The position numbers and the translations under genes were made by a program. Below the pieces are notes generated by a model, which saw nothing but the letters and a program-made list of their open reading frames with translations, was not told where the DNA came from and did not search any database. DNA of 64,000 nucleotides, from assembly GCF_004010195.1 (NCBI RefSeq), contig NC_057732.1, positions 39,531,916-39,595,915 on the forward strand, read 5' to 3'. Below, piece by piece: positions 1 through 64,000 of the stretch; position 1 is the stretch's first letter, and every line of letters begins with the position of its first letter. Origin of the DNA: Chiloscyllium plagiosum. Lineage: Eukaryota.

Positions 1-242
1 TCCCTCCTCCTTAAATTTATTCAATGTTCCAGTATCCACCACTCTCAGGGGTAGTGAATTCCACAGATCCATGACCCTTTGAGAGAAATAATTTCCCCAG
101 ACCTCTGTTTTAAATCTAGAACAAGAGAAAACATTCTCTCTATGTCTACTTTAACAATCCCCATTAGTATCCTACATACCACAATTAGGCCTCCTCTCAT
201 TCTTCTAAATTCTAATAAACAATATAGGCCGAAACCCTCAAA

Positions 243-376
243 AAAGATTCCTGAAGAAGGGCTTATGCCCGAAACGTCGATTCTCCTGCTCCTTGGATGC
301 TGCCTGACCTGCTACGCTTTTCCAGCAACCCATTTTTCAGCTCTGATCTCCAGCATCTGCAGTCCTCACTTTCCGT
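243..376 (+). mobile_element. Short Penelope-derived element (family A 3' end) with minimal hammerhead core
   Basis: CTGAAGA-A-GGGC-TTAT-GCCC-GAAA-CGTC at 251-278; ends CAGTCCTCACTTTC; flanked by the 14-bp direct repeat CCGAAACCCTCAAA (229-242, 377-390); many related copies in the window. Confidence 0.75.
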
Positions 377-390
377 CCGAAACCCTCAAA

Positions 391-660
391 TACACACTAC
401 TACAAACTCAACACCCTGATACGCCCCCTCAAACACATCCTACACACACACACACACAAAACATAATTCCAAATACACGCACATGCACTGCCCCACTTAC
501 ATACCCTAATCTCATCCATGTACACCACCCACAAAAACTCTATGTTCACACACAAGTGCGTGCAGTCACACCAACAGAATGTTGCATACACTTACATGTA
601 TTCTGAAACACACATAGCCCTCCACACATTGGTCTCACACACAGCCATTTGCACAGACAA
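391..660. repeat. AC-rich low-complexity / degenerate (CA)n region
   Basis: Runs of ACACAC, e.g. 442-457, and repeated ACAC/CCCT words. Confidence 0.7.
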
Positions 661-768
661 GTCCAGCAGGAGCCATCAGAAAAAAATAATGTATCGAAAA
701 TTTGGCTAAATTTCTCTAAGCTAAAATGTAATTCCTTAACCTGGTTTAGTTTTGCTTTAGCGACATAC

Positions 769-903
769 CTGCAGGTCTTCAATCATCACTGAGTACTGAA
801 TACCATTGTACTCCAGAAACACTTTGAAGGACTGAAGACTGTTCTCTGGAACATGGACATCTATAAAGAGGTCAGATTTGACAGGACGATGCCAGATATC
901 AAG
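769..903 (-). CDS. Carboxypeptidase A coding exon 3 (activation propeptide); gene continues beyond the left edge
   Basis: Pyrimidine tract plus CTCCAG acceptor; reads LDIWHRPVKSDLFIDVHVPENSLQSFKVFLEYNGIQYSVMIEDLQ (the CPA LDFW...VKVFLE..GI.YSIMIEDVQ motif). CAG|GTATGT donor; 135 nt. Confidence 0.92.
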
Positions 904-1616
904 CTGGAGTTGTAGAGGGAGAGGATAACAATTATATAGAATATTTATTTGCAGTACATGACAGAATTTCCTTGAAACAACCTGTTAACAAATGGTGTTG
1001 TCTGGTGTTGTCATTAAAAACAGGATTTTGTGAAAAAGATGTATGCTTTGACACAATGCCACTAGTCCTGTGTATGATATGTTGGCTAGGTCCTTGTCAT
1101 TCACTAATAGAGTCTCATCACCCTGTTCAAAATGTGGCTAAAAACTGAGACATTTTGCTCTCAGCATCAGAAAACTTCTCAATGCTGTTCTCACACCATT
1201 TTTCTCAAAGTTCTTGTCAATGCTTACATTGTTCAAAGGCTGAGAAAATTCAGTCTGGTGTCATACTTCTCTTGATAATGCATCTGTGAAACCTTCAGAT
1301 ATTTCTTCACTTTAAAGGGACTATATAAATATAAATTATTGTTGTTATAATGGAAAGTCATGGGGTAAGAGCCTTATTTTTTATTTCCAGCCCAAAGTTT
1401 ACAACCTATTAGAATTTCCCTATGTTTTGGCAGCTCATAACTAGTTACAGAACCTATCTGAGCCTGGTTTGAAAGGCAGTGAAAAGAAAAGATTACCACT
1501 GAAATATCACACCGACGGTGCCAACTGTAGACCAGTGCACTATCAACTCTCTATTGGTGGTGTTTATATGTGTTTGTAGTTTGCTCTGGAGAGATTCAGT
1601 TTTGTTCTTGACTCAC

Positions 1617-1698
1617 CTGGAGATGCTCCTGATCCTCCAAGGACATCACAAGGCTCACCTGTTTTTCATCTCTGGGTGTAATCCGGAGGACCTGATCC
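1617..1698 (-). CDS. Carboxypeptidase A coding exon 2 (activation propeptide)
   Basis: TTTACAG acceptor; reads (G)DQVLRITPRDEKQVSLVMSLEDQEHLQ (compare CPA1 [28 protein letters not shown]). CAG|GTGAGT donor; 82 nt; phases match exons 1 and 3. Confidence 0.92.
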
Positions 1699-2507
1699 CT
1701 GTAAACAGAGCAAGTGGTCGGTATCAGATTCAGCAACCACAGTTCTTTTCATTTTATTTTGGTCAGTATCAGTGTTTCCTTTATGGGCATTGTGTTAATT
1801 ACTATGAACTTGCATAGCATAACCTCAAAATGTCACAAAGCAAATTACAAACCATTTTGCCTTGTTGAACCTCACGCATGAGGAATAGGAGTACAGATAT
1901 TCACAAATTCATGTCATAGACAGTCCCTTGAAGAGAGAGAGAAGTGATTTTCACCATGTCAATTTGGGCAAATTTTGGGTTTCATACCATAAGGTGTATG
2001 GTCAATCTAGGAATAGCTCCAGATCAAGCTTTCATTTACTATGTATTAGTGAGACTTCTGCTAGTTTATTCACTAACAGTGCTGCCCTTTTAATATTAGC
2101 AACAGTATCCACAGGTAACACAATTGGAATTGAACAGAACACTTGACTGCTATAAGTATTGTTACCATTAGAACCAATTCTGCGACCACTTTTGTATTAA
2201 CTGGGAGTACGTTAACCCATTTCAGACTGTGATTAGCCATCAAAATACTCCACGCAGACAATCCATATGCGAGTCTCACTTATTTAGCTAAGGGAGGAAT
2301 CACAAGCAAATCAAATCTTTGCCTACACGCAGATCTATTTGGAGGTCCCTGGACCGTTCTCAACCCGATCCCAAGCTTGAGGACACAAATAACCAGTTGC
2401 ATGCCTCTCCGCTCACAATCTGCAAACTCAATAGAGGGTGAGGGTCAATCTTACTGTGTAATCGATCAAATTAACTTAAGGAATCTGGTCACAAGGCAGT
2501 AACTCAC

Positions 2508-2572
2508 CCTTCAAACCTGCTCTGAGCGCAAATGGCCACCAGCAGAGCTGAGAAAATCAAAAGTGTTCTCAT
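2508..2572 (-). CDS. Carboxypeptidase A (CPA1/CPA2-like, M14A) coding exon 1, signal peptide
   Basis: Minus strand ATG at 2572 reads MRTLLIFSALLVAICAQSRFEG, which resembles the CPA1 signal peptide [22 protein letters not shown]. It ends GG|GTGAGT; 65 nt, phase 2. Confidence 0.9.
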
Positions 2573-2609
2573 GGTGAAGCCTTGTGGAAAGCTAAAACAT
2601 GCTGGGACC

Positions 2610-2698
2610 TATTTAAAGAGTGAGAGGTGCCAAGTGGATGACTTGGACCAAAGATTGATGACCAAGATTAATCTGTAGAATAGTGGAATATTTCCCAC
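2610..2698 (-). promoter_or_regulatory. Putative CPA proximal promoter: TATA-like TTTAAATA and an RBPJ/RBPJL TC-box
   Basis: Minus-strand TTTAAATA at 2610-2617, about 40 nt upstream of the ATG; TTTCCCAC at 2691-2698 (TC-box of PTF1 sites in acinar enzyme genes). Confidence 0.45.
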
Positions 2699-3684
2699 GC
2701 AAATTGCAACTGTTTATATCAAAACCTTGTTTGTTTTTCCAGAAACTCCTGATGGTTGTGGATAAAAACATATACTTCTTTATAACTTGGCAATGTACAA
2801 ATAAATTGAAGAATGAAAAAGCTGCATATTGGTGATTTCCAAAATGAACCAAATCATTCCACACCATTTTCTTTCTGATGTTTAGCTTTGGGTTTAGGGA
2901 TAGTGACACTGAGAGGAAATGAACAGGTAAACTGATGTGTTATTGAACCTTTTGCAACAATAGTTAGAGAGGAGAGGATATAGTTTCTCAATAGCTCCTA
3001 CATAGAATTCCTTTAGCATTTTACCTTGATTTGCTTCAACGGACTTGCAATAAGACTCCTCAAACTCATATGCTCAACAAAAACAAATTAAGTTAATGCA
3101 TCTTGTCCTTGTAATCCCTTCAGCTACAGAGTTAGTTTGCTGAATTTCCACTGCACTCCCTCCAAAGCCAATTTTTCCTTCTTGATATGCAGTGTCCAAA
3201 ATTGAATGCAATTAGTCCAGATAAGGTCTGACCAAGGTTCTGTGTAAGTGAAGCATCACTTCCTCACGGTTATGTCCCATTGTAAAGGTAGTGTAGATGG
3301 CAGGTGGGTTACAAAGCAACATCAACAGACAAAGCAGGTGTACAAAACTACAACAGGTGGGATTCAAGACGGGACATTTTGCACTCGTTATTTTAGATCC
3401 AAGAAAGGCAAATTATAAGATCTTCTTCATTAGAGAGACTGTGATCAATGCAATTCAACAACAAATGTATTCAGGTCTCCATATACATTAATCACTAAAA
3501 TCTAGTGCACTGGTGTAAAGAGTAATCAAAAAGCTAATAACTTTGAACTCTGTCCCTTAAAAGGTTGTGTGTTCCAGGTAAGTTGAAGTGTTTAAAACAG
3601 AAATTGATAGGTTTTTGTTGTTAGAGGTTGTGGAGCAAAGGCAGGTAACTAGAATTGAGGTACTGATCAGCTAAATGGTATAGG

Positions 3685-4220
3685 GCAAAGTCACCACAGT
3701 CCTATCAGACCATAGTGTTACTCTCTGTTGAGAGAGATATGACTTGTGGGTGATTTAACCTGAAGATCACCATGCCACCTGTGAGGGGTGGAGTTGAGAA
3801 GGATAGTTCTTTATGGAAACAAAATCAGAAATTGCTGAAAAAAACTCAGCAGGTCTGGCAGCATCTGTGAATAGGACAAAGTGAGGACTGCAAATACTGG
3901 ATATCAGAGTCAAAACGTATGGTGCTGGAAAAGCGCAGCCGGTCAGGCAGCATCCGAGGAGCAGGAGAATCGACATTCTGACAACTCTCCTGCTCCTCAG
4001 ATGCTGCCTGACTGGCTGTGCTTTTCCAGCGCCACATTGTTTCGCTTTTGTGATTAGGAAAAAGATTCACTGAACTCAAAATGTTCACTCTGCTTTCTCT
4101 CCACAAATGCTGCCAGACCTAAGTTTTTCCAGCAGTTTCTGATTTTGTTTCTGCTTTCCAGCATCTGCAGTTCTTTGGTTTTTCTTTCATGGTAACCTCA
4201 GTCAGTAATGGCATCACTCT
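3685..4220 (-). mobile_element. tRNA-derived SINE interrupted by two nested Penelope-derived fold-back elements
   Basis: 3685-3816 and about 4184-4220 match the SINE copies at 38205-38415 and 60325-60450. Outer inverted repeat at about 3817-3870 / 4098-4150; inner family A hairpin at 3877-4037. Confidence 0.65.
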
Positions 4221-4804
4221 GAATGGCTCCTCCTGTTCACAATGTTCTTATGATTAATCCTAGACAACCAAGGTCACCTTCCTCGGTTTCATATTTGATC
4301 CCTGCTATTAGAGGGTTTCTCTCTTAAACCCCATTGACCTAATTTTTCTCAGGACTACTTGTTGAGGTACCTGGCCAATTTCTTTTTTATTGGGCTCTTG
4401 TTATTGAATCAAGGCCATGATAAGATTTGAACTAAGAAAAAGTGTTAGAAAAGCTCAACGAACTAAAATCTGATAGATTGGCAGGACCTAATGGCCTATG
4501 TGTTAGATAGTGGGTATATTGACTATGATTTTCCAAATGTAATGCAGGAAAAGCACTTGGGATGCATTTAGTTTCCAGATCAGTTATGCTTTATTCCATA
4601 GTATGCTCATGGAAAAGCTAATTCCAAAGAAACAAACTCCTTACAGTGGACGACAGTTGCTGAACACTACAGATGCAGATAACCCATTCAGAACACAACT
4701 CCTGGTCTCAAATCATCTGAGTTCCAGACCCGTTTGTTAAGCAATGGGAGTTGACGTGTCTTGAGCTCAGCATGTTTGCTGGGTTGTAATTCTGAACTGT
4801 TGCA

Positions 4805-5667
4805 GTGGGGTGAATCAAGGGACAAGGGGTGGGTCCAATGTGTTTTGGAGGGGGTGGGGGGCAGCTGTCAAAGGGGCTGTGGGAGTTGGTTCAAGGGGCA
4901 GGGGGTGGGTCAAAGGGGCTATGGGGGTGGTTGAAAGGGCATGGGGAAGGGGAGTGGTTCAAGGGTCAGGGGGTGGGTCCACTGTGCTCTAGGGGGCATC
5001 CAAGGGACAGTGGTGNNNNNNNNNNNNNNNNNNNNNNNNNNNNNNNNNNNNNNNNNNNNNNNNNNNNNNNNNNNNNNNNNNNNNNNNNNNNNNNNNNNNN
5101 NNNNNNNNNNNNNNNNNNNNNNNNNNNNNNNNNNNNNNNNNNNNNNNNNNNNNNNNNNNNNNNNNNNNNNNNNNNNNNNNNNNNNNNNNNNNNNNNNNNN
5201 NNNNNNNNNNNNNNNNNNNNNNNNNNNNNNNNNNNNNNNNNNNNNNNNNNNNNNNNNNNNNNNNNNNNNNNNNNNNNNNNNNNNNNNNNNNNNNNNNNNN
5301 NNNNNNNNNNNNNNNNNNNNNNNNNNNNNNNNNNNNNNNNNNNNNNNNNNNNNNNNNNNNNNNNNNNNNNNNNNNNNNNNNNNNNNNNNNNNNNNNNNNN
5401 NNNNNNNNNNNNNNNNNNNNNNNNNNNNNNNNNNNNNNNNNNNNNNNNNNNNNNNNNNNNNNNNNNNNNNNNNNNNNNNNNNNNNNNNNNNNNNNNNNNN
5501 NNNNNNNNNNNNNNNNNNNNNNNNNNNNNNNNNNNNNNNNNCATGGGTGGGTCATGGGGCAGTGGGTGTGTGCAAGGGTCAGAGGGTGGGTTCATGGGTG
5601 GGTCATGGGGCAGTGGGTGTGTGCAAGGGTCAGAGGGTGTGTCCAGGGGCTGGTCAAGGGTCAGGGG
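4805..5667. repeat. G-rich degenerate minisatellite spanning an assembly gap
   Basis: Repeated GG(T)TCAAGGG(G)C..GGGG units; about 51-bp tandem duplication at 5542-5639; Ns at 5016-5541. Confidence 0.8.
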
Positions 5668-5762
5668 AGCACGTGGTAAACTTCCCGCGTTTGTTCAACA
5701 CGTTTCGCCTGAAGTCAGGTTTCGGTGTTGGTGAACGGAAGTGTGTAATTCAATTTCCGGTG
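5668..5762 (+). promoter_or_regulatory. TMEM209 TATA-less housekeeping-type promoter
   Basis: Local CpG enrichment; E-box CACGTG at 5670-5675; E2F-like TTCCCGCG at 5682-5689; ETS/GABP CGGAAGTG at 5736-5743 and TTCCGG at 5755-5760. Confidence 0.6.
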
Positions 5763-5845
5763 GCGGTAGAGCCGGTGGAGAGAAAGAAAGTGAAGGAAGG
5801 AGAGAACGTGGAGTGAGGGAGGAAGGAATGCTGGAGTATTTTTAG

Positions 5846-6145
<300 letters not shown>

Positions 6146-6637
6146 TAACCAGAGAACCTCCAAATGTGCTTCACAGACATTTTGATCTAGTTTTGAACCG
6201 TCTTAATGTGGGGAACACTAATCTATTTATAGACGGCAACCTCTCAGAAAAAGCAGTAACCAGATCTGTTTTAAGTGATGTAGCTTTGCATTTCTAACCC
6301 TGACTTGTACAAGTTTTGATTTTCATTGCTTCTCCATTTGGGGCATACCTCCTGTTGAGTGCCAAAACTCTGGAATGATACTTTTCTGCTTTGCTACCTT
6401 GTCCTACCCCTTTCAGACACTCTTTAAAACCCAGATTTTGGTCACCTGCCCTAACATTCCCTTCTGTGGCTGTGTGTTGACTTTAATTTGGTAATCCTGC
6501 TAAGTGCCCCTGGATTCTTTACTCTGTCAGAGGACTTCAGTCTGAGTTGTTTTGTTTGATTTGCAGCTACTTGTACCTGTTATTTTAAAGTGAGGTGTGA
6601 ATGTTTACCATTGTTTAAAAAAAATCTAATTCTGCAG

Positions 6638-6696
6638 GACTGGCAAGTTGCTGTGCAAATTCTACAACATCAGCTACTGGCCCCTGTGGTACATTG
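6638..6696 (+). CDS. TMEM209: TMEM209 coding exon 2
   Basis: CTGCAG|G ... G|GTGAGT; TGKLLCKFYNISYWPLWYI; 59 nt. Confidence 0.95.
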
Positions 6697-6790
6697 GTGA
6701 GTAACTATCCTATTTGATATGTTATCTCCAACAAATTGTCAGTATAGCTGCTCTGAGTTGGCACTGTTCGAATTCATTGGTTGGTTAGCA

Positions 6791-6900
6791 GGGCTCTTGT
6801 GGTGAAGAGATAGTGTCCTTACCTCTTAGCAAGGAGGCCCAGGTTCAAGTCTCACCTGCTCCAGAGGTCTGTAATAACATCTATAAATAGGTTGATGAGA
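6791..6900 (+). mobile_element. Short tRNA-derived SINE
   Basis: tRNA-like head with B-box GGTTCAAGTC at about 6842-6851; a related minus-strand copy lies near 50100-50180. Confidence 0.5.
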
Positions 6901-7275
6901 TAAATAGATATTTAAAAAAATTAGATTGCAGAAGGAGGCCATGTGGCCCTTCATCTCAGCACTGGCTCTGAATATTTTAGCATTTATTGCAGAGAAAGGA
7001 CTTTTGGCTCATGGAATGGTACCTTTTGATAAAGCTGTGCATTCATTTTCATTCCACACCAAACATTTAATTTTCAGGTAATTGTTTATTTCTCTTTGAA
7101 AGGTCGTTCCCCAACTATTTCTGCATTGATGTTCCATGTCCTTACTGCTCTGTTCATATAGACCACTAGCCTCTGGTTAGTGGCTCTGAGTAGACATGCT
7201 GCTTATTTTCTGTTCTGAGCTGTATTTTCACTGAAAGTACCCAATTCTGCGCTCAATCTGAATTCTGTTTTTGAA

Positions 7276-7550
7276 TTTTTAAAATTTACTTGTGGGGTAT
7301 CGCTGGCTGGCCAGCCTGCCCCTAGCTGCCTTTGCACTGAGTGGCTTACTAGGCCATTTCAGAAGGCAGTTGAGAGTGGGTTGCATTGCTGTAGGTTTGG
7401 AGTCATGTGAAGGCCAGACCAGAGAATGGCAGATTTCCCTTCCTGAAGAACATTAGTGAGCCAACAGTTGGCAATTTCATGATTAACAGATTCTTAATTC
7501 CTGTTGTTTTAATTGAATTCAAATTCCATCATCTGCTATGGTAGGATTTT
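7276..7550 (-). mobile_element. tRNA-derived SINE (left part), split by a CR1 LINE; remainder at about 9542-9610
   Basis: Colinear with the SINE at 46795-47555 (GGAGTCA..TGTAGGCCA..CAG..GGCAGATTTC; ATTGAATTCAAATT..GGATTT). Confidence 0.65.
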
Positions 7551-9541
7551 AGGGTTTTTACAAATATATTAAGGACAAAAGGGGAACTAGGGAGAGAATA
7601 GGGCCCTCAAAGATCAGCAAGGCGGCCTTTGAGCAGAACCACAGAAAATGGGGGAGATACTAAATGAATATTTTGCATCAGTATTTACTGTGGAAAAGGA
7701 TATGGAAGATGTAGACTGTAAGGATATAGATGGTGACATCTTGTAAAATGTCGAGATTACAGAGGAGGAAGTGCTGGATGTCTTGAAATGGTTAATGGTG
7801 GATAAATCCCCAGGACCTGATCAGGTATACCCGAGAACTCTCTGGGAAGCTAGAGAAGTGATTGCTGGGCCTCTTGCTGAGATATTTGTATCATCGATAG
7901 TCACAGGTGAGGTGTCGGAAGACTGGAGGTTGGCAAATATGGTGCCACTGTTTTTGAAGGGCAGTAAAGACAAGCCAGGGAACAATAGACCGGTGAGCCT
8001 GACCTTGGTGGTGGGCAAGTTGTTGGAGGGAATCCTGAGGGACAGGATGTACATGTATTTGGAAAGGCAAGGACTGATTTGGGATAGTCAACATGGCTTT
8101 GTGCATGGGGAATCATGTCTCACAAACCTGATTGAGTTTTTTGAAGAAGTAACAAAGAAGATTGATGAGGGCAGAGCAGTAGATGTGATTTGTATGGACT
8201 TCAGTAAGGCGTTCGATAAGGTTCCCCATGGGAGACTGATTAGCAAGGTTAGATCTCGTGGAATACAGGGAGAACTAGCCATTTGGATACAGAACTGGCT
8301 CAAAGGTGAGGGTGGTGGTGGAGGGTTGTTTTTCAGACTGGCGGCTTGTGACCAGTGGAGTGCCACAAGGATCGGTGCTGGGCCCTCTACTTTTTGTCAT
8401 TTACATAAATGATTTGGATGCGAGCATAAGAGGTACGTTAGTAAGTTTGCAGATGACAGCAAAATTGGAGGTGTAGTGGACAGCTTACAACAGGATCTGG
8501 ATCAGATGGGCCAATGGGCTGAGAAGTGGCAGATGGAGTTTAGTTCAGATCAATGCGAGGTATTGCATTTTGGGAAAGCAAGTCTTAGCAGGGCTTATAC
8601 ACTTAATGGTAAGGTCCTAGGGAGTGTTGCTGAACAAAGAGACCTTGGAGTGCAGGTTCATAGCTCCTTGAAAGTGGAGTTGCAGGTAGATAGGATACTG
8701 AAGGCGTTTGGTATGCTTTCCTTTATTGGTCAGAGTATTGAGTACAGGAGTTGGGAGGTCATGTTGCGGCTGTACAGGACATTGGTTAAGCCACTATTGG
8801 AATACTGCGTGCACTTCTGGTCTCCTTCCTATCGGAAAGATGTTGTGAGACCTGAAAGGGCTCAGAAAAGATTTACAAGGATGTTGCCAGGGTTGGTGGA
8901 TCTGAGCTACAGGGAGAGGCTGAACAGGCTGGGGCTGTTTTCCCTGGAGCGTCTGAGGCTGAGGAATGACCTTATAGAGGTTTACAAAATTATGTGGGGC
9001 ATGGATAGGATAAATAGGCAGAGTCTTTTCCCTGGGGACGGGGAGTCCAGAACTAGGGGGCATAGGTTTAGGGAGAGAGGGGAAAGATATAAAAGAGACC
9101 TAAGGGGCAACATTTTCACACAGAGGGTGGTACGTGTATGGAATGAGCTGCCAGAGGAAGTGGTGGATGCTGGTACAATTGCAACATTTAAGAGGGTAAA
9201 AACAATGACTGCAGATGCTGGAAACCAGATTTTGGATTAGTGGTGCTGGAAGAGCACAGCAGTTCAGGCAGCATCCGAGGAGCAGCAAAATCGACGTTTC
9301 GGGCAAAAGAACTTTGCTGCTCCTCGGATGCTGCCTGAACGTCTGTGCTCTTCCAGCACCACTAATCCAAAAAATGCAACATTTAAGAGGCATTTGAATG
9401 GGTATATGAATAGGAAGGGTTTGGAGGGATATGGGCCGGGTGCTAGCGGGTGGGACTAGATTGGTTGGGATATCTGGTCAGCATGGACGGGTTGGACCGA
9501 AGGGTCTCTTTCCATGCTGTACATCTCTATGACTCTATGAT
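7551..9541 (+). mobile_element. CR1-clade LINE, 5'-truncated ORF2 (reverse transcriptase) with 3' tail
   Basis: ORFs 7771-8412 and 8476-9240 carry CR1 RT motifs (KSPGPD, RPVSLT, QHGF, DFSKAFDKV, LEYCVHFWSP); frameshifted; 3' tail TCTATGACTCTATGA. Confidence 0.93.
9196..9374. mobile_element. Penelope-derived fold-back element inserted in the CR1 LINE
   Basis: Inverted arms at about 9231-9289 / 9313-9373; 16-bp TSD TGCAACATTTAAGAGG at 9180-9195 and 9375-9390. Confidence 0.85.
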
Positions 9542-9685
9542 TCAAAACTGGGTGCCCAAAACATTAGCAGAGTATCTAGATTCATGGTCTAGTAATAGAT
9601 CATTGCTTCCATTTTGTATTTCAGCTTAACAAGGAGTTTGATTATCTTGGGAGCCAGTGTGGCATCATGTGCAGCCTGAATGTAG

Positions 9686-10000
<315 letters not shown>

Positions 10001-10247
10001 TAGTAAACATCTTGCGTTTTGGTGGGTGGAGACCTGCAATGCTGATTTAGGGCCTACGGGATGCAGGACTCATCTTCAGCTTCAACACACTCCATCCCTC
10101 AAAAACCTCTGCCCTCATAATTTTATCTTTTTAAACTCATTATTTAACCCAGTAGAGGAGATCAGAAGAGATTTGAGGTGTGACGACTTTGTTCCAAAGG
10201 AGTGCCAATGGTTTGAGATCTGAGCTGGTAGACACTTCTAATCTTGG

Positions 10248-10545
10248 AATCAGAATCATACAGCGCGGAAATGGATCGTTTGGTCCAACCAGTGCGTGCC
10301 GACCGTAATCCCAAACTTAACCTCGTGCCACCTGTCTCTGCTTGGCCCATTTCCCTTCAAACATTTATTCATGTCTTTTAAACTTTGTAGCTGCATCCGC
10401 ACCCACCACTTCCTCTGGAAGTTCATTCCACACATGAATCAGTCTCTGCAAAACTAAAAAAAAAATTACCCCCCATGTCTTTTTTTTAAAATATTTCTGC
10501 TCACACTTTAAAAAATGTCCCTTAGTCCTGAAATCTTGTAACATC
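10248..10545 (-). mobile_element. CR1 LINE 3' fragment
   Basis: Minus ORF contains VWNELPEEVV; tail-type sequence AATCAGAATCATACAG. Confidence 0.75.
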
Positions 10546-11373
10546 CAAATGAATCTACGGTCTGTCATGTCCCTTACTTTTCTGCTTTTATTTTCAGCCT
10601 GCTGTCAGCTGGACAAAACTATACACAACACTTACGGTGCAACTTCGCACCAAATTAACAGTTGGCTCCTTGCTTTTAAATTCTCCATTCTACATAGTGA
10701 GGTAAAGGAGTAAAGGAATATTAATGAGGAAGGTTTGGAGGGGCTGAAGAATCATGTCTGAAAAAAGGGGAACGAGTTAAAAACACTGAGGCTATAGGGG
10801 TGAAGAAGATCATGAAGGTTGTCTCTTGTGAGCATTGAAATAAATGAGGAAGCTTCTGGGCAACACTCCATAGATTGGAGATGAGAAAAGTCTCAACAGG
10901 GAGGCAACAACAGCTGCTTGCATTTGTATAGCACTTTCATAGTGGTTAAATAATCCACGGTGCCTCAAGGAATTCTTAATAAACTATATTTGACACCAAG
11001 CCATATAGGTAGCTCTTTAAGGATGATTTAAAAGTGATGTAGGTAGGAAATTGCAGGTTTCAGGGCCAGATATTAAAGGTATAATTATCAATGTGCTTTC
11101 CTGCTTTGCTGCAGATATCTTGGTGGGATGCAGGAAGTCATGGATAGGCACGAGGCTACAGAGGTTCTGTAAACAGGGCAAGAATTTTTAAATTGCGGCA
11201 TTGCTGAGCTGGGAGCAACAATAGTAAACAGAATAATGGGTGGATGGGGGAAGGTATGCATACAGACAGGGGCAGTAGTGTTTTGGATTACTTCCAAATT
11301 TCTGGACAGTTGAAAATGGGAGGCAAGCTAGGCTTGATACTCGAGTAATTAACCTGTCTCTTTCTCTCCTCAG

Positions 11374-11615
11374 CAATACTGACAACTCCGCAGCAGAAAC
11401 CAGCCACCCCATCCACTCCCAAGAGCTCCTCACCAGGCACTGGGCAGGGACAAAACGTACTATCTTATAGCCCTCAACGCCCACTTGGCTCCTGCCCGAA
11501 GTACAGCCCTGGCTGTATAATGGGGTTTAGTCAGAGTGGGCCAACGCCTTCCCCGCCAGGCAGTGGATCCTTTCCATCCTCAGTGATGTACTCATCTAGT
11601 AGCAGCTTCAATACG
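11374..11615 (+). CDS. TMEM209: TMEM209 coding exon 4 (Ser/Pro-rich)
   Basis: Strong pyrimidine tract; AILTTPQQKPATPSTPKSSSPGTGQGQNVLSYSPQRP...SSSSFNT; 242 nt; phases consistent. Confidence 0.9.
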
Positions 11616-12747
11616 GTATATTTGAAAGGTGTTTGGAATCTAACCGTGATCCGCAGTGTTAAACTTTAATTGGTCTCTTCTAAATTGCTTCGATTAGATT
11701 ATAACTGTTGGGGGAAACAGATGCCAAATAACACACAGCAAGCTCCGGTATTCATTATTGTGGTGATAATCAGATCTTTTGTCATAAAATACAAATATTG
11801 ACCAGGTCTCTGGAATAGCTCTCAGCTCTTGCTCCTCTATTGCAGTAGCATCTTTTATACACTTTTATACCCGCATGCTGATCAAAGCGGGTCTTCGAAT
11901 AACGTCTCATTTGAAAGTCCTTGAGCGATAACTTGAACACCGAGTCTTCAGCATTGGGGGTACGCATGCTGCCCTATGAGCTGTAGTCGACATTGAGGAA
12001 ATTTTGTTCTCTTTGCAACTGAACTACCCTGCTCAAACCAACTTCATTTCACATTCACTGACCCAGTGAGTAGCCCATCCCACCCAAAAGAGACATGAAA
12101 ATGAATGTGCTGTTTTATATCTCTGATGTTTGACAGTGAATGCATGAGGTACAGTAACCACAATGATTGTGAGTGTTTCCATTCTTTGGTCATGCTGGCT
12201 TTATTCTCACAGCAGGTGAACATGATGTTCTTCTACCCTGACCTTCGCTGCCAGATGTTCTCCTTAGTAATTTGCCCACTCTTTCTGTTTTTCCTGGTAT
12301 TCTAATTCTATTAATAACGCTGCCATCTGCTTCTTAGTTTCTAGGTTCCCAGCATTTTCAAAGGGAGTCCTGGCTAGAATAGCTTGTATTGACTTGGTGA
12401 GTTTATATTCTCAAAAACTAAGAGGGTCACAGGTTATGGAATTGGCTGATCTTCTCTGTGGCCTTCAGAGTCTGCGTTAATGGAGAAGCATGTGGCTGGG
12501 TCTCTGTCTTCTGTTGATTGGCCCTTGTTTTAAATCTGCAAATGGATTTGCAGGTGATGGTCCCATTTGAAAGACGGACGGATGTTAAAGCATAACCTGG
12601 TTATAACTGTGAAAGAGCCAGCTCTTTTTTTTTTCAGTCACCCTCAGAACAAGCCCCTTTTTATACTGCAGATCTGATTCAAATTGAGTAGTATCAAGAA
12701 CCAGGAAATCTAGCATCAGATTCCATTCAGTGCAAGCTAATCCTGTA

Positions 12748-13290
12748 CAGGTAGTTCTGGGATGATAATCCTGTTGAAACGCACGTTTGGCTATAACATT
12801 GCTGAAGAATTAGGCAACTGTATTTTGGAGAATGCTTACCTTTGGCAATAGCACGATTCCAGCAGGGATCAGTTCATGCGATTTCTGGCACATTGCTTAT
12901 GTCTGTGTTCTTACAGTTCTGCGCACATGCCGGTACCCATGCATGCGCGACATCAGTGTCAGACTTGGTGCTGTTCTGCGCACGCGCTGATGTCACCTAC
13001 CAATAGAGTAGCTTTCTGTGAGAGGTGCTGTACAGAGAACAGCTTTCTTACATTTTCCAAACATATTGTGCTAAATTTACTTTTGTTTTGTTAATAAACA
13101 TGATTTCAGCCTTCACTCAGGCTGCAGTATATTTTGCATTAGACTTTTGGGTGATGTTTTTTTTTGTTTGAATGATAGTGATTTTTTTTTGATGGTCTGC
13201 CCCTAACCCAACTTTTCCCATCGGCTTCATTATTTCTATTAAGTGAGGTTTCACTGGAATGCAACTACAGTGTTATAGGAGAACTGCCTA
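12748..13290. mobile_element. Non-autonomous Tc1/mariner (pogo/Tigger-like) MITE
   Basis: TA|CAGGTAGTTCT ... AGAACTGCCTA|TA imperfect terminal inverted repeats with TA on both flanks; CpG-rich core; no transposase. Confidence 0.55.
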
Positions 13291-13489
13291 TATATCCATC
13301 ATAATTGAATTAACTTATCACAGGACAGTGTATTGGAGGGGTTTTTTGTTTTGCTTTCAAACATTGTGCTGATATGAACCCCTGACAACTTTTTAATAGA
13401 AAAGTAAAACTGGAAGAGTGTGTTTTCTGCTTTAAATTACCAAGAAGAATGTGACAGCTTAGATTGTATTGTGTTTTTTTTTTAGTTCC

Positions 13490-13830
13490 ATATAGAGTTA
13501 CACAATAGAGAAGAGGCCCATCGGCCCATGAGGTCTGTACTGTCAAAACTGCACTAAATCTACACTAATCCTACTTTCCAGCACTAGGCCCATAGCCTTG
13601 AATGGTATGATGTTAAGTGCTTATCCAAGTTGTTTTTAGAGGTTAAGATTACCCGCCTTAATGACCACCCCCCCCCTCCCCCAGGCTGGGCATTCCAAGT
13701 CCTGCTGCCACCACCACCTTCTGGGCTAAAAACTTCACCTCAAATCCCCTGTAAACCACCTGACCTTTGCCTTAACATTATTGCCTCTTGTTATTGACCC
13801 TTTGACTTAAGGCAACAACTGCTTTCTTTA
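13490..13830 (-). mobile_element. Old CR1 LINE 3' fragment
   Basis: CATAGAG..ACA..AGAAGAGGCCCATCGGCCC tail pattern shared with the other CR1 3' ends here. Confidence 0.55.
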
Positions 13831-14720
13831 GTTTTGTTTCTACGGTTCTCTGCCAAGCAAGGCATGTTAATAAATAGAAATTGTTTTGAGGAGTCCAAGT
13901 GAGGGACAAAGGACCTCAGCTCGGCCACTAAAGTTGAGAAGAATATGACGAGATGAGCAGAATGGCCTTGCATTTATGTAGCACCTTGATCATGGGGAAT
14001 CTGTGATTTACAGACAATCAAAAACTTTGAAGAGTAATGGCTGTTCAAACAGGTAAGTAGTTTGAAGGAAGTTGGAAACCTTTTAATATTTGCTGCCAAC
14101 TACAGCAATCTGATAATGTATCAATTAAGGGACAGATATTTGCCCCTAATTTTGGTCCCTGGTCGGTCTTTTTTTTTTGTGAACATTTCATCGACTAACT
14201 CCTCAGGCAGTTTATCTAGAGTTTTAGCTTAAGTCATATATGCTCACTTGGGAATTATGTGAACTTGCCTTTCGAAATGACATCCAAATCTTTGTTAAAA
14301 GAAACTAATCACGTTCACAAAACTGAAAACAAAAATCTATTTTACCCCTGCTTTAAAATTCAAATTTCCAAATCATGATATCGTAAACCTTCTCCAAAAT
14401 ATAGTCAAGACTGGAATGATACAAAACAAAACTTCCGTGGTTGTAGATCAGGATATATTCAAAAGATGTAACGATCAGCTTTCAGAAACTGAATTGTTCA
14501 CGGTAGTTGGTGTTTCTCAGTTTTGAAGCCCAAGGAAAGAATAGTCTAGTGCTGATCCTTTGTTTGACAGGTTGAGGATGCAAGTGGGTCAGTGGTCGTT
14601 ATCAATAGGAAGGAAAATGTATAGGATGGTGTGTTTAAAGCTAAGGTAGAGAGGGCATGGTAAAAATGGAATTTTGTTAGCTGACCTCCTGGAAACTTTA
14701 ACCTTTCTTGTTTCCCACAG

Positions 14721-14925
14721 GGATCTCCCTTCAGTCCTGTCCAGAATACGTCTTTGTACAGTAACAACATTGGGAATGCAGACAGCTCCAGCCTGAGAGC
14801 TCGATATCGATCTGCTCCTTCTGTGTACAGTGCACCCCTCACTCGAGATGAATGTCTGACTGATATGAAGTCTCTGGAGAAATTCCTTCGCTCTGAAGAG
14901 GAGAAACATGGTCGCAGTCAGCTGG
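14721..14925 (+). CDS. TMEM209: TMEM209 coding exon 5
   Basis: GSPFSPVQN...SSLRARYRSAPSVYSAPLTRDECLTDMKSLEKFLRSEEEKHGRSQL; 205 nt. Confidence 0.93.
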
Positions 14926-15740
14926 GTTAGTTGAGGCTTAATCTGTTCTTAAAATTCTGTGCTGTAATGTAATTTAATTATACCAGGTAGGGAGGAATCC
15001 AGAGGCCACAGCCTGATGTGTACAGTTAAGTCCCCATTATAAGTTTCATGTTGGTAATTTCATTGGGCCTGTGTTGATGTTTAGCATCAGGAGTTTTGTT
15101 TTGTCAAAGTAACTTTTATTCATATTGGGTCTGCAGTGGAGTCTAATGATATATTGTTATTTCGGAGTGGTCTGTTGCATTGCCTCACCCTCCAGTCACT
15201 GTTGAGAGGGAGGTTTGGTGAGCTGGAGGTAAGTGGAAAGACTCATCAAATTTTTTTGTATCTTTTTTGACGTTTTGTTTTTTAAAGTGGTCTCTTTGCT
15301 GAATATACGAATTTTGCAATGCAGAGTGTATTATTTAATTTTTTTTCAGATGTCAAAGATGTCAGAGCTTATGTACAGCTTTTACATAGTTATAAGGAGA
15401 AAATCTAAATCCGCTAACATTGTTTAAATTTAAGTTCCACACTTCAGGAATGTAACCACAACATGAGCGAGGAATTATTGTATGTGTTCACTGAGTTAGT
15501 TGGCGTGTTGTAATTGTTGATATCTCTAGATTAGGAGGGCACAAGGTCCTCTTCTTAATAGTTGCTTAGTTATCTCTGCTGTGTGGGCATTAGATGAGCA
15601 AGCGAATGTTGAGGGAATTAGGAAAGCCAAGGGGAAAGGCCTTCAGGAAAGGGAGTATAGTTCTTCCACAGAAGACAATGTCAGCTGACACATGTAGTTG
15701 CATTAGTGCACTAATTCAGACACTCGCATGTATAATTACA

Positions 15741-16140
15741 GAGAGAAAGTGAAGACTGCAGATGCTGGCGATCAGAGTCTAGTGTGGTGCTGGAAAGTAC
15801 AACAGGTCAGGCAGCATCCGAGGAGCAGGAAAATCGATGTTTCGGGCATAAGCTCTTCATCAGAAATGAGGCAGGTTTGCCGAGGGGCTGAGAGATAAAT
15901 GGGAGGAGTGTGTGGCTGGGGGAAAGGTAGCTGGGAATGTGATAGGTAGATGAAGGTGTGGGAGAAGGTGATGGGTCAGAGAGGAGGGTGGGAAAGACGA
16001 TGGACAGGTCAAGAGGGTGGTGCCTGGTTGGTGGATTGAGACTGGGATAAAGTGGGGAGAGAGGAAATAAGGAAACTGGTGAAATCCTCATTAATCCTGT
16101 GTGGTTGCAGGGCCTCAAGACACAAGATGAGGCGTTCTTT
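15741..16140 (-). mobile_element. Penelope-like element, family A 3' portion
   Basis: Colinear with 23540-23928; minus-strand hammerhead core CTGATGA-A-GAGC-TTAT-GCCC-GAAA at 15840-15863. Confidence 0.8.
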
Positions 16141-16231
16141 GACCATTTGACCTCAACCAATTTGAGCTGAGATCCAGTTCCACTTTCACAATCTAGACAT
16201 GCCTTAATTTCTAAAAATGTTATAACCTTAA

Positions 16232-16543
<312 letters not shown>

Positions 16544-17800
16544 TAGATGTTTGCGCTTAACTTCAGTCTGGCCAGGTGGCATGTCCTTAACAATGATCTT
16601 GCTCTTACTGAGGAGCATAGGATCCTTTTTTAGTATTGGACTTTACTTTTTTTTTGGCTGCTGCTGAACATGTTGGCATTCAGGCCAGTTCTGCAATTGC
16701 AGCATGTGGTCAGTATCCCTGTGCAACAGTGTCCATGTAAAATGTGTAACTTGGACATTAAATCTGTTCAGTCACACTCATTCAGCATGCTATAAGCATG
16801 ATGTACTTAGTCTGATGTTCGGTTAGGTATGTGGTGTGCTTCGAAAGCTGACACTCTGTACTGTATTTTCAGGCTTTTGGCAGTAGTTTTTTCTGCTTTC
16901 ATGTTACATTGAAACTACAGTGAGCAAACAGGCCACTGGGTCCAAGCAATCCTTATGGAGATATTAGGAAGATTGCTTAGAAGTGTTTTTCTCCAGATGT
17001 TCCAATTCGACTTAAATTTCAGCCAACAATTACAATTTAAGAAGAGGGACAATTTTCCCTCTTCTGGCAATAATGAAATAGTAAATCTATTTTGCCTTCC
17101 TCTGGCCAATATTTCACAGCGTGAAGATTCATTTAAAGATCATTACGTCTTGTCGTACTCTTTAATTTCCATATATGTAAAAGGAGTGCACAACTCTGTG
17201 ACTGAATGGGTAGAGATGGCAAGCTATCTATGGAGTAGATATGTGCCTCAACATCTTTGACTTGCCTTAGCTCCATTTCCCTTGATATCCTTGTCCAGTT
17301 TAAAAGAAAAGCTGTTCTTCTCAGACTTCTGCTGAATGGGAAAGAAGATAGGCAGGAGAATGAAAGGTGCTGAACAGAATAATCTGCCAAAAGTGGGGTT
17401 TACAGCCCACCACCCAATGGATGGCTGGACAGGTGGAAGAGATGCCCCACAATCAACCCCAGTCTGTGTAAGGGAATGCCACAACAACTGGGGGCTATGT
17501 CATAGGTTAGATAGGAAACAATTTGGTGCTTTCATACCCTTGATTGCTACCCAGCAGCCCCAGTAGGAGGGTCTGCTTGTTTGGGTGCCTCATAGGGATG
17601 GGACTTGGCTGTAATGACGCTACTTTTCTCCAAGTGCCTGAAAATCTATGTTTACCTCTGGACAAGATTGCATTTTAGAAAAGGCGCTCTTGGAAGTTAC
17701 TGGCACCCAACTAGGATCAATCATGGAGATAAGAAGGGAGTGGGAATTTGTTGAGTTGTGGGATTGACCATGACTTGAATGCTATTCCTCTGCCTTATAG

Positions 17801-17872
17801 GTGTGGATTAGGCTGAATATGAGTCGACAGCAGTTGGACCTCCTCGATTCTTGGACAGCCAACCTGAGGAAT
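17801..17872 (+). CDS. TMEM209: TMEM209 coding exon 7
   Basis: VWIRLNMSRQQLDLLDSWTANLRN; TTATAG acceptor and GTAAGT donor; 72 nt. Confidence 0.95.
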
Positions 17873-18751
17873 GTAAGTAACTGTTCAGGGCTGTTTGCTC
17901 ATTTGGAACTTAAGGCCCTCTTTCGGCATCAAAAGCCATCAGATTCGAGTGAAAGGATCTAGTTTGGCCCAATCTTCTAGTTGTGGGGTGTAGTCTGAGC
18001 CCTTTCCACTCCAGTTTAAAGGTACCTCTTCCGATTTCTCTGGCTGTCAAGATTGAGAAATTGGAATGTCCCAAGTTGAGTACTTTGACAATGTCTGCGA
18101 GGAGGATACAATTTTGATGTGGGGATGAATATAAGGTTGAGGAAGCTGTTGCCTGAACCATGTTTATTTCAATGTACACTTGATTTCTGTTTTTCTGGAA
18201 CACTTCTCAATTAATACACCCAAAAAAATTGTGTATTTAACTAAGACTTTCCTTATTACCTTCATAACATTTAGATGTTAATAAATATTAAATGTAGGTA
18301 GGTCTACTTCCTTAAAGACTTTCAGGAGTGCATGGGTTCCAGCTAGAGTTACAGGTCTGGATATATTTGGTGTATTCACATGGAATTTTTCTTAGCTGAT
18401 TCTTGCACTCAGCAAATTATCAGAAGTAGTCCCAGATGATGAAAGTTGGCTTTTTGTGTAACTGAATATGAGAACAGGAGAGGGCCACTTGTTACAAGAT
18501 AAGGGAACATTTACACGACCGTTTTGTTGCCATTGGTCATTTGAACCTCTTTCATCCTAGTTTGCTGCTTTTGCTCCATACCTCTGTATATTCTGTTTTC
18601 CAAACGTTTGTCTTGTTTAAACTTTATTTTGATGGTAATATGGGGCAAATTGCTCCACATTTGATTAACACTGCAGAGATGTTTGCATGACTTGCTTTTA
18701 TTTCATATGACTTGGACTTATTGTGCCCTCTTATGTTTTGTCCATATGTAG

Positions 18752-18862
<111 letters not shown>

Positions 18863-19301
18863 TAAGGATGTAACTGCCCCCAAAGCTTGCCATCTTTAAG
18901 TGGCAAGTAATTGACCCACGCCAATCAGAGGTCCCCATGAAACTTTCCTGGTCTAGATAAGTTTGCTGATGTTGGCCCAGATGGACCGAAGACTGCAAAA
19001 ATTGTCTCCAGTGACCTGTGGGGTTTGAGGAAACGTGAAAATTCTGATTAGATTACTCCATGCATTTGCCAGATGTGTGACACTGTGTAACTGCATAAAT
19101 GCCTCCATGCAGCATTGCTTTTTTTGGTTGTGATGGAATGGGATAAAATGTGTCTGTGCTGGGGGATGTTGTTTTGGTCTTTGTTCAGCATCTGCCCATT
19201 GAATTCTCTATAGAACAATCAAAATGGATGTTAGGACCAAAAACAGTGTTACAGGAGCCTCTGGCTTTGAGAATTTTAGTTGTATCTGAAATAAACCCTA
19301 A

Positions 19302-19490
<189 letters not shown>

Positions 19491-20332
19491 TAGTTCAGTT
19501 ACAGAATTGTTATATTGCAAAAGGAGGTCAATTACGACTGCAATGGATCTCCAATGAGCATTATGATTTGATGTCATTTGCCAGCCTTTCCTCCTTGCTG
19601 TTGTTTCAATGTAAATAATCATTCTCTGCTCTAAGGAATGTCTCAATTGCCTCTGTCCCCCACCACCACCTAGGCAGTGTAATCCTGAACCATTCATTAC
19701 GTGAAAAAACATTTCCACTGAGTACGTTTGTGATGTTTGCAAGTCTTTTTTAAATCTGTGCTGTCTTGTTTTATGAGTAGAAACTGTGTCTATCTATTCA
19801 ATCCAAAGCTCCATGATTATGAAAACATCTATCAATGTCTTTGCTGCCTTCTGGCCAAGCAGAACAGTCCTGACCCCTCCAATCTATTCTCAACTGGACT
19901 TTGTCACTCTTGAAAGCATTTTTGTAATTCCCTTCTACACACTAAAATACACTCTCTATACGTTGTAGTTGGCCTCCTAGAACTGGACAGTGTTTCACCT
20001 TTGGTCTTAACAGTCTCTTGTAGCTTCAATATAACTTCTTTGTTCTTGAACTCTCTGCCCCTATTAATAAAGCAGAGGATACTATGTATTTTAACTGCTC
20101 TCCACCTGTCCTATCACCTTGTTATCTTTGCAAACATACAACCAAGTTCTTCTGCCCGACACTCATTGAGTATTATAAACCCTATTTCATATTTATCAAA
20201 ATGCATCACCTCACACTTCTTTGTATTGAGCTTCATTTGTCACCCATGTACCCACATTTTGGAGTTCTACACTGTCATCCTTGCTATTTAAGATGCTTTT
20301 GTATCATCTACAAACTTTGAAATTGGCCTCTA

Positions 20333-20735
20333 CACATAGAGTCATAGTCAGAGATGTACAGCATGGAGGCAGATCCTTCAGTCCAACCCATCCATGCCGA
20401 CCAGATTTCCCAACCCAATCTAGTCCCACCCGCCAGCACCCGGCCCATATCCCTCCAAACCCTTCCTATTCATATATCCTTCCAAATGCCTCTTAAATGT
20501 TGCAATTGTACTAGCCTCTGCCACTTCCTCTGGCAGCTCATTCCATACCCGTACCACTCTGTGTGAAAGGGTTGCCCCTTAGGTCTCTTTTATATCTTTC
20601 CCCCCTCACCCTAAACCTATGCCCTCTAGCTCTGGACTCCCCGACCCCAGGGAAAAGACTTTGTCTATTTACCTTATCCATGCTCCTCATAATTTTGTAA
20701 ACCTCTATAAGGTCACCCCTCAGCCTCTGACGCTG
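20333..20735 (-). mobile_element. CR1 LINE 3' end (same subfamily as 7551-9541), within older LINE debris at about 19500-20810
   Basis: Minus ORF RLRGDLIEVYKIMRSMDKVNRQSLFPGVGESRARGHRF. Confidence 0.9.
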
Positions 20736-20949
20736 AAGGGGCAAATCTGAATCATTAATGATTGTCAAGAAAAGTAAGGGGCCCAATATTGACCTCTGGA
20801 ACCTATTCCTTGGGCCTAACACTGCTATCCCCAGTGCAGATGTTTGGGGAAATGTTGTAGAGGGCAGGGAGTTTAAAATGTCTGAAATGTCTCTAGCCAT
20901 GTTACTTTGGTCATTAGTCATCTCTATTGAATCTTACAGTCCCATTTAA

Positions 20950-21150
<201 letters not shown>

Positions 21151-21664
21151 TAATTAGTGTAACAGAGCAACCTGTGGGTACGCGAGCAAGAATTGATACC
21201 TTTTTTGATTAGTTTCCTCCTCTCTGCTACTTAATAAAGGCCTGCTCCCCTGGTGGCTGATTTATTTGGATTGGGAGGGTTTAGGGCTTGTGATTGAATT
21301 GGTGACATCTTTTAATGTACATTATACTATACTCATTGAGCTGTCCACTGAATGTGTGTGCAATAAGATAGCAAAATAGTAACATCTTGCATTCTAAGGC
21401 ACCTTCACTGTCTTGAGATTAGAAGAAGGATCATGAAGGATGGATTTTCATAGCGTTTAAAAAGGAGGCAAGAGAAAATGAAGTGAAGAAATTTACAACA
21501 GGAATTTCAGTGAATTAGGCCGAGTTGCCAATGCTTGAATGAAGGAAGGGACAAGAGGTAGAAGAACAAATGGTGTGGTACTAGGTATAAACTGGAGGAA
21601 TTTGCAAACTAAACTGTTGATGCTTTTTACAGTGGAGTTCACTGCATGTTTTTCCTCTAGTGGA

Positions 21665-22060
21665 TTTGTTAATAAATAGCTTGCATTTTTGTAGTATCCT
21701 TTGTGACCTCAACATCCAAGCATGACTTTGAACCAGTGAAATGTAGTCACTGTTGAGGTGCAGCAGCCTATTACATACAAACTATCAAAAATACCTAAGA
21801 AATAATGACTGGTTTACTTCTGTTAATGTTGGCAAAACAACCCTCGGAAAACACTTGTGCTGCGTTTTGAAGGAGTGTCACACGAGAAGGTGGAGAATTT
21901 CGAAGTGTGATCCAAAAGATGGAACTTTTGACACTGCAGCATTCCTTTATTAGTGGTACTGAAGTGCTGACTGGCATTTTTGTATTTGGGTCTTTGCACT
22001 CGATCTTGAGTACTCAACCTTCTGGCTTGTAGAGAGAGCTAACTCTAAGCCAAGTCTATG
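21665..22060 (-). mobile_element. Old SINE, possibly DeuSINE/SacSINE1-like; related copies near 27170-27370, 33000-33200 and 45420-45725
   Basis: Degenerate GACA.TGCAGCA.TCC.TCAGTACTG..GTCAGCCT..TGTGCTCAAG..AACCTTCTGACT pattern recurs; the family name is from recall. Confidence 0.4.
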
Positions 22061-22469
22061 TGACAGTGTTGCAAATCCATTAGAAGGTTTAATGTTGCTG
22101 ACCTGACCCAAATGAATTAACAAAGTCACCAGTTCAAGCCCAATTGTGTCCACAGCAAACTTTTTCCCCCCTGAAGAACAGATTTTCCAATTCAATCTGA
22201 GTTAATTAATTCTCCTTAGTTCTCAGTTTATCTCTCTCTATTTCCTTAGATAAGGATCAATTATATAAAATCCAATGATTATAATAGCTGAACCAAGGTA
22301 AATAGTTGCCAATGTGTAGTTGGCATTTAAGACCAGGTCCAAAAATGGTGAGGATGAGAATATCAGTCACTATTTCCACTCTTGTTTCCTGTTCATTTGA
22401 ATCCTGCCAGGACGGAATGGATATCGTATGGGAATTTAGCACTGATATTTCCCAGAATCATTAAAAGAT

Positions 22470-22885
22470 AACACAACTGCAATACTGGAGATCTTAAACA
22501 AAAATATAAATTACTGGAAAAACTCAGCGGGTCTGGCAGTATTTGTGGGAAGAAAGCAGAGTTAACAGTTCAACAAATCTGGTGACTCTTCAGAACTAGC
22601 TGGACTCAAAACATTAACTCAGTTTTCTTCCCACAGAGAGCAAAAGTGAGGACTGCAGATGCTGGAAGCCAGAGTTTAGATCAGAGTGAAGCTGGAAAAG
22701 CACAGCAGGTCAGGCAGCATCCAAGGAACAGGAAAATCGACGTTTCGGGCAAAAGCCCTTCATTCCTGATGAAGGGCTTTTGCCCGAAATGTCGATTTTC
22801 CTGCTCCTCAGATGCTGCCTGACCTGCTGTGCTCTTTCTTCCTATAGATGCTGCCAGATCTGCTAAGTTTTGCTAGCAATTTTAG
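22470..22885. mobile_element. Penelope-derived family B element interrupted by a family A fold-back element (about 22638-22833)
   Basis: Inner near-perfect inverted repeat centred at about 22764 with CTGATGA-A-GGGC-TTTT-GCCC-GAAA at 22766-22789; degenerate TSD TTTCTTCC(C/T)A(C/T)AGA at 22624-22637 / 22835-22848. Confidence 0.8.
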
Positions 22886-23121
22886 CAAATCACTGGTGTA
22901 GAAGAAGCCAGGCTTGACCCCTTGAAGCTGAGATGATTAAATGACAGATTTGGGGGCTTTCAGAATCTTCAGAGATTTCAATAGTTTTTTAAAAAAAAAG
23001 ACTGTTTCCTGGATTCCAGTGGACTAGTAAACCAGTGGGGACACATTTAACTGTTGATGGCAGAAATCAGAGGGAAACAGTGAGGGGGTGGGTGGGTGAT
23101 GGGAATTAATGAGTTACTTTA

Positions 23122-26062
23122 CAGAACATAGAACATTACAGTGCAGTACAGGCCCTTCGGCCATCAATGTTGGGCCAACCTGTGGAACCAATCTGAAGCC
23201 TCTCTAATCTACACTATTCTATTCTCGTCCGTATGCCTATCCAATGACCATTTAAATGCCCTTAAAGTTGGTGAGTCCAATACTGTTGCAGGCCCCTACT
23301 AGCCTGAGTAATAAAACCACTTCTGACATCTGTCCTATATCTATCACCCCTCAAATTAAAACTATGTCCCCTCATTCTAGCCATTGCCATCCGAGGAAAA
23401 GGCTCTCACTATCCATCCTATCTAACCCTCTGATTATCTTTTATGTCTCAAATAAGTCACCTCTCAACCTTCTTCTCTCTAACGAAAATAGCCTCAAGTT
23501 CCTCAGTCTTTCCTCGTAAGACCTTCTCTCCATACCAGGAGAAAGTGAGGACTGCAGATGTTGGAGACCAGAGTTGAAAAATATGGTGCTGGAAAAACAC
23601 AGCAGGCCAGGCAGCATCCAAGGAGCAGGAGAATCGACGTTTCAGGCGTAAGTCCTTCTTCAGGAATGAGGCTGGTGTGCCAAGCGGGCTGAGATAAAAG
23701 GTAGGGGTGAGGGGCGCTGGGAATACGATAGGTGGAAGGAGGTGAGAGTGATAGGCCGGAGAGGTCGGGAAGAAGATTGCAGGTCAAAAGGGCGGTGCTG
23801 AATCCGGGGGTTGGGACTGAGATAAGGTGGGGGGAGGGGAAATGAGGAAGCTGGAGAAATCTACATTCATCCCATGTGGTTGGAGGGTTCCTCGGCGGAA
23901 GATGAGGCGCTCTTCCTCCAGGCGTCATNNNNNNNNNNNNNNNNNNNNNNNNNNNNNNNNNNNNNNNNNNNNNNNNNNNNNNNNNNNNNNNNNNNNNNNN
24001 NNNNNNNNNNNNNNNNNNNNNNNNNNNNNNNNNNNNNNNNNNNNNNNNNNNNNNNNNNNNNNNNNNNNNNNNNNNNNNNNNNNNNNNNNNNNNNNNNNNN
24101 NNNNNNNNNNNNNNNNNNNNNNNNNNNNNNNNNNNNNNNNNNNNNNNNNNNNNNNNNNNNNNNNNNNNNNNNNNNNNNNNNNNNNNNNNNNNNNNNNNNN
24201 NNNNNNNNNNNNNNNNNNNNNNNNNNNNNNNNNNNNNNNNNNNNNNNNNNNNNNNNNNNNNNNNNNNNNNNNNNNNNNNNNNNNNNNNNNNNNNNNNNNN
24301 NNNNNNNNNNNNNNNNNNNNNNNNNNNNNNNNNNNNNNNNNNNNNNNNNNNNNNNNNNNNNNNNNNNNNNNNNNNNNNNNNNNNNNNNNNNNNNNNNNNN
24401 NNNNNNNNNNNNNNNNNNNNNNNNNNNNNNNNNNNNNNNNNNNNNNNNNNNNNNNNNNNNNNNNNNNNNNNNNNNNNNNNNNNNNNNNNNNNNNNNNNNN
24501 NNNNNNNNNNNNNNNNNNNNNNNNNNNNNNNNNNNNNNNNNNNNNNNNNNNNNNNNNNNNNNNNNNNNNNNNNNNNNNNNNNNNNNNNNNNNNNNNNNNN
24601 NNNNNNNNNNNNNNNNNNNNNNNNNNNNNNNNNNNNNNNNNNNNNNNNNNNNNNNNNNNNNNNNNNNNNNNNNNNNNNNNNNNNNNNNNNNNNNNNNNNN
24701 NNNNNNNNNNNNNNNNNNGGGATGAATGTAGATTTCTTCAGCTTCCTCATTTCCCCTCTTTCCCCCTCCCTACACCTTATCTCAGTCCCAACCCCCGGAT
24801 TCAGTAACGCCCTCTTGACCTGCAATCATCATCTCGACCTCTCCGGCCTATCACCCTCACCTCCTTCCACCTATCGTATTCCCAGCACCCCTCCCCTACC
24901 TTTTATCTCAGCCGGCTTGGCACACCAGCCTCATTCCTGAAGAAGGGCTTATACCCGAAATGTCGATTCTCCTGCTCCTCAGATGCTGCCTGGCCTGCTG
25001 TGTTTTTCCAGCACCACATTTTTCAACTTCCCTCCATACCAGGCAACATCTTAGTAAATCTCCTCTGAACCCGTTCCAAAACTTCCACATCCTTCCTATA
25101 ATCCGGTGACCAGAACTATACGCAATACTCCAAATGTGGCCACACCAGAGTTTTGTACAGCTACAGCATGATCTCATAGTTCCGAAACTCAATCTCTCTA
25201 CCAATAAAAGCTAATACACCATATGCCACCTTAACAACCCTTTCAACCTGGGTGGCAACTTTCAAGGATTGATGTATCTGGACACAGAGATCTCTCTGCT
25301 CATCTGCACTACCAGGAATCTTGCCATTAGCCCAGTACTCTCCATTCCTGTTATTCCTTCCAAAGTGAATTACCTCACACTTGGCTGCATTAAAGTCCAT
25401 TTACTACCTCTCGGCCCAACTCTGCAGCTTATCTATGTAACTTTGTAACCTACACAGTCCTTCATCACTGTGTACAACTCCACTGACCTTCGTGTCATCT
25501 GCAAATTTACTAACCCATCCTTTTATGCCCTCATCCAGGGCATTTATAAAAATGACAATCAGCAGTGGACCCAAAACAGATCCTTGTGGTACCCACTAGT
25601 AACTGACCTCCAAAATGAATATTTCCCATCAGCCACCACCCTCTGTTTTCTTTCAGCTAGTCGATTTCTGATCCAAACTGCTAAATCCCCCTCAATCCCA
25701 TGCCGCCTTATTTTATGCAATAGCCTACCAAGAGGAACCTTATCAAATGCCTTACTGAAATCCACATACACCACATCAACTGCTTTACCCTCATCCACTT
25801 GTTTGGTCACCTTCCCAAAGAACTCAATTAGGTTTGTGAGGCACGACCTACTCTTCACAAAACTTGACTATCCCTAATCAACTTATTTCTTGCTAAATGA
25901 TTATAAATCCTACCTCTTCTAACCCTTTCCAACACTTTACCCACAACCAAAGTAAGGCTCACCGGTCTATAATTTCCTGGGTTGTCTCTACTTCCCTTCT
26001 TGAACAAGGGAACATTTGCTATCCTCCAGTCTTCTGGCACTATTCCTGTAGACAATGAGCAC
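23122..26062 (-). mobile_element. CR1 LINE (second subfamily), interrupted by a Penelope fold-back insertion
   Basis: Minus ORFs with RT motifs (GNYRPVSLT, DFSKAFDKVP, KCEVIHFG); 3' tail ACAGAACATAGAACA at about 23121-23135. Confidence 0.9.
23540..25026. mobile_element. Large Penelope family A fold-back insertion spanning an assembly gap
   Basis: Arms at about 23572-23872 and 24719-25027 are reverse complements; TSD CTCCATACCAGG at 23528-23539 / 25032-25043; hammerhead cores at about 23637-23663 (-) and 24937-24964 (+). Confidence 0.85.
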
Positions 26063-26704
26063 TTCATATATACTGGTCATCTTATTATAAGTAGTAAACA
26101 CTGGGTTCATTAAATTTTATTCAAGCTGTCTCCAAGGCACAGAATTACGCTTTTTATTTTAATTAGTGGAAGATGAACAATGTGGCAGTATATGTTAAAC
26201 TTACCGGCTTGTCAAGAAACAGGGACTGGAATTACTCGTAGCTCTACTCTTGCACTTCAACAGAGCTTAACTCTCCACTACAGTCATGTTGTCGGTGGGT
26301 AGGATGTAAAGTTGGTGTTACATTTGATCATCCAACACATTAGGTTGAAATTGTCCCCCTATTAATCAAGAATGCACTGCCTGAATGGAAATTTAAAGCA
26401 GTTTCAGTCGTCCCTTTCAAAATTATTTGGATAAATACTTGGTGAAATAATTTACAGGACTTTGGGAATAGAGTGGGGCAAGTGTGACAACGCAGGAAGC
26501 TGTTCTGAAGAAGGGATGAATCCCTGGACTTCATAATTCTTACTGTCACAAGCACAGCTGGTTGGGTTCTCTGGGAACTAATTGGCTGCAACCCTGACTG
26601 ACCTCCCCTTCTTGATTCAGGGTTGACTCTAACTGAACTGACGACTGAAAACCCAAGATCTTCCTGTGTCTTTGGCTCTCCTGTTCATTGCCTCTAGTGA
26701 ATAG

Positions 26705-26971
<267 letters not shown>

Positions 26972-27424
26972 TGATTCCTGTATGCTGGTAACACTGCTAG
27001 ATGAACTTATGGATAATAATTTTCATGTTTCCATGGAATTGCATAGAACAGCACAGAAATAAGCCACTTGACAACAGCATGCTATTATAATGCAAAGCTG
27101 TCTATTGTTCAGTTAACAAATGTGATAGTTTTTCCATATAGTGTGACATCAGGTGGAATGGTGAGTTGATTTGTTGTTGAGGGAGGAATATAGATAAGGG
27201 CATCAGGAAGTCTTACTAAGACCAACACAAAAGAATTTGAATGTGTAGGAAATATTTTTATTCCAAGTCAGGTTTAAAGATGACACCCCCAACAATCCAT
27301 GCACTGCTGCTCCCTCAGTACTGCAGGAGATGCTAGCCTGAATTAAGTGCTCAGACGGAACAATGGATCTTAGCTTCAGTTATGTGTTTGAGCCCACCTT
27401 AAGAAATGTGTAGTTAATTATTAA

Positions 27425-27709
<285 letters not shown>

Positions 27710-28085
27710 TAATTGTGATTTTTCCCATCCTCCTTTTGTCATCACCATTTGCCAACTGTGGATTTTAAAATTATTTTAGAGAGCTGTAGCTCTGTTTGCA
27801 AAGGAGGACAACACAGCAGTCGGATGAATGGCTGGTGAATGCTGATGCAACCACCAGGGGAACGTTCTGCTCCTCTTAGTGCCGCGCAGAGTTCCCAGAG
27901 ACAAATTCAGCAGTATTGGCATGTATTATAAACTCGCCTGCTGTAACTGGACTTGAGCCAACTGCCTTCATTTACTTGGGTGTCATGTCACTCTTGAACC
28001 TCAAGCCTCCAAAATTGATCCTTAGTTTGGTTCAGCATTGTTGGAAGAGTGGAAGTGCTGTTATTAAAGGTTAGAAAGGGAGACT

Positions 28086-30570
28086 TAGAGTCATAGAGAT
28101 ATAAGCTTGGAAACAAACCCTTCGGTCCAACCTGTCCATGCCGACCAGATATCCCAATCTAGTCCCACCTGACAGCACCCGACCCATATCCCTTCAAACC
28201 CTTCCTATTCATATACCCATCCAAATGCCTCTTAAATGTTGCAATTGTACCAGCCTCCACCACATCCTCTGGCAGCTCATTCCATACGCGTACCACCCTC
28301 TGCGTGAAAAGGTTGCCCCTTAGGTCCCTTTTATATCTTTCCCCTTGCACCCTAAACCTATGCCCTCTAGTTCTGGACTCCCTGACCCCAGGGAAAAGAC
28401 TTTGTCTATTTATCCTATCTATGCCCCTCATAATTTTGTAAACCTCTATAAGGTCACCCCTCAGCCTCCAACACTCCAGGGAAAATAGCCCCAGCCTGTT
28501 CAGCCTCTCCCTGCAGCTCAAATCCTCCAACCCTGGCAACATCCTTGTAAATCTTTTCTGAGCCCTTTCAAGTTTCACAACATCTTTCTGATAGGAAGGA
28601 GACCAGAATTGCATACAATATTCCAAGAGTGACCTAACCAAATGTCCTGTACAGATGCAGCATGACCTCCAACTCCTGTACTCAATATTCTGACCAATAA
28701 AGGAAAGCATACCAAATGCCTTCTTCACAATCCTATCTACCTGCGACTCCACTTTCAAGTAGCTATGAACCTGCACTTCAAGGTCTCTTTGTTCAGCAAC
28801 ACTCCCTAGGACCTTACCATTAAGTGTATAAGTCCTGCTAAGATTTGCTTTCCCAAAATGCAGCACGTTGCATTTATCTGGATTAAACTCCATCTGCCAC
28901 TTCTCAGCCCATTGGCCCATCTGGTCCAGATCCTGTTGTAATCTGAGGTAACCCTCTTTGCTGTCCACTACACCTCCAATTTTACTGTCAACTGCAAACT
29001 TACTAACTATACCTCTTATGATCGCATCCAAATCATTTATGTAAATGACAAAAGGTAGAGGGCCCAGCACCGATCCTTGTGGCACTCCACTGGTCACAGG
29101 CCTCCAGTCTGAAAAACAACCCTCCACCACCACCCTCTGTCTTCTACCTTTGAGTCAGTTCTGTATTTAAATGGCTAGTTCTCCATGTATTCCATGAGAT
29201 CTAACCTTGCTAATCAGTCTCCCATGGGGAACTTTGTCGAACACCTTACTGAAGTCCACATCGATCACATCTACTACTCTGCCCTCATCAATCATCTTTG
29301 TTACTTCTTCAAAAAACTCAATCAAGTTTGTGAGACATGATTTCCCACACACCAAAGCCATGTTGACTATCCCGAATTAGTCCTTGCCTTTCCAAATACA
29401 TGTACGTCCTGTCCCTCAGGATTCCCTCCAACAACTTGCCCATCACTGAGGTCAGACTCACTGGTCTATTATTCCCTGGCTTGTCTTTACCGCCCTTCTT
29501 AAACTGGCACCATGTTTGCCAACCTCCAGTCTTCTGGCCACTCACCTGTGACTATCGATAATAAAAATATCTCAGCAAGAGGCCCAGCAATCACTTCTCT
29601 AGCTTCCCACAGAGTTCTTGGGTATACCTGATCAGGTCCTAGGGATTTATCCACCTTTAACTGTTTCAAGACATCCAGCACTTCCTCCTCTGTAATCTGG
29701 ACATTTTGCAAAATGTCACCATCTATTTCCCTACAGTCTAAATCTTCCATATCCTTTTCCACAGTAAATACTGATGCAAAATANNNNNNNNNNNNNNNNN
29801 NNNNNNNNNNNNNNNNNNNNNNNNNNNNNNNNNNNNNNNNNNNNNNNNNNNNNNNNNNNNNNNNNNNNNNNNNNNNNNNNNNNNNNNNNNNNNNNNNNNN
29901 NNNNNNNNNNNNNNNNNNNNNNNNNNNNNNNNNNNNNNNNNNNNNNNNNNNNNNNNNNNNNNNNNNNNNNNNNNNNNNNNNNNNNNNNNNNNNNNNNNNN
30001 NNNNNNNNNNNNNNNNNNNNNNNNNNNNNNNNNNNNNNNNNNNNNNNNNNNNNNNNNNNNNNNNNNNNNNNNNNNNNNNNNNNNNNNNNNNNNNNNNNNN
30101 NNNNNNNNNNNNNNNNACACCTCAGTCACCTGCCCTGTCTTATTTCCCAAGAGTAGGTCAAGTTTTGCACCTTTTCTAGTAGGTACATCCACATATTGAA
30201 TCAGAAAATTGTCTTGTACGCACTTAAGAAATTCCTCTCCATCTAAACCCTTAACACTATGGTAGTCCCAGTTGATGTTTGGAAAGTTAAAATCCCCTAC
30301 CATAACTTTCCTATTATTCTTACAGATAGCTGAGATCTCCTTACATGTTTGTTTCTCAATTTCCCTCTGACTATTAGGGGATCTATAATACAATCCCAAT
30401 AAGGTGATCATCCCTTTCTTATTTCTCAGTTCCACCCAAATAACTTCCCTGGATGTATTTCCGGGAATATCCTCCCTCAGCACAGCTGTAATGCTATCCC
30501 TTATCAAAAATGCCACTCCCCCTCCTCTCTTGTCTCCCTTTCTATCCTTCCTGTAGCATTTGTATCCTGT
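28086..30570 (-). mobile_element. CR1 LINE ORF2 (APE endonuclease plus RT), decayed, with an internal gap
   Basis: Minus ORFs: endonuclease RKDR..RGGGVA, GLYYRSP, MVGDFNFP, LDLLL; [28 protein letters not shown]. Confidence 0.94.
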
Positions 30571-30682
30571 GTATTTATACAGCACTTTTCATAACCACTG
30601 GGCACCCAAAAGTCATTTTAAAGTGTTGTAACAGTGGAGCTGGTGATATATTAACAATCTCACTGGACTGTCTGTGTTCTGC

Positions 30683-31060
30683 AGAGATCATTCCCTCTGC
30701 GACTCCCTTGTTAGGTCCAACCCACCCTCCACTCCTGGCACCTTCCCTTGCTACCGCAAGAGGCGCAAAACCTACGCCTACGCCCACGCCTCCCCACTCA
30801 TCTCCATCTAATGCCCTAAAGGATCCTTCCACATCTGACAGAGGTTTACCTGTACCTCCACATATGTCATCTACTGTGTCCGTTGTGTCTGATGTGGACT
30901 CCTGTAAATTGGGGAGACAGGATACCAACTTGACGAACGTTTCAGAGAACGTCTCTGGGACTCATGTACTAAACCACCCCACCACCTTGTGGCTGAACAC
31001 TTCAAACTTCCCCTCCCACTCCACCAAGGACGTGCAAGTGGGCCACCTCCACCACCGTGT
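30683..31060 (+). mobile_element. Penelope-like element GIY-YIG endonuclease fragment (Neptune-type, pseudogenised)
   Basis: Manual translation: RDHSLCDSLVRS..PGTFPCYRK and RFTCTSTYVIYCVRCV*CGLL*IGETGYQLDERFRE..VAEHF, i.e. the VIY/YIG motif with Cys-rich linker and stop codons. Confidence 0.8.
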
Positions 31061-31462
31061 CTTTTTGGGAAGGAAATCTGGCATCCTTACCTCATCTGGA
31101 CTATATGTGACAGTAGATCCCTAGCAATGTAGTTAAGTCTTAATTGCTCTCTGAAATGATCTAGTGAAATACTCTGTTAAACAACAACTTTCCAGTAACA
31201 CCTACATCCTGTGAAATAATATTTTTGTAAAATAGAAAATAAATGTCATAAGGTTCCACAAATAGCAATGTGATAATTACCACGCAATTAATTTGATGTT
31301 GTTTTGGTGATAAGTATTGGTTAGAACATGGGGTAGAATTTGCTGCTTCTCTCGGAAATGATGCCCCAAGATCTTTTGCATCCACCTGAGGGACAGTTGA
31401 AGTATAAAGTTAATGTACAGATTTAAAAACAGATTTAAGTTTTATGTTCAAGCTTGGAATGA

Positions 31463-31576
<114 letters not shown>

Positions 31577-32284
31577 TGAATTCTCCTGATATCATTTAGT
31601 AATTAAGATAAATTCTGCTTTATCATATTGCATTCATAAAGATGACCACTTTCAATCTATCAAAAACTCTGCTGTAACTGGACTTAAACCCACTCTAAAT
31701 CTCCCCTCTAACTTTCTTGATTTTCCAAATTGCTCAACTAAAATTTCTGACTACCCACTGAAAGAGGGAAATGAAGGCATGTAGTTTCTACCTCTGCCTA
31801 TACCAAGCTGTCTCATAGAAGCATAGGCTTAGAAACTAGGAGCAGGAGTAGGCCATTCAGCCCTCTGCTCTGGCATTCAGTATGATCATGGCTGATTCTG
31901 TACCAAAATGCCCTTTATGCTTTCTCCTCATACTCCCTGATGCCTTTAAAATCTAAAAATTCATCTACCTCTTGATTGTATTCAGTGATTCTTCTCAGAA
32001 TGATCTAAGCTTCCAACAATTCTGTGAACAAAATCAGGGAGGATGTACGTGTCAAAGATCCTGAGATCAGTGCAAAATTTACTTTCCAGTTCCTGTCACC
32101 CCCTCCAGTATGTGAGATCTTTGCATGCAGTATATTGACAGTCTGGCAAGCAAGGCCACAGTCCTACATTTCTCTATAGCCTGGTGAACGTTACTGAATC
32201 CACCTATTTTTAAACTTCACAAAGATTTTTATTTTTCTCAATACCTCAATGCATATGAGCTATTTGCCTGAGTCTTCCTTCTAG

Positions 32285-32402
32285 GAGAAAGTGTGGACTG
32301 CAGATGTCATTCCTGATGAAGTGCTTATGCTCTAAACGTCGATTCTCCTGCACCTCGGATACTGTCTGACCAGCTGTGCTTTTCCAGCACCACACTTTTC
32401 AA
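32285..32402. mobile_element. Short Penelope family A rearranged fragment
   Basis: GAGAAAGTGTGGACTGCAGATG followed by an inverted part beginning TCATTCCTGATGAAG; degenerate hammerhead core at 32313-32340. Confidence 0.7.
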
Positions 32403-33409
32403 TTGAGACTTTCTCCCCAATTTTTTTCATTTCTCCCTCCTGTTTTTCTCCTTCTTCAGTAGGCCGTCTGACTTTGTTCAGAGTTTGGAATAATATTATA
32501 AGTAAAACAGTTAAATTGAGGGCAGTTACCTTAAACTTTGCAGGTGAGCATGGATGAATGGAAGGAGGCATTATAACTAGGAGGCTCTGTGCTGACAATA
32601 ATACACGGGCACTTGCCAATTTAATCAGGATTGTGTCCCCTTTCCTGCCAAACTAGTTGCAGCATTCTATGCATAGATACTCAGCCAGATCAGCTAACGT
32701 AAACCTAAGATAAACTGGGATTTCTTAGTTTGTGTGGTATTTGATACAAGATACAGAGGAGCATTTATCTAGTTAGCCACCAGGTGGTGTTCAAGGGTGG
32801 TTAATTGGTTTGGAGTCTCTGCATAAAGTGCTTCTGTTCAGTTAATCATTGGTTTGAAGAATAAACAAAGCCTGCTCTCTTTTTAAATGAATCAAGTTTT
32901 TCTCATTGTATGATTTGGCAGCTAGGTAGAATTGTAATAAAGAGTTTGGCATGCACTGTGACCTTCATGTCCTCTGTCACAAAATACTTCACAATCTTTT
33001 CAGATGCAGCAGTCAATATGTGCACAACAAGCTCACACCATCTGTAAATGAGATGATCAGATCATTTTGAAATTGGTAACTGTGGTTGTGGGCAGAGTGT
33101 CAGTTAGGACACAAGCAGAACCACTTATGAGATGCTATCTCCTAGTGCATTGCTTTCTCAATTCTGTATTGGGCTATCAGCCTAGCTAATGTTATATGCA
33201 TTCCTTTATAAGGGCTGCCTGTTCTGGAGTTGATTAATGGGGGAATGTATCCTGGCGTTAGTTACTTGCCCAGATACTAAGAAAACCTTTTTTTAAAAAG
33301 GGCCTTGCCCAAAAAAATTAATTGGTTATTAATTGTCCTTTTGAACAAATATTGGAATGCAATTTGCGTGATCAATATATACTTATTTATTTTGTTTTTG
33401 TATTAACAG

Positions 33410-33464
33410 GAGAGTGAATCTGGGTTTGTCTGGAGTGAACGTTCTTTGGATTTTTGGAGAGTAA
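33410..33464 (+). CDS. TMEM209: TMEM209 last coding exon
   Basis: RVNLGLSGVNVLWIFGE-stop (TAA at 33462-33464), matching the TMEM209 C-terminus. The 14 exons sum to 1695 nt = 564 aa plus stop with no frameshift. Confidence 0.96.
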
Positions 33465-36400
33465 GAACAATTGCCAGGAGATGTAACTAAAAATATGTAT
33501 TTGATTTGTGCAGAAGTTGAACAGATTCAGCATTTTGGCACCTCACTTCACTTCTACAACCCCCTTCCGGCATCCCATCATCTTTCTTCTTGACCTTTCT
33601 TATACTGACAATTGGCAGAAATATGGGGTGCTGGACCAGAAAGTCTGAAGCCAACATTAGAATTTTTCTCTCTGAACCTCCTGAGGTTGTGTGCTCACTA
33701 AATGTTTGTCTGGCTGCTGTGCAGCTGCTTCAGTACAGAGAAACTTTTTTTCAAAACGAAAGCTTTTATCGCTCCTAATGTTTAAAGGAAAAGGCCTCTT
33801 TTATAATGACCAGTGGAAGTATGTAATTTTCATGCTCTTCAAAGTATTACGTGAAGTAGCAAAACCCTGCTGTATTTGTTATGAAAGAAGAGTATCAACT
33901 CCTGTCAGTATCATAGTATTTCTGTTCGGGCAAAGGAATTGTTGTACAGAGCATCTGAGGGTGGGAGAGACAGAACTTGTGTTTTCTTTGCTTGTCTGTA
34001 AGGGCACAGAATAGATGCCTCAAACTATGGAATAATGGCACCACTGCCCTAGGTCATGTGTCTGATCTTGCTCTGTTTTTATATTAATGAAGTTAACTCC
34101 TCCATGCTGAAACTTTTATTCATATTTTTATATACTGAACAGCCTTGATGCAAGTACTGTGCAAATTGCTTGAGTTGTTTAGGTAGGTTGTCAAAAGATG
34201 CAGTCTGTTTCAATTTATAAATGCCTGAGCATGAATGTTAGTGAAACCGAGGTTCACCAGTTTTACTGGGAGCTGATGGGTAAAGGCAAATACTGGATGC
34301 AGTCTCAGCTCTGTAATCAGTTTAAATCGTTATGATAAATGTAAGCTACTCTAAAGGTCCTATGTATTTAATGTGGGCTGCTTCAATCTACCTCCCAGTA
34401 CATAATTTGTCCTTCCCAGTTCAAGGAGTGGTTCATCTCGTGTTGCTGAAGACCTCTATCGATCCCCAAAATGGAAAGGCACTTTACTGTGAAACAAATC
34501 TAGAAAGTGCTGGACCTGCACCTCGGAATTGTGCTCTTCCCCTCAAGCCGCCCGCTCTCCTTCAGTGATGACTACAGTTTTGTAATATTATTGAGCAAGT
34601 TCAACTGACTCATACGTCAGAGATCCTAATATATTAGATATCTTTTTCCATATTTTAATTTTTTTAAGTTAAACCATCAAAACCAGGTCTGCCTCGACAT
34701 TCAGTTCAAGGATTGCATTTAAGTGAGTTGCTCTATTTAAAGAAAGCTTGTACTCTACGCTCCTCTCCATTTTGAGCAGCACTAACTGAAGCACTGGGTT
34801 GGCTCATAAAAGCAAAGTAGTGTGCATATTGGAGATATAAAATAAAAACAAATTGCTGAAGAAACACAGCAGGTCTGGCATTATCTGTGAGGAGAGAAAG
34901 TGTTAAAGTTATGAGTCCAATGTATTTTTTGGAATGGAAGGAGAGTGGAATAAAATTTTTTCATAGTGTTGACAAAGGGCAAGGAGGGAAGAGAAGCGAG
35001 TGGAACAGATAGTGAGGTTCCCCACAGTAAATGACAGAGATTGCTAATGGTAGTCCTTTGGCTGTTTTGGGCAAAGCTGAGGCCTTTCGAACTATTTGGT
35101 TTGGTCAATGACAACAACCCCCCCCCCCCCCAAGAAAAAGTCAGCATTCATTTCATTCCCAAAACTCTGGCTAGACTGATATCCTGATTTCCTTTCTAAA
35201 CAGCCGGGACCCTCTGTTACAAGTGACTAAGCATGAATGCGATTGGTCCTCCTGTAACTGCTTCTCAGTGCCCACCATTGGGTGCTCTGCAGTCCTTTGG
35301 GTGAATAGCTATTTGAAGGAAATACTGACTGATCTCTGTGAAATTCAGTTGGTGCCCTCTGGGAGGGATATTAAAGAGCAGTTGTTACTCATTCAGAGTG
35401 GCAATAGAAGTGGCTGGTGTGGAATATGGGAAAAAAATATCTGGTGTGATAGCAGGAACTCTGCTGATATTGTGACTGAGCAGTGAAGTGGAACTTTACA
35501 TTTATCCTAGTCCTATCTGATCAAGGAGATTCTGAGGGGCACTATCAGGAATGTAACTGCATCTAATGAAGTTGCTAAGCCTGGCTGAATAATTTAACAA
35601 TGTTAGATTTGATACTGATGGGCATTTGTCTTGAAGAGATTGCTGTCTCTATTTTTCTGAAGGGATGTGAAAGTGGTATTGAAATGTTGGATCTATTGAT
35701 CTTGGGACACTGCAGATACTAATTTTGGAAATTTGTAATGTAATGGAACTGTCATGATTTCTACTTATTCTTGTAACTATCCCAAAGATTTACAATAATT
35801 TACAGATATTCATGTGTTCTGGCCTCTTCAGTTTCTTCTACTTATGCATTTCATTGAAGCCAGCACTGAACTGTACATGGCAAAGGACTGTCTTCAGATA
35901 GCAGCATGAGACAGAAGAGTTAAAATATAAACAGAAGGTCAAACAGCAGTAACTAATGATTTGCCAGTAATAAAGGTTGTATCATTTAAACTGGCGTGGA
36001 TGAAACTATTGGAGGACTGTTGGAAAGGAAGAATGGCAAAAGCTCACCTTGTTCACTATGGAGTGCTGGATTTAGAACACTACATTCTACAGACAACATT
36101 CTCATTGGAGTCTGGCCAATCATTGACAAATAAACAGAAATTCAGCTCTGCTGTTTACCATGTAATAACAGATCTTGAAACAATCTTGTCATTGCAGTTA
36201 CAACCAATCAGTACTCATTCAATGCAGTTTCACTTTGTTCTTCAGCTCCAGTAGGGGCAAGGGAAAGACCCAACAACTGGGCAGTGCACAAATTTAAAAA
36301 TATTATTTTTCTGCAATGTTATGACATCATTGACGTGTCATTCTGTAATGTTTAGGCATTGATAGTTCCAGAATTTAAGAGTAAAATGTTAATGTGTTTG

Positions 36401-36814
36401 CTTCACTGAAACCCAACACTAGTGGTGTGAAACATCATCGGCAGTTATGTTGTCCATTGCTGAGAATCACTATTGGTTGTGATGAGAAACATCGGGCAAG
36501 GCATAATGTGGACTTGTTGTTTTCGGGGTATCTTGTGCATCTGTCTGAGCAAGCAGAAAACAACACCTTATTCTTTCGCACGCTAAATATTATATTAATT
36601 ATCAACTTATGTGACACATTCCAGCTGTAGTAGGACTTGAACCTACAAGCCACAGACTAGGAAGTGGAAGTGCCAGCATCAGAACGAAAGTGACACTTTT
36701 TCCCCAGAGAGAGAAAATAGGCTCAGAGGGCTTAACATTGAACCAACAAAACTACTAGTATGGGAGTTGGAAAAGATCGATGCTGGGAGAAGCCACTAAA
36801 AGATTGCATCCTGA

Positions 36815-38147
36815 TGAATAGCAGCTAATGTTCTGTTCAAAAAGGGATATGGGGATAATCCAGTAAACTAGACTGGTGAGTCTGACATTGATGTTTGGGA
36901 TGATATTGGAGAGAAATCTTATGGATAGGATTTATGCACACTTGGAAAAGCATAGACTAATTAGACCCACTCAGCATAGCTTTGAACAGGGTCGTACTTG
37001 ACCAAATTTTTTGAGGAGGTGATGAAGGTGATTAAAGAGGGTAGAGTAATGAATGGTCTATATGGATTTTAGTAAGGCTTTTGACAAGGTACCTCAGTGG
37101 AGGCTCATCTAGAATATTAAGATGTATTGGATATATAGTGACTTGGCTGCTTGGATTCAGAATTGGCTTGCCCTCAGAAACAGAGGGCAGTGGTGCAAGT
37201 GTGTTTTTCTAGGTGGAGGTCCATGACCAGTGGCATTCCCCAGGGATGGGTACTTTGACATCTGCTGTTTGGAAAATATATAAATGACTTGGATGAAAAT
37301 GTAGATGGGTGGGTTAGTATGCAGAGGATACAAAGATCGGTGAAGTTGTGGAAAGTGTAGAAGCTTGTCAAAGGATACCGCGTATGGGCTGGGAAATGGC
37401 AGATGGAGTTTAATCTGGGTAAATGTGAGGTACTGCACTTTAGGAGATCAAATGTTATGGAAAAGTATAGAGTTAATGGCAGGACCCTGAACAGCATTCA
37501 TGCACAGAGGGATCTATATGTTTAAATCCAGAGCTCTCTGACAGTTGGATAGGGTAATAAAGAAGGTGTTTGGCATACTTACTTTTATTAGTTGGGGAAT
37601 TGAGTCTAAGAGTCAGGATGTCATATAGCTTTATATCTGGTTAGGCTGCACTTGGAGTATTGTGTTCAATTCTGGTCCTGATGATACAGGAAGGATGTGG
37701 AGGCTTTGGAGAGGGTGCAGAATAAGTTTACCAGAATGCTGTCTGCATTGGAAGATATGAACTACAAGAAGAGGCTAGTAGAACTTGGATTATTTTCTCT
37801 GGAGTGGCAGAAGTTGAGGGGAGATTTGATAAAAGTCTCTAAAATTATGAGATGCACCGATACGATTGACAGAATTTTTTTCCCCCAGTGTTGAAATGAG
37901 GTGAAGGGGGCAAGTTCAAAGGAGATGTGAGGGGAAAGATTTTTTTTACACAGTGGTAGGAATCTGGAGTGAGGTGTTAGTGGAGGCAGATACATTAGGA
38001 GCGTTTAAGAGACTTTTAGAAAAGCACATTAACATTCAAGGAATGGAGGAATTTGGCAGTTAGAGGGGATTAGTTTAATTTGGTGGCATGTTTGGCATCA
38101 CATCATGGGCCAAAGGGCCTGTGTCTGTGCTGTACTGTTCTATGACT
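36815..38147 (+). mobile_element. Old CR1 LINE RT fragment
   Basis: Degenerate GATTTTAGTAAGGCTTTTGACAAGG (DFSKAFDK); ORF LERVQNKFTRML..LRGDLIKV. Confidence 0.85.
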
Positions 38148-38204
38148 ACTTATTAAAGTACACAAGCAATATCAAATGGCTATAGGGAAATCAGGGTGCA
38201 ACTA

Positions 38205-38415
38205 AAAGTTGAAGTCGCCATTGTCTTAACAGACCATAGGGTTGCTCTGTCATTAGAGAGACAACTGGTGGTAGTTTAACCTGGGGTTCTCCACACCTAT
38301 GGCAAAGGGTGAGAAGGAGATTCCTTCATGGTAATTTAAGTCAGTGCAAGAATTGAACCCAGGCTATTGGCATCACTACATTGCAAACCAGCCATTTAGC
38401 CAAGTGAACTAACCA
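38205..38415 (-). mobile_element. tRNA-derived SINE (same family as 3685-4220 and 60325-60450)
   Basis: Reverse B-box GAATTGAACCC and shared CAGACCATAG..TTTAACCTG..CTTCATGGTAA. Confidence 0.6.
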
Positions 38416-38904
38416 GTTTGTAGCATAGTTTTCACTGAATGACTGTAAAATGTGTGGAGAAGAAAAAAAGTGTTAGGTGGCAACAAAATATAGTTGATAA
38501 GGAAAATCTTTAGGATACTTCTGAAGGGATAAAATCTGGGAAGGCAGAGATTCTGGTGAGAATTTGGCAGAGCAAGTAATGCTGGCTAATAGTGGAATGA
38601 GGGGGTGAGACATGAACATAGAACATTACAGCACAGTACAAGCCCTTTGGCCCTCGATGTTGCATCAACCGTTGGAACTAATCTGAAGCCTATCTAACAT
38701 AACACTAATCCATTCTCATCCATTTGCCTATCCAATAATGTCCTTAAAGTTGGTGAGTCTACTACAGTCTATGACTGTAGGAAGTTGTGAGATCTTTAAT
38801 TCCATACTCTTTCAGATAGGACATGGCTCTGTAAGAGTATGGAATTAAAGACAAGAATCTTGACTTTGATATTCTGAGGATTATAATTCAATACAATTAA
38901 AGTA

Positions 38905-39950
38905 TTTACATAGAAGATAGGAGCAGGAGGAGGCTATTTGGCCCTTTGAGCCTGCTCTGCCATTCATGATTGTGGTTGATTGTCCAACTCAATAACCCTA
39001 CTTTCTCCCCTTAACCTTTGACCCCATTCGCCCCAAGTGCTATATCTAGCAGCCTCTTGAATACATTCAATGTTTTTGCATCAACTACTTCCTGTGGTAA
39101 TGAATTCCACAGGCTTACCACTCTTGGGTGAAGAAATGTCTCTCATTTTCATCCTATAGTCCACCCCAAATCCTCAGACTGTGACCCCTGGTTTTGAATG
39201 CACCCACCATCAGGAACAACCTGCCTGCATCTACCCTGTCTACACTGTTAGAATTTTATAAGTCTCTATGAGATCCCTCCCCCCTCTCCCACTTGTCTAA
39301 ACTCCATTGAAAACATTCATAACCTAGTCAATCTCTCTTCATACGTCAGTCCTGCCATCCCTGGAAATAGCCTGGTAAACCTTCGCTGCTCTCTCTCTCT
39401 CGAGAGAGAGAGAGCATCCGTTCTCAGAAAAGGAGATCAAAACTGCACACAATATTCTAGGTGAGGCCTCACCAAGGCCATGTATACCTGCAACAACACA
39501 TCCCTGCTCCTATACTCAAAATTTCTCACAATGAAGGCCAACATACCATTTGTCTTCCTTACCACTTGCTGCAGCTGTATGCTTACCTTCAGCAGACTGG
39601 TGCACAAGGGCACCCAGGTCCTGCTGCACACTCCCCTTTCCCACTTTACAGCCATTCCAGTAGTAATCTGTCTTCTTGATTTTGCTTCCAAAGTGGATAA
39701 CCTTGCACTTAACAGAATTATACTGCATCTGCCATTGATTTGTCCACTTACTCAACCTGTCCAAATCATGCTGAAGGTCCTTTGCATCCTTGTCACAGTT
39801 CACTCCCACCCAACCTGGTATCATCTGCAAACTTTTGAGATGTTACATTTTGTTCCCTCATCCAAATCATTAATATATACAGTATTGTGAATACCTGGGG
39901 TCCTAGCACTGATCCCTGTGGCAACCTACTAGTTACTGCCTGCCAATTTG
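38905..39950 (-). mobile_element. CR1 LINE RT/3' fragment
   Basis: Minus ORFs LQHDLDRLSKW..WQMQYN..KCKVIHFG and ALVRPHLEYCVQF. Confidence 0.88.
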
Positions 39951-41254
39951 AAAAGTGTTTGGTATCAATGTTGCTGCTTCTGGTAGAGAGTTGCTATAAT
40001 CCAGAATGAGCAACCTGAAAAGATACAATGGGACAGATTTTACAGTGATAACGTGAACATTTGCTCCAATGAAACTGATAGCCAACTCCTGGAATATGCA
40101 GAGGCATGGAAAAATGCTCAAAACACAGGCTCATTTCAGTAATTGTGTGCAGTTGAAGTATGCTGAAACTGCAATCAATGCAAAATTACTTTAATTGACG
40201 TCTCACTGCAGAAACTTGTAAGGTTGGATGAAGACTTAACTAATTGGGTATCCACAAATGACTGCTAATCGCCCTTGTTCGTTCTGATTAATAGCCAACC
40301 ATAATATTAATTTGCATAATCTCAAATAACGTATTTTATGTCAATAAAATATTTCTGATCTAATTGATTTTATCTAAAAAACTAAAAATAAGGAAAAAGT
40401 GTTGTAAGTGCTACCCAATACTCAAATCTAATTGGCTGTTTAGCTTGCTCACTGACTACTACGGGAATACGGTGGGAGAATCTCTTAGTGCTAGATTTTT
40501 TGACAAAGGGAATGGAAGAGATATGTGCCACACAAATTACCAGATTATGCTGACAGCTTTCTGCGAGTTTAGACACTGGCATGAGTTCGCTGATGGCAAA
40601 ACCTGGACCAACAGGAATTTACAAAAGGAAATTGGATACATAGCTGGAAATGAAACATTGTGCAAGACTATGGTCAATGATCAGAGAATTGGAACTAATT
40701 GAATAGACTTTCAAACAGCATGCACGATGGATTAAATGGTATCCTTTTAAACTATATGATTACGTGAAGTCTTTCTCGTTATGATTGCAGACATAGGAAT
40801 TTATAGTCAATAAGTCAGCAGGAAGAATCTGGATATTTAGGATTTTTCAGAAATCTCTGTGTAGTCATTCTTTTCCGCATGCATGCGTTAAAATAATGCA
40901 TGCAGTTGGACTCTACTTTTCCAAACCTAATCCACCTGTTGTGAATTTCCATCACTCTTCTATTTTAATTTCAGATTTGGAGTTTTCCAAATTTCTCTTT
41001 TCATTGACTGTAACAAAAAAGCTTGCCCAACTAGTCTTTTGTTTTTTTTTAATTGGGCGTTTCAATAAAGTTGAAGCACAACAAAAAAAAACTTCCAGAT
41101 TGAAATCAAAGAATCAGCAACTAGGTTAGATCTGTCTGCACCTTAAGTGCTATAAACTGAAGGGCAATGGGCCGTTTGAAGGAAAATGGGATGAGAAAGG
41201 GCACCGGGGTTTCTTTGGGTCGGCATGAACTAGATAGGCCGAATGGCCCCCTTC

Positions 41255-41497
41255 TACGCTGCATCATTTCTACGGTTGTAGTCTTTCTGGCTCCCTCCGG
41301 AACAGGAGGAAGGCGACGGAGAGACTACAACTCCCAGAAAGCCTCGCGGCCGCCAGCATGGAACTACAGCTCCCAGAAGGTATTGTGCAGTGGCGGCACA
41401 TGCGCCGTTCTTATAAATGTAGGGGGAGGGGGTCGGGACCAGCAGGTGTTGGGGTCGGTTTCTCTCCTCCGGGACTTGCGGCAGTTTCCGTTCAGTC
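41255..41497 (+). promoter_or_regulatory. CpG-rich promoter of the CAX gene with tandem ZNF143 (Staf/SBS) motifs
   Basis: ACTACAACTCCCAGAAAGCC at 41324-41343; ACTACAGCTCCCAGAAGG at 41363-41380; a third degenerate minus-strand copy at about 41259-41283; NRF1-like GCACATGCGC at 41396-41405; TATAAA at 41412-41417; G-rich box. Confidence 0.75.
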
Positions 41498-41561
41498 ATG
41501 TCGGAGATTGAGCAAGAGCCGGAGCTGGCCTTTCGGAGACGAAGCACCCAGGACGCATTGA
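41498..41561 (+). CDS. Type-2 cation/H+ exchanger (CAX) coding exon 1
   Basis: GTCATG start inside the CpG-rich region; MSEIEQEPELAFRRRSTQDAL; donor A|GTAAGG, phase 1, compatible with the downstream CAX exons. Confidence 0.7.
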
Positions 41562-41612
41562 GTAAGGAGCCGCATTTAATTATAGTGTCACCAGCTTAAC
41601 TCGCTGCCTTGA

Positions 41613-41630
41613 GGCGGCGGCGGCGGCGGC
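41613..41630 (+). repeat. (GGC)6 microsatellite in CAX intron 1
   Basis: GGCGGCGGCGGCGGCGGC. Confidence 0.9.
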
Positions 41631-42472
41631 TGGTCATGGTTGTGTGGGCGCTGACAGCTGCTGCTCACCCTCCCCAGGCAAACCAGCCGGCTTCCCAGGC
41701 TGCTGTCTGAACAGCTTGTCTGTGCATTTATCAGATCGTTTTTTCGTATTTATTTATTTATTTATTTTTCTAAAAAGAAAATTGCAATGGAGACATTTAA
41801 CTCAGTCCTTTGAGACCTTGAGGTTTTAATTTAACCTGGAAAAAAATGCTGTGATTTATTTTTGTCAAGGGAGTTGCACAGGTGTTTGAGCAGATTTTGT
41901 AGGGTTATGGGCACAAAGTGGGCATGGTGTGCAAATCCTGTGTAGTCTTGTCAAAGAGTCAGCACAAGCCAATGGGCTGAAATGTTTATCTTCTGTGCTG
42001 GAAGTTTCTATGATTCTATGAATGAAATTCTCAATTTCATGAATTGTAACCAGAGGGTACAGTTATTTTTAAAAAGATAGAAGGAATTGGGTAGGGATGA
42101 TCTAAAGCTGTTGTGCTGTGGGGTAAACTGGTCTGAAAGCATGACTGAAACAGATTAAATAATGGCTTTCAAAAAGGAACTGGATAACTAACAGGAGAGT
42201 GTTTTTGGGCAGTTGGGGGGTAAAAAGCAAATATGTAGAATTAATTGGATGCTTCTTTCAAGTAGCTATTATGAGCTGAACTGTTTCTTTTGTATAATTC
42301 TATAATATTGCTAATTACAATGTTAGTTAATATTCAGTGTTAATCTGTATCCCTACACTTTGGTTTTGAAGCTAGTTTGAATCTGTTTTATCCAAAGGTC
42401 ATTCTGAAACTTGGATAGATTTGTTTTTACTTTGGTCATACTTTCTGGTAAAGCTTCTGAATTTCTAAAGAG

Positions 42473-42605
42473 AAAATGAGGACTGCAGATGCTGGAGATA
42501 GAGCTGAAAAATGTGTTGCTGGAAAAGTGCAGGTTTTTGGGCATAAGCCCTTCTCCTCCTTGGATGCTGCCTGACCTGTGCTTTTCCAGCAACACATTTT
42601 TCAGC
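42473..42605. mobile_element. Penelope family A fold-back mini-element
   Basis: Arms AGAGCTGAAAAATGTGTTGCTGGAAAAG / CTTTTCCAGCAACACATTTTTCAGCTCT; 17-bp direct repeat TCTGAATTTCTAAAGAG at 42456-42472 / 42606-42622. Confidence 0.85.
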
Positions 42606-42689
42606 TCTGAATTTCTAAAGAGCTTGTCAGGTTAGACTTGAAAGTTCGATTGTCTGTCTTTCTTCACCTACTACCAGACCTGAGTTTTC

Positions 42690-43890
42690 TATAGGAGCAA
42701 GAATAAACCATTCAGCCCCTTGAACCTGTTCTGACTTTTAGTAAGTTATGGCCGATCTGTGGCCTGATTCCATGTATCTGCATTTGGTCCATATCTCTCA
42801 TGCTTTTTGCTTAACTAAAATTTATCTATCTACGTGTTTTTAAAAAAAACTGATCCAGTATCCACTGTTTGTGGAAGAGTTCCAAACACCTATCAACCTT
42901 TTGTTTACAGAAGTGCTTCCTGACATTTTTCCTAAATGGTCTGGCCCTAAGATTATGTTTCTGCTTCTAAAATCCCCAACAAGTGGAATTAGTGCATCTT
43001 TATCAACCCTGTTTTTTCTGTTCGTGTCTTGAACACTTTTTGGTCAGAACATCCCTTAACCTCCTAAATTTTAAATAAAACAGAATTGCTTTTTGAATAG
43101 TCACTCCTCAAATTTAACCCTCAAATTTAATATATCATTGGTGTAAGCCTACACCATCAACCCCGCCACCTCTCCCCTCCAGTGTGGTTCCGGATCTGCT
43201 CATCATCCTCCAAGTGGGGACTAATCAGGGTTTTGTATAACTGCAGGATAACTTTTGCATCCTTGTACTCTAGTCCTGTAGATATAAAGGCAGCATTGTT
43301 AGTTTTCTTGATCACTTTCTCCACCTATTTGTGATATTTTAAAGATCTATGCACTTGAACCCCCTTAATCTCTTTGAACATCTGTTTAAATTCATAATAT
43401 TTAGAAAATTCCCTGATTAATTGTTTTTCAGTCCCAAATAGGTAACCTCATATTTTCTTTCTTTGAACTCAATCTGCCACACTTTTTTTTTGTCCATTCA
43501 CTTAGTCTATCAATATCCCCTTTTAATTTTATGCTGTCTTCTGCACTGTCTACACTGCTGCCTAATTTTTATCATTAGCAAGTTTGGATAGATGACTTTC
43601 ATCCAAGTTGTTAATGTGAATAATTGAGGCTGTAACACAGATTCATGTGGGATACCACTGGTTATATCCTGCCTGTTTGAGTAGCTACCCTTAACTCCTC
43701 TTTGTTACCTGCCACTCAACCAATTTCAAGACCTCTTCAGTAATTTGCCTCAGTTCCGTCGGTTTCTACCTTAAGAGTCTCATATGCTGGACTTTATTGA
43801 TTTCCAGAAGATGTGATAAACAATATCACAAACATTCCTGTGTCACATTTTCAAAAAAAAATTCAATGAGGCGTGTCAAGCAGTACCTAG
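42690..43890 (-). mobile_element. Old CR1 LINE fragment
   Basis: ATAGGAGCAAGAATAAACCATTCAGCCC tail and degenerate RT-like sequence colinear with other CR1 copies. Confidence 0.6.
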
Positions 43891-46217
43891 CACTTGGTTT
43901 TTATGTCAGATCTCCGTCTTCTGTGTTTTGCTTTTATTTGAGCTGTGCTAATTTTCACTTCAAAAATTTTAATATATACAAACAACCTTTTTTAAGGTGT
44001 GGCAGTTTCATGGTAACTTTCAGCTGTTTTCAGTACAGTCCTGTGCTGTTTGATTCAATCTGTACTATGCAAAATGTTTTTAAATGCTTGTTCTTGGCTG
44101 ATTCTCCTACTGCCAGTATTTTGCTTTGTGCTGTATAAATTGTATCATGTTACAGCCATGCATGCAGAATTCCCAATCTTGTGTTGTGAAGAGACCTGAC
44201 AAAGACAAATGAACCAAGAACACTTTGTTTTTCATTCCACTGAAATCTTACCATTGTTACTGCAGTGATGTTAGACTTTGATCCTTCCTTCCATATTAGC
44301 TGATATTGTTGCTTGCTGGTTTTGTGGGGCAGAAAGTTGATCCTCTCCTTATGCCAGTTCTTGGTCCATCAACTCTTCAAATTTAAAGTACTCTCCTATA
44401 TATTCAAATGTGATACATGGTCTTGGATCTGTGGCCTCTAAATCTAGTGATAATTGGTCTCTTGCATATCTCTGACTGCCTTCACCTTTCTTCATGACCA
44501 AATCTTCAATTGCCTAGGTCTGGAGTGCTGGAACCACTCCCTCAAACCCATGTGCCACCATTTTCTCAGTTCCTTTGTTCCTCAAAGCTGACTTCTTCTT
44601 TTGGGGTTTCAGTCACGTGAACCTATTTTAGCTTTTGTGCAATCTTTTATTAAAGGTGCTATGTGCACATTTTGTGAAAAGAAGGGCTCAGTTGGTAGTG
44701 TTTATTTTGGAAGTCGGTATCATTGCCGTCTCTGAATAAATTTTGTGATTTGTTTGTGGAACTTGGGGATAACTTTTTTTGCTTACAAATTGTTTTTGTG
44801 AATGGGAACAGGAAGCAGTGAGATGTTTGTAGTTGAGCAGAGATATTTGCTTTTAAATATGATCTTTTTGTGCTTATTCAGATCTTTTTGATCTTCTCCT
44901 TCATAAGATACAGAAATTTAGAATGAGAACTAAACAGCACAAGAAACAATTCAGCCTCTCTAACTAACTATAAAGGTTATAATGAACTGCCACATAAGTT
45001 GGTTTTTAAACTGAAATTTATTATGAAGTAGCTTTGACTAGATATTTAAAATTAATCAAAGAACAAGTCCATGGTACAGTGAAGGGGTTTCAGAAATTCA
45101 AAGTAATTTTAATGGTAGATATTTTGAGAAACCATTATATTAAATGAAAAGCAGAGGGAGATTTTGAAGTCTAGCAGACAAATGAGTTGCACGCAGTTTT
45201 TTTCAGAAGCCTGGAATAGGGAAGGAGGGGGGTCCTGAAAGTGGAATAACCTCTTCAGTGATTGGAAGAAAAATAAACTATTTAAGTGGAGAACTAGTAA
45301 TTCTGGCAAAATAGTTTACATTTTTTTTCTAACTTGTTCAGGAGTGCATGAGGTGTAGATAATTTGCAATTTAAAAACATTCCATCTTATGGGAATCTAA
45401 TCTAATCTTAAAAAAACCTTGCTTTTGGCACCTCTTACAGTACTTTTGGAATGTTGTCACTCCTACACAATAGGAAACATGGCAACCGTTTGCACATAGC
45501 ATGCTTCAACAACCTACAGTGTTATAATGACCAGAATTTACATGGATTATTGAAGATAAATATTGGTCAGGGTTAATTCCATTTGTTCCATTGTTGGCAG
45601 CCAGAAAATTGTACCTCTGGCAGTGTATTCCTGGAGAATGTCAAACTGAATTTTGTGCTCAAGTGCATGGAGAGGGTTTTGAGTTCTCCAGAATTCTGAC
45701 TGAGTCAAGAACACTGAGCTATAGCAGGTAATGATCAATATTTCACATGGGCTTGCATTAGAAAGGACTTTGAGTCAGCAACTGGATATTCGTAAAATAC
45801 TTTTTAGGTTCATGAACTAATGAGCCACAGTCACCACCTCCATATTTCGCAATGCTGTGGACTGAGGTTTAACTGACGGTTTTTTTATTACTGTGGGACA
45901 TATAATTTTTAGGATTCTGTTAAGAATGACAAGAGGGCTGAGTTTATGTAGAGTCAAGAGAAACCATTTTTGCAGATATCATGAGACAGGAATTGGAAAT
46001 TAAAGAAGATAGATTTCCAAGGATTCCAGCAGCATTGTCACAAGGACGAATGTCTCTCATAATACTTGGTCACAGAGTAACAGCAATATGTCTATATTTA
46101 AGCCTGTTGCTGGCTGGAGTTATTCATGTCTGAGTTACAGAATCCTATAGTACAGAGACCTTTTGGCCCATTAAGTCTATATTGCCTAAAATATACAAAC
46201 TGCACGTCCCACTTTTC

Positions 46218-46296
46218 TGGTATAGGAGAATGGTATAGGAGAATGGTATAGGAGAATGGTATAGGAGAATGGTATAGGAGAATGGTATAGGAGAAT
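46218..46296. repeat. Perfect 13-bp tandem repeat (TGGTATAGGAGAA)x6
   Basis: Six identical units read directly from the sequence. Confidence 0.95.
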
Positions 46297-46780
46297 TCCC
46301 ACCTCAACTACCCTTCCAGGGAGTGGTATCATAGACTGCTGCATTTAGGGAAACAGCTGATTTCTATTATCCTCTTCATGCCCCTCTTGTACATCTCCAT
46401 CAGGTCCCTTCCCCCTCAACCTTCTCTGCTCCAAAAAGCACCAGCATCTCTTAGTGAAATGTGACATCCCAGATGATATCCTGGTGAATCTCCTTTGCAC
46501 CCCCTCTGTGCAATCATAGCTTGCCTATAGTGTGGTCTCCGGAACTGCATACAGTACTCCAGTTGTGGCCGAACACACATTCTGTACAGCTCCAACATGA
46601 CCACCTGCTCTTGTGATCTGTGCCACAACTGATTACAGGCAAGCATCCAGCATGCCTCCTTAACTACCCTCTTAACCTGTCCAGCCACCAAGCAAGTACC
46701 CCAGAGCCCTCTGCGCATCTTAGTATCTTGCCATTCATTGAGTACTTCCTTGTTTTGCTCCTTCCAAAGTGCGTCACCCT
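46297..46780 (-). mobile_element. CR1 LINE fragment (continues at about 47560-47670 and 48360-49000)
   Basis: Minus ORF VMLELYRMCVRPQLEYCMQF. Confidence 0.75.
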
Positions 46781-46794
46781 ATTTTGTCAGGGTT

Positions 46795-47555
46795 AATTTT
46801 TTAAATTCATCTGCAGCATGAGGATGTTGGTGGCTAGGCCAGCATTTATTGCCTATCCCTAATTGCTCAGGACAGTTAAAAGTTAACCACTTTGCTGTGG
46901 GTCCAGAGTCACATGTAGGCCACACCAGGTAGGGATGGCGATTTCTCTCCCTGAAGGACATTAGTAAACCAGATGGGTTTTTCCAACAATTGGCAATATA
47001 TTCATGGTCACCATGAGACTCTTAATGACCCTCTCTCACTAGTATCCTCACTTACGAGTGAGGAAGGACACCACTTCGATTGGGACAATACATCCATCCT
47101 AGGACAAGCCAAACAAAGACTCGCGAGAATTCCTAGAAGCTTGGCATTCCAACCGGAACACACTCAACAAACACATCGAGTTAGACCCCATCTACCACCA
47201 CCTGAGAAAAGGAACAGGAAGTGACTTCACCACGGGAAATGACATCACCAACCCAAACCTATAAATAGAGAGCTGGAATTTTCAGCATTGCTTCACATGA
47301 GGTCCATTGAAGATGTTAGCTAGTAAGGTAAAAAAATGTCTGGAAATGAACCTTTCAGTTCAGCGAGCAAACCTACATCCAAAACCTCAACCTGAGCTAC
47401 AAATCTTCTCAAAACTCGCTAAGACTTTTTTTAATGCCAGATTTTTATTGAATTCAAATTCTACCAACTGCTGTGGTGGGATTTGAACCCTGGTCCTCAG
47501 AATATTAACTGGGTGTTTAGATTAACAGTTCAGTGACAATAACACTAGGCCATCA
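46795..47555 (-). mobile_element. tRNA-derived SINE interrupted by a Penelope fragment
   Basis: Reverse B-box GGATTTGAACCC at about 47479-47490; its 3' tail matches the LINE tail at 54733-54800. Confidence 0.7.
47027..47420 (+). mobile_element. Penelope-like (Poseidon-type) 3' fragment: endonuclease C-terminus plus pseudo-LTR
   Basis: LSLVSS..EGHHFDWDNTSILGQAKQR / REFLEAWHS..LNKHIELDPIY; flanked by AGACTCTTAAT / AGACTTTTTTTAAT. Confidence 0.75.
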
Positions 47556-47669
47556 CCACCTCAAATTCCATGCTATTGATTTGCCCAATTCATTTATATC
47601 CTCCTGTAACTAACACCTTCCTTCTTTCTGTCATCAACCTGGCCAATCTTTGTGTCATCCGCAAATTTG

Positions 47670-48026
47670 ATAGAATCCCTAGTGTAGAAGCAGGCCATTT
47701 AGCAACCCCCACACCCACCCTCCCCACCCCGATCTACATGATCCTGCGAAGAGTATCCCACTCTGCATCTCCCTACACTACCTGTAACCCTGCATTTCCT
47801 ACGGCTACTCCACTTGGCGGGTCCCTGGACATTATGGGCAATTTAGCATGACCAGTCTACCCAACCTGCACATCTTTAGACTGTGGGAGCAAGGCAGAGC
47901 ACCTGGCAGAAACTCATGTAAATGCTGGGAGAATGCAAACTCCACACAGACCATTCTCTCGAGGCTGGAATCAAACTCCAGTCCCTGGCACCGAGGTAGC
48001 AGTGCTAACTACTGAGCCACCATGCC
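47670..48026 (-). mobile_element. HE1-like V-SINE (shark SINE)
   Basis: Minus strand begins GGCATGGTGGCTCAGTAGTTAGCACTGCT, followed by the V-domain-like TGTGTGGAGTTTGCATTCTCCC..CTCCCACAGTCTAAAGATGTGCAGG. Confidence 0.85.
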
Positions 48027-48098
48027 ATCCTTTTCTTTAAATTTGTACTTTAATGATTTACAATCAACCTGTTAAGTATTATGACATATGTCCAGTAC

Positions 48099-48240
48099 AC
48101 TTGCACATCTTTGGACCATGAGAAGAAACACACCGACATAGGGAGAATGGTGGAATTTGCACAGACAGTTACTGGAGGCTGGGATTGAACCTGGGTCCCT
48201 GACACTGAGACAGCAGTGCTAACAGCTGAGCCACTGTCAC
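48099..48240 (-). mobile_element. Second, truncated HE1-like V-SINE
   Basis: Minus strand GTGGCTCAGCTGTTAGCACTGCTG..GGTTCAATCCCAGCCT. Confidence 0.75.
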
Positions 48241-51200
48241 CCTTTTTATTCTTTCATAAATTCATTGAAGTCTTGACTAACCCAGTAGCAATAACTACCA
48301 CTAACATTTAAACATGGTGGTTGCTGCATGCACTTATCCATCCCACATTCTCATTCACATAATGAGTTATAATTAGGACTCCAGCTCTGATCCCTGTGAC
48401 ACAACATTTGCACACTGGGCTCCAGTAACACAGCCTTCTACTACCCCCCTCTGTCTCCTGTGGCTGAGCTAATCTTGGGTTCATCTTGCCAAGTTACCCT
48501 GGATCCCATGATCCTTTCATCTGTTTCCAATTTGGGACCTTGTAAAAGGCTTTGTTGAAGTCTAGACTACATCAACCACGCTACCCTGATCAACACACCT
48601 GGTGACCTCCCTTAAATTCCATCAGACCTATTAGGCATGTGCTCCCTATGTTAAAGCACACTGATGATCCCTGATCAAGCCTTGCCCCTCAAAACGGAGA
48701 TTAATTTTCTGTAATAGATCAGAGTTATAGGAAAACTATGATTCCTCAATCTATCTCTACCACTCTACTCGGAAAGTGGAACTACATTAGCTGTCCTGTT
48801 ACCTCCCCCATGACGACAGAAAATTTAAAAATTTGAATCCGACACCTGCAATTTCCTCCCTCATCTTACACAGCAACTTGAGATGTAATTCACCTGGACA
48901 GGGGACTTGTTCATTTTTTAATCCACTAAAGCTTCCAATACCACCTCACTGCTTATCGTTCTGATCAAAAGCTTCACAGTCCATTGTCTTGAATTCTATT
49001 CTTGCATCCTTCCCCTTGGGTCCTTATCATTTTTTTTTGTTAAAAAGAAATGCTGAAGCGGGAATGTCTATTTTATGCTGTCCTCGGGAGAGGACATTGA
49101 TCTTTTGGCCTAATCAAAAGTTGCTGAACATAATAACCTGCTAGCTCCTTTTTGGCTGATTTGATTGAAGGAGTGAATAATGAACTAATTGGCCTATGGT
49201 TGGTGTCTGGGCTATGGACGAAGAGCTGATCTTTGTAACTTTTGCAATTGAGAAAACTGAACTGACCTCCAGGGTTACTAGTTGAGACTGGAACTGTGAA
49301 TACAGATTAAATTTGAGGACTGGAGAGTGGAGAACATTAATAAAGATGATTTGGAAGCTGATTGTTGTACTGACCTACTTGATTCACTGTCTTTTTATTT
49401 GGAGAAGAAAATTGCTACCTTCAGTCTGTTGAATGTGCAATTCTCTAATCCTTTTAAATTTGCATTTTAACTCCGTTTGAAGTGGTTGAGCAACCTCCCT
49501 TCATTAACCTACTAAGAATAGCAAGATGTTTTGAGAATGCACGTTTTGCCATGTGGGCTAGGATTTATTTGCCAACTGTCTCTGCCTGTTTGCAGTTTTG
49601 TCACAACTGCTGTTAAGACCTCCAGTTGGGTTTTCATTGGCTGCTGGCAGCCTGCAGGGCTACTACTATCAATTGGAATAGTGCTTGAGAAAGGAATGAG
49701 ATTTGGTGTTTCTGCAGCAGTGGAGACTGAGCTAGGAAGGTAAGTATAAGATGGCTTAAGATATTAATCACTATCACATGACATTCCAACTGTTTTGAAA
49801 TCCTGAACAAAGGGAAGTACACCTTTTTAAGCTGATCCTTCAGTTAAGTGTGTTTTTTAAACATGTTTGGTTTTTTAAAAAAAAAGACTTTTTTTTTGTT
49901 TTTGCTTTCAAAATCCTGGGTTTCAGTAACCAGCATAAGAATAAATTCAAAAATTGTACTGTTCATGATTTCCCTATTTGTCCCATTTTGTAACCATTAG
50001 ACTGCAATTAGCTGGTGGAAGATTGAGACCCTGTAGTGGATTGTTGGTAGTCACCAACAGAGAGGCTGCAATTTTTAATCACTGTACCTGTTTTGACTCT
50101 CCTCAGTGACAGGTGGGAATTGAACGTGGACGCACTTCTGGTCTAGAGATAGGGACGCTACCATTACACTTGAAGACTCCATTAGGACCTGTTGTGCAGT
50201 TGACTGTGTAAATGAACAAGAATTGTTTAATAAGTGAGCATGTATCAAACTCTTAGATCAAGGTTAAACTGCTGAAAGATGTTTTCACATCCCTTCCTCC
50301 CATTGCAGATTTCTCTAGTGCTGGAACACTGTTATACAAATTACTTTGGTAACTCAACTTAAGTCGCTCGCTCTCGCTCTCTCTCTCTCACCCCCGTTCC
50401 CTTTCTTTCCTTCCCTTGAAGTGAAGAGCCTGAAATGATCAGTATTATGGTCTTGCTGAGCTGGATGGCATAAATATTTGAAGTTAGCGGACACAGATGG
50501 CATTTGTTTTTGTGATGCAGTATACTGATATTTTGTACACCAAATTGGCTGTACGTTTGGAAATCCGTATACCTATAAAACTGGTTCTCACAAAGTCAAG
50601 TTCTTTGAAGAGTAATTTGAACTTTGATATTGTTGAAATGACAGTAAGTCATCTAAATATGTGAAATTTGGCAACTATGCCAAAACATAAGTAACAACAA
50701 AATTCAACATCTCTGGGCAAAACTTGCAGATGTCTTTTTAAAGCTAGGTTAAAAATCATATGAAACTTGCTAGAGCATAATTCACAGGAGTTCTCCGGAA
50801 CAGAACACTTGGATGTGGAAGAATTATGTTATGCTGATTTTTACAGGTATATAGGTTTCTGATGACAGCAAGTGTGTTGTGCCTTTGGGTACTGCTTGTT
50901 TTTCCAATTGGTACCAAGTACAGGAACAGTTTAGCAACTTTCAGGTACTTTCTGTTTGAAGCATCATTACTTGATTTTATTTATCACCTTTGTTTGGAAG
51001 ATGTAGAAATAATTGGCAAAACTCCATCCTTGTATCACTCATTCTTGCTGCTTGTTTCAAAGCTGGTAGTGCACCACCTCTTGAACAAATGAAGTTTGAG
51101 TGTTATCTGTGCTCTGTTGTGTTTTAGGGGAGGGAATTCTAGAATCTTGACCCAGCTGTGATGAAGGAATAATATTAAATCCTATATCAGTCTGGCACAC

Positions 51201-52874
51201 AACCACCCAATACTAGTGTGTTCCCATGTGTCTGCTACACTTGCTTTTCAACACCACCTACCATCCAGAAAGAGCCTTGGAAATTGCTGAGCTGCTGCAA
51301 TGCAGTGTATGTTTAATGGTTGAGGAAGTGAATGTTTTAAGGTGATTAGGTGGATGCTGGTCAAGCAGGTTGACTTTCTTTTGAAGCAGCATTTGGCTGT
51401 GCAAGTAGAGAGTTTTCCAGCACAGTCTGATCTGGCTTTGGGAACTTAAGGTAAATTGCTGTAGAATTTTCCCTCTGACCTTCTCTTAGAGCCAAAGTAC
51501 TTCTGTGGCTGGTCCAGTTGAATTTGTGGTTAATTGTAATCCCTAAGCTCAGATGTTCTGGTCTTGGTACATTTGGCCAAAAAAATTGCATTATTACCTG
51601 AGGAGTTGCAGATAAAACTGTACACTACAAACATTCCCACTGCTGACTTCATGATGGAAAGGCTTTAAAACAGCTGAAGATGGTTAAGCCAAGGACACTA
51701 CAGCGAGGAACTCTTCAGTGGTATCCTGGGAATGAGATAATTGACTTCCAATGACCATGACATTTTTTTTTCCTCTTGCATGATTCCAACCGGTGGAGCA
51801 TTTTCCCTCTGATCCTCAATGTCTGCAGTGCTTTTCAGCTCCTTGATGATGCGCTGTTGATGGTATTATCCTTCCTCTGTCTGTTTTTGAAGTCTGGAAT
51901 TAGTGGTCCTGGCAGAAATCAAAATGATTAAGTGCTGCTTGATAGCACTGTTGCCAACAATCATCTGTCACTTGAAAGAAAGTGAGACTGAGGCAGTACT
52001 GATTTGGATTGGATTTCTCCTGTTTTATTTTGGTGGAGAGGACATAACCAGACGACCTTTCTTTTTAATGTAGATACGATGTTATTGCTGTGTTAGAACA
52101 ATCTGACTTGGGACACTTTCAGTTTTACACCTGGGATGTAGTTGAGGCCCACTGCAATCTTATGTTCAGCTGTCTCTTACTACTTTCATTTGATATCAGG
52201 AAAGAATATTTTGAGGTTAGATCTAACAACAGGATGCCAGGAACCATTCAATGTTAAAAATCACCTAAATGTACAATTAAACTTGACAGCCTAACTCTAA
52301 TAGCTGCCAGACAAGTCAAATTGAAAATGCCGAGCAAAACCTAAAACTCCATTTTAAGATGTTTGTTCGCCCTTCAGAGTATTTGTGCGAGTTGTTTTTA
52401 AGCAGAATGCTATTGCAGACTTCTGTGATGTATAGGCAATACAAAATTTATGAATTGCATGAACAGGAAGTCTAGTTCCTTATCCCCACTGACCTTCTCA
52501 AAGTGAACAGTAGGCTATTCAGCCCTTTGAGCCTTCTCCACCATTTTTGTTATGAACTTGGTTAATCTGCTATCTCAACAACATATTCCTGCTTTCTCTC
52601 CACTTGACTTGATGCCTTGTTTATGTTAACTTATCAATCTATCCTGAATATACTGAGACCAGCCTCCACTGCTTTCTGTGGATGTGAATTCCACAGGTTG
52701 ACTGAGTGAAGAAAAATGTTTTTCTCCTCTCCACTCCTGAATCGGGGACTCCCTGCATCTAATCTTTCCAGCCCTGTTATAATTAATCGGATCCAGTGTT
52801 TCCATTCCCTGTCCTTTTTTTGGCATTGACCTCAATTGAGCATTTGAGGTCTGAATGGTGTTTCTGTTCATTAT

Positions 52875-53430
52875 CAGATGTACAACATGGAAACAGACAC
52901 TTCGGTCCAACTCGTCTGCTGACCAGATATCCCAACCTAAGCTAGTCCCACCTGCCAGTACCTGGCCCATATCCCTCAACCCTTCCTATTCGTATGCCCA
53001 TCCAGATATGTTTTAAATGTTGCAATTGTACTCGCCTCCGCCACTTCTTCTGGCAGCCCATTCCCCACACATACCACCCTCTGCATGAAAAAGTTGTCCC
53101 TTAGGTCTCTTGTATCTTCCCCTTCCCCTACACCTATGCAGTCTAGTTTTGGACTCCCTCACCCCAGGGAAAAGACCTTTACTCTATCCATGCCCCTCAT
53201 GATTTTATAAACCACCTATAAGGTCACCCTTCAGTCTCCAGTGCTCCAAGGTAAACTGCCCTAGTCTATTCAATCTCTCCCTATAGCTCAAATCTTCCAA
53301 TCCCAGCAATATCCTTGTAAATCTTTTCTGAACTCTTTCAAATTTCACAACATCCTTCAAATAGGAAGGAGACCAGAATTGCACACAATATTCTGAAAGT
53401 GGCCGAACCAATGTCCTGTACAGCTGTAAA
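52875..53430 (-). mobile_element. CR1 LINE 3' fragment (same subfamily as 7551-9541)
   Basis: Minus ORF LYRTLVRPLSEYCVQFWSPSY..ERVQKRFTR. Confidence 0.9.
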
Positions 53431-53744
53431 CTTACCTGACTTCCTGATCCCCACCATAGATGAAATGCATTTTTGCCTGGCCCTGTAATTCTCTCCCAAA
53501 CCCCTGCCCTTTCAAGTCTCTCCCTTCCTTTAAGACTGCACCTAGTGTGCACCCCCCCCCCCCCCCAACACCTGCCTCTGATGACAAACCTTTTTAAAAA
53601 TAGAAAATCTTTTTCCTAGTAACCAACACACAGGGTTTTCTATTTTTAAGGCTGTTGCTTTAATGCATCAATAAACATTTTAGATAATTTAGGATACAAT
53701 TAGAGATTCCTTAATAACTTGATCAAACCCATGTCACATTTAAG

Positions 53745-54800
53745 TTTGTGAGGTGAGTGACAAACCCTTGACATCAAAGCTGCATTTGACTGAGTAGCAT
53801 CAAGGAACCCGAGCAAAACTGGAATCAGTGGGTATCTGGGGCAAATTCTCTGGAGTCATACCGGTTATGGTTCTTGGTCAGTCATCTCTGTTCCAGGACA
53901 TCTCTGCAGGAGTTCCTCAGGGTAGTGTTCAAGGCCTAACTATTTTTAGCTGCTAAATCAATGATGTTGCTGCCATCATAAAGTCAGAAGTGGGGATGTT
54001 TGCCGAGTTTTGCAATGTTCAGCACCGTTCACAACTCCTGATACTGAGACAGCCCATGTTCGAATGTAGCAAGAACCAGATAATATCCAGGCTTGGGCTG
54101 ACAAATGGTAAGTAAAATTCACCCCACACATGCCAGGCTTATGACCCTTGCCAGTAAGAGACAATCTGATCACTACCTCTTGGCATTTACCATTGACCAG
54201 AAACTCCTCGTCCCAAACACTGACTGCAAGTGCAGGTCAGAGGCTACAATACTGCAGTGAGTAACCCACCACCTGACTCCCCAAAACCTGTCCATCATCT
54301 ACAATGCACAAGTCAGGAACTTAATGGAATACTCCCTACTTGCCTTGATGAGTACAGCTCCAACATTCAAGATGCTTGATACCATCCAGGACAAAGCAGT
54401 CCTTTTGATTTGCACTCTATCCACTCTCTCCACTGCTGACACTCAGCAGTGTGTACAATATGTAAGATGCATAGCAGGAAATTACCAAAGCTCCTCAGAT
54501 AGCACCTTCTAAATCCTTGACCGCTTCCATCTAGAAGGACAAGGGCAAGATAATCGGGAATGCTAGCATCTTCAAGATCCCCTCCAAGCCATTCACTTTC
54601 ATGACTTGGAAATATATCACCATTCCTTCACTGTCACTGAGTCAAAACCCTGGAATTTTAATGACTTTAAGTCAACTCACAGCAGTTGGACTGCAATGTT
54701 TTTGACAAGGTAGCTCACCCCCACCTTCTCAAGGGCAACTAGGGACAAGCAATAAATGCTGGCCAACCAGTGACACCCACATCCCACAAATGAATAACAA
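53745..54800 (+). mobile_element. Decayed LINE RT fragment (distinct CR1/L2-group family) with 3' tail; an older minus-strand copy lies at about 51000-52150
   Basis: GACATCAAAGCTGCATTTGAC (DIKAAFD); GGAGTTCCTCAGGGTAGTGTT (GVPQGSV); tail GCAATAAATGCTGGCC..CCCACATCCC..ATGAATAA. Confidence 0.75.
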
Positions 54801-55094
54801 AACTTCTGAGTGCATTGTTGCCTGTCTAAAATCCTGATCTCAATCCAGGCTTTAACAATTTCTATGAATCTCCTGCATTCTTCTTTCATTTAAAGGTACT
54901 TACGCCCAATTTTCTGGGCGTCCGAAGCAAAATATCCTTTAGTGACCCCTTGGACTTTAATTCTCCATGTATCATGTTTCTTTGAACCAGGAATCTGTCC
55001 ACAACAGTCCTCTACATGTAACTTTTTTTTTAAAAATGTTCTGGGATTTACATATGAAAGAACTGAAACCAATATGGTCATCCTTAAAGATGAG

Positions 55095-55285
55095 AGATTA
55101 AACAAACAATCCAGGTCTTTTTAATATATAATTTCAGTTACATCACACTGTAAACCTTCTTGCTTTAATTTCTGTCTTTGGATCTTATACTCCACAACCA
55201 CCTGATGAAGGAGCAGTGCTCTGAAAGCTAGTGCTTCCAAATAAACCTGTTGGACTATAACCTGGTGTTGTGATTTTTTTAACTG
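55095..55285 (+). mobile_element. Penelope pseudo-LTR fragment (family C) with intact minimal hammerhead
   Basis: CAC-CTGATGA-A-GGAGC-AGT-GCTCT-GAAA-GCTA-GTG at 55199-55233, then AATAAACCTGTTGGACTATAACCTGGTGTTGTG. Confidence 0.7.
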
Positions 55286-55833
55286 TTTTACATGACTTTT
55301 TTTACTTGACAGCTGTTCATAAGTGATTGCTGTAGAGTCTTGTTTCAATCTCATTGAATCTCATGGTGGGAAAGTACACACATTTTCTGTGACTGAAGAA
55401 ATTGAGATGCTGTTACTGGGAAAGGAAGCAAGATACTTGCCAAGCTGTACATTTTTGTATAGAGATGAAATTCGTCTTTTCTCTACACTTTAATGTATGG
55501 TATGATTTGTCTGTCTGGCTAGCATGTAAAATAATACTTTTCACTGTACCTCTACAGTGATAGGTTAACCAAAACTTGCTCAGCCAGTTCGCTACTTTTT
55601 TTCTCATTATATTTTTCTAGACATTGCACAATTTGGTTTGCATTCCAAGCTAAATTAAGAGTTTTGACTGAACACAATGCCATCATAATGAATAGCATAA
55701 GCTTTTAAGTTGAGGCAATTTCACATCTGCCTCAGATCTCCTTGAACTTGTTAATCTGAACATTTTGTGGCTGTAAAGGTTAATGTAGAATTCTTTGGTG
55801 TCAGCTTACTGAGGACTTTTCTTCTGTTGTTAG

Positions 55834-55968
55834 CTCCCTCTCCCTCCCAAAGCCTAAGATCAGAAGCACCTCTCTATTCTTTGAGCCTATGGGACAGGCA
55901 CTGTGGGCTACATCTGCAGACTGACATGATGGATACCCCTTCATCACTTACACCAAAATTATTTGCAG
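55834..55968 (+). CDS. Candidate CAX exon 2 (symmetric phase 1, N-terminal tail)
   Basis: TTTTCTTCTGTTGTTAG acceptor; open 135 nt PSPSQSLRSEAPLYSLSLWDRHCGLHLQTDMMDTPSSLTPKLFA; CAG|GTTAGT donor; no homology support I can cite. Confidence 0.55.
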
Positions 55969-56806
55969 GTTAGTCCAGCTCTTGCAGCATTTACCCCCAC
56001 CACAATGAAATCTCTAAAATGTAACTAGAGCAAATTTGGGCTTTATTTGTGTTTGGCTTTTCTCATTGCATGGAGCTCCCATGTTGACTCCTAATGAGAA
56101 TCAATTGGTGTGTATTGTTTTTATTGGAATAATTTGGGCAAATTTTTCCAAAGTTGATCATTGCTCACAAGTGACCTGGCCATATTGTTTGGGATTACTC
56201 AGAATTTGTTTCTACCCAAATACTCAAAGTTCTTTCTGGTTCCCTACCTTAAACCCATTGCAGTGTTACTATTACCAGACTGAGGAGGAGGGGAAAAAAA
56301 GTTGACTTTTTCAATGTCAGTTGTGGGCTTGTGTTCTATCAAGCAACTAGTTGAAGCAGCTCACCAGGTTATAGCAGCTACCACTAAAAGGAGATTAACT
56401 CGGTTTCTAGTGGTGCACAGGTTAAGTATTAAAATTCCCAGAGCAATAGTCTGTGTGGGCATGCGATCATTTTAAAATCACATCTTTCTTCACTTTTGTA
56501 ATACTGAACAAAGTATTACTGTTTGCTCCTTTTTGTAGTTCTAAGGATGCTTTGAACAGTGTGTAGTAGTCCTTTCCTATATATCATATTCTTTTTCCTT
56601 TTCTTTAAAGGTTTCTTTTCATCTCTGAACAATTGATTGATTTGATCAAGTCACATGCATGTATCTGGACTGGTTTTAAGTGGTACTTGTTTTAAATTCT
56701 GGTTTTTGTTATGCTTCCAACTGGAGGTCACACCATGTGGAAAGCTTCCTTCTTAAAAGGGTTGACTATTTGCTCTTTTCTAAACCTCTGTTTTGGTTTA
56801 TTGCAG

Positions 56807-56940
56807 TGACCTGTTCGACACCAACACACAATCATTCATGTGAAGGAATAACGTGTCCCCACTGCCTAATGACAACCACAAAAACTACGCTACTGGCAGA
56901 AAATGAAGTCGAAGCACAAAAACTGGCCAACAATTACAAG
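56807..56940 (+). CDS. CAX exon
   Basis: TTGCAG acceptor; TCSTPTHNHSCEGITCPHCLMTTTKTTLLAENEVEAQKLANNYK; the AENEVEA.KLANNY segment resembles vertebrate cax1/cax2; AAG|GTTAGT donor. Confidence 0.85.
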
Positions 56941-57394
56941 GTTAGTAGAATGTTTGCGCAATTATGTTCCAACAGTGTTCTATGTATCTCACGAAAGTAG
57001 AAGATAATATTATACATATTTAAAATCAAATATGATTCCTTTTTGGGGAACCTGGATAGCCTGGGTAAAATTCGTTAGTATAGGATGCTAAGATTGAAGG
57101 GAATCAAATGAGAAACCATGTTGAATTGGGCTTTCTAAAATTAGTGAGATCCTTTGAAAGAAGGCAGCTTAGTTTATCCATTTGAGAATATAACCAGCTC
57201 CATGTTGGAATAAGGAAGGTTTGGGACATTATATTGGGGAATGGGCAATAAGGGTTGTTCTGAGCTTTGCTGTAAAATGGAACATCAATGTACCCTTCCC
57301 TAATTGAAGGCAAGGGGGAAGAGTTCACTGCATGAGGCATGTTTAGTACATTTTTGACAGTCCCTTTATTACAACCTCTTTTCTTAATTTGTAG

Positions 57395-57503
57395 TTTGGG
57401 TTCAAGAAATGGAAAAGCCACGTGACGCAGAGACCTTTAGAAGATCGTTCTGCAATAGTGAAAGAGCTGTATTCAGATCTAAATGTCATCAAACAATATT
57501 CAG
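57395..57503 (+). CDS. CAX exon
   Basis: FGFKKWKSHVTQRPLEDRSAIVKELYSDLNVIKQYS; the FGF..WK motif is typical of type-2 CAX/Vnx1; 109 nt. Confidence 0.9.
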
Positions 57504-58361
57504 GTAATACAATGCATGGAGTTCTTCACGTTTTTTTCATTTGTACACCATTTTGGAAAAGCAATGCAAGTCCAAGATGTCCTATTCTTGGACTGTTTCT
57601 CAATTTATTCTAGTGTATTCACCTCATTGATTTGAGCAGTCTTTACTGAGGTGGGTATGGTAGGAAGCATGAAGGTGGGTTTGGCTGGTGATTCAGTTAG
57701 TGTGGCAAACCAAACAAAGCTCTTGAAAAGGTCTGAATTTTGTCCATTAGATTCTAGTCTGAATAGAGGCTGAAGCAGAGAGTCTGTCTTCTCTCAAATT
57801 GAGAAGAGTAAGATTATCGCAGTGTATAAACTCTTTAAGGGATTGTTGAGGTTGATTGTAGAGACGTTGTTCTCTTTTTCCCTGATCTTATGTCTAGGGG
57901 AATGGGGAACTAGGTGTGAGTATCCAGTAAAGTGTTGGTCACTTAGCTCTGTGTGAGGAGTTTTTACAGTAACTTGTGTACAAAAAAAAAAGCCCCAAGG
58001 CACTTTACAAGAACATTGAGTATATTTTATGTACAGTGACCCAGAACAAAAAAAATCTAGATGTTTTGCTGTGTTTGCTAGTTCAACTTCCCTGGAGATT
58101 GTTGCTTGGAGCATGGGCTGAGTATTGCTGGCAGCACACTGAGCACGCTGTCTTTTGGCTGAAAAGGTGCTGATTCCTTCTACCACCATGTTTCTAATTT
58201 TTGACTCTTAAACATTTCATTGGCTGAGCTTGATTAATTCAGCAAGCTGGAAATCTAACTTGGGAACCGGGCATGCTGTCTTGAAAGTACTACATGAACA
58301 GATCCTGACTTTATCTGAAAAGCCTTTGTGAAACCAGGGAATTATAGTGAGTTGACGATAA

Positions 58362-59860
58362 CAGTGGGCAAGTTGTTGTAGGGAATCCTGAGGAACAGGA
58401 TGTACATGTATTTGGAAAGAGCTGAAAAATGTGTTGCTGGAAAAGCGCAGCAGGTCATAAATGCCCGAAATGTCGATTCTCCTGCTCCATGGATGCTGCC
58501 TGACCTGCGCTTTTCCAGCAACACATTTTTCAGCTCTGATCTCCAGCATCTGCAGTCCTCACTTTCTCCTATGTATTTGGAAAGGCAAGGACTGATTAGG
58601 GATAGTCAACATGGCTTTGTGTGCGGCCAATCATGTCTCTCAAACTTGATTGTGTTTTTTATTTGAAGAAGTAGCAAAGAGGATGGAGGACAGAGTGGTG
58701 GACATAATCAGTATGACCAGTAAGGTGTTCGGTAAGGTTCCCCATGGGACACTGGTGAGCAAGGTTAGATCTCATGGAATACAGGGGGAACTAGCTATTT
58801 GGATACAGAACTGACTCAAAGTAGGTGGTGGTGGAGGGTTGTTTTTTAGACTGGAGGCCTGTGACCAGTGGAGTGCCAGGAGGATTGGTGCTGGGTCCAG
58901 TAGTTTTTGTTGTTTTTATATAAAATGATTTGGATATGAGTTTGAGGTGTAGTTAGTAAGCTTGCAGATGACACAAGTTGGAGGTGTAGTGGACCGCAAA
59001 GGACATTACTACAATGGGATCTTGATCAGATGAGCCAGTAGGCTGAGAAGTGGCAGATGGCGTTTAATTCAGGTAAATGGACAGTGCTGCATTTTGGGAA
59101 AGCAAATCTTAGCAGGACTTATACACTTAATGGTAAGGTCCTAGGGAGTGTTGCTGAACGAAGACCTTGGAATGCAGGTTCTTAGCTCCTTGAAAGTAGA
59201 ATTGCAGGTAGATAGGATAGTGAAGGAGGTGTTTGTTATGCTTTCCTTGATTGGTCAGAGTATTGAGTACAGGAGTTGGGAGGTCATGCTGTGGCTGAAC
59301 AGGACATTGGTTAGGCCACTGTTGGAAAAGTGCGTGCAATTCTGGTCTCCTTCCTATCGGAAAGATGTTGTGAAACTTGAAAGAGTTCAGAAAAGATTTA
59401 AAAAGGATGTTGCCAGGGTTGGAGGATTTGAGCTATAGGGAAAGGCTGAACAGGCTGGGGCTGTTTTCCCTGGAGCGTCGGAGGCTGAGGGGTGACCTTA
59501 TAGAGGTTTATAAAATCATGAGGGGCATGGATAGGATAAATAGACAAGGCTGATTCCCTGGGTTCGGGGTGTACAGAACTAGAGGGCATAGGTTTAGGGT
59601 GAGGGGATGTAAAAGAGACCTAAAGGGGCAACTTTTTCTCACAGAGGGTGGTATGTGTGTGGAATAAGCTGCCAGAGGAAGTGGTGGAGGCTGGTACAAT
59701 TGTAACATTTTAAAAGGCATCTGAATGGGTATATGAATAGGAAGGGTTTGGAGGGATATGGGCTAGGTGCTGGCAGGTGGGACTAGATTAGTTTGGGATA
59801 TCTGGTCGGCATTGACGAGTTGGTCTGAAGGGTCTGTTTCCGGACTGTACGTCTCTGACT
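58362..59860 (+). mobile_element. CR1 LINE RT/3' fragment (same subfamily as 7551-9541)
   Basis: Colinear with 8010-9540; ORFs YLERQGLIRDSQHGFV and LEKCVQFWSPSYRKDVVKLERVQKRF. Confidence 0.92.
58420..58570. mobile_element. Penelope family A fold-back mini-element inserted in CR1
   Basis: 14-bp TSD ATGTATTTGGAAAG at 58406-58419 / 58571-58584; inverted arms AGCTGAAAAATGTGTTGCTGGAAAAGCGCAG / CTGCGCTTTTCCAGCAACACATTTTTCAGCT. Confidence 0.88.
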
Positions 59861-60093
59861 CTTTTTTTTTTTTAGAAAATTTACTGCAGTATCTGCTGTG
59901 ACCTCCCCAGCCTTTGAAATTATGCTGGTTTGTTTTGTACAGCTGATGGCACAAACATTGGCTTGGGGCTAGAATGTGTGCCTGAGTTGCTAGTGTGTTC
60001 GCATTGGCTTGCTTGCAATGATTGATGAATGCACCCAAAACCTTTCTATCTGTGGCCCACTGTTGAATTCTCATCCATTTCTTTTTCTTTCAG

Positions 60094-60210
60094 GATCTCT
60101 GTTTACCCTTGGCAACCTGTTGTACGTGCTGTTGTTTGGATGGTGGGTCGCCATGCTGTACCTTATAATTGCTATACTTATGTTTGTTACAGTTGTGGGC
60201 ATACCTCATG
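60094..60210 (+). CDS. CAX exon, first YccF (DUF307) membrane repeat
   Basis: GSLFTLGNLLYVLLFGWWVAMLYLIIAILMFVTVVGIPH fits the YccF pattern (N..W..FGWW...T..GIP.G); G|GTAAGT donor; 117 nt. Confidence 0.92.
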
Positions 60211-60324
60211 GTAAGTTCTGTTGGGCTGTTGAACTTCCTGTACAAATAAAGGGCCTCCAGCCCTATCCTGTTTAGAGAGCTGTGATACAGGATAATGCGT
60301 ATGCATACTATATTGACCAAGGGC

Positions 60325-60450
60325 TTGATTTGCTTAGTTTGTAATGCAGAGTGATACCAACAGTGGGTTCAATTCCTGCACCAGCTGAGGTTACCATGAA
60401 TGACTCTTTCTCAACCTCTTCCCTCCCCTGAGGTGTGATGACCTTCAGGT
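60325..60450 (+). mobile_element. tRNA-derived SINE
   Basis: B-box GGGTTCAATTCC at about 60365-60376; reverse complement of 38205-38415. Confidence 0.6.
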
Positions 60451-61799
60451 TAAGTGACCACAAGTCTCTCTGAGAAAGCACCCCTGTGCTCTGGTAGAAC
60501 TGTGGCAAATTTACTGCCTTTTTCCTATTCCTCGGTTTAATGATGGAATGGGGTAAGCATTTGGCATATCTGTTGTTTACTACAGCTGGCTGGTAAATTA
60601 CAAGATCATAGAATGATTGTAGTATAGGAGGAGGCCATTTGATTTGTATTGTCTATGCTATCAATTTACCTAGTCCCTTTTGTCTGTTTCTTGGCATTAT
60701 AGTTTTTTTTTCAGATTAATACTTGGTTCATTTTAGAAAACAGCAACTGAATTTATCTCTACCACACATCTGAGTCGGTGCATTCCAGATGCTAATCACT
60801 TGCTATTTTTAAGCAATGCCATCAATGTTGATATATTAAGTGACTATTTTATATCCTAATTCCCTTCTCATTAAAACATGAGTGATGAGTGGCCCATCCT
60901 GTTCCTATTAGGAATAGTATGTTCCCAATGGCCTCTTGAGAGTTTATTCCATTATCATTATTAACAACCTATTGAGAGTCTTTCTTTCCTTTTACTCTGC
61001 TCTTGCCTTTATTTCACTGCTACCCTTTGGCATCCTTTCTGCAAGGTTTTTCTTTGCAACTCAATTAATCATAAATTATTTGTACTTTGACTCCATTTTA
61101 TATACTTTTTGTTCCCATTTGCCTGACAAAAATCCAATCTTTTTGGAAAGGTTTAACACTCTCTCCTTGTATGTAGCCATTTTTTCCCCAAGGGAGGTGA
61201 TAGGTGAGGAGAGGGAGGAAGGAATCCTAATTTCTAGTACCCATTAGGTGAAAAATAATTTTAATAGCTTGGGTTATATTCTCCGTCTGAGAGAGTTGGT
61301 GCTCGACCCATTCTGAGATCATTGTATATTGTTATTCCTTTTATTTAATCCCTCTTCTGTCTGCAGCTCTGGTGATTTTTCTCTTTTAAAATGGTTACTA
61401 GTTCATTCCTAATGTTCTTTAATCAGCTGTTCCTTAATGGGTTATCCCCTTGTATTCTTTGACCTAATTTTTATTCCATCATTGTGACTTGAACTCTGCT
61501 CTACTATATCTCCCTTGTTGTAAATTGGATGTCAGTCACCTGGAAATATATGCAGCCTCTGGTCTCCTAACTGACTTAATAGGACTCTTTCCACTATATT
61601 TAGTTTTAAATCAACCACATTTTAGCCTTGTTTGCAGCTCAGTATTTTCCACAAAAGACACCATGGATAAGTGCTGTTTGGACCACCTTAGCTCATTCTA
61701 TATGAAAGGGAAAATTTTTAGTTTTCTTTCCTCTGTTCCTTCCCTCAAATCTTTGGTAACTTCAACTTTGATTGTTTTTTTTTGTCTAAATTCCTGTTG

Positions 61800-61967
61800 G
61801 AATAAAAACCTGAAAGCACTGCAGATGCTGTAAGTCAGAAACAAAAACAAAAAAAATGCTGGAGAAGGCTTCTGAGGATGGGTCACTTGACCAAAACATT
61901 AACTGTGCTTTCTCTTCACAGATGCTACCAGACATGCTGAGATTTTACAGCAATTTCAGTTTTTGTA
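61800..61967. mobile_element. Penelope family B fold-back fragment (related copy at about 34830-34925)
   Basis: ACTGCAGATGCTG..ACAAAAAC..TGCTGGAGAA, then an inverted part ending CAGCAATTTCAGTTTTTGT; degenerate core CTGAGGA-T-GGGTCA-CT-TGACC-AAAAC. Confidence 0.6.
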
Positions 61968-62077
61968 CCGAAATCGGAATGGTTGGTGACTTACCAGTTT
62001 TAAACTGGCAAGGAGAAAGACTGAACATATTTAATGTTTTTTTTTCTTAAAGTAGATCTTGTCATTTCTCTTGACAG

Positions 62078-62139
62078 GGAAGCTGTGCTGCAGTCTTGCT
62101 GGCTATTACTTCTGGCCATTTGGGAAGGTAATTCAAAAG
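62078..62139 (+). CDS. CAX exon, end of YccF repeat; gene continues beyond the right edge
   Basis: TTGACAG acceptor; GKLCCSLAGYYFWPFGKVIQK contains the WPFGK signature; donor after 62139 (GTAGGG) or after 62127 (GTAATT). Confidence 0.9.
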
Positions 62140-64000
62140 GTAGGGTGTTACGCTATGACTGGTGTAAACACATTGTACGTTGCAAGCAGGTATTCACCAG
62201 ACTTCAAATGGGCTACTACATTCTAAAACCAATCTTGCACATTTCGAGAAGGTCCATTTTTCACCAGAATGTAGTGGGTTGGTTCTGAAAGGCATGTAGT
62301 TCAGCTGTAAACCTCATTTGTAATGACTAGAGGTCAAAGACTTTTTAAAAAAAAAAAAAATTTACATTGCACATTCTAAAATCTAGAAGAGAGCCAAACT
62401 AGATACCAGTAGACTTCTGCCTGACATACACTCAGCTCACAGACTCATTGAAACCTGAAGAATGGTTGAATGGCAGTTCTGAACTAGCCTAATGCTGCTA
62501 TAGCAATTTGTAGATAACATCTGTCTCTTTCCTAAAAGAAATGACTGAACCCAGTTGTGATTTTCCTTTTTCCCCCAGTGGAACAAGTGATTTGGTTTTG
62601 TTTTTATACTTTAACCTAGAGTCCAATGACTTGTTGCTGGAATTAGAATATCCTCAACACCAATTGTAGTGCAATTAATAGGCTACCAATTGTTCTATTT
62701 TTGTTCCCAATGACTGTTTGTTTGATAATCTACTCTTGCTGAACTTCACTAATGTAAAATTAACATGCCCTTTATTGAAGCTCTGAATTAACCATGGTCT
62801 GCTCTGTCACTCTGGTAAAATAAAATATATTTGTGTTGTATAAAATTTAACAATGACAACATTCCTAATTCTGCAGAAATAAAAGTGCAGAAGAGTTCAA
62901 TTAATAATGCATAACAGATGTAAGGAACCACACCTCTCAATTAATTACCACCTCTTTTAGACTGCTGGACTGCAGGTCTAACCTCTTGATCCTGATGGGC
63001 ATCCTTTTTCTTAAATTGAATAAACTGATCCAGATCTTACAAGCCTAGTTAAGGAATCCTTCTAGTAAAATCTTGGAACGTTGAAGCACATGACTAAGGA
63101 TTCTCTATTTAGATTTCAAAGCTAAATGAGATTGGAATTTGAAGGTAAAAATATGCATTTTGCAAATTGGATGTATCCATACAAAATATACTAGTTTGTG
63201 AGCTAAATATTCATTTTTTGACTTTTCATTTCAATACATTTTTCAAAAATTGTATATTTATTGCAGTTTAATGCAATGGGGAAAACTATTGAATTGGCCC
63301 AGGGAGATCCAGATAAAGACCAGCGAATATTAAACTTCAGTGGTGAGACTAATCAATGACATGGACTTTGTACTGCAGTTCAATGGAGGTCTGCAGACAA
63401 GATAAAATTTCACCACACCGGTCAAAGTACAAATTAACACTCTCTGCAAAATTGTAACATTGTTGTAAGACTTGCATGTGATGGAGAGGGTGAACTGATG
63501 GTAGTCACATCTACTTTTGTTGACTATCTACGTGAAAGATTTCTAAACTTTATAGAGCCAGGGTATGAGAAGTCCAGAGTCTGAGTTGAAACCCGATATT
63601 GCATTAAAAGCTACTTTTTCAAAATGCTGTCAAGATTTCCTGAACAATGGAAAATTATTGGCCATTATGTTTCCCTTGCAGGTTGGGATTGTTCCAGAGC
63701 TTTGGGCCGATGAATATTCAGCCTTTAACTTGTTCTTTTCCACCTGTAGCTCTTAAATTCTTAGATAGTTTCCATAATCTTTCAAATAGTGACTACTTGT
63801 GGCATGAATCATGCACAGTAGATACTAGCAAACAATGATTGAAGGTTGTGATACCATCAGGAGTACTCTGCTTTGAATTGTTCGTTTGTGTATCTAATGC
63901 AGAACCTAAATGATTCCACTGGATCTTTCCAGCCATACTTATATCCTAGGAAAAGCAGTGTTCGATTTTATGGTGAAGATATTCCTGATGCAACTGCGGT

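What the first reader, a model, noticed from the sequence alone, without database searches (positions are those of the whole stretch)
243..376. Dispersed short Penelope-derived elements carrying minimal hammerhead ribozyme cores
Seen: the recurrent family A repeat contains CTGA(A/T)GA, a 4-bp stem with tetraloop (GGGC-TTAT/TTTT-GCCC) and GAAA-CGTC. Copies lie at 251-278, 15836-15863(-), 22766-22793, about 23637-23663(-), 24937-24964 and 32313-32340. This is the hammerhead catalytic core (CUGANGA/GAAA/GUC) with helix III reduced to the palindrome ACGT, which could pair only in a dimer. Established: metazoan Penelope-like retroelements encode minimal hammerheads in their pseudo-LTRs. Inference: the 130-190 bp copies with their own 14-17 bp TSDs may be a non-autonomous, ribozyme-bearing element mobilised by PLE reverse transcriptase, rather than only 5'-truncated PLEs. 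Stem I is weak in family A.
Basis: partly seen in the sequence, partly recalled or inferred. Interest (0 to 1): 0.7.

Follow-up and report, generated by a model that had tools for sequence, protein, structure and literature searches.

The report
Penelope run-off copies carrying hammerhead ribozymes
These short repeats are abundant pieces of a known kind of jumping gene (Penelope-like) that carry a tiny self-cutting-RNA motif; most are likely DNA copies of just the capped front end of the element's own messenger RNA rather than a separate mobile family, and U6 RNA copies joined exactly at the predicted cut site suggest that the motif does cut in living cells.

Summary
The motif is real: 86 strict minimal-hammerhead hits in 1.46 Mb versus 0-1 in shuffles, and 83,753 exact cores in the genome. 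It lies in the pseudo-LTR of a Neptune-like Penelope element, a known arrangement. Only 2 of the 6 listed cores pass the strict descriptor; three of the listed copies are ends of long insertions.

The short copies do not form their own lineage: they intermix with ORF-linked copies on a tree. They are not random truncations either: 119 of 262 sampled 5' ends fall in a 20-nt bin around a point 4 nt before CUGA (+1), versus 5 in the next bin upstream. An extra G is specifically enriched at +1 (4,025 versus 1,541 genome-wide). A second family shows the same wall.

Best reading: run-off cDNAs of the capped, uncut front of the element's mRNA, primed internally at about +130 or +95, often two joined head to head. 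All 7 U6 fusions found in this segment join at the predicted cut (+33), likely recording cleavage in vivo. This scan has noted the same picture before on other DNA, and the U6 lead came from those notes; I re-tested it here.

The parts
229..242 (+). left copy of 14-bp target-site duplication
243..246 (+). four extra bases ending in G at the 5' junction, where long copies have C; the G is likely copied from the mRNA cap (inferred)
247..376 (+). short copy of the PLE pseudo-LTR segment +1 to about +130; +1 = 247, predicted transcript start in an initiator-like context (label recalled)
251..278 (+). minimal type-I hammerhead core: CUGAAGA, bulged A, 4-bp stem II with tetraloop, GAAA, palindromic helix III; predicted cut between 278 and 279 (+32/+33)
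   Evidence: cut site supported by U6 fusions
377..390 (+). right copy of target-site duplication
3872..4038 (.). head-to-head pair, arms start at +27 and +36 (no core), about 11-bp duplication
9207..9362 (.). head-to-head pair, long arm starts at +16, 16-19-bp duplication
15743..16145 (-). 400-bp 3' fragment of the PLE (back to -284), decayed core at 15836-15863; no duplication found
22643..22836 (.). head-to-head pair hinged at the hammerhead; core at 22766-22793
23537..25028 (.). one long inverted PLE insertion across a 790-N gap, 17-bp duplication; the minus arm runs into the ORF end; cores at 23636(-) and 24937(+)
32279..32401 (.). old copy (-1 to +94) with a short inverted 3' arm; core broken; no clear duplication
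42470..42610 (.). head-to-head pair, 17-bp duplication
58418..58571 (.). head-to-head pair, arms start at +59 and +19, 14-bp duplication
30668..31039 (+). decayed fragment of the PLE endonuclease region, without pseudo-LTR
   Evidence: no Pfam hit for its 44-aa piece
55202..55230 (+). minimal hammerhead of a second repeat family (B): different stem II and helix III palindrome; presumed PLE, ORF not checked

Best explanation
The repeat is the hammerhead-bearing pseudo-LTR segment of an endonuclease-positive, Neptune-like Penelope element, and the short copies are likely run-off ('strong-stop-like') DNA copies of the capped, uncut front of that element's own mRNA rather than a family with its own master. 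SHOWN: copies share two 3' ends (about +130 and +85-100) and a sharp 5' wall at about +1, 4 nt before CUGA, where an extra G is enriched. INFERRED: +1 is the transcription start; the element's protein nicks both target strands about 14-16 nt apart, primes internally at +130 and/or +95, and copies to the cap. The cDNA is then (i) joined directly, giving a single short copy such as 243-376, (ii) joined to the cDNA from the other nick, giving a head-to-head pair with one tailed arm, or (iii) carried onto another ORF-bearing RNA, giving a partial tandem. The ribozyme likely cuts a minority of transcripts at +32/+33, probably with help from protein or a second molecule; the 5'-OH product is occasionally ligated to U6 and retroposed. 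Short copies are likely dead ends.
For: Link to a PLE ORF: upstream sequence encodes a CxxxxCxxC linker and a weak GIY-YIG match (E 0.005 and 0.013, below cut-off); an ORF starts about 40 nt downstream of +130. 5' wall: of 262 usable arms (282 found; 20 dropped for N gaps or locus edges), 119 end in -10..+10, 5 in -30..-11 and 42 in +11..+30; stops per nt are 0.080 at +1..+5 versus 0.003-0.009 upstream. Extra G: 8 of 15 arms ending at +1 versus 27 of 131 elsewhere; genome-wide pyrimidine-G versus pyrimidine-A is 4,025:1,541 before +1 and 503:1,247 before +3, background ratio 0.63. An extra G at full-length L1 insertions is attributed to the cap (PMC11702581, passage). The conserved block starts at +1. 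Family B: 35 of 72 ends lie 9 nt before to 3 nt into the core, 3 in the 20 nt upstream. Tandems: of 30 loci chosen by the ORF start, 21 have a downstream pseudo-LTR piece and 15 of these begin at -5..+10. 61 of 66 inverted pairs have one long and one short 3' end. No separate lineage. Internal priming at two sites, extension of both strands and use of uncut RNA were shown in vitro for an Anolis PLE (PMC11167929). U6: 6 of 6 pattern matches join at +33, 0 in the window covering +1; 7 loci in all, of several sequence variants; ordinary arms stop at +33 in 3 of 190. RtcB ligation needs a 5'-OH (PMC6789731, section 7).
Against: No transcript 5' end was mapped: the one usable raw RNA run was dominated by read-through of host transcripts (95% ran on into unlike sequence) and showed no start pile-up. 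A non-templated C added by the RT would also give an extra G. The +3 control may be inflated by single-T deletions. The wall is about 20 nt wide, and 56 of 234 arms pass it, which needs longer templates. One haplotype occurs in 8 short and 0 long arms. Single arms mostly lack a TSD (17 of 85 at best). The RT domain was not shown and no full-length copy was found. A competing palindrome over the cut site is predicted to pair more strongly (-4.9 kcal/mol) than helix III (-3.1), so spontaneous dimer cleavage is doubtful. Two U6 copies join endonuclease-like PLE sequence away from any cut (L219, L223; read by eye).
Confidence: 0.7

Rival explanations
1. A separate non-autonomous, ribozyme-bearing mini-element (SINE- or retrozyme-like) is transcribed from short copies and mobilised in trans by the PLE protein.
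For: Defined 5' and 3' ends; 211 of 262 usable arms are short; some carry 12-16-bp TSDs; one haplotype is short-only, 8 versus 0; +1 may be an internal promoter start (PMC2377424 shows an internal pLTR promoter in Drosophila Penelope); non-autonomous PLE derivatives exist (bioRxiv 2021.04.23.441226; 10.64898/2026.07.22.740005).
Against: Short and long arms are intermixed (44 changes versus 46.7 shuffled; 18% of shuffles as low), and the nearest long arm is as close as the nearest short arm (0.056 versus 0.054). Pieces starting near +1 continue into the ORF. In the Anolis system the RNA needed lies partly downstream of the priming site (PMC11167929), which short copies lack. No head-to-tail arrays of the 130-nt unit were seen among the hits in 1.46 Mb.
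Confidence: 0.12
2. Ordinary random 5' truncation of copies primed at the 3' pseudo-LTR, with an RT pause or a microhomology hot spot at the hammerhead edge; +1 is not an RNA end.
For: A continuous tail of 5' ends exists on both sides; many inverted junctions use 1-3-nt microhomology; best-of-library alignment can blur boundaries by a few nt.
Against: The stop rate is low while RT crosses the folded core (+40 to +11: 0.007-0.013) and peaks only after it (0.08). The G excess is specific to +1. A second family with a different sequence has the same wall.
Confidence: 0.13
3. The short copies are made from ribozyme-cut RNA or from circular RNA, as proposed for PLE hammerheads.
For: U6 fusions indicate that a +33 end exists; 5 of 17 pieces with very short 3' ends stop at +31/+32 (22 rows, 5 dropped for edges or N).
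Against: Ordinary 5' ends show no peak at +33 (6 at +32..+34 versus 9 at +26..+31 and 11 at +35..+40). Most copies keep the uncut core. Tandem junctions fall at variable ORF positions, not at a fixed circle junction.
Confidence: 0.05

Closest known systems
Minimal hammerheads (min-HHR) in pLTRs of metazoan Penelope-like elements (Cervera and De la Pena 2014, PMC4209133; parts 1-2 of 4 read)
   Same: Type-I core, bulged base before stem II, G-C first pair, palindromic 15.2/16.2, short stem I; mostly dispersed single motifs, which the paper ascribes to truncated PLEs; reported for Neptune and Poseidon elements of fishes.
   Different: Here stem II is only 4 bp. Copies start at a fixed point at the 5' edge of stem I with an extra G, and there is a genomic record of cleavage; the parts read report neither and state that in vivo evidence is absent.
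Anolis Poseidon element PAc (Frangieh et al. 2024, PMC11167929; parts 1-2 of 4 read)
   Same: Two internal priming sites about a tail apart, both strands extended, uncut RNA as main substrate, protein-assisted hammerhead.
   Different: In PAc the ORF starts inside the hammerhead and priming is within the ORF; here the ORF starts about 40 nt after the outer priming site. That paper found no RNA-seq reads ending at the cut, and the parts read do not describe a 5' wall.
Inverted-pLTR insertions with a 30-40-bp tail of EN+ PLEs (PMC3846280; bioRxiv 2021.04.23.441226; passages)
   Same: Head-to-head arms, tail on one end, partial tandems, solo pLTRs.
   Different: Here they are mostly about 200-bp units (median 197) with TSDs. 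The Adineta paper explains inversions by self-priming on an antisense template and solo pLTRs by recombination or deletion.
U6/LINE-1 chimeric pseudogenes made by RtcB ligation (Moldovan et al. 2019, PMC6789731; abstract and section 7)
   Same: U6 ending in 5 T joined to a retroelement RNA; needs a 5'-OH.
   Different: L1 partners are variably truncated; here all 7 join at one bond, the predicted ribozyme cut.
Non-LTR retrozymes (10.64898/2026.07.22.740005; part 1 of 5 and passages)
   Same: Non-coding, type-I hammerhead, derived from PLE pLTRs.
   Different: Defined by head-to-tail tandem units; here units are single or head-to-head, and tandems contain ORF pieces.

Membership tests
PLE minimal type-I hammerhead | CUGANGA / GAAA / NUH core around a paired stem II, above chance | tested here: met
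   86 hits versus 0-1 in 8 shuffles; core columns 0.965 conserved
PLE minimal type-I hammerhead | compensatory change in stem II and palindromic helix III | tested here: met
   pair +14/+23: G-C 168, A-U 8, about 1 expected (may be one event); families B and D have different paired stems, and B has a different palindrome
PLE minimal type-I hammerhead | stable stem I | tested here: inconclusive
   4 positions, U.U at one in 76 of 89 arms; fully paired in one subfamily
PLE minimal type-I hammerhead | self-cleavage, as a dimer or with protein | not testable with these tools
   indirect only: 7 U6 fusions at +33; folding predicts a competing duplex
Rfam hammerhead families | match to a covariance model | tested here: not met
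   no hammerhead among 14 matches at E<=5
EN+ Penelope-like element | C-terminal GIY-YIG endonuclease upstream of the pLTR | tested here: inconclusive
   PF01541 at E 0.005 and 0.013, below the curated cut-off, in 2 of 3 pieces, partial only
EN+ Penelope-like element | telomerase-like RT in the same ORF | not tested
   no locus with the RT core was examined; long copies are broken by N gaps
EN+ Penelope-like element | pLTR, partial tandems, inverted 5' copy, 30-40-nt tail at one end | tested here: met
   (61 of 66 pairs long plus short)
Neptune clade | Zn-finger motif in the RT-EN linker | tested here: met
   CxxxxCxxC about 30 aa before the GIY-YIG match; criterion from bioRxiv 2021.04.23.441226; no RT phylogeny made
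Non-autonomous SINE-like element | own lineage distinct from autonomous copies | tested here: not met
   tree and haplotypes
Non-autonomous SINE-like element | defined ends and TSDs | tested here: inconclusive
   ends defined; TSD in 17 of 85 single arms at best
Non-LTR retrozyme | head-to-tail tandem array of non-coding hammerhead units | tested here: not met
   none among hits in 1.46 Mb; arrays elsewhere in the genome were not searched

The most novel reading that the evidence does not exclude
PLEs regenerate their pseudo-LTR the way retroviruses do. The mRNA is capped at +1 and ended by hammerhead cleavage at +32 of the downstream pLTR, so the hammerhead core itself is a terminal repeat (R). 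Internal priming at +130/+95 makes a strong-stop cDNA that jumps to the 3' end through this repeat. The hundreds of thousands of short copies are failed first-strand transfers, and the U6 fusions are the record of the cut.
Probability: 0.2. Interest if true: 0.85.

Novelty: new member of a known kind. Interest (0 to 1): 0.5.

Why it matters
Two questions are stated as open in the papers read: what PLE hammerheads do (bioRxiv 2021.04.23.441226: function 'still unclear'; no reads at the cut in PMC11167929) and how pseudo-LTRs and tandems are regenerated (PMC2377424). This genome holds roughly 700,000 arms (extrapolated from 282 in 1.41 Mb; the +1..+130 segment alone is about 2% of the sample). 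Their ends predict a single-base transcription start, two priming sites and a cut site, each testable by 5' mapping and by the published in vitro assay. The element class and its ribozyme are known; the new part is what the copy ends say about mechanism.

Tried and rejected
Rfam scan: no hammerhead; the miRNA hits are the fold-back pairs, and the U6 hit at 53262 is chance. Sequencing runs: no RNA holder listed. Laying four runs: one gave no reads, one raw run showed read-through only, two are contigs of guessed RNA; no verdict on a start site. The first library-based end mapping was contaminated by an inverted copy and was redone; one script crashed after 20 of 30 loci and was replaced. The first 30 genome hits were biased by the query's 5' letters, so they were not used for end counts; the recurrent AAAG junction there is probably that bias. 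A 3' splice site as cause of the wall: rejected, as there is no AG before +1, and the AG near -23 is not conserved and has few ends. A second ribozyme cut at -1/+1: rejected, since helix III cannot pair there and family B lacks the triplet (by eye). The +31/+32 3' ends (5 of 17) may be CpG decay or internal deletions; treated as a hint only. Lunse et al. 2017 (PMC5785218) is not held; seen only as a citation. Literature searches found no paper on a capped 5' wall or on U6 fusion at PLE hammerheads; one search gave one unrelated paper. Supplements of PMC4209133 and PMC11167929 (its Fig. S2 shows copy coverage) were not opened and may bear on novelty. One endonuclease-region piece (L016) was not scanned against Pfam.

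Full report
Coordinates. +1 is window base 247, the A four bases before the CUGA of the core; the predicted cut lies between +32 and +33 (window 278/279). An 'arm' is one aligned piece of the repeat. The window lies in G000 (3.56 Gb), contig C23.

1. The observation. A strict descriptor (core, stem II of at least 4 bp, paired helix III, NUH) found 86 hits in the window plus 140 evenly spaced 10-kb stretches (1.464 Mb, 56.6 kb N), against 0-1 in each of 8 shuffles. An exact core pattern occurs 83,753 times in the genome, its reversed control 0 times. In the window only 251 and 22766 (and a family B core at 55202) pass; the other four are decayed. Three of the six are ends of long insertions: 23636(-) and 24937(+) belong to one inverted insertion with a 17-bp duplication, and 15836(-) to a 400-bp fragment. 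Rfam found no hammerhead.

2. What it belongs to. Long copies run upstream through about 230 nt of non-coding DNA into an ORF end. Two pieces from other loci match Pfam GIY-YIG weakly (E 0.005 and 0.013, below cut-off; a third, 44-aa window piece did not) and carry a CxxxxCxxC linker, the mark given for Neptune/Nematis PLEs (bioRxiv 2021.04.23.441226, passage). Downstream of +130, tandem copies continue into an ORF that starts about 40 nt later. The segment is therefore the pseudo-LTR of an EN+ Penelope-like element. The RT core was not examined and no full-length copy was found.

3. Copy ends in an unbiased sample. Of 282 arms, 20 were dropped (15 beside N gaps, 5 at locus edges). The remaining 262 5' ends fall as follows: 35 beyond -100, 21 in -100..-11, 119 in -10..+10 (peak: 15 at +1, 19 at +2), 42 in +11..+30, the rest further in. 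The stop rate per base is 0.007 at +21..+40, 0.034 at +6..+10, 0.080 at +1..+5, 0.053 at -5..-1 and 0.003-0.009 beyond -10; 56 of 234 arms pass -10. There is no peak at the cut. 3' ends cluster at +129..+131 and at +85..+100 (ends reported at +117-119 reflect a trimmed library). 61 of 66 head-to-head pairs combine a long and a short 3' end, 5 have two short ends, and 44 of 66 have a TSD, mostly 14-16 bp. Partners come from the same subfamily (distance 0.061 versus 0.156 at random, 31 pairs). Single arms carry a TSD in 10 of 85 (strict; control 1 of 420) or 17 of 85 (relaxed; control 2 of 251), some of them hidden inversions. Family B shows the same wall, with 35 of 72 ends from 9 nt before to 3 nt into the core and 3 in the 20 nt upstream, and also two 3' ends.

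4. The extra G. Arms ending exactly at +1 are preceded by G in 8 of 15, versus 27 of 131 for ends at +3..+60. Genome-wide, requiring a pyrimidine one base further out to exclude inverted-arm overlap, G versus A is 4,025 to 1,541 before +1 and 503 to 1,247 before +3; the background ratio is 0.63. The control may be inflated by single-T deletions, but the +1 ratio alone is four times background. An extra G at full-length L1 insertions is attributed to the cap (PMC11702581, passage). That +1 sits in an initiator-like context is from recall; Drosophila Penelope has an internal pLTR promoter (PMC2377424, passages). RNA reads did not test this.

5. A separate family? On a tree of 134 short and 53 long arms (13 intermediate arms left out; CpG-prone columns dropped) the label changes 44 times versus 46.7 in shuffles; the six commonest haplotypes occur in both classes; one haplotype is short-only (8 versus 0). 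Among 30 loci selected by the ORF start, 21 have a pseudo-LTR piece downstream of the ORF fragment: 15 begin at -5..+10 (two across N gaps) and 6 further upstream; 9 have none in the flank fetched. So RT that reaches about +1 can continue on another ORF-bearing RNA at a variable place, and the upstream pieces also tend to start near +1. The templates look like the element's mRNA. In the Anolis system the RNA needed extends beyond the priming site (PMC11167929), so copies ending at +130 are probably dead ends (inference).

6. The ribozyme. Conservation starts abruptly at +1: upstream 0.71, core 0.965, stem II 0.94, loop and N7 0.75, downstream 0.91 (+33..+85), 0.80 (+86..+100) and 0.95 (+101..+127). 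The core beats loop and upstream flank but hardly the downstream flank. CpG positions decay as expected of dead copies. One stem II pair covaries (G-C 168, A-U 8), and families B and D have other paired stems. Stem I begins at +1 and has a U.U mismatch, except in one subfamily. Folding prefers a competing self-duplex over the cut site (-4.9 versus -3.1 kcal/mol), so activity likely needs help, as for PAc.

7. A record of cutting. Following a lead from earlier scan notes, I examined 46 loci covering the 48 U6 matches returned: 4 join family A directly, all at +33; two join endonuclease-like PLE sequence elsewhere. A pattern open to junctions from about +20 to +50 gave 6 matches, all at +33; one covering about -11 to +19 gave none. 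The union is 7 loci with different flanks and several sequence variants; three have an inverted arm and a 13-14-bp duplication. Ordinary arms stop at +33 in 3 of 190 cases. U6 ligation by RtcB needs a 5'-OH partner (PMC6789731), which a hammerhead cut leaves and a cap blocks; this fits fusion at +33 and its absence at +1. Caveat: +32/+33 is a CpG, so a junction 1-2 nt earlier with decay cannot be excluded for any single locus.

8. Mechanism. Shown: fixed ends, G excess, pairing of long and short arms, shared lineage, U6 junctions. Inferred: transcription start and cap at +1, internal priming at +130 and +95 on both nicked strands, run-off, then direct joining, joining of two cDNAs, or a template jump; minority cleavage at +32/+33. 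Confidence 0.7. The boldest extension, a retrovirus-like strand transfer through the hammerhead as terminal repeat, rests only on this layout and on 5 of 17 short pieces ending at +31/+32; probability 0.2.

9. Against what is known. Minimal hammerheads in PLE pLTRs, their dispersal as single motifs, inverted copies, tails and internal priming are published (PMC4209133, PMC3846280, PMC11167929). My searches found no report of the capped 5' wall or of U6 fusion at the cut; supplements and Lunse 2017 were not seen. Earlier notes of this scan describe the same picture in this and other genomes; they are unchecked AI notes, not support. My run-off and cap reading was written down before I saw them; the U6 test came from them. 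Verdict: real, a new member of a known kind, with ends that make two open questions testable; interest 0.5.

Noticed in passing
window 3824-4174 and 22476-22879: Two family A head-to-head pairs sit at the same position inside copies of a related repeat (family C). In the whole sample only 3 of 282 arms lie beside such a site (54 sites found), two of them these, so a target preference is not established.
   Followed up: partly
L212, L213, L217, L222, L225-L232, L235, L238, L244-L246: Many U6 copies are followed directly or within a few bases by the start of one abundant tRNA-like short repeat (label recalled), suggesting frequent U6-SINE chimeras.
   Followed up: no
L234/L252 (G000:C31:9507338-9507615): Rearranged multi-piece U6 insertion, with inverted and repeated U6 segments, fused to family A at +33.
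   Followed up: partly
sample loci: A fourth minimal-hammerhead family (D) with a bulged U and a 5-7-bp stem II, 3 hits.
   Followed up: no
L114, L113, L149: Some inverted junctions carry a short palindromic spacer with the extra G on both arms, as if two cap-copied cDNA ends annealed.
   Followed up: no
L097:4204-4499: Five or six tandem 53-bp repeats matching part of the PLE ORF.
   Followed up: no
window 46205-46308: Tandem array of a 13-bp unit.
   Followed up: no
window 7669-9469, 28153-30588, 58718-59860: Long 86-97% identical copies of a LINE-like element; the ORF at 29731-30588(-) looks like an AP-endonuclease region (label recalled); the pair at 9207 is inserted in one copy.
   Followed up: no
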